From contig OZ242326.1 in NCBI GenBank assembly GCA_965208325.1, positions 928,001-992,000 on the forward strand: a DNA stretch of 64,000 nucleotides, written 5' to 3'. This DNA comes from Candidatus Poribacteria bacterium (lineage in GTDB: Bacteria; Poribacteria; WGA-4E; PCPOR2b). The notes beneath the pieces were generated by a model, which was not told the origin of the DNA, made no database searches, and saw nothing but the letters and a program-made list of their open reading frames with translations. Below are positions 1-64,000 of the stretch, piece after piece; position 1 is the stretch's first letter, and each line of letters starts with the position of its first letter. Position numbers and translations under genes: made by a program.

Positions 1-69
1 TCATCGCACGACATAATACCCATTCTGAAACTAGACGCTGCGGCGGGGGTAAGCGCGGCGGATTTTCTG

Positions 70-97
70 TTGACGCCGACTTGCAAATGGGTATAAT
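70..97 (+). promoter_or_regulatory. sigma70-type promoter of the aldolase/dehydrogenase operon
   Basis: TTGACG (70-75), 16-bp spacer, TATAAT (92-97); GGAGG RBS before ATG 168. Confidence 0.65.
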
Positions 98-167
98 GGA
101 CTTGCGCGTTCGACTGTTTCAAATCGTTGAAGAATAAAATAACCAAAAAACCTGGAGGACACCGTAG

Positions 168-1025
168 ATGAATTTTGGAGCCTTGGGTTGGGGCAAAACA
201 AACCGGTTAGCACAGATGTTCAAACCCAATCAGGACGGAGAATATCATACCGTCATGTTGGCAGTGGACCACCCGTATTTTTATGGGCCGACCGAAGGAT
301 TAATCGATCCGAGAAAAACAATACGTCCAATTGTCCCCTATGCAGATGCTATCAGCCCTGCAAAAGGTACGCTCGAATACTGCTTGGACCCGTTCGTAAC
401 CACACCCGTAATTTTAAGGGTAACCGGCGGCAATAGTTTGACGAGGCGCGACGAATTATCTAATGAACATATTATAACGTCCGTAGATGAGGCGGTAAGG
501 CTGAATGCAATTGGGGTTTCGGTCTCAGTGTACATTGACAGCGATCATCAAACGCAAACCATCAAAAATCTTGGGACGTTAGCGAACCAAGCCAGTAAAT
601 ACGGCTTATTAGTATTAGGCATCACCGCTGTGGGGGCAACATTAGAGCAGCGAATTAAAGGCGAAGGCGCTGGAGATGACACGTTTGATGCCGCCAGATA
701 TTTTGCCCATGCGGGAAGAATTATCCAAGAAAACGGCGCGGATATTGTCAAAACATATTATTGCGACAATTTTGAGCAAGTTAGGGAGGGGATTCAAGTT
801 CCCATTGTCATTGCAGGCGGAAAGAAGATTCCTGAACAAGAAGCGTTGGAATTCACCTATAACGCGATCAGTGCAGGTGCCAACGGCGTCGATATGGGGC
901 GGAATATTTTTCAAGCGGAAGCGCCCGCCGAAATGATACAAGCTGTCAAGTCAATCGTCCATGAAGGAAAAACGCCTGATGAAGCAATGGTTATCTATGA
1001 TGAACTCAAACAGGGGACACCGTAA
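168..1025 (+). CDS. lsrF: LsrF-like class I aldolase/thiolase (DhnA/FbaB family)
   Basis: LAVDHPYFYGPT, GADIVKTYY (Schiff-base Lys), VPIVIAGG, GVDMGRNIFQ motifs. Confidence 0.8.
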   Translation: MNFGALGWGKTNRLAQMFKPNQDGEYHTVMLAVDHPYFYGPTEGLIDPRKTIRPIVPYADAISPAKGTLEYCLDPFVTTPVILRVTGGNSLTRRDELSNEHIITSVDEAVRLNAIGVSVSVYIDSDHQTQTIKNLGTLANQASKYGLLVLGITAVGATLEQRIKGEGAGDDTFDAARYFAHAGRIIQENGADIVKTYYCDNFEQVREGIQVPIVIAGGKKIPEQEALEFTYNAISAGANGVDMGRNIFQAEAPAEMIQAVKSIVHEGKTPDEAMVIYDELKQGTP

Positions 1026-1029
1026 GAAG

Positions 1030-2067
1030 ATGAAAGTCGGGATGTATTATAATAACAACGATGTACGGTTAGAAAATATGGCGGTTCCAGCCATCGGCGA
1101 CAGCGACTTGTTGATGGAGGTGAACGTGAGCGGTATTTGCGGCAGTGACATAATGGAATGGTACCGCATCCAGAAAGCGCCGTTGGTGTTAGGCCATGAG
1201 GTGACCGGTAATGTTGTCGAACTGGGAAAGAACGTCAAAGAATACCGGGTAGGTGACAGAATTTTTGCCACACACCACGTTCCGTGCGATGATTGCCATT
1301 ACTGTTTACGCGGCCATCATACCGCGTGCGAAACATTCCATTCCGAAAACAACTTTGACCCCGGCGGTTTCGCGCAGTATTTAAGAATTACAGGGAAAAG
1401 TGTAACGAAAGGGACATTAAAACTGCCCGATAGTGTCTCTTTTGAACAAGGAGCCTTTATCGAACCGCTTGGTACGGTGGTCAGGGGGAGCAGGGCTGCA
1501 GAAGTGCAACCGGGCGATAGTATGCTTATCCTTGGAAGCGGCCTAGTCGGACTGCTCCATATAAAATTAGCGCGTGCGGAGGGTGCGGGGCGAATTATCG
1601 CAACAGACATGCATGAATCACGTTTACGGTTTGCGGAGGAGATTGGTGCAGACCATACCATTGACGCTAGTGCGGATGTGCCAAGTTTGGTTCGCGAGGT
1701 CAATGAAGGGAATCTTGTTGACAAAGTTATCGTCTGTACGGGCGCATCATCAGCCGCAACTCAGGGGCTAAAATCGGTTGATAAGGGAGGAACAGTGTTG
1801 TTTTTCGCTGTTCCCAAACCGGGGGTGCCCATTGCAGTTGACATCAACGCGTTTTGGAGGGATGATATCAGTGTTAAAGTAAGTTACGGTGCGGGGCCGG
1901 CAGACAACGAACAAGCACTATCACTTATCAGCGCCGGGAAGGTCACTGTGACCGACATGATTACACATCGGTTAAGCCTTGATGCCATCGGAGAGGGTTT
2001 TAGGCTGGCAAACGAAGGCGCGGATAGCCTCAAGGTCATGATTGAACCAAACCGGAGTGGAAGCTAA
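1030..2067 (+). CDS. Zn-dependent alcohol/polyol dehydrogenase (MDR family)
   Basis: GICGSD, GHE, CxxCxxC structural Zn site, GSGLVG; ATG 1030 lies just after the upstream stop. Confidence 0.9.
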   Translation: MKVGMYYNNNDVRLENMAVPAIGDSDLLMEVNVSGICGSDIMEWYRIQKAPLVLGHEVTGNVVELGKNVKEYRVGDRIFATHHVPCDDCHYCLRGHHTACETFHSENNFDPGGFAQYLRITGKSVTKGTLKLPDSVSFEQGAFIEPLGTVVRGSRAAEVQPGDSMLILGSGLVGLLHIKLARAEGAGRIIATDMHESRLRFAEEIGADHTIDASADVPSLVREVNEGNLVDKVIVCTGASSAATQGLKSVDKGGTVLFFAVPKPGVPIAVDINAFWRDDISVKVSYGAGPADNEQALSLISAGKVTVTDMITHRLSLDAIGEGFRLANEGADSLKVMIEPNRSGS

Positions 2068-2178
2068 ATCACGGCGCCGAACTAAAGGTTGCTACAAGGA
2101 GGGCATAACCCAATTCAGCAAGTAACTGAAAGTCGATGGAAAAGATGCCGCATAACCCGCTTTCGAAGGGTACGGATT

Positions 2179-3417
2179 TCAAAATTCTTCCTGCAGTTTC
2201 GGATGGTTATCAAGCACTTTGATGAGCGTTCGTACGAGTTTTTCAGGGTCGTGGCGGATTACCGTTAGGGGAACTCCATTCTCAACAATAACCGTATCTC
2301 GAATAAGATCTGATTCCACAACGCGGATATCACCGAGATTGTCCTGACCGCGGTCGTAGAAGATTTGCACCTTGGAGGGATCTGCCATCTGCTTGGTCTC
2401 ATCAGAGAGTTGCGAAATATGTTTGGTGAGATTAAGCAGCGAATCCGTAACATGTTTCGGATGTTCTTGCAGCGCGGAAAGAGCTTCTTCCGTGTGCATC
2501 TTAATGCGTGTAAACTGCTCCATGAGCTCCTTTTGGACATAGTTGTTGATTAGTGTTTCAGGAGCAGGTTGATTATTCGCGATAATATAATCTATTGAAA
2601 GATTTGCATGATTGATGATTGCTTGCACGTGGTCGCTGACTGAATAACCGTCAGTTTCGCCCGGCTGAGACATCACGTTGCAGATGTAAACTTTCATCGC
2701 TTTCGACGATCGGATTGCTTCGGCGATTCCCTTGACGACAAGATTGGGCATGATGCTGGTGTATAGGCTTCCGGGGCCGATTATAATGACATCGGCATTT
2801 ACAATTGCGTCGTCAGCCTCTTGATTGGCAGTGCATTGATATGATTTGTTCGGTGGGTGATGATTCTTGCCGTTCTCGCGGGGTTCAAGAAATATCCGCC
2901 GTATTGGTTCCCGATTCTCACGCTCCGGAATTTTGGATTCTCCGCGGACTATCTCGCCATCGGCGAGTTCCGCGCACAATACGGTGTAATTCAAGCTAAC
3001 GGGGATGATTTTCCCGCGTACCGCGAGCAATTTTGATGCTGCCCGGATTGCTTTTGGGAAACTGCCGCCATTCAATTCGGTGAGGGCGGTTAAGAGTAGG
3101 TTGCCGACCGTATGTCCGCCGAGATGGCCATCATTTGAAAAGCGGTATTCAAATAGGCTGTCTAGCTCATCTGCCTCGGACAGGGCAACCAAGAGTTTAC
3201 GAATGTCACCCGGCGGCGGCACATCAAATTCCTGGATTAATCTTCCGCTGCTGCCACCGTCGTCAGAGACCGAAACTATTGCTGACAGATTGTCAATATC
3301 AATAATTCCTGTCCGCCCGGGCGTCCTGTCTGTGTATTGTTTAATCCCACTTAAGAGAGACGATAATCCTGTTCCTCCGCCTATACACACGAGCCTTAAT
3401 GCGCTTCCACCTTCCAT
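2179..3417 (-). CDS. yvcK: YvcK/GlmR (UPF0052) family UDP-GlcNAc-binding gluconeogenesis factor
   Basis: IGGGTGLS, SDDGGSSG, PPGDIR, GHTVGNL, GPGSLYTSI, QPGET, IRHDP motifs. Confidence 0.9.
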   Translation of the reverse strand: MEGGSALRLVCIGGGTGLSSLLSGIKQYTDRTPGRTGIIDIDNLSAIVSVSDDGGSSGRLIQEFDVPPPGDIRKLLVALSEADELDSLFEYRFSNDGHLGGHTVGNLLLTALTELNGGSFPKAIRAASKLLAVRGKIIPVSLNYTVLCAELADGEIVRGESKIPERENREPIRRIFLEPRENGKNHHPPNKSYQCTANQEADDAIVNADVIIIGPGSLYTSIMPNLVVKGIAEAIRSSKAMKVYICNVMSQPGETDGYSVSDHVQAIINHANLSIDYIIANNQPAPETLINNYVQKELMEQFTRIKMHTEEALSALQEHPKHVTDSLLNLTKHISQLSDETKQMADPSKVQIFYDRGQDNLGDIRVVESDLIRDTVIVENGVPLTVIRHDPEKLVRTLIKVLDNHPKLQEEF

Positions 3418-3622
3418 AACGCCCTCCCAAAATGAGTTTCAACGGTTTTTGCTTTTGAACCGCCGCGAAGCTACGTACCCCAAGCAAAAATTGCGGTTTC
3501 AGACCGCAAGCCCGATACGAACTTTTGAAAATCACTATTCAAAAGGGGCGTATCTGGAAGCGGTAGAATATTCAATATTATCAACGCATCAAAAGTCCTT
3601 GCGTTTCAGTGATAGGAATTCG

Positions 3623-5041
3623 TCAGATGTTCGTTACCTTGCATTCGGAAGAAGCGGACATGAAAACTTTCAATGAATTAAGTGTTGAATCACAAAGCGC
3701 TTCCGCTTGTTCGGACGTGGGCGCCTCGCTGAAAACGCGGATAACAGGCTCAGTGCCCGACTTGCGTATGATGACCCACCTATCGTTCCAAATACGCTTC
3801 AGTCCATCGGTTAAATCGAGCGAAGAACCTTGATTGTCCGGCCAATCCTGACGGTCAAGATAATTTTTTCGGGCGAGTTTCATGACCGTATCCGCGGTTC
3901 GCTGAGAAGGAACCTCCAATTTCTTTTTGCACAATGTGTAACTTGGCATGGCAGCCGCTAATTCCGATATCTTTGAATCACTTGAATCTGAAAGCAATTG
4001 AACGATTGCGGCAATTGAAGCCATACCATCTGTCGTGTATTGGAGTTCCGGATAGATTACACCGCCCGTCCCTTCACCGCCGATTATAGCGTTGGTATGT
4101 TGCATCTTTTCAACGACATAACCGACGCCTACCGCCGTTCGGTGAATTTTGACACCATGCCGATCAGCAATATCATCCAACATACGGCTCGTGGACACTG
4201 TCGCAACAATGTCCCCTTTGCGTTTGTTCAACATGAATTCGGCTGCAAATGCAAAAGTATATTCGCTGCTTAAGGGGATGCCGTCGTCTGTTACAATCAC
4301 AAGACGGTCCGCATCAACGTCGTGCGCGAATCCAATATCGGCTGCTTTAGATTTAACCGCCTGGCACAATTGATTCAATGCGTCGGGCGTTGGTTCTGCA
4401 GCGTGAGGGAAATAGCCATCGGGCACACAGTTTAGTTCGATGACCTGACAACCTAATTCTCTTAACAAGCACGGGCTGATTACGCTCCCGGCTCCGTTGC
4501 AACAATCGATGACAACTTTCACCCTGCGCGAACGCGTTCGAACGCAGCTTATCCAATCGCAATTGAGAATGTTGGCAATATGGTCATTAACTGCAGTATT
4601 GAAGGCTTCAACGCTGCCTTGTTCAGCCCAATTCGCAAGCCTGAAATCCTCGGATTCATAGATGCGCATGAGTTCCGCTAGTTCGGTACGTTTCAAAAGC
4701 CGACCGGATTCAGCCGCGAATTCGAGTCCATTCCAGTCAATAGGGTTGTGGCTCGCTGTTATGACGAGGCTGCCTTGTGCGTTTAATGACTTGGAGGTCA
4801 ACAAGGCAGTTGGCGTTGGGCAGATCCCGGCGTCAACGATTTTACAGCCGGTTGCAATTAGTCCTGCAAGCACCGCATGGCGCGCCATTAACCCAGATGT
4901 TCGCGTGTCTCTTCCGATGACGACAGTTTCGCCGCCCACAAAGGTTCCAAATGCTGCCGCGAACCGCGTCAGCGTCTCCGGATTTAATGTCTCGCCGATT
5001 ATGCCTCGCACTCCTGAGACACTAACGATGAAGTCGCGCAT
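3623..5041 (-). CDS. glmM: phosphoglucosamine mutase / phosphomannomutase (alpha-D-phosphohexomutase)
   Basis: SVSGVRG, TASHNP catalytic Ser, DVDADR metal loop, GGEGTG, RKSGTEP. Confidence 0.8.
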   Translation of the reverse strand: MRDFIVSVSGVRGIIGETLNPETLTRFAAAFGTFVGGETVVIGRDTRTSGLMARHAVLAGLIATGCKIVDAGICPTPTALLTSKSLNAQGSLVITASHNPIDWNGLEFAAESGRLLKRTELAELMRIYESEDFRLANWAEQGSVEAFNTAVNDHIANILNCDWISCVRTRSRRVKVVIDCCNGAGSVISPCLLRELGCQVIELNCVPDGYFPHAAEPTPDALNQLCQAVKSKAADIGFAHDVDADRLVIVTDDGIPLSSEYTFAFAAEFMLNKRKGDIVATVSTSRMLDDIADRHGVKIHRTAVGVGYVVEKMQHTNAIIGGEGTGGVIYPELQYTTDGMASIAAIVQLLSDSSDSKISELAAAMPSYTLCKKKLEVPSQRTADTVMKLARKNYLDRQDWPDNQGSSLDLTDGLKRIWNDRWVIIRKSGTEPVIRVFSEAPTSEQAEALCDSTLNSLKVFMSASSECKVTNI

Positions 5042-5197
5042 TTAAATGCCTAACGGTTAAAATGTTGATGCATTCCGGCCGGCTGTTGCGATTGATTCTG
5101 CCGTTCCTAATGCAACAATTCTTGAAAATGATTCATACGGCTTGTAGGTTTGCAAGCTTTGATTCTAAAACTACGGGATTACAGTCACAAAAAAACG

Positions 5198-5989
5198 TCA
5201 CTTGGACATTTTCTGAGATGCTAGGACACAGCACAAGCATCCAATCAGCACCTGCCAACCGCAAACTTGATACCATGCAGGATAAACAAACAAGTACGAT
5301 GGCATGGGTGTCAATTCGTACAATGCAGGTGTTCTAAAAATATCCATTTCAAGCAGATGGCACACCGCAATCAGCGGATTGATATGCAAGAATGGTGATA
5401 TCATCGGTTGAAGATTTTCGAGATACGCTTCTAAGGGCGAAAGCAGGAAAACACCTCCAATAAGAAAAGCCCACAAAAGATACACGGTTTCAACAGCGAA
5501 GAGTGTGTGCCGGAAAAAGTTCCAAACCAGCGCGGCGATTGACGCTCCCGAAAATATGAATACGATAAACACCACGTGCAGCAATATTACCTTGTAACGC
5601 AGAATTTCGCCGGCCGAGATTGTGAAAACTACCAATGTCACGCCAATAAAACAGAGACTGTAAATCTGACTTTCAAAAAGCAAACGCGCCAGAATGGATC
5701 GAGAACGAATTGGACTCAATAAAAGAATAGTGTCCGACATCCTCAATTTATGGTGCCGGTTAAGTGTGCTGCATGCGAGGTACGGGGAGACAATCAGAAT
5801 CAGAAAGGCTTCGGCTAAAAAGATGAGATTGGCAACCTGCCCCAACTTCGCACGCATCAGTAGCTGGCAAATTACTAGAAGCATCGCGCTCTGTACAATT
5901 ACGGCGATACAAATTTTCCCAACACGCCTCCATCGGTGGCTCAACGTTAGGCTGAAAACCGGGTTCTCAAATCGCCTCGCTAAATTCAT
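5198..5989 (-). CDS. multi-pass membrane protein, ABC-2-type permease-like
   Basis: about 6 hydrophobic segments; LLLSPI..SI and INPL motifs typical of ABC-2 permeases. Confidence 0.5.
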   Translation of the reverse strand: MNLARRFENPVFSLTLSHRWRRVGKICIAVIVQSAMLLVICQLLMRAKLGQVANLIFLAEAFLILIVSPYLACSTLNRHHKLRMSDTILLLSPIRSRSILARLLFESQIYSLCFIGVTLVVFTISAGEILRYKVILLHVVFIVFIFSGASIAALVWNFFRHTLFAVETVYLLWAFLIGGVFLLSPLEAYLENLQPMISPFLHINPLIAVCHLLEMDIFRTPALYELTPMPSYLFVYPAWYQVCGWQVLIGCLCCVLASQKMSK

Positions 5990-6057
5990 CCGCAAACCGT
6001 TTCAAACCAACTTAGACCTGACACATTTCTTGTCCGCTATCCGTTGGAATCAAAGCG

Positions 6058-6738
6058 TCAATTTTGCTCGCCCCCGATATGTTCCCGCAACGCGGCCTGA
6101 ATTTGAAGGATTGTGTCCGCTATTGCATACAGATTTGGATTAAGTTGCAAAGCTCGTTGATAAGCATCAATAGCTTGCCTGAGTTGCCCTAACCTGAGAT
6201 AGCAGTGCCCCATCCCAGCAAATGCGCCAAAGTGATAGGGGTTAAGTGAAATCGCACGCTCACAATCTTCAATTGACTTGTCCCATTGCTCAAGCATAAA
6301 GTAGGCAATCGCCCTCTGATTATGTCCTTCGGCGAAATTTGGGGCGGCTTGAATTGCCGCCGTCAACTTCTCAATAGCATCGTCATATCGTTTATCCTTA
6401 ATGCATCTTGCACCTTCTTTAAGTAGTGCATCGACCGATTCGTTACCGGAACGAAACCAAATCGCCCATAACGCCCGCTCGGCATTCGAGCGCAGCCCAA
6501 AATCTTCATGCTGGAGCGACTCAATCAAGGGTTTTACCGCACCCATGCCGCTGAAAATTCCAAGTGAATACGCGGCTGCGCGCCGGGTTGGGGCGACGTC
6601 GTGTGATAACATGTCAATTAGCGTCTCCTGCGTGTAATTCTTGTCCTCTAGGGCGAACTTCAAGTCTTCTTTCTGTGTTTGATTTGAATAACGCAATAAC
6701 AACTTTGCTAGTTCGGAGTGTCCGTTGCTTGCAGACAT
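6058..6738 (-). CDS. HEAT-repeat plus TPR protein
   Basis: RRAAAYSLG and AERALWAIW followed by three TPR repeats (AEGHNQRA, NPYHFGA). Confidence 0.85.
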   Translation of the reverse strand: MSASNGHSELAKLLLRYSNQTQKEDLKFALEDKNYTQETLIDMLSHDVAPTRRAAAYSLGIFSGMGAVKPLIESLQHEDFGLRSNAERALWAIWFRSGNESVDALLKEGARCIKDKRYDDAIEKLTAAIQAAPNFAEGHNQRAIAYFMLEQWDKSIEDCERAISLNPYHFGAFAGMGHCYLRLGQLRQAIDAYQRALQLNPNLYAIADTILQIQAALREHIGGEQN

Positions 6739-7099
6739 TAATGATTCCTCAAGAATTTAGGTAGCGAAACTTCAGGTTGAAATTCCCCTCATGCCCGGCG
6801 TCGGCCGGTGCAAACGAGAAAAGTCAATGCCAACACGCAGATAACCACCAGATTATGGACCATCAGATCGTTATTCATCTTATCACACTGCCGAAACGAT
6901 AACAAGGTTAAAATAATTGGCGTAGCGTATGGCCCTTCTGGTCAAAAGAACTAATTCCGGTAGGGAGAACTGAAGCGGCGGTTGTGCTTGCCAAGACACA
7001 ATGAATTTAGATATAATCAGTTGATGGAGAACTGTTTATCACTCTAATTCTCATGTCTAATCTCTTGCCCAATTCCGTAGGCATTAGCGCATAAAACTT

Positions 7100-8134
7100 A
7101 TGTATACGCTCGAATCGCTGAAAAAAGAAGACTCAGATGTATGGGATACTATGTTGCTTCATTGCCCGAACAGCACTGCTTTTCACTCAGCTACTTGGCG
7201 TGACGGGTTAGCGGATTCGTTCAATCAGTTGACTCCCGCATACTTTCTGATTCAGGAAAATGGTACGACAGTTGGCGGATTGCCTGCCTTCGTGTTCAAA
7301 CCTATTCCAGGGATCAAGTTGTTACACTCAATGCCGTGGAATCAATGCGGCGGGCTTCAACTTATCGAAGGAAATTCGGTAAAAATCAACTCCCTGTTGC
7401 AAACCGTTGAGCGTCATGTAAGTCTGTTTGCCAACGCACAAAGCCCTTGTGAAACGCTTTTCACGCTTTCGCCATGGCAGACTGAAGTCTACGGGCGGCG
7501 CTTGAACGAATTAGGATACCGTAAGTACAAAGAAAGCTTTACACACTTACTCAAAACCCATGCCGATTACGACGTCATTTGGGCGGGTTACAAGAAGTCG
7601 ATTAGAAAAGCGGTTAGAAAGGCGGAGAAATCAGGGGTATCGGTCTACGAATCGAACAGAGAGATTGATCTTGAAGCATTCTATGAAATTTACTTGGCAA
7701 CGCAAAAAAGGGTAATGAGTGTCCCGAAACCGTTGTCTCTAATGAGATTTCTCTTGCAACGCGGCCTGGCAAAATTAGTCATTGCGAAACACGACGGCTT
7801 AACTATAGCGGGTGTAATTTATCTGTACTTTAACCGCACCGTAACGCCTTGGTGCGGCGGTTCTGTCCCTGCATTCCTTGAGTATCGCCCGAACAACGCA
7901 ATCCTTCACCACATCATCAAATCGGCATGTTCAAATGGATTTGCGTGGGTGGATCTTGGGGCGTCGCCCCCGGAAAATCCTGGACTCATTGTCTATAAAG
8001 AACAATATCGAGCGAAGCGATTTGATTTCTCCAGTTATTTGAAAGTCCACTCACCCGTAAAGCGTGCGGTATGGTTAAAGTCTGAGCCAGCGCTCCGAAA
8101 AATTTACGCTTGGATACAGCGCGCGCGACGTTGA
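7100..8134 (+). CDS. GNAT/FemAB-like acyltransferase
   Basis: FHSATW, RKAVRKAEKSGV, PNNAILH, DLGASP, GLIVYKEQY. Confidence 0.8.
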   Translation: MYTLESLKKEDSDVWDTMLLHCPNSTAFHSATWRDGLADSFNQLTPAYFLIQENGTTVGGLPAFVFKPIPGIKLLHSMPWNQCGGLQLIEGNSVKINSLLQTVERHVSLFANAQSPCETLFTLSPWQTEVYGRRLNELGYRKYKESFTHLLKTHADYDVIWAGYKKSIRKAVRKAEKSGVSVYESNREIDLEAFYEIYLATQKRVMSVPKPLSLMRFLLQRGLAKLVIAKHDGLTIAGVIYLYFNRTVTPWCGGSVPAFLEYRPNNAILHHIIKSACSNGFAWVDLGASPPENPGLIVYKEQYRAKRFDFSSYLKVHSPVKRAVWLKSEPALRKIYAWIQRARR

Positions 8135-8323
8135 TCGTCGGCCGTTCGATTCTACCCGTAGTATACGGCTGAGTAATTTAGAATTTACTTTAAATAATTT
8201 TATGTGCGTGCTAAAATAGTTATCGAACTACATAGAATTTCGTATTGGCTTCTCAAGCCGTGTTCCTAAAACCGAGCGAAATCCCGCAGTAATCTGAGCA
8301 ATCTGAACAAGGAGGAGTAACAA

Positions 8324-9133
8324 ATGGGAGCCGCGCTGATGAGACTAGCCTTTGCATGTATTAGTTCTAGTGTTCTAGTGCATATGGCGACGAGTCCAAG
8401 TTATTCCAAAATTGACCCTAAAACCATCGTTGGACTTTGGTTATTTGATGAAGGCCGCGGCAATATAGCCATAGACGCTTCAGGCAACGGTCATCATGCA
8501 GAGTTCATTGGACTAAAGCCGACATGGGTTGAAGGTAAGTTCGGCGAGGCGTTTGAATTTGACGGGCAGGATGATTCAGTTCTATTTAATGCAGACGAGC
8601 GACCGGAACACGCTTTCATATTCCATCAGCCGACCGACGCGACGTTTGTGTTTTGGATAAAGAGACTCACGTTACCCCATGTTGCGATATTCTGGACGAG
8701 AGGAGATGTAAACGATAACGGGAGGTTCAATGTCTATGCGGGCGCGGGTGAAAATTTTGGGTTTACTTACAAGTCGGATGATGGCATTCCGCATGGGATT
8801 TTTTCTCGAACGGTCGATCTCCCTTTGAAGGAATGGACCCACTTAGCAATAACACGAAAAGGCAATTCCTATATTGCTTACAAAGATGGAATTGTAGCGG
8901 ACAGAGCTGTTGATCCAGAACCCGACCTGCCCACGGCCAGACGTTGGATTGCTTCTGGTAGAGACGGATTTCGTTTCAACGGTATCCTCGACGAAATTGG
9001 CGCGTTCAAGGCTGTCTTGAGTGCAGAGGATATTAACATGATTATGGACAATGGACTCGAGATATCCGCACTCGCTGTGTCATCCGCTAGGAAACTGGCA
9101 ACGATTTGGGGACAGATAAAACACCTGCAATAA
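8324..9133 (+). CDS. secreted LamG-like jellyroll protein 1
   Basis: signal peptide, GLWLFDEG, WVEGKFG, WTHLAIT, GILDEI, C-terminal AVSSARKLATIWGQIK. Confidence 0.85.
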   Translation: MGAALMRLAFACISSSVLVHMATSPSYSKIDPKTIVGLWLFDEGRGNIAIDASGNGHHAEFIGLKPTWVEGKFGEAFEFDGQDDSVLFNADERPEHAFIFHQPTDATFVFWIKRLTLPHVAIFWTRGDVNDNGRFNVYAGAGENFGFTYKSDDGIPHGIFSRTVDLPLKEWTHLAITRKGNSYIAYKDGIVADRAVDPEPDLPTARRWIASGRDGFRFNGILDEIGAFKAVLSAEDINMIMDNGLEISALAVSSARKLATIWGQIKHLQ

Positions 9134-9387
9134 TCTTGGCTTAAGGTTTACAAAAACAGCATATTTGAAACTTGGGTAGGATTTGGGAGCCGCGATTGTG
9201 TTCTCTCAAGAGGCTACCGTGTCCGATGCCAAACGCGTAAGAACATGGGGGATAGATTGAGTTGTTCAAAAGATTGATTAGGGAACTGTCCACTGGGCGG
9301 TATTCAGCGGGACTTTCGGTAGAATAAATCAGCGTGTGTTCAAGCTGCGGCAACACTATGAATTCATAAAAATTGAAGGGGGCAATA

Positions 9388-10188
9388 ATGCACAATTCAT
9401 TATATACGAATTTGATAATTACGCTGACTGTTGTGTTTCCCTTTTTGGCAGGGGCAGTTGTCAACCCGGACGCGATAGTGCTTTCGTTGTCGTTTGACGA
9501 AGGAGCGGGTGAAAAGGCCGAGGACATTTCCCCGCTCGGGAACAACGTATTTTTCATTGATGGGCCGAAGTGGGATGAGGGAAAATTTGGAAAGGGCGTA
9601 CGGTTGAAAAAGACCGCACACCTAGAAACCGAGATGCCAAACCTTGATCTTCACGACACCGATTTGTCGATGGCAATTTGGGCAAAATTCACCGCAGAAC
9701 CCGGTTGGGTTGCACTCATGAGTCACGACGAAGGCGCGCAAATTGGCGCAAAAAAATGGGCATGGTGGTTTTCAGCCGGCGCGTTCGTGTTTTATATTGA
9801 TCACGCAGACGCGAAAGAAACGCGCGAGTGGATTCGTTCCGATTTCTTTGGGACACCAGAACTTGATAGGTGGTACCACCTTGCGATCGTCAAGCAGAAT
9901 GACCTGCATACCCATTATCTCGACGGTGAACCATTTGGCGAAGAAGAAAAAAAAGCCCCTGTGCCCGAAGCAATTATAGGTCCGCTATCCATCGGTGCGA
10001 CAGGCATCAGGTATTTTTTCCAAGGGTTTCTAGACGAAGCCATAATTGTACGCCAAGCGCTAAGCCAGAATGACATCCGGAATCACCGCGATGGCGGCAA
10101 TGTTGGGATTTTAGCGGTTGAGCCCGGCGGAAAACTAGCGACCAGATGGGGCAGCCTGAAGATGAAACGCGAATTGTCCAGTTATTAA
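9388..10188 (+). CDS. secreted LamG-like jellyroll protein 2
   Basis: signal peptide, FDEG, WYHLAIV, YLDG, GFLDE, tail AVEPGGKLATRWGSLK. Confidence 0.85.
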   Translation: MHNSLYTNLIITLTVVFPFLAGAVVNPDAIVLSLSFDEGAGEKAEDISPLGNNVFFIDGPKWDEGKFGKGVRLKKTAHLETEMPNLDLHDTDLSMAIWAKFTAEPGWVALMSHDEGAQIGAKKWAWWFSAGAFVFYIDHADAKETREWIRSDFFGTPELDRWYHLAIVKQNDLHTHYLDGEPFGEEEKKAPVPEAIIGPLSIGATGIRYFFQGFLDEAIIVRQALSQNDIRNHRDGGNVGILAVEPGGKLATRWGSLKMKRELSSY

Positions 10189-10278
10189 TGAAACAATCCC
10201 TCATTGATACATCAGATTTCCGGCAAAATCGAAAATCAATTTCACTATGAATGCTTATCGGCAGTTAAGGGGGTAACA

Positions 10279-11076
10279 ATGCGTTTTTCGATATCCATGT
10301 TCTTACTGATGGCTTTTGCGTGGATCTTTTCATTCGGATCAGAGGCGGAAATAAATCCGGAAGCTATAGTGCTTGCATTGCCGTTTGACGAAGGGGCAGG
10401 TAATGAAGCTAAGGACGCCTCCCCAAGCGGAAACAACCTCCTCCTCGTAGAAGAAGCAAAATGGGACGAAGGGAATATTGGCAAATGCGTGCGCTTGAAA
10501 AAGACCGCTCACTTAGAGACCGAGATGCCAAATCTTGAGCTGCACAATACCGATTTGACGCTGGCGATGTGGGTTAACTTCTCCGCAGAACCCGGTTGGG
10601 TTGCCCTTATGAGTCACGATATAGGCGCTGGACTAAATCACGAGAAATGGGCTTGGTGGCTTCAGTCCGGTACTTTCGTTTTCCACATCAATGATGGGCT
10701 AGAGAAGCGCGAATGGGTGCGTTCCGACTTTTTTGGGGCACCGGAACTCAACAGGTGGTATCACCTTGCTTTTGTTAAACAGAAGGACCTACACACGCAT
10801 TATGTTGACGGTGAACCGTTTGGAGGGGATGAAAAGAATGCACCTGTTCCCGAAGTAATCGAAGGGCCGTTCTCAATCGGTGCGACGGGTGACAGGTACT
10901 ATTTCCAAGGACTGATGGATGAAGCGTTGGTTGTCAAACAGGCATTGACCCCGAACGACATCCAAAGGCATCTTGCCGGCGGCGTTGCCCGCATTCTAGC
11001 AGTTGAGCCGGGAGGAAAACTCGCAACCCAATGGAGCCGCCTGAAGACGGGAGCTAATTTTCCTTACAGCCAATGA
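10279..11076 (+). CDS. secreted LamG-like jellyroll protein 3
   Basis: close paralog of protein 2; tail AVEPGGKLATQWSRLK; AAGGGGG RBS before ATG 10279. Confidence 0.85.
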   Translation: MRFSISMFLLMAFAWIFSFGSEAEINPEAIVLALPFDEGAGNEAKDASPSGNNLLLVEEAKWDEGNIGKCVRLKKTAHLETEMPNLELHNTDLTLAMWVNFSAEPGWVALMSHDIGAGLNHEKWAWWLQSGTFVFHINDGLEKREWVRSDFFGAPELNRWYHLAFVKQKDLHTHYVDGEPFGGDEKNAPVPEVIEGPFSIGATGDRYYFQGLMDEALVVKQALTPNDIQRHLAGGVARILAVEPGGKLATQWSRLKTGANFPYSQ

Positions 11077-11158
11077 TGCATTAGCCCAAAAATCTAATCT
11101 GCTTCAAACGACTCGGCCAATAGATTTCCAAAACATCCACGACAGTGGAGCGGTAATA

Positions 11159-11947
11159 ATGCGCGTGTCAAGATTCATATGTGCGGCAATTGTGTTATCG
11201 TGGCCGGCATCCATACATGTTAATGCGGGAATCAATGCGGACGATATTGTGCTGGCGCTGCAGTTTGATGAAGGCGAGGGAGAAAACGCCGTAGACTTGT
11301 CTTCAAACGGAAACTCCGCAACGCTGGTGCAAGACGCTAAATGGGGCGCAGGGAAGCTCGGTGCATGCTTGCGCTTGAAAAATACGGCTCACGCAGCGGT
11401 TGCGAACCACCCAAGCCTCGATTTACACGAGACAGATTTCTCACTAGCGATTTGGATGAATTTTTCTTCCGAACCCGGCTGGTACAACCTTATGGCTCAC
11501 AGTGAGGGGCCTGGAGGCGGCGACAAGAAATGGTTCTGGATGTTCTCTGGCGGAAAGTTCAAATTCCACATCTTTAACCCGGGAGGTGAGCTTGCGTGGA
11601 TTGATTCCGAATTCTTTGGCTTTCCTGAACTTGATCGCTGGTATCACCTCGCCTTGGTCAAGCGGCAGGAGCAGTACACGTTTTTTCTGGATGGCGAACC
11701 GTTTGGGGAATCAGTAAAAGACTTGCCCGTACCCGCGGAAATTAACCACGATCTCACAATTGGATGGTCTCAAGAAGATCGCTACTTTCAGGGGCTCCTA
11801 GATGAGGTGTTGATTGTGAAACAGGCGATGACTTCAAACGATGTCCAAAGGCATCTATTTGGCGGTGTCCGGGGCATATTGGCCGTTGAACCCGGTGAGA
11901 TGATTACGACCAGGTGGGGCGATTTAAAGTCAGGAATCGGCTTGTAA
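11159..11947 (+). CDS. secreted LamG-like jellyroll protein 4
   Basis: same architecture; tail AVEPGEMITTRWGDLK. Confidence 0.85.
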   Translation: MRVSRFICAAIVLSWPASIHVNAGINADDIVLALQFDEGEGENAVDLSSNGNSATLVQDAKWGAGKLGACLRLKNTAHAAVANHPSLDLHETDFSLAIWMNFSSEPGWYNLMAHSEGPGGGDKKWFWMFSGGKFKFHIFNPGGELAWIDSEFFGFPELDRWYHLALVKRQEQYTFFLDGEPFGESVKDLPVPAEINHDLTIGWSQEDRYFQGLLDEVLIVKQAMTSNDVQRHLFGGVRGILAVEPGEMITTRWGDLKSGIGL

Positions 11948-12013
11948 GATGTCAGATAATTTTGCCATTCGAACAAACTGTTCAAGTTCCTGGAAGAGAG
12001 CGATCATTTACAA

Positions 12014-12808
12014 ATGGGAACAGTGGTGCACAATAAGAATTTCTCTATTTTTGTGATTGCTGTGTTGTGCGGGTACTCGTTCGCGGCGGCGATGGCAATT
12101 GACCAAGACGCTATTATATTAGCATTGCCGTTTGACGAAGGCGTAGGCAGAGAAGCTAACGACATTTCCACGCACGGGAATCACGGCGTCCTAACAGACA
12201 CCGCCAGGTGGGCACAAGGCAGAATTGGAATGTGTGTGCGCTTACAGAACGCATACGTGGAGGTTGCAAATCACCCCAGTCTCAGCTTGCATAACACCGA
12301 CTTTACGATGGCGGTGTGGATAAAATTTACCGAGGAGGCGGGCTGGTACGACCTTATGGCTCACAGTGAAGGCGGCGGAGGTGATGACAAACAGTGGATT
12401 TGGCTGCTATCCGGCGGAAAATTCAAATTTCACCTTCATAACAGAGGGGTTGATATTACGTGGATTGACTCCGATTTCTTTGGGTTTCCTGAGCTTGACC
12501 GTTGGTACCACGCCGCGCTTGTCAAACAGGGAAACCGATACACACATTATCTAGATGGCGAATCGCTCGGAGAAACGGTAAATGATACTCCAATCTCAGA
12601 CGAAATCAATAACCCGCTCACCATCGGCACGGGGCCAGGCGAATTCTTCATTCAAGGATTCGTAGATGAGGCATTCATCACACGGCAGCCGTTGACACAG
12701 AAAGACATTCGAAACCATTTTTCAGGTGGAATCGAGGGCGTTTTATCGGTGGCACCGAGCGGTAAGTTCTCTACCAGATGGGGTAGTTTAAAAACCGAAT
12801 ATAATTGA
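12014..12808 (+). CDS. secreted LamG-like jellyroll protein 5
   Basis: same architecture; tail SVAPSGKFSTRWGSLK. Confidence 0.85.
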   Translation: MGTVVHNKNFSIFVIAVLCGYSFAAAMAIDQDAIILALPFDEGVGREANDISTHGNHGVLTDTARWAQGRIGMCVRLQNAYVEVANHPSLSLHNTDFTMAVWIKFTEEAGWYDLMAHSEGGGGDDKQWIWLLSGGKFKFHLHNRGVDITWIDSDFFGFPELDRWYHAALVKQGNRYTHYLDGESLGETVNDTPISDEINNPLTIGTGPGEFFIQGFVDEAFITRQPLTQKDIRNHFSGGIEGVLSVAPSGKFSTRWGSLKTEYN

Positions 12809-12896
12809 TGGACCGATGATTCATATTCAATTTTCCGCCAGCGTTAGGGAGAGGCAATGCCAATTCATAATCAATTAACGCCTATTGAGGACAATA

Positions 12897-13703
12897 ATGG
12901 GTAATCGGATATACACATCGTTTTTGATTTCGTTGTTGTGGACGATTCCAATTGGAGTCGAGGCGGGAATTGACCGAGATGCGGTAATACTGGCGATGCC
13001 GTTTGAAGAGGGAAGAGGTAGAGACGCCAAGGACATCTCCTCACGGGGAAACCACGGTGTCCTATCGGAAACCGCCAAGTGGGCGCAGGGGAAATTCGGA
13101 ACGTGCGTGCGCCTAAAGAACGCCTACGTGGAAGTGGAAAATCACCCAAGCCTCAGTCTTCACAACACTGACTTTTCGTTTGCGGTATGGATTAACTTTT
13201 CCGAAGAAAAAAATTGGTATGACCTAATGGCGCACAACGAGGCTCCAGCCATAGACGTAAAGAAATGGATTTGGATGTTTGCCGCTGCCAGGTTTAAATT
13301 CCACATAAATGACAGAGCGATTGAGATTGCGTGGGTCGAATCAGAATTCTTTGGATTTCCCGAACTCGACCGGTGGTATCAACTTGCACTTGTCAAACAA
13401 GGTAACCGATACACGCACTATTTAGATGGTGAAATCTTCGGCGAAGTCACAGACGACACGCCCATCCCCGACGAAATCAACCACCCGCTCACCATTGGAT
13501 CGGGGCCAGGCGACCGGTTTACTCAGGGATTCATGGATGAAATTTTTATCACGCGGCAGCCATTGACACAGAACAATATCCAAAACCATTTTGCTGGGGG
13601 TATTCAGGGGGTTTTGCCAGTTGAGTTAGGGAGCAAAATCGCAACTCGTTGGGGATTAATCAAGGATGCCGGAACTACATCCTTATATTCGAACATACCA
13701 TAA
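12897..13703 (+). CDS. secreted LamG-like jellyroll protein 6
   Basis: close paralog of protein 5; tail PVELGSKIATRWGLIK. Confidence 0.85.
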   Translation: MGNRIYTSFLISLLWTIPIGVEAGIDRDAVILAMPFEEGRGRDAKDISSRGNHGVLSETAKWAQGKFGTCVRLKNAYVEVENHPSLSLHNTDFSFAVWINFSEEKNWYDLMAHNEAPAIDVKKWIWMFAAARFKFHINDRAIEIAWVESEFFGFPELDRWYQLALVKQGNRYTHYLDGEIFGEVTDDTPIPDEINHPLTIGSGPGDRFTQGFMDEIFITRQPLTQNNIQNHFAGGIQGVLPVELGSKIATRWGLIKDAGTTSLYSNIP

Positions 13704-13957
13704 CCATAGGTGCAACACGGATTGAATCAACATGTGCGTAGTTTCGTATTTGAAATTAGAGGCTAAGCCAATTTATCTCGAATTCCATAATTTTGTTCAA
13801 CCGTCATGATCGAGGAGTATTCAGGCAGTATTCATTAAACTGCTACATAGTAAATTGGTGGTGAAAGATAGTTCACAAACGCATTGCTATCGTACATATA
13901 TTGGGTCAGCTTGAGACACGAGTTTAAGCCCCAGTTTCAATAATGGGAGAAATACAG

Positions 13958-14809
13958 ATGAGTGAATTGTTTACGGCGGAAGAGGTCGACCAGTTTCATC
14001 GGGACAGTTTTATCATGGTCGAGGACTTTCTGGATGCCGAAGAGACTCAACTCCTTTATGAGGCAGCCAAAGGAGACTATGTGATGATGCAACATGCCCA
14101 CGATGTGAAGGACATAGAGGGAAAAAACTCCAAACTGGCGCTTTGGGATCATCCCGGCGACGACATTTACGGGCTAATTGCGAGAAGCCATAAGATGGTG
14201 AACAGGATTGAGCAGTTGCTCAGTGCGGATGTGTATCACTACCATTCTACCATGATGCTCAAAGAGCCTCGCGTCGGCGGTGCTTGGGAATGGCATCAGG
14301 ACTACGGATATTGGTATTACTACGGTTGTCTCTTTCCGGATATCGCCGCTTGTATGGTCGCAATTGATGAGCAGACCAAAGAAAACGGATGTCTTCAGGT
14401 GATAAAGGGATCACACCGTTTAGGACGTTTGGATCATATAGAACAAACCTCTGCGGGCAGTACACAGACCAGTGTTGATCCAGAACGAATCGAAGCTATT
14501 TTGGCGCGCATGGAATTGGTCTATTGTGAAATGCCGCCGGGCGCCGGGATTTTCTTTCACGGCAATATTCTACACCGCTCCGAAGCAAATCTAAGCGACA
14601 AACCTCGCTGGGCTTTGAGATGCGTCTATAACACCGTTCACAACGACCCGTACAGAGATATCAAACACGCCCGCTATACACCGCTGCGAAAAGTGCCGGA
14701 TTCGGCAATTAAAGCCGGCGCCGCCAAATCCAGCGACTCCGCCAAAGAATATTACTCTGGAGAATCGCTGCGGACGCCTCGGCCTGACGACGCTGCATCG
14801 TCGTCCTGA
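13958..14809 (+). CDS. PhyH-family Fe(II)/2-oxoglutarate dioxygenase (EctD/proline hydroxylase-like)
   Basis: WEWHQDYGYW, ENGCLQVIKGSH, FHGNILHRS, PRW. Confidence 0.9.
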   Translation: MSELFTAEEVDQFHRDSFIMVEDFLDAEETQLLYEAAKGDYVMMQHAHDVKDIEGKNSKLALWDHPGDDIYGLIARSHKMVNRIEQLLSADVYHYHSTMMLKEPRVGGAWEWHQDYGYWYYYGCLFPDIAACMVAIDEQTKENGCLQVIKGSHRLGRLDHIEQTSAGSTQTSVDPERIEAILARMELVYCEMPPGAGIFFHGNILHRSEANLSDKPRWALRCVYNTVHNDPYRDIKHARYTPLRKVPDSAIKAGAAKSSDSAKEYYSGESLRTPRPDDAASSS

Positions 14810-14899
14810 CGCATTGATTTGGAGTGCCCTACAAATACAAAATTCCTGCCCATTTCGGTATCATCAAACTGAACGCAAGCACCAATTCCACGATAATAG

Positions 14900-15733
14900 A
14901 TGCTGGGATTAGAAATGCTCAATCAAGACCAAATTGATGAGTTTCGCACGAAGGGTTTTCTTCTCAGTAGATGTGTTGTAAGTCGTAGTCAGGCCAATGT
15001 GCTAAATGATGAAATTGATCGGGTGCTTGCCGCGCAAAATACAGATAAGCCGCAGCCCGTCCGGCTTGCGAATCTCGCCTCCAATCCTGACAGTGTAACT
15101 TGGCAAATTACGAACATCTGGGAAGCTAGCCAGCCTTTCCGAGAGTTGATCTTCAACTCCACGATAGTCGAAGAGGTTGTTCAACTGACCCGGGCGCAGC
15201 AATTGCGGGTCTGGCACGACCAGGTGCAGTTTAAACTAGCGGAACGAGGCGGTATCACCGACTGGCATCAAGATTCTCCCTGTTGGCCAATCCTGACCCC
15301 GAAGACATGCCAGGTGACTGCATGGGTTGCGCTAGACGATGCAGACGCATCCAATGGCTGTATGAGTATGGTCGCAGGTGCATACCATTGGGGAGACCAG
15401 ATTGAATTTTTGCGCCGTATACAAGATTTTGACGGGATGCCGACAGCTTTCCAGGATCGTAACTTGCAGGTGGAGTTGTGTCCGGTACCGGCGGGGCATG
15501 TCCACTATCATCACGGTTTAACATGGCACGGTTCTCACGCGAATACCAGTGCCCGGCCGCGCCGGGCAATCGCAATCCACTACATGACCGGCGAGACTCG
15601 TTACGACTCCAGCGGTAACCACACGATGAAACCCTTTGTAAACGTTAATGATGGCGAAGTATTGGCAGGAGAGCACTTCCCGTTAGTTTGGGATGACGGT
15701 AAACTGATGCGTCCCAATACGAACCCGCCTTGA
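14900..15733 (+). CDS. PhyH-family Fe(II)/2-oxoglutarate dioxygenase
   Basis: WHQD, AWVALDD, NGCM, HHGLTWHGS, RPRRAIAIHY. Confidence 0.9.
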   Translation: MLGLEMLNQDQIDEFRTKGFLLSRCVVSRSQANVLNDEIDRVLAAQNTDKPQPVRLANLASNPDSVTWQITNIWEASQPFRELIFNSTIVEEVVQLTRAQQLRVWHDQVQFKLAERGGITDWHQDSPCWPILTPKTCQVTAWVALDDADASNGCMSMVAGAYHWGDQIEFLRRIQDFDGMPTAFQDRNLQVELCPVPAGHVHYHHGLTWHGSHANTSARPRRAIAIHYMTGETRYDSSGNHTMKPFVNVNDGEVLAGEHFPLVWDDGKLMRPNTNPP

Positions 15734-16021
15734 TGCGAATACACACCGAACGTATACCCAGACGAAGCCATTTCAGATAAATGAACATGCCGAAGGACAA
15801 AATCAGAAATCTCCCCCTATCCACGTTACGATTAGGTGAACGGTGGGCTAGCCTTACCTACCGGTTTGTCGAATTGTGAAGCATTTTGGACTTGTTTCGA
15901 TTTATCTTTTACACGGCGTTATACAAATTCCTAATGTGAATGTGAAGACCGCCAGATATTGAGTAACAATACTATTAAGACAAAAAGTCCCCCAATTCCC
16001 AAATCAGATTGAGGCCTTCAG

Positions 16022-17662
16022 ATGAATCAAAGAAACATCGCGATCAAACCGGCGATGGAACTCGCTGGCCAAAATCTAATCAACATGCTCCACCCCGACT
16101 ATGATTATCTGCCCTCCTTTTTGATTGCCGTTGATCACGATTACAAAGCCGACCGACAGTTCTTTTTCATGACGCATAACATCGGACGTTGGGTCGACGC
16201 GATGTATCGGCTTGAGGCAGCCACAGGCTTCGCCGCACCCGAAGACATTCAGGAGGCCATGTTTTGCCACATAAAGGCGTTCTGTGACAACCCGGACGAC
16301 CTCTTTTTACGTCCGCTGGACAAGTTGCCCTATGGCGAGGGAGACCTTTTTTGCTTCCATTCCCTCCGGGAGCATCTAGCCGCGTTTTGCATGCTCGGGA
16401 AGGTCAAGAAGAATCAATGGGCCCTCGATAGTGCCCACCGAATGCTCGTGAAACTGGAAAGTCTTCTCCTTCCTCGTGACGAGTGGGTCGCCGAGCAACG
16501 GGTCTGGGACATTGAGAATACGAAACGATACATGCATCTCGGCCTAAAGAAGATACACCCGGGGTGGAACCTCAACTTACAGGGTTCCGAAGGCAGACTC
16601 ATTGAGCCACTGATTTGGTATTATGAGCTGACCGGCGACGTGCTGGCACTGAATCTCGCTGATCGCTTTGCCCGCTTCCACCTTGACTATTCCACGTCAC
16701 CGGATGGCGCTTTTTACGGAGGATCCCTGGCGGGCCACAATCACTCGTACATGGGGACAATTCGGGGGCTTCTCGCATATGGACGATTCAGCGGCCAGCA
16801 CGAATACGTTGATGCTGTCGCCAAGACTTATCAAGCGGCGTTCCCAACCATAATCACTCCGTCTGGATACTGCACCCACGATCTCGACAAAGAAATGGGC
16901 GGCGACATCTCGTCAGCAGGAGACGTCGCACAGATTGCGCTTTGGCTCGGGATATATCACGGGTACACAGACTACCTTGACGACGTCCAACGCATTGTGG
17001 TTTCCCGTCTACTTCCGTGCCAAATTACGGCAAGCCCGCCTTTACAGCCAAAAGATCCGGAACGAAAGCCGCGTCAAGCGTACCTCCCGGACGGCCGCTT
17101 AGCTTTTTTCGACTACCCGGAAAACATGGAACACATCATTATCGGGGCGCTCGGCGGAATATATGGTCATCCGTACGGAGCCAAGTGGTCAGTCGTGGAC
17201 GTCACTGCATCGGCATTGCACAGTCTCGTCGACGTCTACAACCACGTCGCACACGAGACGGGAAACGAGATTCGCGTCTATTTCCACTTCGACTACGACA
17301 CCGACTTCGTGAAAATCAGCAGTGAGCACAGCGAGGACGGTGAGATTGCCACGCTCACCATTGAGCCCAAGGTCCGGAAGAACCTTTGGGTGCGCATCCC
17401 CGGATGGGTGCCAAGTGATTCTCTTCGTGTCACGGTCAACGGTAATACCACCACGGCGAGGGTAAGTCAATATTTGGTCGTAAACGCCAACGACCTGCCC
17501 GGACGTGTGCAGTTGAAGTATGTACGACCCATGCGCAAGAGCGTGGAGCGCGTTGACGGAATTGACTATGAACTCACCTGGCGGGGCGATGAAGTCGTCG
17601 GTATTTGCCCAAATACTGGCTTTTACCCGTTCTATACGTCGACCTCCGGGTGCGATGGATAG
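16022..17662 (+). CDS. hypothetical (alpha/alpha)6-barrel protein, GH127/GH146-like
   Basis: HNIGRWVDAM, GRLIEPLIWYYELTGD, GHNHS, C-terminal VRIPGW beta-sandwich. Confidence 0.55.
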   Translation: MNQRNIAIKPAMELAGQNLINMLHPDYDYLPSFLIAVDHDYKADRQFFFMTHNIGRWVDAMYRLEAATGFAAPEDIQEAMFCHIKAFCDNPDDLFLRPLDKLPYGEGDLFCFHSLREHLAAFCMLGKVKKNQWALDSAHRMLVKLESLLLPRDEWVAEQRVWDIENTKRYMHLGLKKIHPGWNLNLQGSEGRLIEPLIWYYELTGDVLALNLADRFARFHLDYSTSPDGAFYGGSLAGHNHSYMGTIRGLLAYGRFSGQHEYVDAVAKTYQAAFPTIITPSGYCTHDLDKEMGGDISSAGDVAQIALWLGIYHGYTDYLDDVQRIVVSRLLPCQITASPPLQPKDPERKPRQAYLPDGRLAFFDYPENMEHIIIGALGGIYGHPYGAKWSVVDVTASALHSLVDVYNHVAHETGNEIRVYFHFDYDTDFVKISSEHSEDGEIATLTIEPKVRKNLWVRIPGWVPSDSLRVTVNGNTTTARVSQYLVVNANDLPGRVQLKYVRPMRKSVERVDGIDYELTWRGDEVVGICPNTGFYPFYTSTSGCDG

Positions 17663-17955
17663 TGTGTTGTGCCGCATTGATGCCCATTGATTGTGAACAT
17701 GGACAGCGCCGTTGAGGCTATTACTTCACCACCGGCCATCTGCCAGTGCGTGAAGCTCGGTTTGATTGGCGAATCATCTTCGGCGCGGGTGGCGCGTTTT
17801 TAATCACTCTGACGCAAAAACGAGAAAAACCAATCCCGGAAATCGGTGAATAGGCAAAGTTAACCTATCCCAAGAACTGCGTCGCGCGGTGTATCGTATC
17901 CAAGAATCGTTGATTCAGGGCAGCCGACCAATAGCACATCAGGAGAGAAATCATA

Positions 17956-18058
17956 ATGGGTGAAGCTAATATCGGACTCTTCGGATTGGCTGTGACGGCG
18001 AAAACCCTACCCTGAATAATGGATAAGGGCCTTCGCTTAGCTACATTCAATCGCGCAC
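17956..18058 (+). pseudogene. gnd: degenerate 5' fragment of 6-phosphogluconate dehydrogenase
   Basis: AGGAG RBS then MGEANIGLFGLAV, frameshift to ENPTLN, back to MDKGLRLATFNR; matches the Gnd N-terminus IGxIGLAVMGxNLALNxxxxGFxVxxYNR. Confidence 0.65.
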
Positions 18059-18192
18059 TTCCAGAGTTTTCAGGGCTTTAACGAAGGATGAGTAAGGAGG
18101 TCGGACGTTTCGGGCAAAACCACAAGAGCAAAGGAGGAAATCGCTAGTTGCTACTAATTTGAAATTAGAGCGTGCGTTGCGATGAGTTAAAT

Positions 18193-18696
18193 ATGATTTT
18201 AGAACGTTGGGTTGTATCCTTATCAAAATATAAGAAACTTACCGTAAAAATTGCCGACCGGCTGATTGATCGTATCAATCTTGAACCGATGGAAGATGAC
18301 GACGGAAATGTCGGTGTAAAAGCGGTATGGGTTGGCGAATCCGGTAAGAATAGTATTGAAGTTAACACTCAGTCTTTGAAGGGGCACATTCAAACTGACG
18401 GCGATCGTGCTCCGACCATTGAGTATTGGCAAAAAGGGGAAACACGCGGTTTCGGGTTAGGGCATCCAAAAAGCGTTTCCTGTGAACTTGATGAAAAGAC
18501 GCTGCGTAAAATTTTAACCCCCAAAGCTGCAGGAATCGCCATGGCTGCGGGTGCAGCAATTGGATTGGCGGGCTGGTTTGCTACTGCAATCGCTAGCCGG
18601 GTGACGCTCGCTAAGCAGGAATCGGAAACATCTTCGCCGTCGTTAACCGATTCTCAGACAGCCGGTATGGACGGTGAAATTGACGACGATGCATAA
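18193..18696 (+). CDS. hypothetical protein with a C-terminal Ala/Gly-rich membrane anchor
   Basis: long ORF with hydrophobic AAGIAMAAGAAIGLAGWFATAIA and acidic tail; start codon uncertain. Confidence 0.6.
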   Translation: MILERWVVSLSKYKKLTVKIADRLIDRINLEPMEDDDGNVGVKAVWVGESGKNSIEVNTQSLKGHIQTDGDRAPTIEYWQKGETRGFGLGHPKSVSCELDEKTLRKILTPKAAGIAMAAGAAIGLAGWFATAIASRVTLAKQESETSSPSLTDSQTAGMDGEIDDDA

Positions 18697-18774
18697 ATCA
18701 CATCTCATCGGCTCAAAGTCGAGATAGCATTTCGCGATGCGCCGAAGACGGGTTGGCTCGCCGCGCCTAATTTC

Positions 18775-19695
18775 CTACCAATTGGGATCGTATTCCCAAT
18801 CTACTTGCTGTCTTCCGTACCGCTTGTCGTTGTAAACAGTCTGATGGCAATCGAGGCACCTGTCATAGAGACTCACGCCGTGAAGCTCATGCGCAAGCTC
18901 AATTTCCGGTGTGTTGTGAACGTGGCAGGTTCGGCAGGTGTATGTTCTGTAGTTTAAATCGGTGTAGATGTTCAGTTCGGAAGCCTCTTTCCGCACGAAG
19001 TATTTCCGCCCGTTTTTTGTGTCGGTCATCAGCCACTCACTACCCTTCGTTTTCATCGAAATCCCCGTATCCTCGGATATAGGAATGCCGCGAATGTCAA
19101 ACTCCCATTGTACATCTTCCGGAAGCCTATCTGCTTTGTCAAACTCTTTCTGCAATCCCGCATCAAAACTGAACAACCGTGAATCGGCGGCGTGGCAGCG
19201 TACACAAGGCACGTCGTGAACCCGCGCCAAAGGAAAGAATTCGTCGTGATCGAGCTTTTCACGCCCGTGCACGACGATGCCAAGCATTAAGATTGGGGCA
19301 AGTGCCAGATGCACGCGAAGTAGAATTCGTCTTGCCCGCCGCGCCGTTAGACTCACCGCGATTCCTGTCCCAAGGTTGAGCAAAGCTAGAATGAACGTCA
19401 GCCAAGAGTGCCAAGCGAGAGGGTCAAACGCGGAGTGAATAACGACAAGGCACAGTCCAAAAGACGCCAGCCTTTGATGAAACTTGAGCCAGGTTTGCCG
19501 GTTACCCCACCGAATTAGTCGTGTCCTTAGAATGTAACCGCTTGCAATCAGGATAGCTATCGCACCAATGAAACTGAGTGTATGCCGTACTTCGCCGAAT
19601 CCCGATTTCCATAACCCAAAGGGTGACATTATCGACACGAACGCGACGATAACTGCTACGGCAGCTCCGTATCCAATCTGTATAAACGGGTTCAT
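18775..19695 (-). CDS. membrane protein with three c-type heme-binding motifs
   Basis: about 5 TM helices carrying His residues, then CVRCH, CRTCH, CLDCH. Confidence 0.75.
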   Translation of the reverse strand: MNPFIQIGYGAAVAVIVAFVSIMSPFGLWKSGFGEVRHTLSFIGAIAILIASGYILRTRLIRWGNRQTWLKFHQRLASFGLCLVVIHSAFDPLAWHSWLTFILALLNLGTGIAVSLTARRARRILLRVHLALAPILMLGIVVHGREKLDHDEFFPLARVHDVPCVRCHAADSRLFSFDAGLQKEFDKADRLPEDVQWEFDIRGIPISEDTGISMKTKGSEWLMTDTKNGRKYFVRKEASELNIYTDLNYRTYTCRTCHVHNTPEIELAHELHGVSLYDRCLDCHQTVYNDKRYGRQQVDWEYDPNW

Positions 19696-19773
19696 AATGT
19701 GGAATTGCCCATTTTAGCGAACGAAGGGTCAATGATGAATGGATTATTAATAATTCATGAATTGCGCCCTGCT

Positions 19774-20721
19774 TCAATTTTCGTCAACGATTTCATCGGA
19801 GCTTGCAGGAAGCGTTAAATCCATGAATAGGTTGTCCAACCAGCGTTCGGTCTTTTGAAAACTCAAAATCGCGGCGCCTGCATGAATCAAATCCTTAAGC
19901 AGATTGGAAACTTCAATCTCTGTCATCTGTGAATCAATCAGAATCCGCGAACCCGTCACCTCACACGACATGAAATTAGACCTGTCGTGCAAGAGGGCTT
20001 CTGCTTTATCAATACCCTCCATTACATCTATTTCGATTCGATGGCTTCGTGTAATCTGACCGGCGATTTCAGCAACGTCTCCATTCAATGCAAAATTACC
20101 TTTATCCAGAATTGCCAACCGGTTGCAGGTTGCGGCTACATCTGCGGGCCGATTCGTGCTTAAGACCACTGTTTTTCCCATTGCCCCAAGCTCAACAATT
20201 AACGCCTGCATCTCAATCTGTCCCCGCACATCTAACGCCGAGAGCGTCTCATCTAGAATCCAGATTTGCGGATCGTGCAAAAATGTCTTTGCGAGGCAAA
20301 GCCTGCGTTTTTGTCCCAGAGAGAGTTGTGCGGTTTTCTGCTTGCGGAGTTCACCCAAATCCATCAGATCCAGGACATCTTTCATGCACCCAGCACGCAA
20401 CGCACGGTCTAATTTGTATGCGGAAGCGAAAAAATCAAGATACTCCCAAACAGAGAGATCGGGATAGCCGTCAAAGGTTTGAGGTACATACCCCATGAGC
20501 GGACGGACTCTATTCAGATTGGCAAATGCATCATAACCAGCGATTTCGACAACGCCAGAGGTAGGCTTGACAAGAGTCGCAAGAATCCTCAGTAGAAGCG
20601 ATTTGCCGGCACCATTTACGCCTAGCAGGGCAAACCGATCTCCTTCGGCGAGATTCAAATTGATGTCCCAAAAGATCTGCCTTTGCTGGATAGATTTGCA
20701 TAACTGTTGAACACGAATCAT
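19774..20721 (-). CDS. ABC transporter ATP-binding protein (ABC-2 export type)
   Basis: GVNGAGKS Walker A, LSLGQKRR signature, WILDE Walker B; H-loop reads STN. Confidence 0.9.
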   Translation of the reverse strand: MIRVQQLCKSIQQRQIFWDINLNLAEGDRFALLGVNGAGKSLLLRILATLVKPTSGVVEIAGYDAFANLNRVRPLMGYVPQTFDGYPDLSVWEYLDFFASAYKLDRALRAGCMKDVLDLMDLGELRKQKTAQLSLGQKRRLCLAKTFLHDPQIWILDETLSALDVRGQIEMQALIVELGAMGKTVVLSTNRPADVAATCNRLAILDKGNFALNGDVAEIAGQITRSHRIEIDVMEGIDKAEALLHDRSNFMSCEVTGSRILIDSQMTEIEVSNLLKDLIHAGAAILSFQKTERWLDNLFMDLTLPASSDEIVDEN

Positions 20722-20814
20722 GATTTGTCCATCCTAGAGACTCCGGCAAAGGGAATAAACACAATTCGAAGTGAATTCTTCATCTACTACCGTGTGTTGA
20801 TTCCGTTGCACGCT

Positions 20815-21915
20815 TTAGATTCCACGGTTGGCGTTTAGGAGTTTTGTATGGATGGGCTTCCAGTCACTCCGTCGATTACTGATGAGAATTAATCTATCTG
20901 TCGGTTGGATTTCAAATTCGGGAGGCGGGTTGATCCAGTGCTGGCTGTTTCGGATTATCCCAACTAATATGACCTGCGCGCCCAATTCCATGAGAAGAGA
21001 CTGTAGTTCGAAAAAGCGCAATCCACCAATCTCGACAGGTTCAGTATACAACTCACTTCCTTCAGCTTGAGTCAGCAGTTCCGCAATGGCGTGAGAAAGC
21101 CCATGATCTCGTACCTCTTGTGCTAATACTTTGGCTGCGATGTTACCTGTAGGTATGACCGCATCACAGTTGAACGCTCGGAAGAGTGCTAGATGTCCAA
21201 TGCTGGCGCACTCAACAATGGTTCTGACCTTGGGGTTGAGGGTTTCAATTAGGGAAACAATTGAGGAAGTGATGGCGTCTGCAGCATGTTCATCGGTCCC
21301 CGGCGTAAGAATTACCGACGCATATGCCCTTGCAATATTAGCTCTATTTAGCGATTCGTCTTGCAACGGAGATCCACGGACAAAATAGACATTCGGATTG
21401 TTGAAAGGGATTTCCTCGATGTTATCCGTCAGGATAACAACGGATCTATCGGATGTCACCGAATCCGACGCGAGCTGGTCTATAATCGCGGCGACCCTCA
21501 ATTCAGAGGGGAAATTTACGATGACGATATGATCTTCAACAAGATCCCGGCAATCAATGTGTCCGAAACGGCGGTTGTTCTGTCCTTCCACGGCAAGGTC
21601 TACAATCTGGGTAATGACATAGGGGAATGATGCTAACCCAACCAGATATATCAGTATAATTGTAGCGATTCTCCCGCCTACAGTTGCAGCAGAATAATCC
21701 CCGTACCCAACTGTTGTTATTGTCGTAAAAGTCGCCCAGACGGAATCCCAAAGCGACAGCTTACTACTCTCTGCACGTTCAAAAGAATAGAAAGTTATTG
21801 AGTGTAGAATAATACAAAGCAAAACTATGCCGAGTACCGCTGTGATACGTCGAATATGACGATTATGATACGCACGACGCATGCGGCGGTAGAACCGAAG
21901 ACTTATGGTTAGCAT
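20815..21915 (-). CDS. 2TM potassium channel with RCK domains (MthK/Kch-like)
   Basis: TTITTVGYGD selectivity filter followed by TrkA-N and TrkA-C domains. Confidence 0.92.
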   Translation of the reverse strand: MLTISLRFYRRMRRAYHNRHIRRITAVLGIVLLCIILHSITFYSFERAESSKLSLWDSVWATFTTITTVGYGDYSAATVGGRIATIILIYLVGLASFPYVITQIVDLAVEGQNNRRFGHIDCRDLVEDHIVIVNFPSELRVAAIIDQLASDSVTSDRSVVILTDNIEEIPFNNPNVYFVRGSPLQDESLNRANIARAYASVILTPGTDEHAADAITSSIVSLIETLNPKVRTIVECASIGHLALFRAFNCDAVIPTGNIAAKVLAQEVRDHGLSHAIAELLTQAEGSELYTEPVEIGGLRFFELQSLLMELGAQVILVGIIRNSQHWINPPPEFEIQPTDRLILISNRRSDWKPIHTKLLNANRGI

Positions 21916-22140
21916 TGTCTCTCCTTTACACAGGAATGCAAATACAACATGAGGTTATTCTACCACAGAAGGAATCCCTATCATAACAAAAAATCGTGCC
22001 CGATGAATTTCCGAATGGCACGTGCGCGGCAGTTGAACATCATGAGCAACACGGGGTACAATTTCCCTTTATATTTGAGATTATCTATAGTAAAATATGC
22101 GCTGTGAAAATAGAGTCATAGCTGGAATAGAGGACATGTC

Positions 22141-23835
22141 ATGCCAAAAATGACCGGTTCCAAATTTATCGCCGAGACATTAAAGGGGTACGGCGTTAGG
22201 ACGATTTTCTTCGTACCCGCGATTTTGAGAGGCGTCCTTGTAGAAGCGGAGAAGTTAGGTATAAAACGAGTGCTCTGCCATTCCGAGAAAGCCGCGGCAT
22301 ACATGGCAGACGGTTACGCTCGAGCGTCGTATGGACCGGGGGTTGCCATGGCGCAGTCCGTAGGCGCAGCTAATCTTGCCGCCGGGTTGCAGGATGCCTA
22401 TCTGGCGCTGTCACCGGTACTTGCGGTTACGGGTCGGCTACCGCCGTACTACCGGTACCGCCACGCATACCAGGAAATCGATCATTGGCCGCTATATGAA
22501 CCAGTAACAAAGTATAACGCTTTCGTTGATGCGGTTGACGAGTTGCCTGTTTTGCTGCGCCAGGCTTTTCGAGAAGCGATTTCCGGCGCGCCAGGTCCGG
22601 TTCACTTGGAATTGTTGGGATTTCAGGGCGAAATTGTTGCCGAAGCTGAAGCCGACTTAGAAGTGATAATTGAGGAAACATACACGCAATGTCCACCGTT
22701 TCGCACTGAACCTGAAGCGGAATTGGTCAAACAAGCGTCTGCGCTTCTCGCGCAAGCGGAACGGCCTGTCATAGTTGCAGGCGGCGGTGTTGCTGTGTCC
22801 AATGCGAGTTCAGAGATTGTCGAATTGGCAGAGATGCTTTCTATACCCGTGGCAACGTCTCTGAACGGCAAGGGGAGTATCCCGGAAAATCATCCTTTAT
22901 CTGTAGGCGTCGTCGGTACCTACTCCCGTTGGTGCGCCAATCAGCTAGTCTCCGAAGCAGACCTAGTGCTTTTTGTGGGAAGCCATACGGGCGGCCAAGT
23001 TTCCCACTTCTGGCAGGTGCCAAGACACGGTACTAAAGTCATTCAAATTGACATAAATCCCTCAGCAATTGGGCAAAATTATCCGGCGCAAGTGGCTATG
23101 TTCGGCGATGCCAAGGTGACCTTACGGCGCCTCATCGAGGCCATAGCGCCAACCCTCGCGCCCACCAGCCGGAGCAATCCTTGGACTGCTCGAGTAAGCC
23201 ATTTGGTAGCACAGTGGCGAAAAGAACTTGAACCGCATTTCAACTCCGAATCAGTGCCAATCCGACCTGAGCGGCTGTGCAATGAAATTTGTGAATTCCT
23301 TCCTTCCGATGCCGTTCTAGTTTCTGACACGGGACACGCCGGCATCTGGTCGGGAACGATGATTGACCTTAAAACTCCCGGCCAGCGTTATCTACGATGC
23401 GCGGGTTCTCTAGGGTGGGGTTTTCCGGCCGCCTTGGGCGCGAAATGCGCTGTCCCCGAGAAGCCTGTGATTTGCTTTACTGGTGATGGGGGTTTCTGGT
23501 ACCATCTCAGCGAGTTAGAGACTGCGGTTCGCTGCGGAATTAATACTGTGACCGTGATTAACAATAACCATTCGCTGAATCAGGACAAAGCGGGCGTGGA
23601 CCGCGCATACGGCAATGCGGCCGCAGGCAACCGCGAGGAACTTTGGGTGTTTGACGACGCGGATTTCTCGAAAATTGCGCAGTCCATGGGCGGTTTCGGG
23701 ATTCGGGTGGAGCGTCCCGCAGATATTCAGACCGCCTTGGAGCAGGCATTGGCTTCAGGCAAACCATCGGTGGTGGATATATCAAGCGATATCAACGCCT
23801 TCGCACCATTACCCCACGTTCCAGAGATTGATTAG
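22141..23835 (+). CDS. ThDP-dependent enzyme, acetolactate synthase large subunit-like
   Basis: SEKAAAYMADGYAR, GPVHLEL, GSLGWGFPAALG, GDGG...NN ThDP motif. Confidence 0.88.
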   Translation: MPKMTGSKFIAETLKGYGVRTIFFVPAILRGVLVEAEKLGIKRVLCHSEKAAAYMADGYARASYGPGVAMAQSVGAANLAAGLQDAYLALSPVLAVTGRLPPYYRYRHAYQEIDHWPLYEPVTKYNAFVDAVDELPVLLRQAFREAISGAPGPVHLELLGFQGEIVAEAEADLEVIIEETYTQCPPFRTEPEAELVKQASALLAQAERPVIVAGGGVAVSNASSEIVELAEMLSIPVATSLNGKGSIPENHPLSVGVVGTYSRWCANQLVSEADLVLFVGSHTGGQVSHFWQVPRHGTKVIQIDINPSAIGQNYPAQVAMFGDAKVTLRRLIEAIAPTLAPTSRSNPWTARVSHLVAQWRKELEPHFNSESVPIRPERLCNEICEFLPSDAVLVSDTGHAGIWSGTMIDLKTPGQRYLRCAGSLGWGFPAALGAKCAVPEKPVICFTGDGGFWYHLSELETAVRCGINTVTVINNNHSLNQDKAGVDRAYGNAAAGNREELWVFDDADFSKIAQSMGGFGIRVERPADIQTALEQALASGKPSVVDISSDINAFAPLPHVPEID

Positions 23836-23872
23836 CCCGTCGGAAGGATAGATATACCTCGTATATCTGAAA

Positions 23873-25138
23873 ATGTACAAGACTGAAATCCTATCGCGAA
23901 TACCATCCAAAATTCTAGCCGTGTTGCAGGAGATTGGGCAACTTGCCGATGAAACCGGCCTGTCTGCTTATGCTGTCGGCGGCATGGTCCGTGATTTACT
24001 GCTTATTCGTGAAAATTCGGATTTTGATGTCGTCGTGGAAGGAGATGCTATCGGCTTGGCTCAATGTCTATTCAAAAGATGGGAGGGCAAAATCCACGTG
24101 CACAGCGACTTCGGCACAGGAACATTGACCCGCAGCGATGGGCTCAAAATTGATTTTGTGAGCGCACGACGCGAAACTTATCCACGCCCGGGTGCGTTAC
24201 CCTTCATTAGATTCGGCACAATTTTGGACGACCTCCGCCGCCGCGATTTTTCGATAAATGCGCTTGCTATGTCACTCAATCCTGCCACCATCGGGGAACT
24301 TGTAGACTGCACAAGCGGGTTGAGAGACTTGCAGAGCGGAGAAATTCGCACGCTGCACGATAGAAGTTTCATAGACGATCCAACCCGCCTATTTCGGGCG
24401 ATTCGATACGAAGGACGTTATGGTTTTCAAATCGTGGACAGCGATCAGAAACACATGTTCGATGCGATTGGCAAAGGAGTTTTGGATTTAATTAGCGGCC
24501 AACGTATTCGAAACGAAATCAACCGCATTTTGCCGGAAACATCGGCGCCAAAAATTATTCGCCGAATGGAAGAATTTGACATCTTTCAAAATATTCACAC
24601 AGGGTGGCAACCGCCAGAAAACTTTGATGCACTCTGCGACGCTGCCCGCCAAGCCGCTGATTGGGCAGATAAGCATCTCGTGAAGGACTCAGTTGAAAAG
24701 GCGTCGCTGTTTTGGATGGCGTTGCTGCGTGACGGCTCTGTCATTGAATCTGTTAAAGACCGATTATCGTTGGATAATCAGTTAAGTAAAATACTTGTTG
24801 CGAAGGCGCGGTTGGGAAATGTGTTAGCTAAGTTATCGGTGCATTCCGAGCGGAGCCAAGTTTATAAATTATTGAAATCATACCCTATAGAAGCCTTGGC
24901 GTTTTCTATCGCAGAACCTGAACAGCCTCAATGGTGTGCCGCAAAAATTAAGGAATATTTGACAGATTTGAGGCTTGCCCAACCTTTGATTAACGGAGCG
25001 GATCTTATCCAATTGAATTTGACACCGGGACCAAAATTTGCAGAGATGCTGTGGAATACGTTTGCGGCGCAGTTAGATGGAAAAATACAAAGTAAACAGG
25101 AGGCTTTCCAAATTTTAGGAAGATTCAATGAGAATTGA
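23873..25138 (+). CDS. cca: class II tRNA nucleotidyltransferase (CCA- or A-adding type)
   Basis: VGGMVRD, DFDVV, RRDFSINA, DDPTRLFRAIRY. Confidence 0.85.
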   Translation: MYKTEILSRIPSKILAVLQEIGQLADETGLSAYAVGGMVRDLLLIRENSDFDVVVEGDAIGLAQCLFKRWEGKIHVHSDFGTGTLTRSDGLKIDFVSARRETYPRPGALPFIRFGTILDDLRRRDFSINALAMSLNPATIGELVDCTSGLRDLQSGEIRTLHDRSFIDDPTRLFRAIRYEGRYGFQIVDSDQKHMFDAIGKGVLDLISGQRIRNEINRILPETSAPKIIRRMEEFDIFQNIHTGWQPPENFDALCDAARQAADWADKHLVKDSVEKASLFWMALLRDGSVIESVKDRLSLDNQLSKILVAKARLGNVLAKLSVHSERSQVYKLLKSYPIEALAFSIAEPEQPQWCAAKIKEYLTDLRLAQPLINGADLIQLNLTPGPKFAEMLWNTFAAQLDGKIQSKQEAFQILGRFNEN

Positions 25139-25805
25139 TCCGGCTGAAGCAATCTTACGAGTAGTGCAGTTTATTATTTTACTCACTTTTCACGAATGGG
25201 GCCATGCGAAATCCGCGAACATGCTAGGCGATCCCACCGCTGAGGATGAGGGTCGAATGACATTCAATCCTGCGGCCCATATTGACATTATTGGAACCGT
25301 GATGCTGCCGTTGATTGGCACGCTCTTTGGTGGATTGTTTTTTGGTTGGGCGAAACCCGTGCCCGTTAATCCTTACAATCTGAGAAATCCCAAACGCGAC
25401 TTGATGATAATTGCAGCCGCGGGACCGATTATGAACATTCTCTGCACAATCGTGATTTTAGGATGCCTATCAATTCTGTCCTTAGCGATTGGCTTCCCTG
25501 ATAACAGTTCGGCAATACAATCTCTAATCTATGAACAGTTGGAGATTTCAGCAGTTATTAGCGTATTTTTGGCTGTATTCAATATGCTCCCAATTTTCCC
25601 GCTTGATGGATACAGCGTATTATACGGTCTATTGCCATGGAAGCAAGCCCGATCGTTCGAAAGGTCGCGCCCTTATGGCATGATGATATTAATGGGAATC
25701 ATCTTTATCCCCAGCCTATTGAGAATACCAAATCCGGTCTTTGAACTTATGAGGTTTGTTACTGCAAACATCTTTTACCTAGTTCAAATTCTTGTCAGAT
25801 TGTAA
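25128..25805 (+). CDS. site-2 protease, peptidase M50
   Basis: HEWGH, GWAKPVPVNP, AAAGP, FNMLPIFPLDG. Confidence 0.93.
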   Translation: MRIDPAEAILRVVQFIILLTFHEWGHAKSANMLGDPTAEDEGRMTFNPAAHIDIIGTVMLPLIGTLFGGLFFGWAKPVPVNPYNLRNPKRDLMIIAAAGPIMNILCTIVILGCLSILSLAIGFPDNSSAIQSLIYEQLEISAVISVFLAVFNMLPIFPLDGYSVLYGLLPWKQARSFERSRPYGMMILMGIIFIPSLLRIPNPVFELMRFVTANIFYLVQILVRL

Positions 25806-25828
25806 TGAGTCCGAAGGAAGCAACAATC

Positions 25829-26809
25829 ATGCAAAAAACAAGATTAGTGAGTGGTGTCCGTCCAACCGGACTTCTACATCTTGGGCATCTGGAAGGGATG
25901 TTGAAGAACACTGCAAGCCTGCAAGACAAATACGAATGTTTTCCCTTCATCGCCGATTGGCATTCGCTCACCGATGTGACTGACACATCAAACCTTCCCC
26001 ACTATAAACTGCAGGCAGCAATAGATTGGTTGAGTGCCGGAATCGACCCGGATAAAAGCACGCTTTTCATTCAATCCCACGTGGCGGAACATGCGGAATT
26101 ATCGACGCTACTCACCATGGTTACACCGGTGTCCTGGCTAGAGCGTTGTCCAACGTATAAAGACAAGATTCAAGACATCAATCAGCGCGAGGGACCTTCA
26201 GCCGGATTGCTAGAATATCCGGTATTGATGACATCGGATGTCATCGTTTACAAAGCCGCTGTGGTGCCTGTTGGAGCGGATAATGTAGCTCACCTCGAAA
26301 TATCACGTGAAATCGTTCGCAGATTTAATCACGTCTACGGCGATGTATTCCCCGAGCCGCAGCCGCTGTTGACGAAAACCGCGGAGTTGCCTGGGCTTGA
26401 CGGCCGCAAGATGAGCAAGAGCTACGGTAATACCATTCAGCTATCCGATTCATCTGAGACCACAACGAAAAATCTTATGCAAATGGTAACAGATCCTGGC
26501 CGTGTACGCCGCAATGACCCCGGCAATCCAGAGGTATGCCCCGTATTTGCGTATCATAAAGTTTACAATCCTGATGAGGTTCCACAAATTGACCGGGATT
26601 GCCGTTCCGCTGCGATAGGGTGTGTCGATTGTAAACGCAATCTTAGCGAATATTTGATTGCTGAACTGACTCCATTCTATGAAAAACGGGCTCAATGGGC
26701 GTCAAAACCGGAAGAGGTTCGAGAAGTTCTCGGTGATGGAGCAAATCGGGCCCGCGGCGTTGCTCAAGAAACTATGGCAGAAGTCAGAGATGCTATGAAT
26801 CTAGTTTGA
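25829..26809 (+). CDS. trpS: tryptophanyl-tRNA synthetase
   Basis: SGVRPTG.LHLGH, IADWH, YPVLM..D, KMSKS; alternative start at 25805. Confidence 0.95.
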   Translation: MQKTRLVSGVRPTGLLHLGHLEGMLKNTASLQDKYECFPFIADWHSLTDVTDTSNLPHYKLQAAIDWLSAGIDPDKSTLFIQSHVAEHAELSTLLTMVTPVSWLERCPTYKDKIQDINQREGPSAGLLEYPVLMTSDVIVYKAAVVPVGADNVAHLEISREIVRRFNHVYGDVFPEPQPLLTKTAELPGLDGRKMSKSYGNTIQLSDSSETTTKNLMQMVTDPGRVRRNDPGNPEVCPVFAYHKVYNPDEVPQIDRDCRSAAIGCVDCKRNLSEYLIAELTPFYEKRAQWASKPEEVREVLGDGANRARGVAQETMAEVRDAMNLV

Positions 26810-26847
26810 CCGCCTTTAACAGAAATTGTTAACGATAATGAGACCGC

Positions 26848-27606
26848 ATGCAAAACAGTGTTGAGATTAATGACTCTCAGGTAAAACCCGTATATGCCAT
26901 CAAACTTGATTTCTTTGAAGGCCCTTTAGATCTTCTGCTCCATCTCATTCAGAAAAATGAGATGGAGATTACGGATATCCCAATCGCCGAAATCACCGAG
27001 CAGTACCTAGAGTATCTCAACTTTATGGAACTGCTGGATCTTGATGTCGCGTCAGATTTTTTGGTGATGGCTGCGACTTTGCTTTATCTGAAATCTCAAA
27101 GCATTCTTCCAGTCCTTGAAGTAGATGATCAAAAACCGTTTAAGGATAGGGAAGATCTTGTCAGGCAACTGTTAGCGTACAAACAGTTCAAGGAAGCGGC
27201 TCAGGCATTAGATTATCATGCAGCGAAGCGTGAAAAAATCTACGGTAGGAGTGTCCATCCGGATACCGATTCCTCCGATTTGCGTGACGTCCAGATAAAG
27301 GCGACGCTGTTCGATCTGCTGTCTGCCTTCAAGCAGGTGATTGAAAGATCGGAGTTTGCAGCGGACGATGATCATTACGAAGAAATTCAAGAAGAGCCGA
27401 TTACCGTTGAGGAAAAGATGGAAATTGTGCAGCGTAAACTCAGCGATGAACCGATTAACTTCAATGAGTTGTTCTCAGAATTCGCAAGCAAGATTGAACA
27501 GATTGTGACGTTTTTAGCGATTCTGGAATTGATTCGCCTTCAGCGAATCTCCGCGGTACAATCAGGTCACCTTGAAGACATCTATATTGTGAGACTTGAC
27601 GCGTAA
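26848..27606 (+). CDS. scpA: segregation and condensation protein A
   Basis: FEGPLDLLLHLI, FLVMAATL, VTFLAILEL. Confidence 0.95.
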   Translation: MQNSVEINDSQVKPVYAIKLDFFEGPLDLLLHLIQKNEMEITDIPIAEITEQYLEYLNFMELLDLDVASDFLVMAATLLYLKSQSILPVLEVDDQKPFKDREDLVRQLLAYKQFKEAAQALDYHAAKREKIYGRSVHPDTDSSDLRDVQIKATLFDLLSAFKQVIERSEFAADDDHYEEIQEEPITVEEKMEIVQRKLSDEPINFNELFSEFASKIEQIVTFLAILELIRLQRISAVQSGHLEDIYIVRLDA

Positions 27607-27656
27607 TGAACAAAGTCAAAGTTCGTCACCGACACCAACCAAACGAATAGAAAACC

Positions 27657-28244
27657 GTGGCTGAAGAACACTCCCTTGACATTCAGGATTCCGAGTTTAG
27701 CCCAGACGAGATAAAATCCATTCTCGAAGCGGTGCTGTTCGCCGTCAGCGAACCAATTTCCTTGAAACAGTTTAGCCTGATGCTGAATGGGGTTTCCACG
27801 AGACAGATTCACCAAGTGCTCAAGCAGTTGCGAGATGAGTATCGAAACACAAACCGTAGTTTTGAACTCATCGAAATTGCCAACGGGTTTCAAATCTGTA
27901 CACACCCCAAATATCACGGTTGGATTGAAAAATTTTACACCCGCCAAGTGCGCGTCAAACTCTCACCCGCTGCACTTGAAACCCTCACCATTGTCGCCTA
28001 TAAACAGCCTATTACCAGAAGCGAGATGGAAGAAATCCGCGGCGTTAATAGCGATAGCGTTCTCAATTCTTTAATCGAAAAGGGACTAGTGCGCATCGCG
28101 GGAAGGAACCCCGGTCCGGGCCGTTCGCTTTTGTTTGCAACGACGGACGAATTTCTGCAACTTTTCGGATTTAAAGATCTTGCTGAATTGCCTTCCATGG
28201 AAGAGATTGAACAGATTTTAAACCAAACGCAAAGCGAATCATAA
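27657..28244 (+). CDS. scpB: segregation and condensation protein B
   Basis: ILEAVLFA, LSPAALETLTIVAYKQPITR, IRGVNS, FLQLFG...LP. Confidence 0.95.
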   Translation: MAEEHSLDIQDSEFSPDEIKSILEAVLFAVSEPISLKQFSLMLNGVSTRQIHQVLKQLRDEYRNTNRSFELIEIANGFQICTHPKYHGWIEKFYTRQVRVKLSPAALETLTIVAYKQPITRSEMEEIRGVNSDSVLNSLIEKGLVRIAGRNPGPGRSLLFATTDEFLQLFGFKDLAELPSMEEIEQILNQTQSES

Positions 28245-28639
28245 TTCATGACGTGTTCTATTAACCGTAAATTTCCTGAGCACCCATGAACATCGGAAAT
28301 TTTTCACTAGCGATTGTGCTAAACTGTTGCATCATATCAAGCCTGTCCGAGTCTTTCTACGCGCTGCTACGCCGCTCGTCTTCGTAATCCTCCTATTCTA
28401 TTGAGAAATTCCTGTCGAGGTAAACTGACATCACACAAAGGGCGCATGTCGGCTGCACGCATTCCCTGCGCACAGGCGAACCGTAAAATGGGTCAGAATT
28501 AAGATGCCGCAAGAATCATTTGAATGGATTGGTGTTACGCTTGGAGACAAATTCGTAAGAGATTCAACCGCGCTTTCTTATGTTGACCGCCGCGTAAATT
28601 TGATGATTATCGTTTGACCAACAGTATGCAGAAATTCTA

Positions 28640-28669
28640 TTGACGACGAAACTGGTTGAGGGGTACAAT
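28640..28669 (+). promoter_or_regulatory. sigma70-type promoter of the first thrC
   Basis: TTGACG-N18-TACAAT. Confidence 0.5.
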
Positions 28670-28735
28670 TGTTGTTTAAGGTCCGTGTGAGGGTTTACGC
28701 TGTTGAACAATGCCCGATTCTGAAGGAGTGCGGCG

Positions 28736-30070
28736 ATGGAGTATCATGCATGGTTTCAATGCAGTGAGGGCTGTGACGAAAAGTATCCGCTCAATGAAGT
28801 CATATACCGATGCCGGCAATGCAATGGTTTATTAGAAGTAAAACACGACATAGACCTACTTAGGCGTAGAAGCGGCGCAGCGTGGAGGGAACTGTTTAAT
28901 GAGCGGTATATGCGTACGCAATACCCTTATGGCAGCGGCGTCTGGGGAAAAAAGGAGTTGGTGTGTCCGAATATTGACAATGAAAATGTAGTATCCATGT
29001 ATGAAGGCGGCACCAATCTGTTTTGGGCTGAACGGTTTGGCAATGAGATTGGCCTTTCCAATCTCTGGATAAAGCAGTGCGGAAATAGTCATACCGGATC
29101 TTTTAAAGACTTAGGTATGACCGTATTGGTTTCCATGGTGAAGCAGGTGGTAAAACGCGGCGGCGACATCCGCGTTGTCATGTGCGCTTCTACCGGCGAC
29201 ACTTCCGCTTCACTCGCCGCATATGCCGCAGCGGCAGGCATTCCGGCTGTAATCCTTTTACCGCGGGACAAAGTATCCCACGCGCAGCTCATTCAGCCGA
29301 TAGCCAATGGCGCAATTACGCTTGCGTTAGAAACGGATTTTGATGGCTGCATGTCCGTAGTCCAGCAGCTTGCTGAAAGGAAAGATTTCTACCTAGCGAA
29401 TTCCATCAATTCGCTCCGAATTGAAGGACAAAAGACAATCTCGATTGAGTTAGTTCAGCAGTTTGACTGGGAAGCACCAGATTGGGTCATTATACCGGGC
29501 GGGAATTTGGGTAATGTAACAGCGCTCGGCTTGGGATTTTTAATCATGCGAGATTTAGGGATTATTGATCGGCTGCCCCGTATTGCTTGCGCTCAATCTG
29601 CCAAAGCGAATCCGCTGTACGAAAGTTTCCAAAACGACTTCAAGACGTTTGACCCGGTCACGGCGCGGGCAACAATTGCAACGGCAATTCGAATTGGCCA
29701 TCCAGTTTCGGTAAAAAAGGCGATAAATGTATTAAAAAAATTCGACGGAATTGTAGAGCAAGCCACCGAAGATGAGTTAGCGAATGCCGCGGCGAGTGCA
29801 GATCGGACAGGGTTGTTCAACTGCCCGCATACAGGGGTTGCACTCGCAGTGCTACTGAAAATGGTCGAAAGCAGACTTATACAACGCGATGATAGAGTAA
29901 TCGTTATCTCGACAGCTAACGGTCTCAAATTTCCGGAATTTAAGATTGACTACCACCAAAATAAATTGAAAGAAGTTCAACCTCAACATGTTAACTCGCC
30001 GATTACAGTCGAACCAAATTATGACACAGTGATGAAAACGATTACGCATCACCTGAAAACCTTGAACTGA
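28736..30070 (+). CDS. thrC: threonine synthase (plant-like long type)
   Basis: SHTGSFKDLGMTVLVS, CASTGDTSA, PGGNLGN, STANGLKF. Confidence 0.92.
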   Translation: MEYHAWFQCSEGCDEKYPLNEVIYRCRQCNGLLEVKHDIDLLRRRSGAAWRELFNERYMRTQYPYGSGVWGKKELVCPNIDNENVVSMYEGGTNLFWAERFGNEIGLSNLWIKQCGNSHTGSFKDLGMTVLVSMVKQVVKRGGDIRVVMCASTGDTSASLAAYAAAAGIPAVILLPRDKVSHAQLIQPIANGAITLALETDFDGCMSVVQQLAERKDFYLANSINSLRIEGQKTISIELVQQFDWEAPDWVIIPGGNLGNVTALGLGFLIMRDLGIIDRLPRIACAQSAKANPLYESFQNDFKTFDPVTARATIATAIRIGHPVSVKKAINVLKKFDGIVEQATEDELANAAASADRTGLFNCPHTGVALAVLLKMVESRLIQRDDRVIVISTANGLKFPEFKIDYHQNKLKEVQPQHVNSPITVEPNYDTVMKTITHHLKTLN

Positions 30071-30107
30071 CGGGGCGATCATCCAGATGTGCATTTTTTC
30101 GTAACGA

Positions 30108-32102
30108 CTAATTTTTCAACACGTCTTTTCCCGCTTCCAGCGTTTCGATAATAGCCTCTACGTCATAGACGCATCCTCCCCACGTTCCTCCGCCGATGCT
30201 TTGAAGCGCCGCCCAAAGGCGGGTATCTGCCGGCAGCATGTCGTCCGGGGCGAGGTCTGGACGAGGTAATCTCTCCAATAATACGCGCTCTCCTTTTTCT
30301 TGTCCAAAGACGCCGCCGCCGTGACCAACCAAATTTACACTTCCTTCCAGTCGATTCCGATCGACGACAATCTGAATAAGATCGCCGTCGATTACCTTGC
30401 CGATTGGCCCGCCAGCCAACGCTTCAGGGCCAATGTGCCCAATACACGCGCCGGTTGACACGCCGGAAAATCGGGCATCGGTAATCAGGGCGATATGTTT
30501 ACCGAAGGACAGGTGCTTAAGTGCGGCAGTTACCTGATACACCTCCTCCATGCCAGTGCCCATTGGGCCTCGGCAGCAAAGCACCATTACCTCGCCCGGC
30601 TTGATTTGGTGTTTATCTCCACGCTTTATGGCGTGAATTGCATCTCGTTCTCGAACAAAGACTCGCGCCCGGCCAGTTATGCGGTAGACGCCGTCGGAGT
30701 CAACTACGCTCGAATCAATTGCGGTACTCTTGATGACTGAACCTTCAGGCGCAAGGTTTCCGCGCGGAAATGCCAGCGTACTCGTCAGTCCACGCTCCTG
30801 CGCGGTTTCCGGACTCATGATTACGTCGTCTGGCGAGACACCGTCACTTTCCATCAGGACTTCCTTCAGGCGTTGACGCCGCTCCGACTTCTCCCACCAA
30901 TCAAGGTTCCGCCCAAAGGTTTCACCCGTTGCGGTGACAACATCTTCCTTCAGCATGCCCAATCCTCTTAGACGAAGCATGACTTCAGGAACACCGCCGG
31001 CGAGAAAGACACGAATTGTTGGATGCCCTTTAGGTCCATTTGGCAGTACGTCCACGAGCCGGGGTGTATTACGGTTGATACTCGTCCAATCTTCGATGGT
31101 AGGGCGTTTCAAACCGGCCGCGTGCGCAATCGCGGGGATGTGCAGGAGCAAGTTGGTAGAACCGCCGAAAGCGGCATGAACGACCATCGCGTTTTGAATT
31201 GATTCGCCGGTGAGGATGGATTGCATTGTGATGCCATTCGTTTCGAGGTTGACAAGGGCGCGCGCTGATCGTTTTGCCATATCCAGCCAAATCGCTTGCC
31301 CGGAAGGCGCGAGGGCTGAGTGAGTAAGGGCCATTCCCAAAGCCTCTCCGACGACCTGGGAGGTCGCAGCCGTACCTAGGAATTGACAACCGCCGCCCGG
31401 GGTCGCACACGCTCTGCAACCGAGGTCAGCGGCTTCTTGTAATGAAATTTCTCCGTGTGCGTAACGGGCACCAATCGTTTGAATTTTGCCCGCGTCCTCG
31501 CCATCATCAGGCGGCAGCGTTACGCCGCCGGGCACTAAAATACATGCCAAATTGGACATCGCTGCGAGCGCAATCATTGTCGCAGGCAAACCCTTATCGC
31601 AGGTTGCCACGCCCATCACTCCATCGCGTGTCGGCAGCGATCTGATGAGTCGGCGGAAGACCTGTGCCGCGTCGTTGCGGTATGCTAGGCTATCCATCAT
31701 TCCGACTGTGCCCTGTGTTCGCCCGTCGCACGGATCTGAGCAATAACCGGCAAATGGAATTCCGCCGAGAGATTTAAGTTCATTTGCCGCAGCTTGCATG
31801 AGCAGTCCTACTTCCCAATGCCCCGTATGATATCCTAGCGCAATCGGCGTCCCATCTGGTGCACGAATTCCGCCCTGTGTACTCAAAATAAGAAACTGTT
31901 TCCGGTTTAAGTTAGCGGGCGACCAGCCCATACCTACGTTCTGGCTTAGCGCAAAAACATCTCCACTTCCCCAATTGAGCAGCATGTCCTCCGTTAGCGG
32001 TAAACTGCCTTGGGGGCCGGGTGAACTCGTCTGTAATTCGTAGATAGCAGCGTCGTTAGAGGCAACTATCTTGTCAAATTCAATGTTTCCATCCGAAACC
32101 AT
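30108..32102 (-). CDS. YjhG/YagF-family D-xylonate dehydratase (IlvD/Edd family)
   Basis: [45 protein letters not shown]. Confidence 0.9.
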
Positions 32103-32310
32103 GCCATTTCTCCCCTTTTCCTGTTTTTATCTTCAGTTTCATGACGCATTGCATAGGGCAAGATTTCCCCTACATTCTTCACACGCCTTAATGTTAGCAA
32201 TTTAAAGTTTGCCGAGGTCAGATCAATTATTGCCGGACCATCAAAGTCTTTGATTCGGGGTTAAGACTATCAGAAGTTTCGCCGCCATGTCAATTCAATA
32301 GTCCTTTTGC

Positions 32311-32339
32311 TTGACAATGTTGGATGGTAGTGATAATAT
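32311..32339 (+). promoter_or_regulatory. sigma70-type promoter of the second thrC leader
   Basis: TTGACA-N17-TAATAT. Confidence 0.55.
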
Positions 32340-32572
32340 TAAAAAGTTTAGGATCACGGCGGAAATTGAGTGAGGGATTGACCGTGGGCACGAAACGTAT
32401 TTACTTGACGTGATTAAAACAAAAAATAATTGATCTTAACAAATTATATAGCGCACCACCCAATCTATCGTCGAGTATTGCTGCCGTATTGTTCCTTCCA
32501 ATGCGTTGGAGTGAAAATAGGCAAATTCTGAATTGAAATGACAGTGCTTTTTGATCGTATGTTCCTTTAAAT

Positions 32573-32608
32573 GCCTATTGTCGCATAAGTGATGGTAGGC
32601 TTTTTTTT
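32573..32608 (+). terminator. intrinsic terminator within the thrC leader (attenuator-like)
   Basis: GCCTATTGTCGC-ATAA-GTGATGGTAGGC hairpin plus T8, ending 24 nt before the ATG. Confidence 0.75.
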
Positions 32609-32632
32609 CACGAACACCAAGAGGAGAGAAAA

Positions 32633-33868
32633 ATGGAAGAAAAGGTATTGGGATTGAAGTGCCGCGAATGCGATAGGAAATACCCTAAAGAGCCCATTCA
32701 CGTTTGCGAATTTTGTTTTGGGCCGCTGGAAGTGGATTACAACTATGAAACAATCCAGAAATCCATTTCACGGAAATCCATTGAACGAGGTCCTGCCAAC
32801 CTCTGGCGATATATCGATTTGTTGCCTATCGACGGCGAACCTACCGATGGGTTGAATACCGGATTCACACCGCTGATTCGCGCGAAAAATTTGGAAGCAG
32901 CCCTCGGTGTCAGAGAATTGTACGTGAAAGATGACTCCGTGTGCCATCCGACGTTGTCGTTCAAGGACCGGGTGGTTTCTGTGACTCTGAGCAAAGCGAA
33001 AGAGTTCGGGTTTGATACCGTGGCATGCGCCTCGACCGGAAATCTCGCAAACTCTGTCGCAGCGAACGCCGCAGTCGCCAATTTTGACTGTTTCATTTTT
33101 ATCCCGGCCGACCTCGAAATGGCGAAAATCGTTGCATCGCTGGTTTACGTACCGACGGTGGTCGGCATTATGGGAACGTATGACGATGTCAACCGGCTGT
33201 GCAGCGAGATTGCGGGTGTATATCCGTGGGCATTTGCGAACATCAACACCCGCCCATTCTACTCTGAAGGGTCGAAAACTTTCTGTTATGAAATCATTGA
33301 GCAACTCGGTTGGGAAACACCGGATCACATAATTGTACCGGCGGCAGGCGGATCACTTGTCACCAAAGTGGGAAAAGCGCTTAAGGAATTCCACATATTG
33401 GGATTGATTGATGAGCCAAAAACAAAGATTCATGTTGCTCAAGCTGAAGGCTGCGGGCCAATTGTCACAACGCTGAAGGAAAATAGTGATTTCGTCAAAC
33501 CGGTCCGCCAGCCAAATAGCATTGCAAAATCACTCGCAATTGGAAATCCCGCGGACGGCATATATGCGGCTGCTACGGTACGCAATTCAGGCGGGCGAGG
33601 AGAACATACAACTGATGAGGAGATTGTCGACGCAATTAAACTCCTTGCAGCGACCGAAGGCATCTTTACGGAGACGGCGGGCGGCGTCACGCTCGCAGCA
33701 ACACAGAAACTAATTGAGACTGGGCATATAGGGCGGGACGAGTCCATCGTTGTCGGTATTACCGGAAATGGGCTGAAAACTATCGAAGCACTCGACGGTA
33801 AAGTTTCGGAACCGCATGTCATCCAACCTCAACTCAATGCGTTTCGGAAATTGATGAAAACACTATAA
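32633..33868 (+). CDS. thrC: threonine synthase-like PLP enzyme, second copy with N-terminal CxxC...CxxC
   Basis: CRECD...CEFC, PTLSFKDR, ASTGNLA, SLAIGNP, TGNGLKT. Confidence 0.85.
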   Translation: MEEKVLGLKCRECDRKYPKEPIHVCEFCFGPLEVDYNYETIQKSISRKSIERGPANLWRYIDLLPIDGEPTDGLNTGFTPLIRAKNLEAALGVRELYVKDDSVCHPTLSFKDRVVSVTLSKAKEFGFDTVACASTGNLANSVAANAAVANFDCFIFIPADLEMAKIVASLVYVPTVVGIMGTYDDVNRLCSEIAGVYPWAFANINTRPFYSEGSKTFCYEIIEQLGWETPDHIIVPAAGGSLVTKVGKALKEFHILGLIDEPKTKIHVAQAEGCGPIVTTLKENSDFVKPVRQPNSIAKSLAIGNPADGIYAAATVRNSGGRGEHTTDEEIVDAIKLLAATEGIFTETAGGVTLAATQKLIETGHIGRDESIVVGITGNGLKTIEALDGKVSEPHVIQPQLNAFRKLMKTL

Positions 33869-33887
33869 TCCTCAGCCAAACATAGAC

Positions 33888-36146
33888 ATGGAAACGCTTA
33901 ACGGCATTCTAGAACGAATCGTCTTTGAAAATACTGAAACGGGATACGCGATTGCAAGACTTTCCTCGCGCGAATATCCCGGTGAACTAATTACTGTCGT
34001 TGGGCATGTTGCGTCAATCAACGCCGGTGAAAGCCTTCTTCTAAAGGGGTGGTGGGGCAACAATCCGAAATACGGCAGACAGTTTCAGATTGACTCGTAT
34101 GAAACCGTACTGCCTGCGACAATTGTGGGATTGAGAAAGTATCTAGGTTCTGGGTTAATCAAAGGAATTGGGCCCGTGATGGCGGCACGGATTGTGACCC
34201 ATTTTGGCATGGACGCCATGGATGTCATTGAGAAATCGCCCGAGAAGTTAAAGTCGGTTCCCGGTATCGGCAAAAGACGCGTTGATATGATTGCGCGCGC
34301 ATGGGATGCGCAGCGAGAAATTAAGAACGTGATGCTGTTTTTGCAGTCTCATAACGTGAGTACCGCCCATGCTGCCAAAATTTACAAGACTTACGAGAAT
34401 GATTCCATTCCCATTGTCCGTGAAAATCCTTACCGGCTTGCCGATGACATCTACGGTATCGGATTCAAAACTGCGGATACAATCGCCCAAAAGCTCGGCG
34501 TAGACTCGGAATCTGCCAATCGGGTCAAGGCTGGAATCAAATATGTGCTGAGCGAAAAAGCCGATGATGGCCACGTGTTCTTGTATAACGACGAATTAAT
34601 CGCAGCGTGCCAAGACATGCTCAATCTATCAACCGATGCCATTGAGGGTGCAATCACAGAACTTACCGAGAATAAGGAACTCATTTCGGAATATATAACG
34701 TCGTTCGATTCTAATGAAAACCGGAAAATTATCTATCTTGCGCCATTTTATTATGCGGAAATCGGCGTCGCCAATCGATTGATCAAGCTACTCAACAAGG
34801 ATGCGCCCCTGCCGGATCTTGGCTTTGTTGATTCTTCCCTAAATCAGATTGAAAATAGTATGGGCATGCGATTTGATGAAAATCAGCGGGTTGCCATCAA
34901 AACAGCGCTAACGAGTCGAGTTACTATTTTGACGGGGGGACCAGGCACGGGAAAAACGACGACGACTATAGGGATGCTTCGTCTGTTTGAAGCTCTTGGG
35001 ATGGAAGTTATGCTAACCGCCCCCACTGGACGTGCAGCGAAACGCCTGAGTGAAACAACTGGACGTGATGCAAAAACCATCCATCGCCTGCTGGAGTTCT
35101 CACCGCAAGGAAATGGATTCAAACGCGATTGGAACAATCCTCTAGAGACGGATGTTGTGATTATTGATGAGATGTCAATGGTCGATTTAGTGTTGATGAA
35201 TAGTCTCATGAGAGCAGTACCTGCGGACACAATTTTGATTATGATTGGAGATGTGGATCAATTGCCATCAGTCGGCGCGGGCAATGTGTTGAAAGATTTG
35301 ATTGCCTCCGGACGGATTTCTACCGTGAGGTTGACCAAGATTTTCCGCCAGGCGCAACAGAGCATGATTGTCACGAATGCGCATCGTGTGAATCGAGGTG
35401 AATTCCCGAAAATTGCGGGACCGCCGGACCGAGATTTTTTCTTCATTGAGGAAGAAGATCCAGAGACCGCAGTTGAAGTCATCTGCGACCTTGTACACCG
35501 GCGATTGCCCGAACACTACGACTATCACCCAATGGACGACATTCAGGTGTTGTGCCCAATGCGCCGCGGCGTAATTGGATCAGAGAACTTCAATAAACGG
35601 TTGCAAGAGAAGCTCAACGGAAATCCTGACGGGGTCATTCGAGGCGGCCGATCTTTTCGGAGCGGGGACAAGGTGATGCAGGTTCGCAATAATTACGATT
35701 ACGGGGTTTTCAATGGGGACATTGGAAGAATTACGCACGTAGATAACGTTGAGCGGCTGGTAACTATCACATATCCCGATAAGGCCGTCTCCTATGACAT
35801 GGCAGATCTGAACGAATTAGTGCTTGCATATGGCATCACCGTCCACAAATCTCAAGGCAGCGAGTATCCGGTTGTTATCATCCCGCTTATGACACAGCAT
35901 TACATGATGCTGCAGCGAAACCTGCTTTACACCGCAATCACCCGGGCTAAAGAACACGTTTTGGTTGTCGGGACGAAGAGAGCACTCGGGATAGCGATAC
36001 GAAATAACAGAGTTTCCGAACGAAATTCGTATCTCTCAGAACGACTTCAAGCAACGCTCCGACAGAAATCGGAAATCCCCGAGAGTTACCTAGAAATCAA
36101 CGGCGGATTCCCTCCGAATATCCATGTGCCAGACCATTCCCTGTAA
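33888..36146 (+). CDS. recD2: ATP-dependent RecD2-like DNA helicase
   Basis: HhH region, ENPYRL, TGGPGTGKT, IDEMSM, GDVDQLPSVG, TVHKSQGSE, YTAITRA. Confidence 0.95.
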   Translation: METLNGILERIVFENTETGYAIARLSSREYPGELITVVGHVASINAGESLLLKGWWGNNPKYGRQFQIDSYETVLPATIVGLRKYLGSGLIKGIGPVMAARIVTHFGMDAMDVIEKSPEKLKSVPGIGKRRVDMIARAWDAQREIKNVMLFLQSHNVSTAHAAKIYKTYENDSIPIVRENPYRLADDIYGIGFKTADTIAQKLGVDSESANRVKAGIKYVLSEKADDGHVFLYNDELIAACQDMLNLSTDAIEGAITELTENKELISEYITSFDSNENRKIIYLAPFYYAEIGVANRLIKLLNKDAPLPDLGFVDSSLNQIENSMGMRFDENQRVAIKTALTSRVTILTGGPGTGKTTTTIGMLRLFEALGMEVMLTAPTGRAAKRLSETTGRDAKTIHRLLEFSPQGNGFKRDWNNPLETDVVIIDEMSMVDLVLMNSLMRAVPADTILIMIGDVDQLPSVGAGNVLKDLIASGRISTVRLTKIFRQAQQSMIVTNAHRVNRGEFPKIAGPPDRDFFFIEEEDPETAVEVICDLVHRRLPEHYDYHPMDDIQVLCPMRRGVIGSENFNKRLQEKLNGNPDGVIRGGRSFRSGDKVMQVRNNYDYGVFNGDIGRITHVDNVERLVTITYPDKAVSYDMADLNELVLAYGITVHKSQGSEYPVVIIPLMTQHYMMLQRNLLYTAITRAKEHVLVVGTKRALGIAIRNNRVSERNSYLSERLQATLRQKSEIPESYLEINGGFPPNIHVPDHSL

Positions 36147-36292
36147 TTTTTTAGGACTTCCCCATTGCCACCAATTTTTCAGGTTATCGTTGCCATGAAG
36201 CCCGAATTTGGCATATAACGCCTTTGTTGAGAGCCAAGTTTCTCGGAGGGTTTGCCGCACTTGAGATTCAAAATTAAAACTTGGAGATTTTC

Positions 36293-37681
36293 ATGAGCAA
36301 TAACAACCCATATTTACAAATTGACCGCCAAATGGTCGGTGACATCTATACATCGCGCGAAGTGATGGACAATCTCACGGTACTGTGCGACGATTTCGGC
36401 TCGCGTTTCGCAGGGACACCAGAGGAACGGAAGGCTGCCGAGTTCATTGCGGAGACATTTGGACGCTATGGACTTAACGATGTGCGGTTAGAATCCTACC
36501 CTTATGCGGGCTGGTCTCGCGGGGGAGGTACACTTGAAGTTGTCGAGCCGATTCAGAAGCCGCTGCATTACATCTCATTACCGTACTGCCCTGCAAGCGA
36601 CGTAACGGGAAAACTGGTGTCAGTCGGTTACGGTAGTCCGGAAGAGTATGACCGATTAGGCGAGAACATGACAGGCAATATCGTTTTGGCGGGTAGTGCG
36701 TCGAAACCCGGTTTGGGCAGATGGGTGCATCGAAAGGAAAAATATGAGCGCGCCGTACTCGGGGGCGCAAGTGCCTTCATCTTCGTCAGCGAGCACCCGG
36801 GGGTCGGCCCGGAAACAGGCAGCTTGCAAGACGACTGTGCTGCGCCAATCCCGGGTGTTTCAGTTTGTAAGGAAGACGGCGAATTTCTCCAGCGGCTGAT
36901 GGCTCGAAACAGCGGTGTACAACTGCGAATCTCCACAACCGACATCAACGAGACGCGAACATCTTGGAACATCATTGCAGACCTGCCCGGAACGGAAATC
37001 CCGGACGAGATGGTAGTTCTTGGTTGCCACTACGACGGGCACGACATCTCACAGGGCGCTGTGGATCCGGCATCTGGCATGGTGCTTGTAATGGAAGCTG
37101 CGCGCGTGCTGGCACAGTATGCCGCAAGTCGGATTAAGCGAACGGTGCGGTTTATCGCCTTCGGTACGGAAGAAATTGGACTCACTGGCTCCTTCCGATA
37201 CGTGGACGCTCATGTTAGCGAACTAGACAACTTACGGTTTGTTTTCAACCTTGATGCGGCTGGCGGCTCAAGCCGGAAAGGGGTTGTGCTGCATCGGTGG
37301 CTGGAGTTGGAACCGTTCTTTCACCGCGCCGCAAAAGAGATGGCGGCTGAAATGCCTGTTGGCCAAAATGTGCATCCATACTCCGACCACTTTCCCTTTT
37401 TCCTAAAAGGTGTGCCGACCGCTCATATGGGCGATCCGGAATCCGCACCGTCAGGCAGAGGATTCGGACACACTGCGTACGACACCCTTGACAAGGTCGA
37501 ACTTGTAAACCTTCGCACGGGGAGTTCAATTGCTGCCCGATTGGCGTTACGGATAGCTGACACCCAGGAATTTCCTGCTCAACGCCGCAGTATCAATGCA
37601 GTGGAGGAGTTGCTCGACACCGATACCGGTATGGAAGGCTACCGTGTCGCGGCGGCGTTAAAGAAGCACTTGCAGCCATAA
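36293..37681 (+). CDS. M28 family metallopeptidase with PA domain
   Basis: GSRFAGT, GCHYDGHD, GAVD, GTEEIGL, NLD, SDHFPF, HTAYDTLDK. Confidence 0.88.
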   Translation: MSNNNPYLQIDRQMVGDIYTSREVMDNLTVLCDDFGSRFAGTPEERKAAEFIAETFGRYGLNDVRLESYPYAGWSRGGGTLEVVEPIQKPLHYISLPYCPASDVTGKLVSVGYGSPEEYDRLGENMTGNIVLAGSASKPGLGRWVHRKEKYERAVLGGASAFIFVSEHPGVGPETGSLQDDCAAPIPGVSVCKEDGEFLQRLMARNSGVQLRISTTDINETRTSWNIIADLPGTEIPDEMVVLGCHYDGHDISQGAVDPASGMVLVMEAARVLAQYAASRIKRTVRFIAFGTEEIGLTGSFRYVDAHVSELDNLRFVFNLDAAGGSSRKGVVLHRWLELEPFFHRAAKEMAAEMPVGQNVHPYSDHFPFFLKGVPTAHMGDPESAPSGRGFGHTAYDTLDKVELVNLRTGSSIAARLALRIADTQEFPAQRRSINAVEELLDTDTGMEGYRVAAALKKHLQP

Positions 37682-37748
37682 TTGATTAAAACTCGAAAAT
37701 TCTACTCCAAAGGGACATGCAACTGTTAATCAGAAAGACCACAAAATT

Positions 37749-38762
37749 ATGACGAAAACAGAATCCGTCCAAACAGCGTTCATCGGGTGCGGCGATATGG
37801 GGCGCCACCACATTCGAGCCATGTTGCGGCAGCTGGACACAACCCGCATCACCGTGGTCTGTGAACCATCACAGGCGGCTTACGAATTGACGAAAGACCT
37901 ATTCAAACGCGCGAATCTGGCGCCGCCGCCAAATCAACCGGACCTTGATCGGCTTCTAGCGGACTATGGTAATCGCCTTGATGCGGCCTTTATTGTTACG
38001 CCGCACGCGTATCACCACAATCAGGCAGAGGCTTGCATGGAGTCCGGGCTTGATGTGTTGGTCGAGAAACCGATGGTAGTATCCGCCGCGGAAGCGAAGA
38101 GCCTAATTGACACCCGAGATCGTACAGGGAAGCTGCTAGTCGTGGCTTTTCCTGGCAGCCTTTCACCGCAAATCCGCACCGCTGTCACGATGCTTCGATC
38201 GGGACAGCTAGGTCAAATATTGACCATCAGCGCGATTGCTTGGCAAAATTGGCGTACCGCTTTTGCCAAAACATGGAGGCAACAGCCTGACGTTTCAGGC
38301 GGCGGCTTTCTTTTCGACACGGGAGCGCACATGTTGAATACCGTCGTTGATTTGGCCGGTGAGGATTTCGTGGAAGTTGCTGCTTGGTTTGACAACCGTG
38401 ATTTAGCCGTAGACGTACTGGGAACGGTGATGGGGAGGTTAGCGTCCGGTGTACTAGTCACGCTGCACGGCTGCGGAGAGACCATTCCCTCATGTGCATC
38501 CGATGTGCGTGTTTTTTGCCCAAACGGTATTCTGCGCACCGGCATCTGGGGCGAGCGTTTAGAGGTTCAATATCCCAGTCAGGAACAACCCAGTGCGGTG
38601 GAAGTGCCCCCTTCTCAAGGGCCATGGGAGCAATTTTTGGCTGTCCGTAATGGTCAGATGCCTAATCCCTGCCCGCCCGAGGTAGGTTTGCGCATGGCCC
38701 ACCTTTGGGATGCCATTAGGGCGTCCGCATCGCAAAATGGGATGTTCGTACGTTGCGGCTGA
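37749..38762 (+). CDS. Gfo/Idh/MocA oxidoreductase
   Basis: [26 protein letters not shown]. Confidence 0.92.
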
Positions 38763-38913
38763 ACCGGAAGGCATTTGAACTAACACCTGAATAAAAGGAA
38801 GCTACAATCCTTACACGTTAGTAACTCACTGCTTTCGATGGATAAGTTGTATCAAACTCCCTGAATTCCCGCTTCGACTACTATCCAACGCTAAAAGATG
38901 AAGGGGTGATAGT

Positions 38914-39255
38914 ATGAAAGAGAAATTACCAGATTTCCTAGAAAGGGTGATTGCAGAATATCCCGATGTGTGGAAATCCTACCAAAATCTGGGCGAATCC
39001 TGCCACAACGCTGGGCCCCTTGATGAAAAAACAACGCGATTAGTCAAACTCGCTCTGGCAATTGGCGCGAAATCAGAAGGCGCCGTACATTCGCATACAC
39101 GCCGCGCGTTAAAGTCCGGAATAACTCGCGAGGAACTGCAACAGGTGGCTCTGCTTGCGATAACATCCGCCGGCTGGTCTCCGAGCATGGCTGCGCTTTC
39201 GTGGATTCAAGATGTCATAGACAGCAGCGAAGTGGAAATGGAAACTGTTCAGTAA
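38914..39255 (+). CDS. carboxymuconolactone decarboxylase / AhpD-like protein
   Basis: GPLDEKTTRLVKLALA, AVHSHTRRAL..G.TREEL. Confidence 0.85.
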   Translation: MKEKLPDFLERVIAEYPDVWKSYQNLGESCHNAGPLDEKTTRLVKLALAIGAKSEGAVHSHTRRALKSGITREELQQVALLAITSAGWSPSMAALSWIQDVIDSSEVEMETVQ

Positions 39256-39320
39256 ACCGGAACGGAATACCTTTTTGGTGAGCAGTGTGTAGCGAGTTTA
39301 ATGGGCAGGTGTGTATGTTG

Positions 39321-40835
39321 CTAAGATTCTAACTTTATCCTTAGCCCTTTTGATACAACGCCGCGTTCCGCCAATTCAAACAACCCTTGAACGAGAAGCG
39401 CTAATACAGCCGCGGGGACGGCGCCTTCAAGTATGAGTCCGATATCGTCTTTGCGGATTCCGGTTAGAATTGGTTGTCCGAATCCTCCCGCGCCAATTAA
39501 CGCGCCGAGGGTTGCGAAACCCACGTTTATGACAGCAGAAGTCTTGATGCCTGCGAGGATTGCCCGCGATGCCATCGGTAGTTCAACAAGCCAAAGACGG
39601 CTAAGCGGCGGCAGCCCGAGGGCTGATGCAGATTCTCGGACTGGGGAGGGGATGTCATGGAGCCCGGCATATGTGTTCCGAATAATTGGGAGCAGACTAT
39701 ACAAAAAGAGCGCAGCAATCGCCGGCGGGGCTTTAATGCCTAAGAGCGGAATCATAAAGACGAGCAGTGCAAGTGCCGGAATGGTCTGGATAATGCCGGC
39801 GATTCCTAAAATAGCTTGTCCAACCCGTCCATGACGTGCTGCTAATATGCCCAGAGGAATAGATATAAGAATTGCCGGCGTAAGTGAAATACATACAAGG
39901 AAGAGGTGGGCTAGTGTATTTTTGAGCAAGCGTTCAAGCATTGTTTCATCGTATACTTGAGTTTCAAGCGAAAGGAAGGCCGCCAGGAAGTCAGCTGCAA
40001 CACGATTTTCAGGAACTTTGTCTAATTTCGCACGGGCATTCATTTTGACCATTTGCGCTTCGGGGATAAAGTCCTCCAGCTTTAGCAGCGCAGACACGAC
40101 TTTCGGTGCCCTTACTTCCAAATCGTCCCGATACAGCAGCACCGCATAGTATTTGGGGAAAAGGTTTTCATCGTCCTCCAAAACCCTCAAGTTATAATAC
40201 TGAATTTCTGCGTCCGTCGAATATAGGTCTGTCGCGTGGATTGAGCCGCTCTCCAGTCCGCGGTATGCGAGATCGTGGTCGAGGCCCCGCACGTCCTGAT
40301 GAGGCAAGCTATAACGATGGCGTAGGGCGGGCCAACCGTCGGAACGGTCCATGAATTCACTTGTGAATCCAAACTGAAAGTCAGGATGACGCCGTAAATC
40401 TGAAATTTTAGTGACATTGTGCTCTGCTGCCACCCTCTCTTTCATACCAATTGCGTACGTGTTGTTAAAACCGAGGGGGCGGCTCATGCGGATCCCTTTC
40501 GCTTCAAGTGCATCTCGAATCTCTTCTTCACTGCTTAACCCCGTGCCTGAAAGAATTTCGTGGCTAATAGTCCCGGTATATTCAGGATAAACGTCAATGT
40601 CCCCCCGCAGCAACGCCTTCCACAACACCTGTGTCCCGCCCAATTCTTTTTCATGCACGGCTTTAGCCCCGGCACTCTGCGTCAACAACGCAAAGAGTTC
40701 ACCGAGAATAACCGATTCGGTGAATTTCTTTGAACCGACCTTTACCTCTGTCATCTGCCTGGTATTTTGGCATGCATTCAACATCAGTACAGTCCAAACA
40801 GCCGCAAGGAGTGGAATCAATTGCCGCAATCTCAT
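39321..40835 (-). CDS. fused substrate-binding/permease subunit of a quaternary-amine (Opu/OsmF/EgtU-like) ABC importer
   Basis: VGSKKFTE, YPEYTGT, GFNNTYA, EFMDRSDG, FPKY, then permease QTIPALALL and GAGGFG; start overlaps ATPase stop. Confidence 0.9.
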   Translation of the reverse strand: MRLRQLIPLLAAVWTVLMLNACQNTRQMTEVKVGSKKFTESVILGELFALLTQSAGAKAVHEKELGGTQVLWKALLRGDIDVYPEYTGTISHEILSGTGLSSEEEIRDALEAKGIRMSRPLGFNNTYAIGMKERVAAEHNVTKISDLRRHPDFQFGFTSEFMDRSDGWPALRHRYSLPHQDVRGLDHDLAYRGLESGSIHATDLYSTDAEIQYYNLRVLEDDENLFPKYYAVLLYRDDLEVRAPKVVSALLKLEDFIPEAQMVKMNARAKLDKVPENRVAADFLAAFLSLETQVYDETMLERLLKNTLAHLFLVCISLTPAILISIPLGILAARHGRVGQAILGIAGIIQTIPALALLVFMIPLLGIKAPPAIAALFLYSLLPIIRNTYAGLHDIPSPVRESASALGLPPLSRLWLVELPMASRAILAGIKTSAVINVGFATLGALIGAGGFGQPILTGIRKDDIGLILEGAVPAAVLALLVQGLFELAERGVVSKGLRIKLES

Positions 40836-41584
40836 CGGGGTGCTCCCTCAAAAATTTCCAGCGGGTGACGCTGCGCGTTGATAAAACGTACTACGAATTC
40901 GTTTTCGGGCGAGGAATACAGTTGCTCCAACGTTCCCCGTTGGACGATTCGCCCCTCACGCATGAGGATAATATCTCGACTGAAGAACCCGGCTTCACCT
41001 ATATCGTGCGTTACCATCACTACGGTTTTGCCAAGTGTTTGGAAAATTTCGGCGAGATCGGTCTGAAGCGATGCACGAACCATTGGATCTAGCGCACCAA
41101 GCGGCTCATCCAGCAACAAGACTTCAGGGTCTAACATTAACGCGCGCATTAAGCTTACACGTTGCTGCTGTCCACCGGAAAGTTCGACGGGGTATCGGCT
41201 CAAACCGTCTTCGGGAAAATGGGTCAGCGAGCAAAGTTTCTCTAATCGGTACTGAATTTCTTCCGCAGACTGATTTATATGCTTTGCCATGAGCGCAACA
41301 TTCTGTGCAGCGGTCAGGTGTGGAAACAGGCCGCCATCTTGGATGACGTAACCCATACGGCGGCGCAGTTCAAGAATGTTAGCGGGCGAAACTAGCTCAC
41401 CGTTAAGCTGGACGTATCCAGTTGTGGGTTCCAGCAAGCCGACAATCAACCTCAGAATCGTAGATTTTCCGCAGCCGCTCGGTCCGATGAGTACGGTTGT
41501 CTGCCCCTCTTTGATGTTGAGATCGGTCGGGTGGAGCGCAACCACAGCTCCAAAATGCTTACTGATGTTTTTCAACTGAATCAT
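40832..41584 (-). CDS. ABC importer ATP-binding subunit (OpuBA/OsmV-like)
   Basis: GPSGCGKS, YVIQDGGLFPHLT, LSGGQQQR, LLLDEP, VTHD. Confidence 0.92.
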   Translation of the reverse strand: MIQLKNISKHFGAVVALHPTDLNIKEGQTTVLIGPSGCGKSTILRLIVGLLEPTTGYVQLNGELVSPANILELRRRMGYVIQDGGLFPHLTAAQNVALMAKHINQSAEEIQYRLEKLCSLTHFPEDGLSRYPVELSGGQQQRVSLMRALMLDPEVLLLDEPLGALDPMVRASLQTDLAEIFQTLGKTVVMVTHDIGEAGFFSRDIILMREGRIVQRGTLEQLYSSPENEFVVRFINAQRHPLEIFEGAPR

Positions 41585-42591
41585 GATGAATCCCTAAATA
41601 AACTTGTTTTCTGAAGTAAGGCGATAGCGAACCAAGCATTTTTATCCAGCCACTGCGCATGCATTTCCAGCCCGGCAGCGCGGCAAATGCCTACAAAACT
41701 TTCGATTGTATATTTGTGGCTATTCTCCGTATGGATGAACTCATCGGACTCAAAATGGAACACCCGTTCGGACGTATCGATATACGCAGTCTGATGCCGC
41801 CGACTGATAAGACGCATCTCAATGCGGCTTTGTGTTCCAACAAACGGCGCGGCATGCTCAAAGTCATCAATGACAAAGGTACCTCCTAACTCGCGGTTAA
41901 TTCGCACCAACACGTTCTTGTTGAATGCGGCGGTTACACCAGCGGAATCGTTGTAGGCGGCCTCAATGATGCCGCGATCTTTCAACAGATCAAAACCGAC
42001 TAACAGCCTATCTTCTTGATTCATCTGATTAGCGATTCGCCCCAAGAATGCAACCGCTTCCCTCGTTCCAAAATTCCCAATATTGCTCCCGAGAAACAGG
42101 ATGAGTCGAGGGCCTTCGTGGTGAGGCAAGATTGGGATGGCGTCGTTGTATTCTGCTGCAATGGCAGTTATCGACAATCGTCCGTACTCATTCAGAAGGG
42201 AAAAGGAAGCTGCACGGAGGAAATCCGAGGAAATGTCAACAGAAGTATAGTGAAGATTCTTCTGACAATTGAGGGCAGCGTTGATGAAGAGGCGCGTTTT
42301 GATGGAACTCCCGCTGCCAAATTCCACTAGCGCCAAGTTTTGCCCCACCGTATCAATCATCTCGGAGACATTGTCTTCCAAAATTTTCTGTTCGGTTCGT
42401 GTGAGGTAGTATTCCGGAAGCTTGCATATCTGCTCGAAAAGGTGGGAACCAGCCGCGTCGTAAAATAGGCGGCAAGGTAGGATTTTTTGCGGCTGCGAAA
42501 GCCCTTCAACAACCGCGTTGGTGAAATTCCTTTCCTCCTGATCTCTTGGCAGTTCAATAAAGTTGACTCCAGAGATCATATATTTTCTCAT
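41581..42591 (-). CDS. egtD: L-histidine N-alpha-methyltransferase
   Basis: FYDAAGSHLFEQIC.LPEYY.TRTE, EFGSGSSIKT, FLGSNIGN, YNDSAGVTAAFN, HTENSHKY. Confidence 0.92.
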   Translation of the reverse strand: MRKYMISGVNFIELPRDQEERNFTNAVVEGLSQPQKILPCRLFYDAAGSHLFEQICKLPEYYLTRTEQKILEDNVSEMIDTVGQNLALVEFGSGSSIKTRLFINAALNCQKNLHYTSVDISSDFLRAASFSLLNEYGRLSITAIAAEYNDAIPILPHHEGPRLILFLGSNIGNFGTREAVAFLGRIANQMNQEDRLLVGFDLLKDRGIIEAAYNDSAGVTAAFNKNVLVRINRELGGTFVIDDFEHAAPFVGTQSRIEMRLISRRHQTAYIDTSERVFHFESDEFIHTENSHKYTIESFVGICRAAGLEMHAQWLDKNAWFAIALLQKTSLFRDSS

Positions 42592-42769
42592 ATTCCATTC
42601 TCCGAAATCAGCGATAGCTGGCGCAACTCTACACTCCCGGCGACCTCATGATAGTTGGGTGAGGGTATTTACCTACGAGAATCGGCTGGAATTATGCAGC
42701 TCACGACCCGTTAAGCCAAGCGCAGAACCGTTGTTACGAAATAAAATCTCTATGGCGCAATCCGATCAC

Positions 42770-43222
42770 TTACAAATCGAAAATTACCTGTGCAATCCAA
42801 CTACCATCCGGCATTTGCTCAACACTCAACTGATGGTAAGTAACACTCTTGATCTCAGTGTACACGACATGTTTATTGAAATTTACTGGCTCGCCGCGAG
42901 CGACCGCGGACAACGCTGGCGGCTGCTCTGAAATTGACCGAATATCGACTCGCCTGAAAAACATCTCCTCAACTTCATGCCTAAAATTCAACTCATCCAA
43001 CCACGCCACCATCAAATCTTCGAGCGATCCCGCCGTTAACTCAATTTTGATTTGTGCCGCCTCATCAATAGTGTTAGCGTCAGCAATACTCTCAAGAAGT
43101 CCGTGCGCTGCATGGGTGAAAAGTTGTTTCAGTGTCCTGCCGTACGCGCGAATGCCGAGATCGCCGGTATGATCTAAATAGGTATAGGTTTCAGTCAAAT
43201 TTTCCTCTGTGGCCGCACACAA
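42770..43222 (-). CDS. archease (SHS2 domain, RtcB cofactor)
   Basis: YLDHTGDLGI, WLDEL, EIKSVTYH, IFDL C-terminus. Confidence 0.92.
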   Translation of the reverse strand: MCAATEENLTETYTYLDHTGDLGIRAYGRTLKQLFTHAAHGLLESIADANTIDEAAQIKIELTAGSLEDLMVAWLDELNFRHEVEEMFFRRVDIRSISEQPPALSAVARGEPVNFNKHVVYTEIKSVTYHQLSVEQMPDGSWIAQVIFDL

Positions 43223-43514
43223 CTAGGCTCTCAGTTTACCAGAAAATTTCTCATACATCAATGAAAAATTCAACCGCTGCGCCGCCGCAATTTTGTGGCT
43301 TTCAATTCATGCGATGATGTGCTAAAATAGTAACGTCTTGTTGTTCACACCCTGGCATTCGACCCAATCGGCTGCGCGGCAAGACCATTATTCGCTGCAA
43401 ATCGAAAGTTAATCTTAGCTTCTCATTTGAAAAAATTCGGTTGGATGTGTGGTTTTAACGAAATCGCGGACCTATAATCCGTTGTAAACTCGTAACAAGG
43501 AAGCGTGCGAAGAG

Positions 43515-44381
43515 ATGAAAAGATTAAACCGAGCGATTGAACTGCTTGAACTGGGACAACCAATATATTACACCGGCGTTGGAGAACCAACCTATTACGG
43601 AGGCATTAAAGCCTCCCAAACATGGGCAGACTATATCATCTTTGAAATGGAACACGAGATGTACAACATCCGAGCGTTGGATGAATTCATGCGCGGCCTT
43701 ACGGCGGGCGGACCGACCCGGAGTGGACATCGCACGCCAGCGGTACTTGTCACGCTCCCGACTGACGGTACAGATGAAAGCGTAATTCGTGCGAATGCTT
43801 GGATGATTAAGCAGGTTCTCGCAAGAGGCATCCATGGAATATTGCTTTGCCATGTAGAAACACCGGGCGCGGCGAAAGCACTCGTTGAATCGGTTCGCTA
43901 CCCTTTCCATACAATAGGTGTCGGAGACGGGGTGAATACGGGGCGCCGCGGAAATGGCGGGCAGGGGAATGCGGCATCAATTTGGGGGATATCGGTCGAA
44001 GAATATTTTGAGAAAGCGGATGTCTGGCCTCTAAATCCGGATGGCGAAATAATGCTCGGCTTGAAGATTGAAAATCGCCGGGCGCTCACTAACGCAGAAG
44101 CTACCGTAGCCGTGTCCGGGATCGCCTTCGCCGAGTGGGGCCCAGGGGATATGGCGTTTTCGTTTGGTTATAGAGATCGCCCTTCGCCTTATCCGGAGGA
44201 ATTGCAGCGCGCTCGGACGCGTGTCCTATCAGCTTGTAAATCTGCGAATATCGCCTTCTTGGATGGCGTGACGCCAGAGAATGTGATTGATAAAATTGAC
44301 GAAGGCGTTCGCGTTTGCGCAGGAGGTGAGGAATCGGCGGAAGTTGGCCGAAAGCACACCAACCGCGAAATGCCTTGGTAG
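43515..44381 (+). CDS. HpcH/HpaI aldolase/citrate lyase family protein
   Basis: FEMEH, QVLARG..GILL, RYP, KIEN, GPGDM. Confidence 0.8.
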   Translation: MKRLNRAIELLELGQPIYYTGVGEPTYYGGIKASQTWADYIIFEMEHEMYNIRALDEFMRGLTAGGPTRSGHRTPAVLVTLPTDGTDESVIRANAWMIKQVLARGIHGILLCHVETPGAAKALVESVRYPFHTIGVGDGVNTGRRGNGGQGNAASIWGISVEEYFEKADVWPLNPDGEIMLGLKIENRRALTNAEATVAVSGIAFAEWGPGDMAFSFGYRDRPSPYPEELQRARTRVLSACKSANIAFLDGVTPENVIDKIDEGVRVCAGGEESAEVGRKHTNREMPW

Positions 44382-44536
44382 AATTGAAACGTGCACGATG
44401 AGGAAGTGAACCTTTCCGACGATTTCATTCGAATACAGTTATTTGGCAGTTGATTTACGCAACGGGTGCACTGTGTTGCGCCGCGGATAAATGTTCTAAT
44501 CGGATTACGCCCCGCTCAATCGATTGACTTTGGATA

Positions 44537-47500
44537 ATGCGTACGCTAATTACGTTTTTTCTTACCGGTATTTTAAGTCTGTCTGGCATCCGCTATCCAA
44601 ACCCCTTTCATGCGCAGTCAGAAGTGATAGTTGATAACTCCAACCGTGAGCATGGTGAGGTATCTGCCTCACAATTTCCTGTTAATTTACATTCTGCCTC
44701 CGAGCAGGTCATCAGTTATGACGATGTCTACGGTATTGGGATAACACTGCCTTTTGATGGAGATGTAGCAATTAGCGCATTAGAAGGCAACCGAATAATA
44801 ATCAAACTCGATAAGCAAGCGATTGGGATTAATGAAGAGATTGTCCAAAGGTTTCTTGACGCCGTCAAGCTGGGAATTTCTAGGGTAGAGGACACCGTGC
44901 AAATAACACCTCAACTCCCGGACGGTTTTGAAACCGAAGCGAAATTGACGCGCATAAACTGTCGTGTCGAAGTTCCGCCCGACATCTCGGTTAGAATCCA
45001 TACTTCAAACGGCAACGTTCACGTTGGCGGGCTTCGGGGCGTTTTGAACATCGCGGCGAATGTCGGCGATATTCAGTTCAGCGAGACAATGGGACAATAC
45101 CAAGTGGCTTTAACCGAAGGACGCATTTTCGGCCGTATTTTTTTGACGAAGGGGAAAAACTCCTTTGAAACACAGTCAGGCTCCATTGATCTCACCATCT
45201 TGGATTCAGTCGCAGCGCCAATGGATTTCACGGCAGTTAACGGCGGAATTCGACTACGCTTACCGCAAAATTTCCCGGCTGACGTGGAAATCAACAATGA
45301 AAAACGTGATCGACGTACAATTTTCATTGAGGTGCCCGCAGAGATTGACCATTCCCTTACGGGCGATGTCCTGCATGGTGCGATCAACGGCGGCGGTCCG
45401 TTAATACGGTTGCACGCCAGCGATCAGGTTGCGGTTTTGGCGGGTGAATCTTCGCTTCCGGATCGGACGGAGGCAGGTGAAGACAATTTACTTAGCGATG
45501 GACTACTCCATGACGAAAACGACACCGCCACGATTCCCACTGCGGCAGTAACCAAAACCGAGGTCCCCCCAATAATTGACGGCAATCTGTTTGAGAAAAC
45601 GTGGTCGAACACTCTTTCACTGCACGACTTTTACGAAGCAGATGGAATACACCCAGCGCGGGAACCGACGCAAGTGTTTCTGATGTGGGACGATCGATTT
45701 CTTTACATAGGTGTGAGAGCCTACGACGCACAAATGGGGGAGGTGCATGTTTCCCAAAGGACTAAGGACTCGGCTGTAGGGACGGACGACTCCATTGAAA
45801 TACTTGTCGATCCAAATCCACAGACACCCCTTTACTATCACATCATTATTAATCCGATTGGGACGGTCCTCGACCAGATTGTACGATCAAACTATTCTCC
45901 AGACGCGCAAATCCCATCGGTAGACGCTGGCGAGAAACCCATGGGATTAACATCGTCGAACGGAATTGTCGATTTGCATTGGAATGCAAATGCGAATATC
46001 AAGACCGAAATCGCGTCGACCTTCTGGACCGCGGAAATTGCATTACCCCTTTCCTCACTTGAATCCGCCGCGGCGGACGACTGGCGATTAAATGTTCTAC
46101 GCAAAGTTCATCGCCATGATGAGTGTAGTTATTGGTCGCCGACCTACGATGTAAACACGCCTTGGTGGCCGCATTGGCGGGAACGGATGGGGATTTTGCG
46201 TTTGGTCTCGTCTCAGTCTTCCGTATACACGGAGAACTACGAACTTGAAGAAAAATTTGAGATTTCCGGAATTGAGGTACATGGAAATGCCGAGATTTCG
46301 ACACCAGAAATTCTTCAACTCCTGCCCTATAAACGTGGTGATGTTGTCACCGCCAGCGAACTATCTTGGCTGAAAGCGGAACTTGAAATTCACGACTGGT
46401 TTCTTCAAGCGCATCTGGAAACCACAGATGCACCCTCGGAAGGCGAGGAACCGCCGACAGATTCGTCAATTAATCTCCAGCCAATCGTTTTCCAAGTGGT
46501 AATTTCAATTCGTGTGACGGAGATGCCGACACGGTATGTTCAATTAGTCAGCCTGCACAACAATAGGTTTCTTCATTCAAACGCAATTCGGGCGTTATTC
46601 GGGTTAAAAGACGGGCGCACTTCAATCCAAGAATTAGAGACGAAATGTAATCTAATCGCAACATACTATCATAATAGCGGTTATAACCTCGCGTGGACCG
46701 ATTACCGGTTTGTTGGCGGCAATTTGCAAATTGACATTGATGAGGGACATCTGGACGAAATTCGCTTCGTAGGAAATCGACGCATCCAAACCGACGTGCT
46801 GCTTGATGAATTTGAACTCAAACAGGGCGAAATTTATAATGAGAAACGCTGCCAATCGCTTATTGATGAACTGGATTTAAAGCTCAATAATAACAAATCC
46901 TATGTTTCGGCGGTTAAACACTGGCAGTTGAAACAGGATGAAGACAAAAATGTGCTGGAGATAGAAGTTGAAGAACGGTCCATCGTCAATTGGGATCTGC
47001 TGCCGGTTGCCGACTTCAATCGCGTGCATGGAGTAATTCTAGGCGGGGGTGGTGAAGTACAGACGAAGGACTATGGGGGCGGACGAGTCTTCGGAAGCCT
47101 TAGTTATGGACTATCGAGCGAAACCTTGAATTTTCACTTGGGTGCGGAAAAACGCTGGTTTGACCGTCACACTGTCCGTGCCGGCGGAAGGATTCACAAT
47201 CTTACGGGAACAATCCACGGTATGGCGCTTTCCCAAAGCGAAGAGCTACTCGCATCACTTGTGGTTGGCGATGCTTACATGGATTATTACTTGCGGCGGG
47301 GTTATCAGGCTTGGTTAAAAGGCCAATTGACCCCTTTCGCAAGCATAATGCTCAGATTTGACGACGAAAGACACGAGATTCTTTTTACTTCGACGAATTG
47401 GAGTCTGTTCAATGGGAAAACACCCAAAAAAAGCAATCTGCGGATAAATGAAGGGCATCTCCGAAGTTTTTCGGCGTCTTTTGACTTCGATTCCCGCGAT

Positions 47501-48076
47501 CATAAGTCGCATCTCAGCCGCAATTTCCAAGATTATCCTACTCCCAACTCCCGAACTACCCGGGGATGGCAGGGAAATTTAGCTTTTGAATACGCCGGAA
47601 AACACCTTCAAACAGACTTCGATTTCACCCTTTACCGCTTCAATCTAACTCGCTACAATAAATTCTCAAAAAATCACTTTTTTGACTTCCGATTGGCAGG
47701 CGGCTTCTCGGATGCCCCGTTGCCGCGTCAGCGCCAATTCTATCTAGGCGGTCTTGGAACACTGCGCGGGTACGGCTTCAGGGAATTCAGCGGCGACAAT
47801 ATGCTGCTTTCGAATTTGGAATACCGCTACCGCCTGTCACAGAGTAATCTCCTTGCTATTGCGGCGATGGCGTTCCTCGACACCGGATACACCTGGCATT
47901 ACCGCGAACGCATGATACTGAATCGTTTCAACACGTCGATCGGCATTGGCCTTTCTCTAGGCTGGTTGAATTTGCCCGATACCGTTCAGATGGACACGGT
48001 TCGGATTGAGATTGCACGTGCTATTCGTAAATCGCGGAACGTCAACTTCATTTTGCGCCTTTCACGGATGTACTGA
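44537..48076 (+). CDS. large secreted fusion: DUF4097 beta-repeat, CBM9-like, POTRA domains and Omp85/BamA-type barrel
   Basis: TSNGNV/NGGI/INGGGP repeats; PIIDGNL..W, WDDRFLYIG, DSIEILVDP, WTAEIALP; I.V.GN-type POTRA starts; LGGLGTLRGY..F.GD and FLDTG barrel motifs. Confidence 0.8.
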   Translation: MRTLITFFLTGILSLSGIRYPNPFHAQSEVIVDNSNREHGEVSASQFPVNLHSASEQVISYDDVYGIGITLPFDGDVAISALEGNRIIIKLDKQAIGINEEIVQRFLDAVKLGISRVEDTVQITPQLPDGFETEAKLTRINCRVEVPPDISVRIHTSNGNVHVGGLRGVLNIAANVGDIQFSETMGQYQVALTEGRIFGRIFLTKGKNSFETQSGSIDLTILDSVAAPMDFTAVNGGIRLRLPQNFPADVEINNEKRDRRTIFIEVPAEIDHSLTGDVLHGAINGGGPLIRLHASDQVAVLAGESSLPDRTEAGEDNLLSDGLLHDENDTATIPTAAVTKTEVPPIIDGNLFEKTWSNTLSLHDFYEADGIHPAREPTQVFLMWDDRFLYIGVRAYDAQMGEVHVSQRTKDSAVGTDDSIEILVDPNPQTPLYYHIIINPIGTVLDQIVRSNYSPDAQIPSVDAGEKPMGLTSSNGIVDLHWNANANIKTEIASTFWTAEIALPLSSLESAAADDWRLNVLRKVHRHDECSYWSPTYDVNTPWWPHWRERMGILRLVSSQSSVYTENYELEEKFEISGIEVHGNAEISTPEILQLLPYKRGDVVTASELSWLKAELEIHDWFLQAHLETTDAPSEGEEPPTDSSINLQPIVFQVVISIRVTEMPTRYVQLVSLHNNRFLHSNAIRALFGLKDGRTSIQELETKCNLIATYYHNSGYNLAWTDYRFVGGNLQIDIDEGHLDEIRFVGNRRIQTDVLLDEFELKQGEIYNEKRCQSLIDELDLKLNNNKSYVSAVKHWQLKQDEDKNVLEIEVEERSIVNWDLLPVADFNRVHGVILGGGGEVQTKDYGGGRVFGSLSYGLSSETLNFHLGAEKRWFDRHTVRAGGRIHNLTGTIHGMALSQSEELLASLVVGDAYMDYYLRRGYQAWLKGQLTPFASIMLRFDDERHEILFTSTNWSLFNGKTPKKSNLRINEGHLRSFSASFDFDSRDHKSHLSRNFQDYPTPNSRTTRGWQGNLAFEYAGKHLQTDFDFTLYRFNLTRYNKFSKNHFFDFRLAGGFSDAPLPRQRQFYLGGLGTLRGYGFREFSGDNMLLSNLEYRYRLSQSNLLAIAAMAFLDTGYTWHYRERMILNRFNTSIGIGLSLGWLNLPDTVQMDTVRIEIARAIRKSRNVNFILRLSRMY

Positions 48077-48245
48077 AGCTGGGCTATAGCAAACTGATTC
48101 CGCGATGATTGCTTCGCAGGATATCTGTTGATTGCATTCACGCGCCCTGAGTATTCGTTCGAAATCCATTAATGACTCATAATGAAACGATTTGCACAAT
48201 ACTTAGCCCAATTCTCCCCACAAACAACCCTTCCCTTAACAAAGT

Positions 48246-48294
48246 GACACTTCTCTTTTATCAAATTGACACATTTGTGTCTTTTTAAGACACA
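48246..48294. promoter_or_regulatory. putative upstream activator sites for a sigma54 enhancer-binding protein
   Basis: palindrome TGTGTCT-N5-AGACACA (48276-48294); GACAC at 48246, 48268, 48289, spaced 21-22 bp. Confidence 0.55.
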
Positions 48295-48508
48295 TTTGTT
48301 TACAGTCCCAGAACCTCGCATGCGGCAAGGATTTTCACGGTTGTAGTGTACCATTATTGCGATCTTGGGTAAACAGATGTGTCTTATTCATTCCTACCAC
48401 TCGAACACTTCTTCCCCCAAATGAAAACTTTTCGACCTGTCAGTATTCCTCACTACATGAGGATTTCTAAGACATAGCATGGCTAAATTTGGAAGTAAAG
48501 TATTGACT

Positions 48509-48524
48509 TGGCACAGGATTTGCT
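48509..48524 (+). promoter_or_regulatory. sigma54 (-24/-12) promoter
   Basis: TGGCAC-AGGAT-TTGCT, matching the consensus with GG-N10-GC spacing. Confidence 0.8.
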
Positions 48525-48756
48525 AGTTTAGGATTGTCGAAGAACTCAGAGGCGCCTATTTGAGGGATGACGGTTTTCCTGGCGACGGTTTTGCCGTCGC
48601 CCCTCTCATGCCTTAATGTCTCGGCGCCTGAAATCCCTTCGCTATGATAGTCAAAATAATGAGCCAACAAAACAGAATCTGAACAAGGCAGCATTGGGCA
48701 TTGCTGCTCATGCGCCGCACCTAACAATTTACACTCTGGGAAGAGGAGGGTCTACA

Positions 48757-48942
48757 TTGACAACCCATAATGAAAGCCATACAAGATTTATAACAGAGAA
48801 TACTGACGAATTCAATGCGCTTGTCGATGCCATCTCAGACTTGCGAAAAGCTATTGCTGCGTACCACCATGATTTCAAAAAGAGAAAAGTAGAACTATTG
48901 GTTGAGATTGTGCGTCTTCGGGACCTTAATGCCGGACCATAG
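48757..48942 (+). CDS. small hypothetical protein (61 aa), possibly truncated by a premature TAG
   Basis: AGGAGG RBS then TTG; helical composition; the frame stays open for 51 more codons to 49098. Confidence 0.45.
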   Translation: MTTHNESHTRFITENTDEFNALVDAISDLRKAIAAYHHDFKKRKVELLVEIVRLRDLNAGP

Positions 48943-49116
48943 TGGAGAAGTCTGCTCGCGGATGCGTTCATCAATACCCCGGCTGCAACGCATTCTGATA
49001 AATCCAATACGCCGTACTCACGCCTTGTCTTCACAAATGTGAAAACTGAAAAGACATATTTACGAGAGTTGAAGCTTTACGCCAATCACACATTGTAAGG
49101 GCCAAATGAACTAGCT

Positions 49117-49344
49117 ATGAAAGTATTTCGCGCACTCTTTTGGTGGCATGCCGCAATAATTTACCTTGTTGTCCTAATATTGACTGGATGCAGCCAGCAC
49201 AAACCCACAGAATTTCGCCCCGCGGCGGATCACCATGAGGAGGCGATTGACCTCTTGAGCGATGAAGAATGGGAGTCTTTGATGAGTTTGCCTCCCTTAC
49301 CATATGCCCCGCCGCCAGACCTTACGGATTGTGATACCAAATGA
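49117..49344 (+). CDS. small lipoprotein
   Basis: basic N-terminus, hydrophobic core, lipobox LTG-C. Confidence 0.55.
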   Translation: MKVFRALFWWHAAIIYLVVLILTGCSQHKPTEFRPAADHHEEAIDLLSDEEWESLMSLPPLPYAPPPDLTDCDTK

Positions 49345-49673
49345 ACAAGCGTCGACCTAGCGGTATCCTTTCGGATGGCATCTAATTATTCCCGTTTGAG
49401 TAGCTCCAATGTTACTTATTGCGTTAAGTGCTGAGTTAAATCAACGAAAACACTTGCGGCGATGGAATCTACCGATACTAAACTGCCAGTCAAAATTTTT
49501 GCGGCGAACGAAAATTGACAATTTGTGAAAAAATTGTGTTACACTGTAGCAAATTGTCGAGAAATTGAACAATCGGGTTCGCCCAACATAGTAAGCTAAA
49601 GCTATCGGCAACAACAAATCACGCTTGTGATATTCTCGACAGAATTCTAACCACTTGCTTCTACAGGGGAGAA

Positions 49674-51311
49674 ATGAAGGACGAGAATAAGTCGCAGGCG
49701 GAACTAATTGACGAATTACAAGAGATGCGCGAGCGTGTCATACAACTAGAACGTGAACGAGTACAATACAAACAGATGGCACAAGCCGATCCCTACTATA
49801 ACACGCCGGAGATGTTTGCATCCGTAGACACACAATCGGAGAGGGTACTGCACTGCAACGAGTCGCTTATCATGGCATTGGGTTACACCGAATCGGAAAT
49901 TGTCGGTTCGTCAATATTCAAGATGTATCATGAGGACTGCTTAGAATACGCAAAGCGGGTGTTCGCGAATCTCATAAAAACCGGCGAAATCCGCGATACC
50001 GAACTGGTTTTGCGGAAAAAAGACGGCGACATAATTGATGTAAGCTTGAGCGCTTCTACGGTCTGTGATGAAAATGGGGACCCGCTTTACAGCCGTTGTT
50101 TCTGGGCGGACATAACGGAACACAAAGAGACAGAAAGAAAACTTCGCAGGAGTGACCTAAGCTTCCGTCAACTTGCGGAGAGTATTCGCGAGGTGTTCTG
50201 GCTGATGTCGCTGGATGGTGACGAGATATTCTACCTGAGTCCCGGGTATGAAGACATATGGGGCAGGCCTAGTGAAGACCTCATCGCTCATCCGATGTCG
50301 TGGGTAGAGCACATTCACCCGGAGGACCGAGAGCGCGTAGTAAGCAAATTTCAACGACGGACACAGGGGCAGTTTACAGAACCCGGCACTGAATTTCGAA
50401 TTTACCGGCCTGATGGATCCGTCCGCTGGATTCTTGGGCGGTCATTTCCTGTCGAAGATGAGAACGGTAAGGTTTACCGCATGGCGGGTTTTGCACTGGA
50501 CATTACGGAACGCAAACACGCCGAAGAATTGTCCGCGATGCAGCAGCAGCAGCTAATTCAAGCGGATAGAATGACCTCAATAGGGATTTTAACCGCTGGA
50601 GTAGCACACGAGATTAACAATCCGAACAATTTTATCATACTCAACGGGGAAATACTTGAGAAGGCGTGGAACGACGTTTTACCAATTTTAGAGACGTATT
50701 GCGAGGAACACGGGGATTTCACTTGTGCGGGCATGCCGTATGCTCAAGCACGCGGGAGCATCAAAAATCTTACGGCGGGGATAATTATTGGGGCGACTCG
50801 AATTCAGAAAATAGTGAACGCCCTTGGCGATTTTGTGCAACAAGATGAGGAGAATTTGAGTCAACTGGTGGACTGCAATGCTGTTGTTGGCTCTGCTATC
50901 GTCATTGCGGAAAACCTGATAAAGATATCGACGAACAATTTCTCGACAGACTTGCAGCCAAATCTACCGAAAATTTCGGGTAGCCGACAACAACTTGAAC
51001 AGGTCTTAATTAACTTAATCTCCAATTCTTGCCAAGCGCTTTCTAATCCTAACAAGAGCGTAGTAGTTTCAACTCGGAACAGTGCCGATCAAGTAATGAT
51101 TGAAGTTCGTGACGAAGGAGAAGGGATTCCGTCTGAAGATTTGCAACAGGTCATGGGAGCCTTTTTCACCACAAAGCGTGAAACCGGCGGCACAGGTCTA
51201 GGGCTATCCGTCTCTTATAATATTATCCAGAATCACGGCGGGGATATTACCTTCAACTCCGAAATCGGAAAGGGGACGGTAGCAACCGTAACGCTGCCAG
51301 CGGTCAATTGA
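49674..51311 (+). CDS. cytoplasmic PAS-PAS sensor histidine kinase (NtrB-like)
   Basis: two PAS/PAC domains (DITE), AGVAHEINNP H-box, EQVLINL, DEGEGI, FFTTK, GTGLGL. Confidence 0.93.
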   Translation: MKDENKSQAELIDELQEMRERVIQLERERVQYKQMAQADPYYNTPEMFASVDTQSERVLHCNESLIMALGYTESEIVGSSIFKMYHEDCLEYAKRVFANLIKTGEIRDTELVLRKKDGDIIDVSLSASTVCDENGDPLYSRCFWADITEHKETERKLRRSDLSFRQLAESIREVFWLMSLDGDEIFYLSPGYEDIWGRPSEDLIAHPMSWVEHIHPEDRERVVSKFQRRTQGQFTEPGTEFRIYRPDGSVRWILGRSFPVEDENGKVYRMAGFALDITERKHAEELSAMQQQQLIQADRMTSIGILTAGVAHEINNPNNFIILNGEILEKAWNDVLPILETYCEEHGDFTCAGMPYAQARGSIKNLTAGIIIGATRIQKIVNALGDFVQQDEENLSQLVDCNAVVGSAIVIAENLIKISTNNFSTDLQPNLPKISGSRQQLEQVLINLISNSCQALSNPNKSVVVSTRNSADQVMIEVRDEGEGIPSEDLQQVMGAFFTTKRETGGTGLGLSVSYNIIQNHGGDITFNSEIGKGTVATVTLPAVN

Positions 51312-51344
51312 TATTCGCCGCGTCTTCGATATGGAGGAAAATCC

Positions 51345-52778
51345 ATGGATACAACGTGCTTCCCTAACCGTCCAATACTGCTCGTGGACGATGAAGAGCA
51401 ATTTTTGTTCAGCGCAAGTTTTGCGTTGATGTCAGAGGGAATTAATCATGTCCGCAAGTGTCACGATAGCCGTGAAGTCATGTCGATACTGTCGAAAGAG
51501 GATTTCTCGGTTGTGGTACTTGATATGTTGATGCCAGGTCTTTCGGGTCGAGACCTTCTACCGCTGATATTGGGTGAATTCCCGGAACTCCCCGTAACGG
51601 TTGTCACCGCTGAAAACAAAGTCGAAATTGCGGTAGAGTGCATGAGAACTGGCGCGTACGACTTCCTCTTAAAACCGGTGAGCAGGACCCGGCTCGTTGC
51701 AACAGTCCTGCGCGGCATTGAAATTAGCGAACTGCGGCGCGAAAATCGGCAACTCAAAGACCGCCTGCTTTCGCACACGTTAGAACAGCCTGAAGCGTTC
51801 TCCGGCATTATAACGCAAGACCGATCGATGTATTCCATATTCCAGTACGTCGAGGCAATCGCCCGAACCAACCTACCAGTATTAATTACAGGGGAAACCG
51901 GTGTTGGAAAAGAACTGATTGCAGCAGCAATCCACAAGGTGAGCGGGCGGGAAGGGGCATTTGTTCCAGTCAATGTGGCGGAGCTTAATGACCATCTATT
52001 TGCGGACACGCTCTTTGGTCACCGGAAAGGGGCATATACCGGCGCAGATTCATCCCGTAAGGGGTTGATTGAGCGAGCGTCAAATGGCACGCTATTCCTT
52101 GACGAAATCGGCGACCTACGCATGGAGTCTCAAGTCAAGCTGCTTCGCCTCCTTCAAGAAGGGAAATACTACCAGCTTGGCGCAGATATTCCGAAGGCTA
52201 GTAACGCTAGAACAGTAGTCTCGACCAATCGAGACATTCAATTTCTGAGAAATACAGAATCTTTTCGCAAAGACCTCTATTTCCGTCTGCAGACCCATCA
52301 TATTCACCTTCCGCCGCTTCGTGAACGCGCAGGTGATATACCACTATTGGCTTCCCATTTCATTGATGAAGCTGCCGAGTCACTGGGTAAATCTATTCCA
52401 GCTGCGCCGCCTGAACTATTTTCCTTACTCGTAAAACACCGTTTCCCGGGAAACATCAGGGAACTTCAAGGTATGGTTTTGGATGCCGTCAGCCGACACA
52501 AAGGCGGAAGCCTTTCTATTCAGTCGTTCCAAGAAAAAATTAACTACAAATCTTCAGATTCTAGCGGCAACGGGGAATCAGCCGAAAATGTATTTGCAGA
52601 CGGGTTGTCTACGCTGCCTCAATTGCCATCCTTGAAAGCTACCGAACAGCTTATGATTGATGAAGCCCTGAAGCGCGCCAATGGAAATCAGACCGTTGCC
52701 GCAAAAATATTGGGTATGTCGAGACAAGCGCTGCACAACCGTCTAGCCCGCGCTCGGTCTTCAGCCAACGACGCGTGA
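51345..52778 (+). CDS. sigma54-dependent response regulator (NtrC family)
   Basis: receiver VDDE/LDMLMP, GETGVGKE, FGHRKGAYTGA, LFLDEIG, FPGNIREL, Fis-type HTH. Confidence 0.95.
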   Translation: MDTTCFPNRPILLVDDEEQFLFSASFALMSEGINHVRKCHDSREVMSILSKEDFSVVVLDMLMPGLSGRDLLPLILGEFPELPVTVVTAENKVEIAVECMRTGAYDFLLKPVSRTRLVATVLRGIEISELRRENRQLKDRLLSHTLEQPEAFSGIITQDRSMYSIFQYVEAIARTNLPVLITGETGVGKELIAAAIHKVSGREGAFVPVNVAELNDHLFADTLFGHRKGAYTGADSSRKGLIERASNGTLFLDEIGDLRMESQVKLLRLLQEGKYYQLGADIPKASNARTVVSTNRDIQFLRNTESFRKDLYFRLQTHHIHLPPLRERAGDIPLLASHFIDEAAESLGKSIPAAPPELFSLLVKHRFPGNIRELQGMVLDAVSRHKGGSLSIQSFQEKINYKSSDSSGNGESAENVFADGLSTLPQLPSLKATEQLMIDEALKRANGNQTVAAKILGMSRQALHNRLARARSSANDA

Positions 52779-53168
52779 AACCTCGTTTGATTGCACCAAA
52801 CGCTAATTCCCAACCTGTAACAACCAGCCTTTCTACACCTTCCCTCATACCGGTGCGGCATGCATCGGAATCCTCATCGTTTGATCCTAGCCATGGCATC
52901 CAGTAACTTCATATCCTAATGTGAAATGCCATTCTGCTGCGCCGCTATGAATCAGTTCGAGAGATTCCATTGCCGGATGCACCTACAGAAGGTGACGCTG
53001 AAAACTCGCTACTGTATAACACAATTCACGTCCGGCCAACCGTGCACGAACAGCAAAATAAACCTTCCGATTGACGCCAATGCGTAAAACCTGAATTCCG
53101 GACTGGTCTTCTTTTTGCTTGATCTTCGTATGGGCATGACATATAATTTGAACCACGCTCCTTATTTG

Positions 53169-53357
53169 AAACCGAGTTTTTTCTTCAAAACTCGGTTTCT
53201 TCATTACATAAGCCAATGCCTTATCGGGGCGGCAAATTATAGCTGCACTAGCGCCTGTAGGAGCAATCTCCGAATCGCGACTCGCCCCAACACAAAACGA
53301 AAGAGAATGGCGCTCCATTTTCAAACCGAGTTTTTTCTTCAGAACTCGGTTTCTTCA
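53169..53357. repeat. two copies of a 35-bp palindromic repeat flanking a GTAG-type REP
   Basis: AAACCGAGTTTTTTCTTCA(A/G)AACTCGGTTTCTTCA at 53169 and 53323; GTAGGAGCAATCTCCGAATCGCGAC between them. Confidence 0.8.
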
Positions 53358-53415
53358 ATGCATCTTTGTTACACAAGACTTATAGATTGGTCGCGGCATA
53401 AATCAGGAGGAAAAC

Positions 53416-54210
53416 GTGGGATTACTTTCAGACAAAGTTGCTGTTGTGACGGGCGCCGGACGGGGCGTTGGCAGAGCGGTTGCTTTCGAGTTGGCCGAGG
53501 CGGGAGCCGCGGTTGCGCTGGCTGCCCGTACGGTCAGTGAGATCGAGAGTGCCGCAGAAACAATCCGAGCGGGCGGGCACCGTTCAATTACGGTCCCCAC
53601 CGACGTAACGCGCCAATCAGAGGTCGATACGCTATTCGCTCGTACCCGCGAAGAACTGGGAGAAGTCGATATTCTCGTGAACAACGCTGCGATAATTGGT
53701 CCCACGGGCAAACTTTGGGAAACGAATCTGTCGGATTGGCACGACATTTTTGACATCAACCTATTCAGCATGGTGCGTTGCGCATCAGCAGCCCTTCCCT
53801 CCATGGTTGAACGGGGCTGCGGCAAGATTATCAACGTCGGATCGACAGCAGGATGGACGGATTCGTGGGTACCCGGAAATGCGGAACAGGCGGCGTATGC
53901 GGCGACTAAAGCGGCAATCATGCGTTTCAGCGTGTGTCTAGCGCAACAAGTCAAAGGTGACGGCGTGAACGTAAATTGCGTCGGCGTGAGCGCTCACACT
54001 CGCATGAGCGACGAGGCCCGCCTGGCGTTAGCGCGGGTGCGCGGCACTCCCCCGCCACCAACGATGGATGACCTCCCAATCAGTCAGCAGGTGCTGCCAG
54101 AGACTAACGCACCGTTATTTGTGTTTTTGGCTTCGTCTATGTCGGACTACATCACCGGCCAGTATCTTGAGGCAAATCAGATGCCCCGCCGCAGGTCTGA
54201 GCATCGTTAA
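53416..54210 (+). CDS. short-chain dehydrogenase/reductase
   Basis: TGAGRGVG, NNAA, YAATK; AGGAGG RBS and GTG start. Confidence 0.92.
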   Translation: MGLLSDKVAVVTGAGRGVGRAVAFELAEAGAAVALAARTVSEIESAAETIRAGGHRSITVPTDVTRQSEVDTLFARTREELGEVDILVNNAAIIGPTGKLWETNLSDWHDIFDINLFSMVRCASAALPSMVERGCGKIINVGSTAGWTDSWVPGNAEQAAYAATKAAIMRFSVCLAQQVKGDGVNVNCVGVSAHTRMSDEARLALARVRGTPPPPTMDDLPISQQVLPETNAPLFVFLASSMSDYITGQYLEANQMPRRRSEHR

Positions 54211-54375
54211 AAAAAGCCGGTAGGGCGGGTTCCTACCGCGCGCGTTTTCATCCAAACGTTTATAGCCATTTACGATTAAATTTACACACACTCAGATACT
54301 CCCCCGATAAGGCTACTATTACCCACAAGTCCGCAAAGTCGGATAGGGTAGGGGTTTCCTCCACTCATTCTTGAC

Positions 54376-54449
54376 GTAACCATGCTGTGAAGCACCTGTG
54401 GGAAGGGCTTCCTAGCCCTGATTATCGGGACAGGGATGTCCCTCCCACA
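54376..54449. repeat. REPIN-like element; inverted copy at 58859-58932
   Basis: 74 bp with 3 mismatches to the reverse complement of 58859-58932; two head-to-head GTGGGA REP-like hairpins. Confidence 0.85.
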
Positions 54450-54483
54450 GCGGAGATGTCTTGTCGATTCATTACAATTATCA

Positions 54484-54676
54484 TTCCCATCCTTACCAAG
54501 GAGGATCAACTGACCGAATATGGAAGGCGATAGTTTTTGTAAAGGTTAAACCGGCAGTCTTACAGACCCCTCTAACTCCCCCTTGGCAAGGGGGAGAATT
54601 TTTCTGTTTTATTCCCTTTCTTACTAAGGCGGATCAACTGAGCGAATAGCGAAGGCGATAGTTTTGGGAGGTTAAC
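54484..54676. repeat. CCCCCTT-N-AAGGGGG-type palindromic repeats carrying two GATCAA...GCGATA insertions
   Basis: CTCCCCCTTGGCAAGGGGGAG hairpin; related hairpins interrupted at 54504 and 54632. Confidence 0.7.
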
Positions 54677-54793
54677 ACCCGTTTTTGATTGAATTAATAT
54701 GTGTAATTTTTGGTTGCAATGACTTTTAATACTAATGGACTCGACTAAAATCCAAACACAAGGCGCAGCGCTCACTGCGTCTAAAGAGGGGAC

Positions 54794-55987
54794 ATGAAAC
54801 AATCACCTATTCGCGTCGGGTTAGTTGGCTCGGGTTTCGTCGCTAAATTCCACAGCTTAGCTTACAACAATCTAGCCTTAGTGTACAATTCTACGCTGCC
54901 GGCGGTCGAACGGATTAGACTCTTTGATGTAACGACTGAACTCGCTGCGGAAGGCGCTGCACAGTTTGGTTGGCAGGAAGCGACTGACGATTGGCGAAAC
55001 ATCACACGCGCCGACGACATCGATCTTGTCGATATTGTTGCGCCGAACTACGCGCACGCGGAGATTGCAGTTGATGCGGCGAGGCACGGCAAACATATTT
55101 TCTGTGAAAAACCGCTTGCGCACGATGTTGCCTCGGCACGGCAAATGGTCGAAGCTGTATTTCAGACTGGATGTACTCACCAAGTGGGATTTGTTTACCG
55201 TATGTGGCCCGCTGTCGCTTTTGCCAAAGAACTCATTGACACCGGTAAAATCGGCCGAATAATCCACTTCCATTCACGGTTCCTACACGATTACGGACTA
55301 GATCCTTCACTGCCGATGAGTTGGCGATTCGAATCGGGTAAAGCCGGCGCCGGCAGCATCGGCGACATCGGGTCTCACGCGATTGATATTGGTAGATACC
55401 TTGTTGGCGACATTGTCCGTGTTTTCGCTCAGTCACGTACATTTGTAAAGAAAAGATTAATAGCCCCGCCCGGATTAAGCAACGCCTTTCGCCGCGGTGA
55501 CAGCGAAATCAAAGAGGTATCCGAGTACGGCGCCGTGGATGTCGACGATGCAACTGACATGTTGGTCGAATTTGAAGACGGCACGATGGGTAATTTTGAG
55601 ACAAATTGGGCGGCGGCAGGTCATGAGAACGAACTCAGTTTTGAGGTGAGCGGCGAGCGCGGCGCCATAAAGTTCAGTTGGCGTCACGCGAATGAATTGT
55701 TAGTGCATTCGGCGGATGATCCGGAGAATCTGAACGGTTTTCGCACAGTCATTATTGGACCCATGCATCCGGAAGCGGAGTCTTTCGGGCCCGTGCCGGG
55801 GCTTGGCATGGGTTATACCGATGCATTTTATATTGCGATGCGTCAGATGGTTGAATCGATCTCCCGTGGAAAGGCGGATAGCCCGAATTTTATAGACGGC
55901 TTGAAAGCCTGCGAGGTAGTGGATGCCGCGGTGCATTCATCCGACTCCGGGAAATGGGAGGAGGTTAATCACAATCCACCGCTGTAA
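54794..55987 (+). CDS. Gfo/Idh/MocA oxidoreductase
   Basis: VGSGFVA, APN, FCEKPLA, GSIGDIGSH, VDVDD. Confidence 0.92.
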   Translation: MKQSPIRVGLVGSGFVAKFHSLAYNNLALVYNSTLPAVERIRLFDVTTELAAEGAAQFGWQEATDDWRNITRADDIDLVDIVAPNYAHAEIAVDAARHGKHIFCEKPLAHDVASARQMVEAVFQTGCTHQVGFVYRMWPAVAFAKELIDTGKIGRIIHFHSRFLHDYGLDPSLPMSWRFESGKAGAGSIGDIGSHAIDIGRYLVGDIVRVFAQSRTFVKKRLIAPPGLSNAFRRGDSEIKEVSEYGAVDVDDATDMLVEFEDGTMGNFETNWAAAGHENELSFEVSGERGAIKFSWRHANELLVHSADDPENLNGFRTVIIGPMHPEAESFGPVPGLGMGYTDAFYIAMRQMVESISRGKADSPNFIDGLKACEVVDAAVHSSDSGKWEEVNHNPPL

Positions 55988-56229
55988 CGCATTACCCCGC
56001 ACGTGCTTTTCCCTACCCCAGTTAATGCGAGTATGCACGGCGTCACCTACTGTAGCCGTTTACATTCATATTTACACACATTCAGATACCCCCCAGATAA
56101 GGGATCAACTGAGCGAATAGCGAACACCGTAGTGAATCCCGCGCGATAGAATTGAACAATTGGGGGACATAGCAGTATCACTATCAGCCAACGTTACATA
56201 TCACGGTATTCAGAAAGGATAAGTTCCAA

Positions 56230-57096
56230 ATGAAGCGTAAGTGGAAAACAGCGTTTCTCACAATCTTGGACTATAGCACTATGCCGTCAACCGATGTGAT
56301 TGAGTCCCTGCGTCGACTGGGGTATGAGGGTATTGAGTGGACTATGGATCACTTTAATCCCGATTTGCCGATTGCACAATTGCGCGAACTCGTCTGGCGC
56401 ACCCGCGACGCTGGAATGGAAGTATCCCAGATTATGGCGCATACCGACCTGATTTCGCTCGACGACGCCGTACGCAAGCAAAAAATCGATCGGATTGTGC
56501 GCGGTATAAGAGCCGCCGGCGAGTGCGGGGTAAGTGCGGTCAGTGTGTTGACGGGACCGTCAATATGGGAGCCCGACCACGTCCGAATTGGAGAGGATAT
56601 GAGCGAGTCGGCTGGCTGGGATCAGGCGATTGAAGCGGTTGAAACTTTCGTCGGAGCCGCTGAGGACTCCAACGTTGTCATCACGTCTGAAGCAGTCTAC
56701 GGCATGCTTGCCCACGATTTCTATACGCACAAATGGTTGGTAGATCAAGTAGACCATCCCGCGCACAGGGTCAATTTCGATCCGTCGCACCACGTCCTCT
56801 ACGGTATAGAAGACATGCGTTGGTTAATCCACCAGTGGGGAGATAGAATCGCTCACGTGCATATCAAGGACGCGGTTGGGATACCGGAACTCAACAAATT
56901 TGTCTTTCCGCTGCTTGGCGAAGGCAGAGTGAACTGGAAGGATTTCTTCGTCGGTCTTGAGGAGATTGACTACCGCGGATTCTGCAGTCTCGAATTTGAG
57001 TCGTTTCGATTCTACCGCCAAGTCCTCAAAAACAACCCGGAAGCCGCCGCCCAGATTTTGCTTGAACAGCTAAACGTACTTCTAGAAGATGATTGA
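56230..57096 (+). CDS. sugar phosphate isomerase/epimerase (xylose isomerase-like TIM barrel)
   Basis: GYEGIE, NFDPSH, HVHIKD, GEGRVNW, Y.G..SLEFE. Confidence 0.9.
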   Translation: MKRKWKTAFLTILDYSTMPSTDVIESLRRLGYEGIEWTMDHFNPDLPIAQLRELVWRTRDAGMEVSQIMAHTDLISLDDAVRKQKIDRIVRGIRAAGECGVSAVSVLTGPSIWEPDHVRIGEDMSESAGWDQAIEAVETFVGAAEDSNVVITSEAVYGMLAHDFYTHKWLVDQVDHPAHRVNFDPSHHVLYGIEDMRWLIHQWGDRIAHVHIKDAVGIPELNKFVFPLLGEGRVNWKDFFVGLEEIDYRGFCSLEFESFRFYRQVLKNNPEAAAQILLEQLNVLLEDD

Positions 57097-57217
57097 GTGC
57101 GCCCGCCGCGAGTCAATAGTCCGAACTTGTAATCATACCGCTGCATCCCTCTTCATCCTAAAATCCAACAATCCAGCAAAACGACACTTGCGCAATCGAA
57201 TATGAAAGGATATTGAA

Positions 57218-57442
57218 GTGAAACCCTTTTGGGTATTTTGTGCATCGATTATTTTTTTTGCTTGTATAAATGTAATGCTTACGGCGTCGCTTAACATTTC
57301 GTCTGGCAGAGCTGGCATCATTGACTTGGTATTACCGTGGGGTGTAATCCTCATCTCGTCCGGCGCCTTTGCTCTCATTGCTTGGGGTTGGTCCCGAGGA
57401 AAATTACGAACCAAAAATCAGTCCGACTCGAAGCAAGATTAG
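57218..57442 (+). CDS. small two-TM membrane protein
   Basis: AAGGA RBS, GTG start, two hydrophobic segments, basic tail. Confidence 0.5.
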   Translation: MKPFWVFCASIIFFACINVMLTASLNISSGRAGIIDLVLPWGVILISSGAFALIAWGWSRGKLRTKNQSDSKQD

Positions 57443-57476
57443 TTTTCGTAGGTTGGGTAGACCGATCAACTGCGCA

Positions 57477-57623
57477 TTTGTAGGTTGGGTTAAGCGATCA
57501 ACCGACCAAAAAGGGAGGGCGATAGTTCTAACCTTTAAAGGAACATCGCCGCATAAAAGCCATTAGCGCCGCACCTTGATTCCGTCTCAAATTCCTCATG
57601 GCGTAGCGAACCCAACGCTTTTC
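57477..57623 (+). repeat. 147-bp direct repeat, copy 1 (interrupted GTAGGTTGGG...CCCAAC REP)
   Basis: highly similar to 58121-58267. Confidence 0.9.
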
Positions 57624-57662
57624 TCTATATTTCGTGTGAAACCGTATTGAGGAATCTCAAAA

Positions 57663-57902
57663 ATGAACCGAAGCAACCATTACGTCAAGATTGTTGAATG
57701 GTCCGATGAAGACCAATGTTATGTTGGCAGTTGCCCAGGACTCTTTTATGGTGGATGCCACGGCGATAATGAACAAGAGGTGTTCGCTGAACTATGTCGC
57801 ATCGTTGAAGAGACGATTGAACTATATCAGCGGGATGCCAGACCCCTACCATCAGCGACATCCGGCAAAGACTACGCTAACAAGATGTTGGAATTTGCCT
57901 AA
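57663..57902 (+). CDS. hicB: HicB-family antitoxin-like protein
   Basis: Y..IVEWSDEDQCYVGSCPGL..GGCHGD...EV...L, PLP. Confidence 0.8.
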   Translation: MNRSNHYVKIVEWSDEDQCYVGSCPGLFYGGCHGDNEQEVFAELCRIVEETIELYQRDARPLPSATSGKDYANKMLEFA

Positions 57903-58120
57903 CAAACCGTAACGCTTTAGCGAGTCATGTTCTTCTAGTTCTTGTAGGTTGGGTAGGGTGATCAACTGAGCGGATAGTTCAAATGAGCGAAAAGCGAATG
58001 CGATAGTCTTCTTTTGTAAAATCCTCCTTATTGACCCGCATCACCCATCGTAGGCGGGGATCAACTGAGTGAATAGCGAAGGCGATAGTTTTCCGCCTGC
58101 CCCGCATTTGTAATCAAATC

Positions 58121-58267
58121 TTTGTAGGTTGGCTTAAGCGATCAACCGACCGAAAAGGGAGGGCGATAGTTCTAACCTTTAAAGACAAAACGCCGCATAA
58201 AAGCCATGAGCGCCGCACCTTGATACCGTCTCAAACTCCTCATGGCGAAGCGAACCCAACGCTTTTC
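58121..58267 (+). repeat. 147-bp direct repeat, copy 2
   Basis: highly similar to 57477-57623. Confidence 0.9.
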
Positions 58268-58858
58268 CCGCCGACAATTCATTTTGTAAAGGGAGCGGCA
58301 CCGCTAGGTGTCTCTCCCTTTTTTTCAGAGTAAAATCAGGAAGGGAACGCACTGGAAAATGGGCGATTTCCGGGAAAGCCGAGGTTGGTGGTTACCTTTT
58401 GTTGAATTGCTCCGGCCCGCTTGTGGTGCGGGTTCATTGAAATCGTGAGGTAACCAAAAGGTAACCAAGAAAAAAGATCTGTAAGTCAATTCAGCGGATT
58501 ATTATGCTAATATATTAGCATATTTTATAGGAGCGATTTAAGACTTTCGCGGGCAGTGGATCGAAGGGAATGTCAAGGCAATCGAGATGCTAAAGGGATG
58601 GTGCATTTTCCGGAAGCGTTTGGAAATGATGGATTTTCAATCTCAGGGAATGTGGGTTGGGTTAAGCCGCCGAATAGGATTAACTGAGCGGATAGCGAAG
58701 GATCAAGCGAGCGAACAGCGAGTGCGATAGTCTTCTCTAGTCTTCACTAGAAATATCCTCGCCCTTGTAAAACCTTACCATTACCCACAAGTCGTTGGAG
58801 GCAGACGCCGTCTCTGTTCGGGGTTAAGAACGATTGATCATTTCGGTATGGTGTACAT

Positions 58859-58932
58859 TGTGGGAGGGACATCCCTATCCCGATAATCAGGGCTAGGAAG
58901 CCCTTCCCACAGATGCTTCACAGCATGCTTAC
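58859..58932. repeat. REPIN-like element, inverted relative to 54376-54449
   Basis: direct sequence comparison. Confidence 0.85.
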
Positions 58933-59149
58933 GGTTATTTTACTTTCCCCCAATGTTTAGAGAGTTATACTTGTTCATTAAGGTGCAATTGCTAGGCAAT
59001 CCAGTGATTCTTCAACACCTTGGATTTTTGAAAATACACTTCGTGAGATGTTTTGGTATTGCTGAGCCTTATTTTGACTCATAACATGGCAGTTTTGCCA
59101 GCAACAAATCCACCTTAAGCCACTGTCTAGTTATTGGGAGTAATTTCAG

Positions 59150-59338
59150 CCAGGTGAGTTCTGGAAGCAGATGCGCGAATTCCCGACCTCCGAGCACAAC
59201 GACGCCCCCGACGCCGTTCAGGGCGCGCTTCGACAAAGAATCACCACCACCCCCAAGCAACGCGAACGCGACGAACGGCGTCGACGCGCACGCGAGGAGT
59301 GGTACGGCGAATACGGTCGCCCGGTCGTCCGTCTATAA
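59150..59338 (+). pseudogene. 3' fragment of a phage terminase large subunit
   Basis: PGEFWKQMREFPTSEHNDAPDAVQGAL resembles the terminase nuclease motif F..Q...FP...HDD.PDA; in-frame stop at 59141 just upstream; abrupt GC rise. Confidence 0.6.
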
Positions 59339-59478
59339 CCCCGGTATTTCCAATTCCGTATCAACAGAGAAGGAATGATACACCTCCGCGGAATCGGTAA
59401 CGCGACACACATCATCAACACCGCGAAAACCGTACCGTTAGCGGGCATTTAGGATTAACCGTCTCGTTTGAAATTAAT

Positions 59479-59507
59479 TTGACTTTAGATACTGGAGTGA
59501 GTATAAT
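59479..59507 (+). promoter_or_regulatory. near-consensus sigma70 promoter
   Basis: TTGACT-N17-TATAAT with an AT-rich upstream element. Confidence 0.85.
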
Positions 59508-59513
59508 TACGTA

Positions 59514-59856
59514 TAGTTTTTTTTAGAAACCCATTTTCCTTATTTATGCAGAAGGAACCCGGACGATGGCGATTTGTAAATGCTAAAAAACTAGGTTGTT
59601 CTGGATATCAACACTGGCGCAAGGTGAGTATGCGCTTTTGACGATAAGCTGTCCGCTAAATTGATGTGGAAACACGCCTACGCGCAAATGTTGATTACAC
59701 CAGGACATCCCGGTTGCATAACCGAGTCCCCTTTTCGTGGCCGGAGAAAGGAAAGCATATCCGAAAGCAATAAAGCGAAGTAAGCACAATCCATGACCAG
59801 ATGGTTTTCTTATATTGGACACGGACCACGATTCAAAAAGGGATCGTGGTTTTTTT
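59514..59856 (+). ncRNA. candidate large structured RNA of unknown class
   Basis: bounded by promoter and terminator; nested helices pair the 5' and 3' halves; no convincing ORF. Confidence 0.6.
59825..59856 (+). terminator. intrinsic terminator
   Basis: ACCACGATTC-AAAAAG-GGATCGTGGT hairpin plus T tract. Confidence 0.85.
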
Positions 59857-59970
59857 GTTGTCATTTATTGATATCCGCACCCGATAAATGGACCTCTCGC
59901 AGCTAAATATTAATTTTGAAATTCAATCCTTACGAAAGCCATACGCCTCCTGAAAACGGGGGAGTTTATC

Positions 59971-62202
59971 ATGAAACTAATCGAACCGATCCCAAATCCA
60001 GTCAGACAGAAGATACAGGGGTTACTTGCGCCCGGCGAAGATGAGCTAATCTGCGTATCTGCTGACGTGCGCGGCGATGGACGTTACGGATCGCGGTGGA
60101 TTGTGGTCACAGCCAAGCGCATCGTAATCACATCGGAAGATGCCGCTGATGATGTTGTACGCATACCCATTGAACAAGTCGCATCGGTGCGCACCGAACC
60201 CCTGGTCGGCGGCGTACGCTTGGAGATTGAGCGGAAGGCTAACTCTACCGCCTTTGTCCCGTACTCTAACTCCATGGCGGTGAAGTTCTCCGAAGTTGCG
60301 CGGGGCATTGAACAACTCCGCAAGCAGGAACCGTTCCAAATTGATAGTCAACTCGAGCGCACACGATGTGAAAAATGCGGCAGGCTGCTGCCTGAAAAGG
60401 ACGGCATCTGCCCCGCCTGCATTCAGCGATTAGCGACGCTGCGGCGAATCGGAAGCTACCTAATGCCCTATAAATGGCGTGCTGCACTTCTCGCAATGGC
60501 GTCTCTCATTGGAACGCTGACAGAGATTTTACCGCCTCTGATTACCCGACACATCGTGGACGATGCGTTGGTACCGGCGAAAGAATCGGCCATCGGCATG
60601 GAGGAACGGTTAGCGCTGCTCGGTTGGTTTGTGCTGGGCTTAGTTGGGGTGCGGGTGTTGGGTTGGGGTGCGGAATGGGTACACGGCTGGACGGTGACCT
60701 GGTTGGGCGCCCGCGTCACAGCCGATATCCGAAGCCGGCTATACCGGCAACTCGAGCTGCTTTCGCTGCAGTTTTATGATAAACGGCAGGTCGGCGCGGT
60801 GATGTCGCGCGTGACAAGAGACGCCGGCAGGTTACAGGACTTCCTCGTGGATGGCATGCCCTATCTGATCATCAACGGCTTGATGATTGTCGGCATACTC
60901 GTATTCCTGTTTTTGATGAGTTGGCGGTTGACACTATACATTTTATTGCCGATCCCGATTCTGCTGGCGTGGGGAGTCCTCTTCTGGCGGCGGATGCGCC
61001 GGTACTTCCATAAGTGGGATCAGCGATGGTCGGATCTCATGTCTACGGTGAACGAAACGCTCTCCGGTATTCGGGTGGTAAAGGCATTCGCACAGGAGAT
61101 TCGGGAGGTTACCTCGTTTAATAGACGCAATAAGGTGCTGCGGCGGATTGCCGTAAGGACGGAAATTAACTGGGAAATCTTTTTCGCCACATCGAGTCTT
61201 GTGACTAGTTTGGGGGTACTGATAATTTGGCTTTTCGGAGGGATGGAGATGTTCAAGGGCGAGTTTTCTATCGGTAAGCTACTTGCATTCTACGGCTTCA
61301 TGTGGCTCGTCTACGGTCCCATCCAATGGTTCGGGCAGGTCAACAACTGGATGACACGGGCGTTCGCCGGCGCCGAGCGAATCTTCGAGGTCATCGACAC
61401 GCCGCCTGAAGCTTACGACGATGCAGACGCCGTACCCATGCCCAACATTGAGGGCAGGATTGATTTTCAAAAAGTCACGTTTGGTTACGATAAGAGCAAG
61501 CCGGTGCTGCATGAAATTAATCTCGAAGTCACACCGGGGGAGATGGTAGGACTTGTCGGCAAGTCAGGCGTGGGTAAGACGACCACGGTGAACCTAATCT
61601 CCCGGTTTTATGACGTCGATCACGGCGCAATTGAGATTGACGGCGTGGATAACCGAAAAATCCGGTTGGAAGATTTGCGCAGCCAGATTGGTATCGTTGC
61701 CCAAGAACCTTTTCTGTTCAGCGGAACAATTTCTGAGAACATCGGCTACGGCAAACCCGGCGCAAGTTTTGACGAACTCATGGACGCCGCACAAGCCGCC
61801 AACGCTCACAACTTTATCGTCTCCAAGCCAGACGGTTATGATACGCAGGTGGGAGAACGGGGAAACAACCTGTCAGGCGGTGAAAAGCAGCGAATCGCTA
61901 TCGCACGCGCTATCCTCCACAATCCGAGGATTCTAATTTTGGATGAAGCGACTTCGTCGGTGGACGTGGAGACGGAAAAGCAGATTCAGGACGCCGTTGC
62001 TCGACTAACCAAGGGCCGCACCACCATCGCAATCGCCCACCGGCTGTCAACGCTGCGGAACGCGAGCCGGCTAGTGGTGCTTGATGAAGGACGCATCGTG
62101 GAGATAGGAACACACAGCGAATTGATGGAAAAACGAGGGGTTTTCTACGACCTTGTGCAATTACAGCGGCAGACGTCAGAGATTATCGCCGTGCAAGCGT
62201 AG
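59971..62202 (+). CDS. type IV ABC exporter (TMD+NBD) with N-terminal beta-rich domain and CxxC-x10-CxxC Zn ribbon
   Basis: RCEKCGRLLPEKDGICPAC; 6-TM domain; GKSGVGKT, LSGGEKQR, ILDEATS, IAHRL. Confidence 0.92.
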   Translation: MKLIEPIPNPVRQKIQGLLAPGEDELICVSADVRGDGRYGSRWIVVTAKRIVITSEDAADDVVRIPIEQVASVRTEPLVGGVRLEIERKANSTAFVPYSNSMAVKFSEVARGIEQLRKQEPFQIDSQLERTRCEKCGRLLPEKDGICPACIQRLATLRRIGSYLMPYKWRAALLAMASLIGTLTEILPPLITRHIVDDALVPAKESAIGMEERLALLGWFVLGLVGVRVLGWGAEWVHGWTVTWLGARVTADIRSRLYRQLELLSLQFYDKRQVGAVMSRVTRDAGRLQDFLVDGMPYLIINGLMIVGILVFLFLMSWRLTLYILLPIPILLAWGVLFWRRMRRYFHKWDQRWSDLMSTVNETLSGIRVVKAFAQEIREVTSFNRRNKVLRRIAVRTEINWEIFFATSSLVTSLGVLIIWLFGGMEMFKGEFSIGKLLAFYGFMWLVYGPIQWFGQVNNWMTRAFAGAERIFEVIDTPPEAYDDADAVPMPNIEGRIDFQKVTFGYDKSKPVLHEINLEVTPGEMVGLVGKSGVGKTTTVNLISRFYDVDHGAIEIDGVDNRKIRLEDLRSQIGIVAQEPFLFSGTISENIGYGKPGASFDELMDAAQAANAHNFIVSKPDGYDTQVGERGNNLSGGEKQRIAIARAILHNPRILILDEATSSVDVETEKQIQDAVARLTKGRTTIAIAHRLSTLRNASRLVVLDEGRIVEIGTHSELMEKRGVFYDLVQLQRQTSEIIAVQA

Positions 62203-62394
62203 CGTCTGTAATCCGCATTTTTACATTTACACTGTCATTGGCGAATTCTGGATACTGGCATCTTGGGGCTTAGCGCTTTTTTGAACAATAGGCGACCGTG
62301 CCATTCTTGGGCATTTGAGTTGGTATAACTGGTGGAAATTCTATCGCGCGGGATTTATTATCGCCTAAGCTATACGGTCAGTAGATCCAATTCA

Positions 62395-63185
62395 GTGTGC
62401 GCAGGGCAGGATGCCCAGCCTACAAGGCGTGGTGGTGTGCGCAGGGCAGGATGATTCGCCTACAGGGCCTAGTCGTGGGCGCGCGGAAAGATGCCGCGCC
62501 TACAGGGCCTGGTCGTGGGCGCGGGGAAAGATTACCCGCCTACAAGGCCTGGTCGTGGGCGCGCGGAAAGATTACCCGCCTATAGGGCGTGGTCGCGTGG
62601 GCGCGCGGCAAGATGCCGTGCCTACAGGGCCTGGTCGTGGGCGCAGGGCAGGATGATTCGCCTACAGGGCCTAGTCGTGGGCGCGCGGCAAGATGCCGCG
62701 CCTACAGGGCCTAGTCGTGGGCGCAGGGCAGGATGATTCGCCTACAGGGCCTAGTCGTGGGCGCGCGGCAAGATGACCCGCCTACAGGGCCTGGTGGTGG
62801 GCGCAGGGCAGGATGCCCAGCCTACAAGGCGTGGTGGTGGGCGCAGGGCAGGATGATTTGCCTACAGGGCCTAGTCGTGGGCGCGCGGCAAGATGCCGCG
62901 CCTACAGGGCCTGGTCGTGGGCGCAGGGCAAGATGCACCGCCTACAAGGCGTGGGCGTGTACGCGGGGAAAGATGCCCCGCCTACAGGGCGTGGTCGTGG
63001 GCGCGCGGCAAGATGACCCGCCTACAGGGCGTGGTCGCGTGCGCGCAGGGCAAGATGCACCGCCTACAGGGCCTGGTGGGCGCGGGGAAAGATGACCCGC
63101 CTACAAGGCCTGGTCGTGGGCGCGCGGCAAGATGCCGCGCCTACAGGGCGTGGACGTGGGCGCGGGGAAAGATGACCCGCCTACG
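62395..63185. repeat. tandem array of 20 ~40-bp REP-like palindromic units
   Basis: GCCTA(C/T) recurs 20 times at ~40-bp period; core GCGCGGCA-AGA-TGCCGCGC-CTAC is a GTAG-family REP read on the minus strand. Confidence 0.95.
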
Positions 63186-63204
63186 GAGGGTCGTGCCGTG
63201 ATAT

Positions 63205-63230
63205 GGGCTACCACAAGGGTTGCCCCTACA
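63205..63230 (-). repeat. single GTAG-family REP of a different type
   Basis: reverse complement TGTAGGGGCAACCCTTGTGGTAGCCC. Confidence 0.75.
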
Positions 63231-63409
63231 GAAAATGAATCCGATGCAGGAGCGTCGCGCTATACACTGCCGCCCTCAGGTGTCATTTTAAGGCAATTTT
63301 TTTAACAAGTTCTAAAGGTTAGTAATTCTATCGCACCCCACGAAAATGCCGCGTGTCTGCACGGCATTCAATCGTGCCAGCACAAACCGGCACCTATGGA
63401 ATAACAATA

Positions 63410-64000
63410 ATGCAACCGTTTATCGAATCGCCGCCTCCTGAGGTGGATGCGAAACTGCAAAGCGCGAAACCTTCGGAAGAACAAGTTCTTATCCAGGTCA
63501 CTGCAGATTTCTCCGATGACCAAGCATACGGGGAAAAGTGGTTGGTCGCAACCAAACTGCGCGTGCTGGTCGTTCCGGCTGACGGCGCCGTTGAAGAAAT
63601 ACGGCTCGACGCAATTCAGGATGTCAAAACCGAAGAGCTGGTCGGCGGCGGCTGCCTAGTCGTGGAACGTAAATCGGGCGCACCCGTCTACTTGCACTAT
63701 TCCAGCTCTTTAATTCCAAAATTCGCCGAGGTGGCGCAAGGAATTGGTCAACTCTCCAAAGGCAAACCGCTTGAACTGCCGACGGAGATGGAACGGACGC
63801 GATGCGATAAGTGCGGACGGCTGCTCCCGGAGAAAGACAGCAAATGCGTAGCCTGCATTAAAAAATGGCACACCTTAATGCGAATCCAGAGCTACGTTAA
63901 CCCTTACCGCGTTCAACTCACGTTTGTTGTGGTAATAACAGTGATTGGCGTGTTGATAAATTTGCTTCCGCCGCTAATTACTGAACGCATCATCGACGAT
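63410..64000 (+). CDS. paralogous ABC exporter, 5' part running off the window
   Basis: own translation MQPFIESPP...YGEKWLVAT...EELVGGG...KFAEVAQGI...ERTRCDKCGRLLPEKDSKCVAC...LLPPLITERIIDD aligns with the N-terminus of 59971. Confidence 0.9.
   Translation, partial: MQPFIESPPPEVDAKLQSAKPSEEQVLIQVTADFSDDQAYGEKWLVATKLRVLVVPADGAVEEIRLDAIQDVKTEELVGGGCLVVERKSGAPVYLHYSSSLIPKFAEVAQGIGQLSKGKPLELPTEMERTRCDKCGRLLPEKDSKCVACIKKWHTLMRIQSYVNPYRVQLTFVVVITVIGVLINLLPPLITERIIDD

Follow-up and report, generated by a model that had tools for sequence, protein, structure and literature searches.

A predicted noncoding RNA unit immediately upstream of an ABC exporter operon in one genus of Candidatus Poribacteria

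A stretch of about 345 bases with a promoter and a terminator of its own immediately precedes an ABC exporter operon in a genome of Candidatus Poribacteria, and it raises the question of whether it directs the synthesis of a free-standing RNA or is the 5'-leader of that operon. The first-pass annotation of the window (the whole 64,000-nt stretch of DNA analysed) had proposed either an undescribed large noncoding RNA with a defined nested architecture or a cis-regulatory leader of the ABC pair. Both alternatives stand, as the locus has no Rfam match, is conserved and is under selection, whereas the nested architecture does not. Judged from its sequence, the stretch is a real noncoding RNA unit, presumably transcribed as such.

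Extent, distribution and setting of the unit

The features of the locus are collected in Table 1. The genome of the window is designated G000 and its three congeners G001, G002 and G003; the genus comprises two clades, G000 with G002 and G003 with G001. The promoter is the sole sigma-70-like site between positions 58500 and 60500, a count that is not in excess given the average of 2.5 such sites in shuffled sequences. Its counterparts in G001, G002 and G003 match the consensus at 10/12 positions (10–11/12 by a second count in the same analysis), and the -10 box TATAAT is invariant in the four-genome alignment. The terminator hairpin, with a predicted stability of -16.4 kcal/mol, is kept in all three congeners. 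Thus, the strong promoter and clean terminator described initially are both present and both retained in 4/4 genomes. A terminator of this strength, with a 12-bp stem and a T7-8 tail, is of the type ending a free-standing RNA gene, which speaks against a leader. None of the 22 public runs listed provided RNA data for the locus.

Table 1 Features of the locus, in positions of the window.
Feature	Position	Strand	Description
Sigma-70-type promoter, TTGACT-17-TATAAT	59479..59507	+	A/T-rich stretch ahead; 11/12 consensus match
Variable 5' segment	59512..59550	+	40-60% identity among four genomes
Predicted primary transcript, ~343 nt	59514..59856	+	Start inferred from -10 box, end from terminator T-run
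31-codon ATG ORF	59546-59641	+	
Conserved block I	59551..59613	+	81-84% identity between clades; SD-like AAGGA, uORF1, 5' strand of rod base
uORF1, MAICKC* (6 codons)	59566..59586	+	SD-like AAGGA 9 nt upstream
Apical rod with GTG-GAAA-CAC hairpin	59614..59680	+	54-63% identity between clades, about neutral
40-codon TTG ORF	59661-59783	+	
Conserved block II	59681..59758	+	76-83% identity between clades; 3' strand of rod base, long-range partner of block I
Conserved block III	59786..59852	+	85% identity between clades; CCAT-GACCAG-ATGG hairpin, U-rich tract, terminator
uORF2, MTRWFSYI… (37-codon ATG ORF)	59793..59906	+	Reads into and through terminator stem
Intrinsic terminator	59823..59856 (hairpin 59823-59852)	+	12-bp stem, 6-nt loop, T7 to 59856
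Small hairpin CTCCTGAAAACGGGGG	59947..59964	+	Pairs part of the Shine-Dalgarno sequence of the ABC gene
ABC exporter subunit 1	59971..62202	+	N-terminus bPH-like and zinc-ribbon-like, followed by ABC_membrane and ABC_tran
ABC exporter subunit 2, start	63353..64000	+	Runs off window end; 90% identical to 754-aa second subunit of G002

The unit is single-copy and present in 4/4 species of one sponge-associated genus of Candidatus Poribacteria, always upstream of, adjoining and co-oriented with the same heterodimeric ABC exporter pair. The suggested check, whether homologs always precede the same ABC genes, was therefore answered in the affirmative for 4/4 genomes, all within one genus; as the four genomes are syntenic on both flanks, this adjacency amounts to one observation only. 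A DNA-similarity search of 60 relatives returned the three congeners and nothing else, and the conservation expected from an nhmmer search of related genomes was confirmed for the four congeneric genomes only. A covariance model, R1, was built over positions 59554-59755 from these four close sequences (effective sequence number 1.08), and is weak at long distance. It disclosed no new homolog in the 25 other genomes of the family, leaving 4/29 family genomes positive, all of one genus, and in the phylum sample it matched 5/151 genomes, the fifth by chance: this match (20.6 bits, among 147 non-congener genomes) lay inside a 433-aa coding ORF and was rejected. Of the 26 non-congener ABC loci, 19 were searched by R1 with filters off, the best score being 10.8 bits, and nhmmer with the full alignment matched only the four congeners among the upstream parts of all 30 ABC loci. 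Pattern scans of public metagenomes gave 0 matches in a first round and, in a second, five matches that were rejected, none of them fitting R1, while a scan of public genomes recovered the three congeners plus a match in an alphaproteobacterial MAG, discarded as chance.

Orthologs of the ABC gene in other genera (68-76% identical) have a different upstream region with its own conserved -10-like box, mostly without a T-run shortly before the gene, and no homolog of the RNA was found there. Hence, this operon carries the unit as an add-on.

The first-pass annotation had named the downstream genes a Zn-ribbon ABC exporter pair, and this assignment was borne out, the N-terminus carrying bPH and zinc-ribbon segments. 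The best NCBIfam match of subunit 1 was NF052233, a cyanophycin metabolism-associated ABC transporter, at 642.9 bits and so below the cut-off of 880; the second subunit of G002 matches the same profile. The spacer from the terminator to the ABC start measures about 387 nt in G001 vs 114-135 nt in the other three genomes, and the extra G001 spacer is a further observation against a leader. Within this spacer, G000 and G002 have no promoter-like site of at least 9/12, and G003 and G001 have only a 9/12 site. In the small hairpin that precedes the ABC gene, one stem pair is C-G in G000, U-G in G003 and U-A in G001, as read by eye from the alignment.

Conservation, fold and RNA families

Three blocks of the unit are 76-85% identical between clades vs 51-54% for four-fold sites within the ABC coding sequence, and the blocks are thus under purifying selection. 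The conserved core begins exactly at the AAGGA of uORF1 (59552), and block III includes a nearly invariant 24-nt run. Variants found in four metagenome runs agree with this layout: none is listed in block I (59552-59615) and few in blocks II and III, and the linkers vary. The 5' segment ahead of the core is replaced by an unrelated version in G002 and in contigs of runs X5, X6 and X8, where likeness to the window begins at 59552. A leader of 340 nt with three RNA-level blocks of 60-80 nt exceeds the needs of a simple uORF attenuator, which is an observation against a leader of that kind.

The plus strand is predicted to fold at -100.2 kcal/mol (z = -3.22), with 0/100 dinucleotide shuffles as stable, and the minus strand gives z = -1.46. 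All helix strands quoted in the first-pass annotation were located at their coordinates, and all 72 pairs described are canonical in the window genome. As a common fold, however, the nested architecture was not upheld, since its pairs are formed in 82.9% of cells on the four homologs vs 82.7% for shuffles, and 229/500 shuffles do equally well. In the four homologs, only 64-69% of the cells of the two outer closing helices are paired, and the helix CGGA..ATG/CAT.TCCG was rejected, as G003 and G001 break or change its four CGGA/TCCG pairs. The 117-nt rod has a z of -4.2 in G000, and of -0.7, -0.4 and -1.2 in the three homologs; the stability of its apical part ranges from z +0.3 to -0.2 in the four genomes, none beyond shuffles, and the GAAA loop is found in G000 and G002 only. 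The elaborate nested fold is thus largely specific to the window genome.

RNAalifold instead pairs the CGGA..ATG strand with TCGTGGCCGG of block II, and helices 2-6 of its prediction connect block I to block II, a single compensatory pair being at columns 75/208. This consensus pairs 96.4% of cells with 4 two-sided pair changes, a level reached by 13/500 shuffles, for a structure derived from the same four sequences. Enforcing the consensus pairs gave energies 17 to 35 kcal/mol above the minimum free energy of the respective genome, G003 being at 35. The proposed covariation analysis yielded no usable covariation from four sequences.

The hallmarks of tmRNA, RNase P, SRP RNA, T-box and riboswitches had not been recognized in the first inspection, and covariance-model searches agreed with it: Rfam 15 gave 0 families at the gathering score over the whole window, only junk (eukaryotic snoRNAs and lncRNAs) at E up to 10 for positions 59300-60000, and no match at E up to 1 for the homologous RNAs of G001-G003.

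Leader, small RNA, peptide or remnant

The reading put forward here, tentatively and as falling a little short of probable, is that the element is a lineage-specific 5'-leader of the ABC exporter operon, ending in a terminator used as an attenuator. It is supported by the co-oriented position in 4/4 genomes, by the lack of a recognizable separate promoter in G000 and G002 and by the status of the unit as an add-on relative to the orthologs, as well as by the short ORFs, because the start codon of uORF1 with its AAGGA-N9 and the ATG of uORF2 are kept in 4/4 genomes. Two features of an attenuator were found, a short ORF with a start in the leader (with AAGGA before uORF1 in 4/4 genomes and an SD-like sequence before uORF2 in 2/4) and a terminator before the structural genes (4/4).

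The near-consensus promoter would fire constantly and the majority of transcripts would end at the terminator, giving the ~343-nt RNA, while a regulated fraction would read through the remaining ~114 nt into both ABC genes. The choice between stop and read-through may be set by ribosomes on the short ORFs, which are putatively translated. The uORF2 start is 30 nt upstream of the terminator stem, and a ribosome there, close behind the polymerase, would prevent the hairpin from forming, as for bmrB (see below). This start, inside a small hairpin, could also be covered by the 5' end of the RNA; how blocks I and II fold, and possibly whether uORF1 is translated, would decide how accessible it is, in response to a putative signal. 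The best duplex of the 5' segment with block III had z values of -2.0 (G000), -3.2 (G002), -3.2 (G003) and +0.95 (G001).

A candidate partner for the 5' strand of the terminator is present in block II of G000 (-16.8 kcal/mol) and G002 (-18.7 kcal/mol), comparable to the hairpin itself. The best alternative partners in G003 and G001, at -14.5 and -12.9 kcal/mol, involve different pairs and are no better than the background of -12 to -14 kcal/mol. No convincing conserved antiterminator was found in the four genomes, the conserved column stems touching the terminator being of 5-8 bp and the longest mostly G-U.

Stand-alone sRNA genes, each transcribed from a promoter of its own and ended by its own intrinsic terminator, are a generic bacterial class, and it is a credible possibility, which we nevertheless regard as doubtful, that the unit is a trans-acting member of that class, the ~343-nt RNA being the final product, its blocks binding mRNAs or proteins, and the adjacency to the ABC genes being accidental. 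The element resembles such genes in its near-consensus promoter and very strong terminator, conserved in 4/4 genomes, in its single copy and restriction to one genus, as for many sRNAs, and in conservation that runs in long RNA-level blocks and not in codons. The want of a convincing conserved antiterminator and the tolerance of an extra ~270 nt before the ABC gene of G001 point in the same direction. On the other hand, the RNA is larger than most sRNAs, has no known target or chaperone, and always stands ahead of a gene apparently without its own promoter; the ABC operon of G000 and G002 has no promoter-like site downstream of the terminator, and the first bases of the conserved core are precisely an SD-like sequence, followed by an ATG. 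Complementarity to the translation start region of the ABC gene, the only target region tried, was at chance (z +0.08, -1.0, -0.8 and +0.9). Neither Hfq nor CsrA was found above family cut-offs in the genome, which is weak evidence as sRNAs work without them; candidates for Hfq were sub-threshold matches inside long ORFs and were set aside. A sponge of the CsrB/RsmZ type was also rejected, as GGA occurs 10 times in G000 and G002 (P about 0.02), 7 times in G003 and 6 times in G001 (P 0.3-0.4), and no CsrA match was obtained.

A bolder proposal is that blocks I and II together constitute a large sensor domain of a new type, recognizing a ligand or a protein, which controls translation of the mini-ORF across the terminator and thereby gates a cyanophycin-associated type of exporter, or else that the element gives an abundant symbiont-specific RNA acting outside its own cell. 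We consider it unlikely. Recurrence in diverse taxa, as for a riboswitch, was not seen, the element being confined to one genus and not found upstream of orthologous ABC genes in other genera.

The short ORFs themselves also invite the reading, which we judge quite improbable, of an mRNA for one or two tiny peptides or of a dual-function RNA, the functional product being a MAICKC-type or MTRWFSYI… peptide that might serve the adjacent exporter as substrate or regulator. The description of ~340 nt with a best sense ORF of 31 codons was right in that no long ORF is conserved over the ~343 nt, but additional plus-strand ORFs had been overlooked, uORF1 among them. Both starts are kept in 4/4 genomes, uORF1 together with its AAGGA, and the first 8 codons of uORF2 differ by 3 substitutions, all synonymous. 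The substitutions in uORF1, however, are mostly non-synonymous (A to L, K to E) and its stop position moves, the peptides being MAICKC, MAICEC, MLICKCKKAR and MAICKCKKAR, of 6 vs 10 residues. uORF2 diverges after codon 8, ranging from 10 to 37 codons among genomes, and in metagenome contigs it carries a 1-nt deletion at 59803, hence a frameshift, in one and a Trp-to-Leu change in another; it stops at the foot of the terminator in G001 and reads into the terminator in the other three genomes. An SD-like sequence (AGGGA or AGGAA) precedes it only in G003 and G001 and is absent in G000 and G002. The synonymous sites of uORF2 show no fixed clade difference, which indicates constraint chiefly on the RNA, and the U-rich tract of uORF2 (TGG TTT TCT TAT ATT) lies directly 5' of the terminator stem. 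Most of the conserved sequence is outside both ORFs. As genes, the 31-, 40- and 37-codon ORFs of the plus strand and a 93-codon ORF of the minus strand were rejected, being broken by 1-nt indels or absent in G003 or G001, and Pfam gave no family for the 93-codon ORF or for uORF2. The weak coding signal of uORF1 and uORF2 is likewise an observation against the leader.

A decaying or selfish remnant, for instance of a mobile element or of an old leader, transcribed without present function, has a similarly small chance of being the correct explanation. The surroundings in G000 are rich in repeats and include a truncated gene, and the first 40 nt of the unit are swapped between lineages, but the blocks keep 76-85% identity against a neutral 51-54%, block I is without listed variants and blocks II and III have few in the four metagenome runs, and the promoter and terminator of a single-copy unit are kept in four genomes.

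Least probable is a highly divergent 6S (RF00013) or other housekeeping RNA missed by the Rfam models in this phylum: the 6S model had no match in this genome or any of the 29 family genomes, so that the 6S RNA of the clade was not located, and the putatively abundant RNA has a strong promoter and a 5' end able to pair near the 3' end in 3/4 homologs, but at 343-345 nt it is about twice the 187 positions of the model, its predicted fold is branched vs a single rod with a central bubble, the stability of its own rod is not conserved, RNase P, tmRNA and SRP RNA were all found elsewhere in the genome, and a housekeeping RNA would be expected more widely than in one genus, with 0 real matches in 25 other family and 147 other phylum genomes for a four-sequence model that is weak at distance.

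Comparison with known leaders and significance

In the Bacillus subtilis bmrBCD operon, which encodes the heterodimeric ABC exporter BmrCD, the leader ORF bmrB carries an intrinsic terminator and acts by ribosome-mediated attenuation, according to the portion of the report drawn on here (PMC4191407). Measured against that portion, the Poribacteria locus is alike in having a short ORF ahead of a heterodimeric ABC pair, a terminator inside or at the end of the ORF, co-orientation and no obvious second promoter. It differs in that there is no sequence relationship, the leader is ~343 nt long with two tiny ORFs and three RNA-level blocks, and the alternative stem-loops that define bmrB have no demonstrably conserved counterpart. 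The exporter is also of a different subfamily, with its bPH and zinc-ribbon N-terminus, and translation of the leader and any antibiotic response would be putative.

The pyrBI leader is a classical case of a ribosome behind the polymerase masking a terminator. Repression of termination by a ribosome close to the terminator was measured for tR2 in E. coli, as stated in the excerpt of that study used (PMC4824070). As far as this excerpt goes, the resemblance is that uORF2 extends into the stem, stopping at the base of the stem only in G001, and that a U-rich tract precedes the stem. Unlike leaders of the pyrBI type, the locus has no link to nucleotide metabolism, uORF2 is without an SD-like sequence in 2/4 genomes, and translation is putative. 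The mgtCBR leader of Salmonella, in the part of the account considered (PMC3641672), likewise precedes a membrane transport operon and carries two short ORFs within ~300 nt, an arrangement that the Poribacteria locus shares; there is no homology, the organism and transporter class are other, and the alternative stem-loops of Salmonella, within that part, have no counterpart shown here.

A literature search on 'Poribacteria-1', reportedly an RNA motif, returned no paper, and no Rfam family of any name matches the locus. The search on Poribacteria RNAs found nothing on RNA-based regulation in this uncultivated phylum. The element is a new, narrowly distributed example, and the attenuator-leader is a kind already known. 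Whichever reading holds, its distribution is narrow; it helps to annotate these genomes and is no general advance. Were the RNA a stand-alone sRNA, it would be a candidate abundant symbiont RNA, and were blocks I and II a sensor, they would represent a new class of regulatory RNA in which an aptamer-like domain is coupled to ribosome-mediated antitermination. If the leader reading is true, a further heterodimeric ABC exporter would be governed by a terminator-based switch that a single genus acquired recently, and the element would offer a handle on what this exporter family responds to.

A predicted transcription unit found in one genus

The window spans positions 928001-992000 of a genome (G000) that is a single contig of 4.7 Mb, and it contains both the promoter and the terminator that the first-pass annotation had assigned to an RNA of about 340 nt, here predicted at ~343 nt. 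Promoter-like sites occurred at 1 per 2 kb against a mean of 2.5 in shuffled sequence; with no excess over shuffles the count is no proof, and the evidence is the conservation of the promoter. No known RNA family had been recognized from the sequence, in agreement with an Rfam scan of the 64-kb window that returned no family at threshold, and a permissive scan of 59300-60000 gave chance matches only.

A similarity search disclosed homologs in three congeners (90%, 74% and 73% identity) and in none of 57 genomes outside the genus. R1, a covariance model of the RNA core, found one RNA match per genome in the four congeneric genomes and none in the 25 other genomes of the family, though, as only four closely related sequences went into it (effective number 1.08) and it is weak at larger distances, the result beyond the genus means 'not found' only. 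An extra R1 match (20.6 bits) in a 151-genome phylum sample was rejected as chance, being located within a coding ORF of 433 aa, and two pattern scans of a metagenome collection gave no real match. The element, from 59552 on, is also present in contigs from two public runs with the label sponge metagenome, with 8 and 9 differences in 439 nt.

Features of the element and its surroundings, in window coordinates, with identity between the two clades of the genus
Feature	Position	Identity between clades	Remarks
Repeat-rich stretch	57440-58741		no ORF of at least 90 aa
Direct repeat, 147 nt	57477-57623 / 58121-58267		copies 93% identical
79-aa ORF	57663-57902 (+)		among the repeats
Promoter	59479-59507		TTGACT-17-TATAAT, 11/12 positions matched
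5' segment	59512-59551 (first ~40 nt)	50-60%	
Block I	59551-59613	81-84%	
uORF1	59566-59586		MAICKC; AAGGA 9 nt upstream
Apical rod	59614-59680	54-63%	
Block II	59681-59758	76-83%	
Linker	59759-59785	46-56%	
Block III	59786-59852	85%	
uORF2	from 59793		start within block III hairpin
Terminator	59823-59856		12-bp stem, 6-nt loop, T-run
Hairpin before ABC start	59947-59964		pairs part of the Shine-Dalgarno sequence
GC-rich insert, ~1 kb	62273-63311		GC 0.67-0.72, surroundings ~0.5
Tandem array	62395-63184		40-nt unit, 19.7 copies, 81% matches

Selection, short ORFs and fold

The four genomes fall into two clades (G000 and G002; G003 and G001), and four-fold degenerate positions in the first ABC gene, 51-54% identical between the clades, served as the neutral reference. 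The RNA is 72% identical between clades overall, unevenly along its length; in the 5' segment, the linker and the apical rod identity is close to that of the four-fold sites, so these parts are about neutral. Strains sampled in four metagenome runs vary chiefly in the apical rod and linker, with few variants in blocks II and III and none listed in block I (59552-59615). Longer ORFs are broken by one-base indels in G003 and G001, among them a 93-codon minus-strand ORF that occurs only in G000 and G002. Since the blocks are selected and the longer ORFs broken, the unit is, as judged by sequence comparison, functional and mainly noncoding.

The 5' segment of G000 resembles that of G003 and G001, and the G002 version is unrelated, G002 and G000 being 92% identical from 59552 on. 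Contigs of three public metagenome runs (X5, X6 and X8) also have an unrelated 5' segment and differ from G000 at 8, 9 and 1 positions, respectively. This pattern suggests a recombination event whose breakpoint was at 59552.

Two short ORFs are conserved. The start of uORF1 and its AAGGA are kept in all four genomes, this AAGGA being also the exact starting point of the conserved core; the peptide reads MAICEC, MLICKCKKAR and MAICKCKKAR in the other genomes, and as it varies its sequence is not the target of selection. uORF2 encodes MTRWFSYI in all four genomes with three substitutions in these eight codons, all synonymous; the chance probability of three third-position changes out of three in an ATG-led frame, roughly estimated at a few per cent, is only suggestive. 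Past codon 8 the frame diverges; it stops at the foot of the terminator stem in G001 and crosses the stem in the three other genomes. None of the three synonymous sites differs consistently between clades, two metagenome contigs have a frameshift or a Trp-to-Leu change, and no SD-like sequence precedes uORF2 in G000 and G002.

The helix strands of the nested fold proposed in the first-pass annotation were all located in G000 at the coordinates given there, and 72 of 72 derived pairs are canonical in this genome, and the + strand RNA folds at -100.2 kcal/mol (z -3.22, against -1.46 for the - strand). The nested structure did not extend to the homologs: on the four sequences 82.9% of cells were paired, a value reached by 229 of 500 shuffles (82.7% after shuffling), with only 64-69% for the two outer helices. 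The ~117-nt rod was likewise stable in G000 only, with z -4.2 there versus -0.7 in G002, -0.4 in G003 and -1.2 in G001; for alignment columns 51-236, the core, z was -2.9, -1.8, -0.7 and -0.15 in G000, G002, G003 and G001, and the apical rod was not more stable than shuffles in any genome. The minimum-energy folds of the four homologs differ from one another. An RNAalifold consensus, derived from the same four sequences on which it was scored, paired 96.4% of cells, both partners having changed in 4 pairs, and was equalled by 13 of 500 shuffles; when it is imposed, each genome's RNA is 17-35 kcal/mol less stable than in its minimum-energy fold. Pairing of the 5' segment with block III gave z -3.2 in both G002, despite its unrelated sequence, and G003, a modest -2.0 in G000 and none in G001 (+0.95). 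Parts of the fold that may be real are the long-range helices joining block I to block II (one compensatory pair), the rod base with its invariant CAACA/TGTTG and CTGG/CCAG, the small block III hairpin and the terminator. Four sequences are too few to settle any fold element, and the elaborate architecture is mostly a property of G000 alone.

The ABC exporter genes and their surroundings

Whether homologs precede the same ABC genes could be answered: in all four genomes the RNA is flanked by the 3' end of a + strand gene on one side and by the ABC exporter pair on the other. In the ABC genes an N-terminus that matches bPH and zinc-ribbon weakly precedes the ABC_membrane and ABC_tran domains; their top NCBIfam match, below cut-off, is a cyanophycin metabolism-associated ABC transporter. 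Of the gene upstream of the RNA (629-663 aa in G003 and G002, no Pfam family) only the last ~190 nt remain in G000, therefore the RNA does not depend on it. The family's other genera have ABC orthologs, 68-76% identical, preceded by a divergent gene and a conserved -10-like box of their own, in most without a T-run near the gene, and with no homolog of the RNA, so the element is an addition to the ABC operon within one genus.

In G000 a repeat-rich stretch, with several copies of a GTAGGTTGGGT…GATCAAC-type unit, replaces most of the 629-663-aa gene, and related pieces of 33-51 nt are present in G001 and G003. The 79-aa ORF within it is loosely reminiscent of a small antitoxin-like protein, but has no Pfam match at E up to 0.01. 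The hairpin just 5' of the ABC start codon has homologous sites in the three other loci (L023-L025), and one of its pairs reads C-G, U-G and U-A across genomes in an alignment read by eye. From terminator to ABC start G001 has ~387 nt (L025 1114-1500), compared with 114-135 nt in G000, G002 and G003; these three have no counterpart of the additional ~270 nt, which hold no obvious gene. The GC-rich insert, seen between the ABC genes in G000 only, consists of the tandem array; in G002 these genes are ~130 nt apart. If the two genes are co-transcribed, the array is now inside the operon.

Leader or free RNA

A leader or attenuator of the ABC operon is the reading we tentatively prefer. It would fit the operon-specific position and the presence of uORFs, one spanning the terminator. 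Between terminator and ABC start, no promoter-like site of at least 9/12 occurs in G000 and G002, and only a 9/12 site in G003 and G001. The terminator-spanning uORF has the arrangement of bmrB ahead of bmrCD (PMC4191407), and ribosomes are known to repress terminators at such a position (PMC4824070). Against a leader, the block II antiterminator candidate (-16.8 in G000 and -18.7 in G002 versus -16.4 kcal/mol for the hairpin) is credible only in these two genomes and at background level in G003 and G001, conserved alternative stems touching the terminator are short or mostly of G-U pairs, the terminator is very strong, and ~387 nt separate it from the gene in G001. A stand-alone sRNA with its own promoter and terminator is possible and only somewhat less likely than a leader.

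That the RNA is 6S is unlikely: the Rfam 6S model matched none of 29 family genomes, a silence across the whole family that is uninformative either way, but the RNA is twice the size of 6S, has a branched fold and occurs in one genus only. In G000, RNase P, tmRNA and SRP RNA were found, unlike 6S; the 6S RNA of this clade, if any, is not detected by the Rfam model. A CsrB-like sponge was rejected.

The element is real and under selection, a narrowly distributed and putatively transcribed noncoding unit that had not been catalogued before, and most probably represents a new instance of an already known kind of control.
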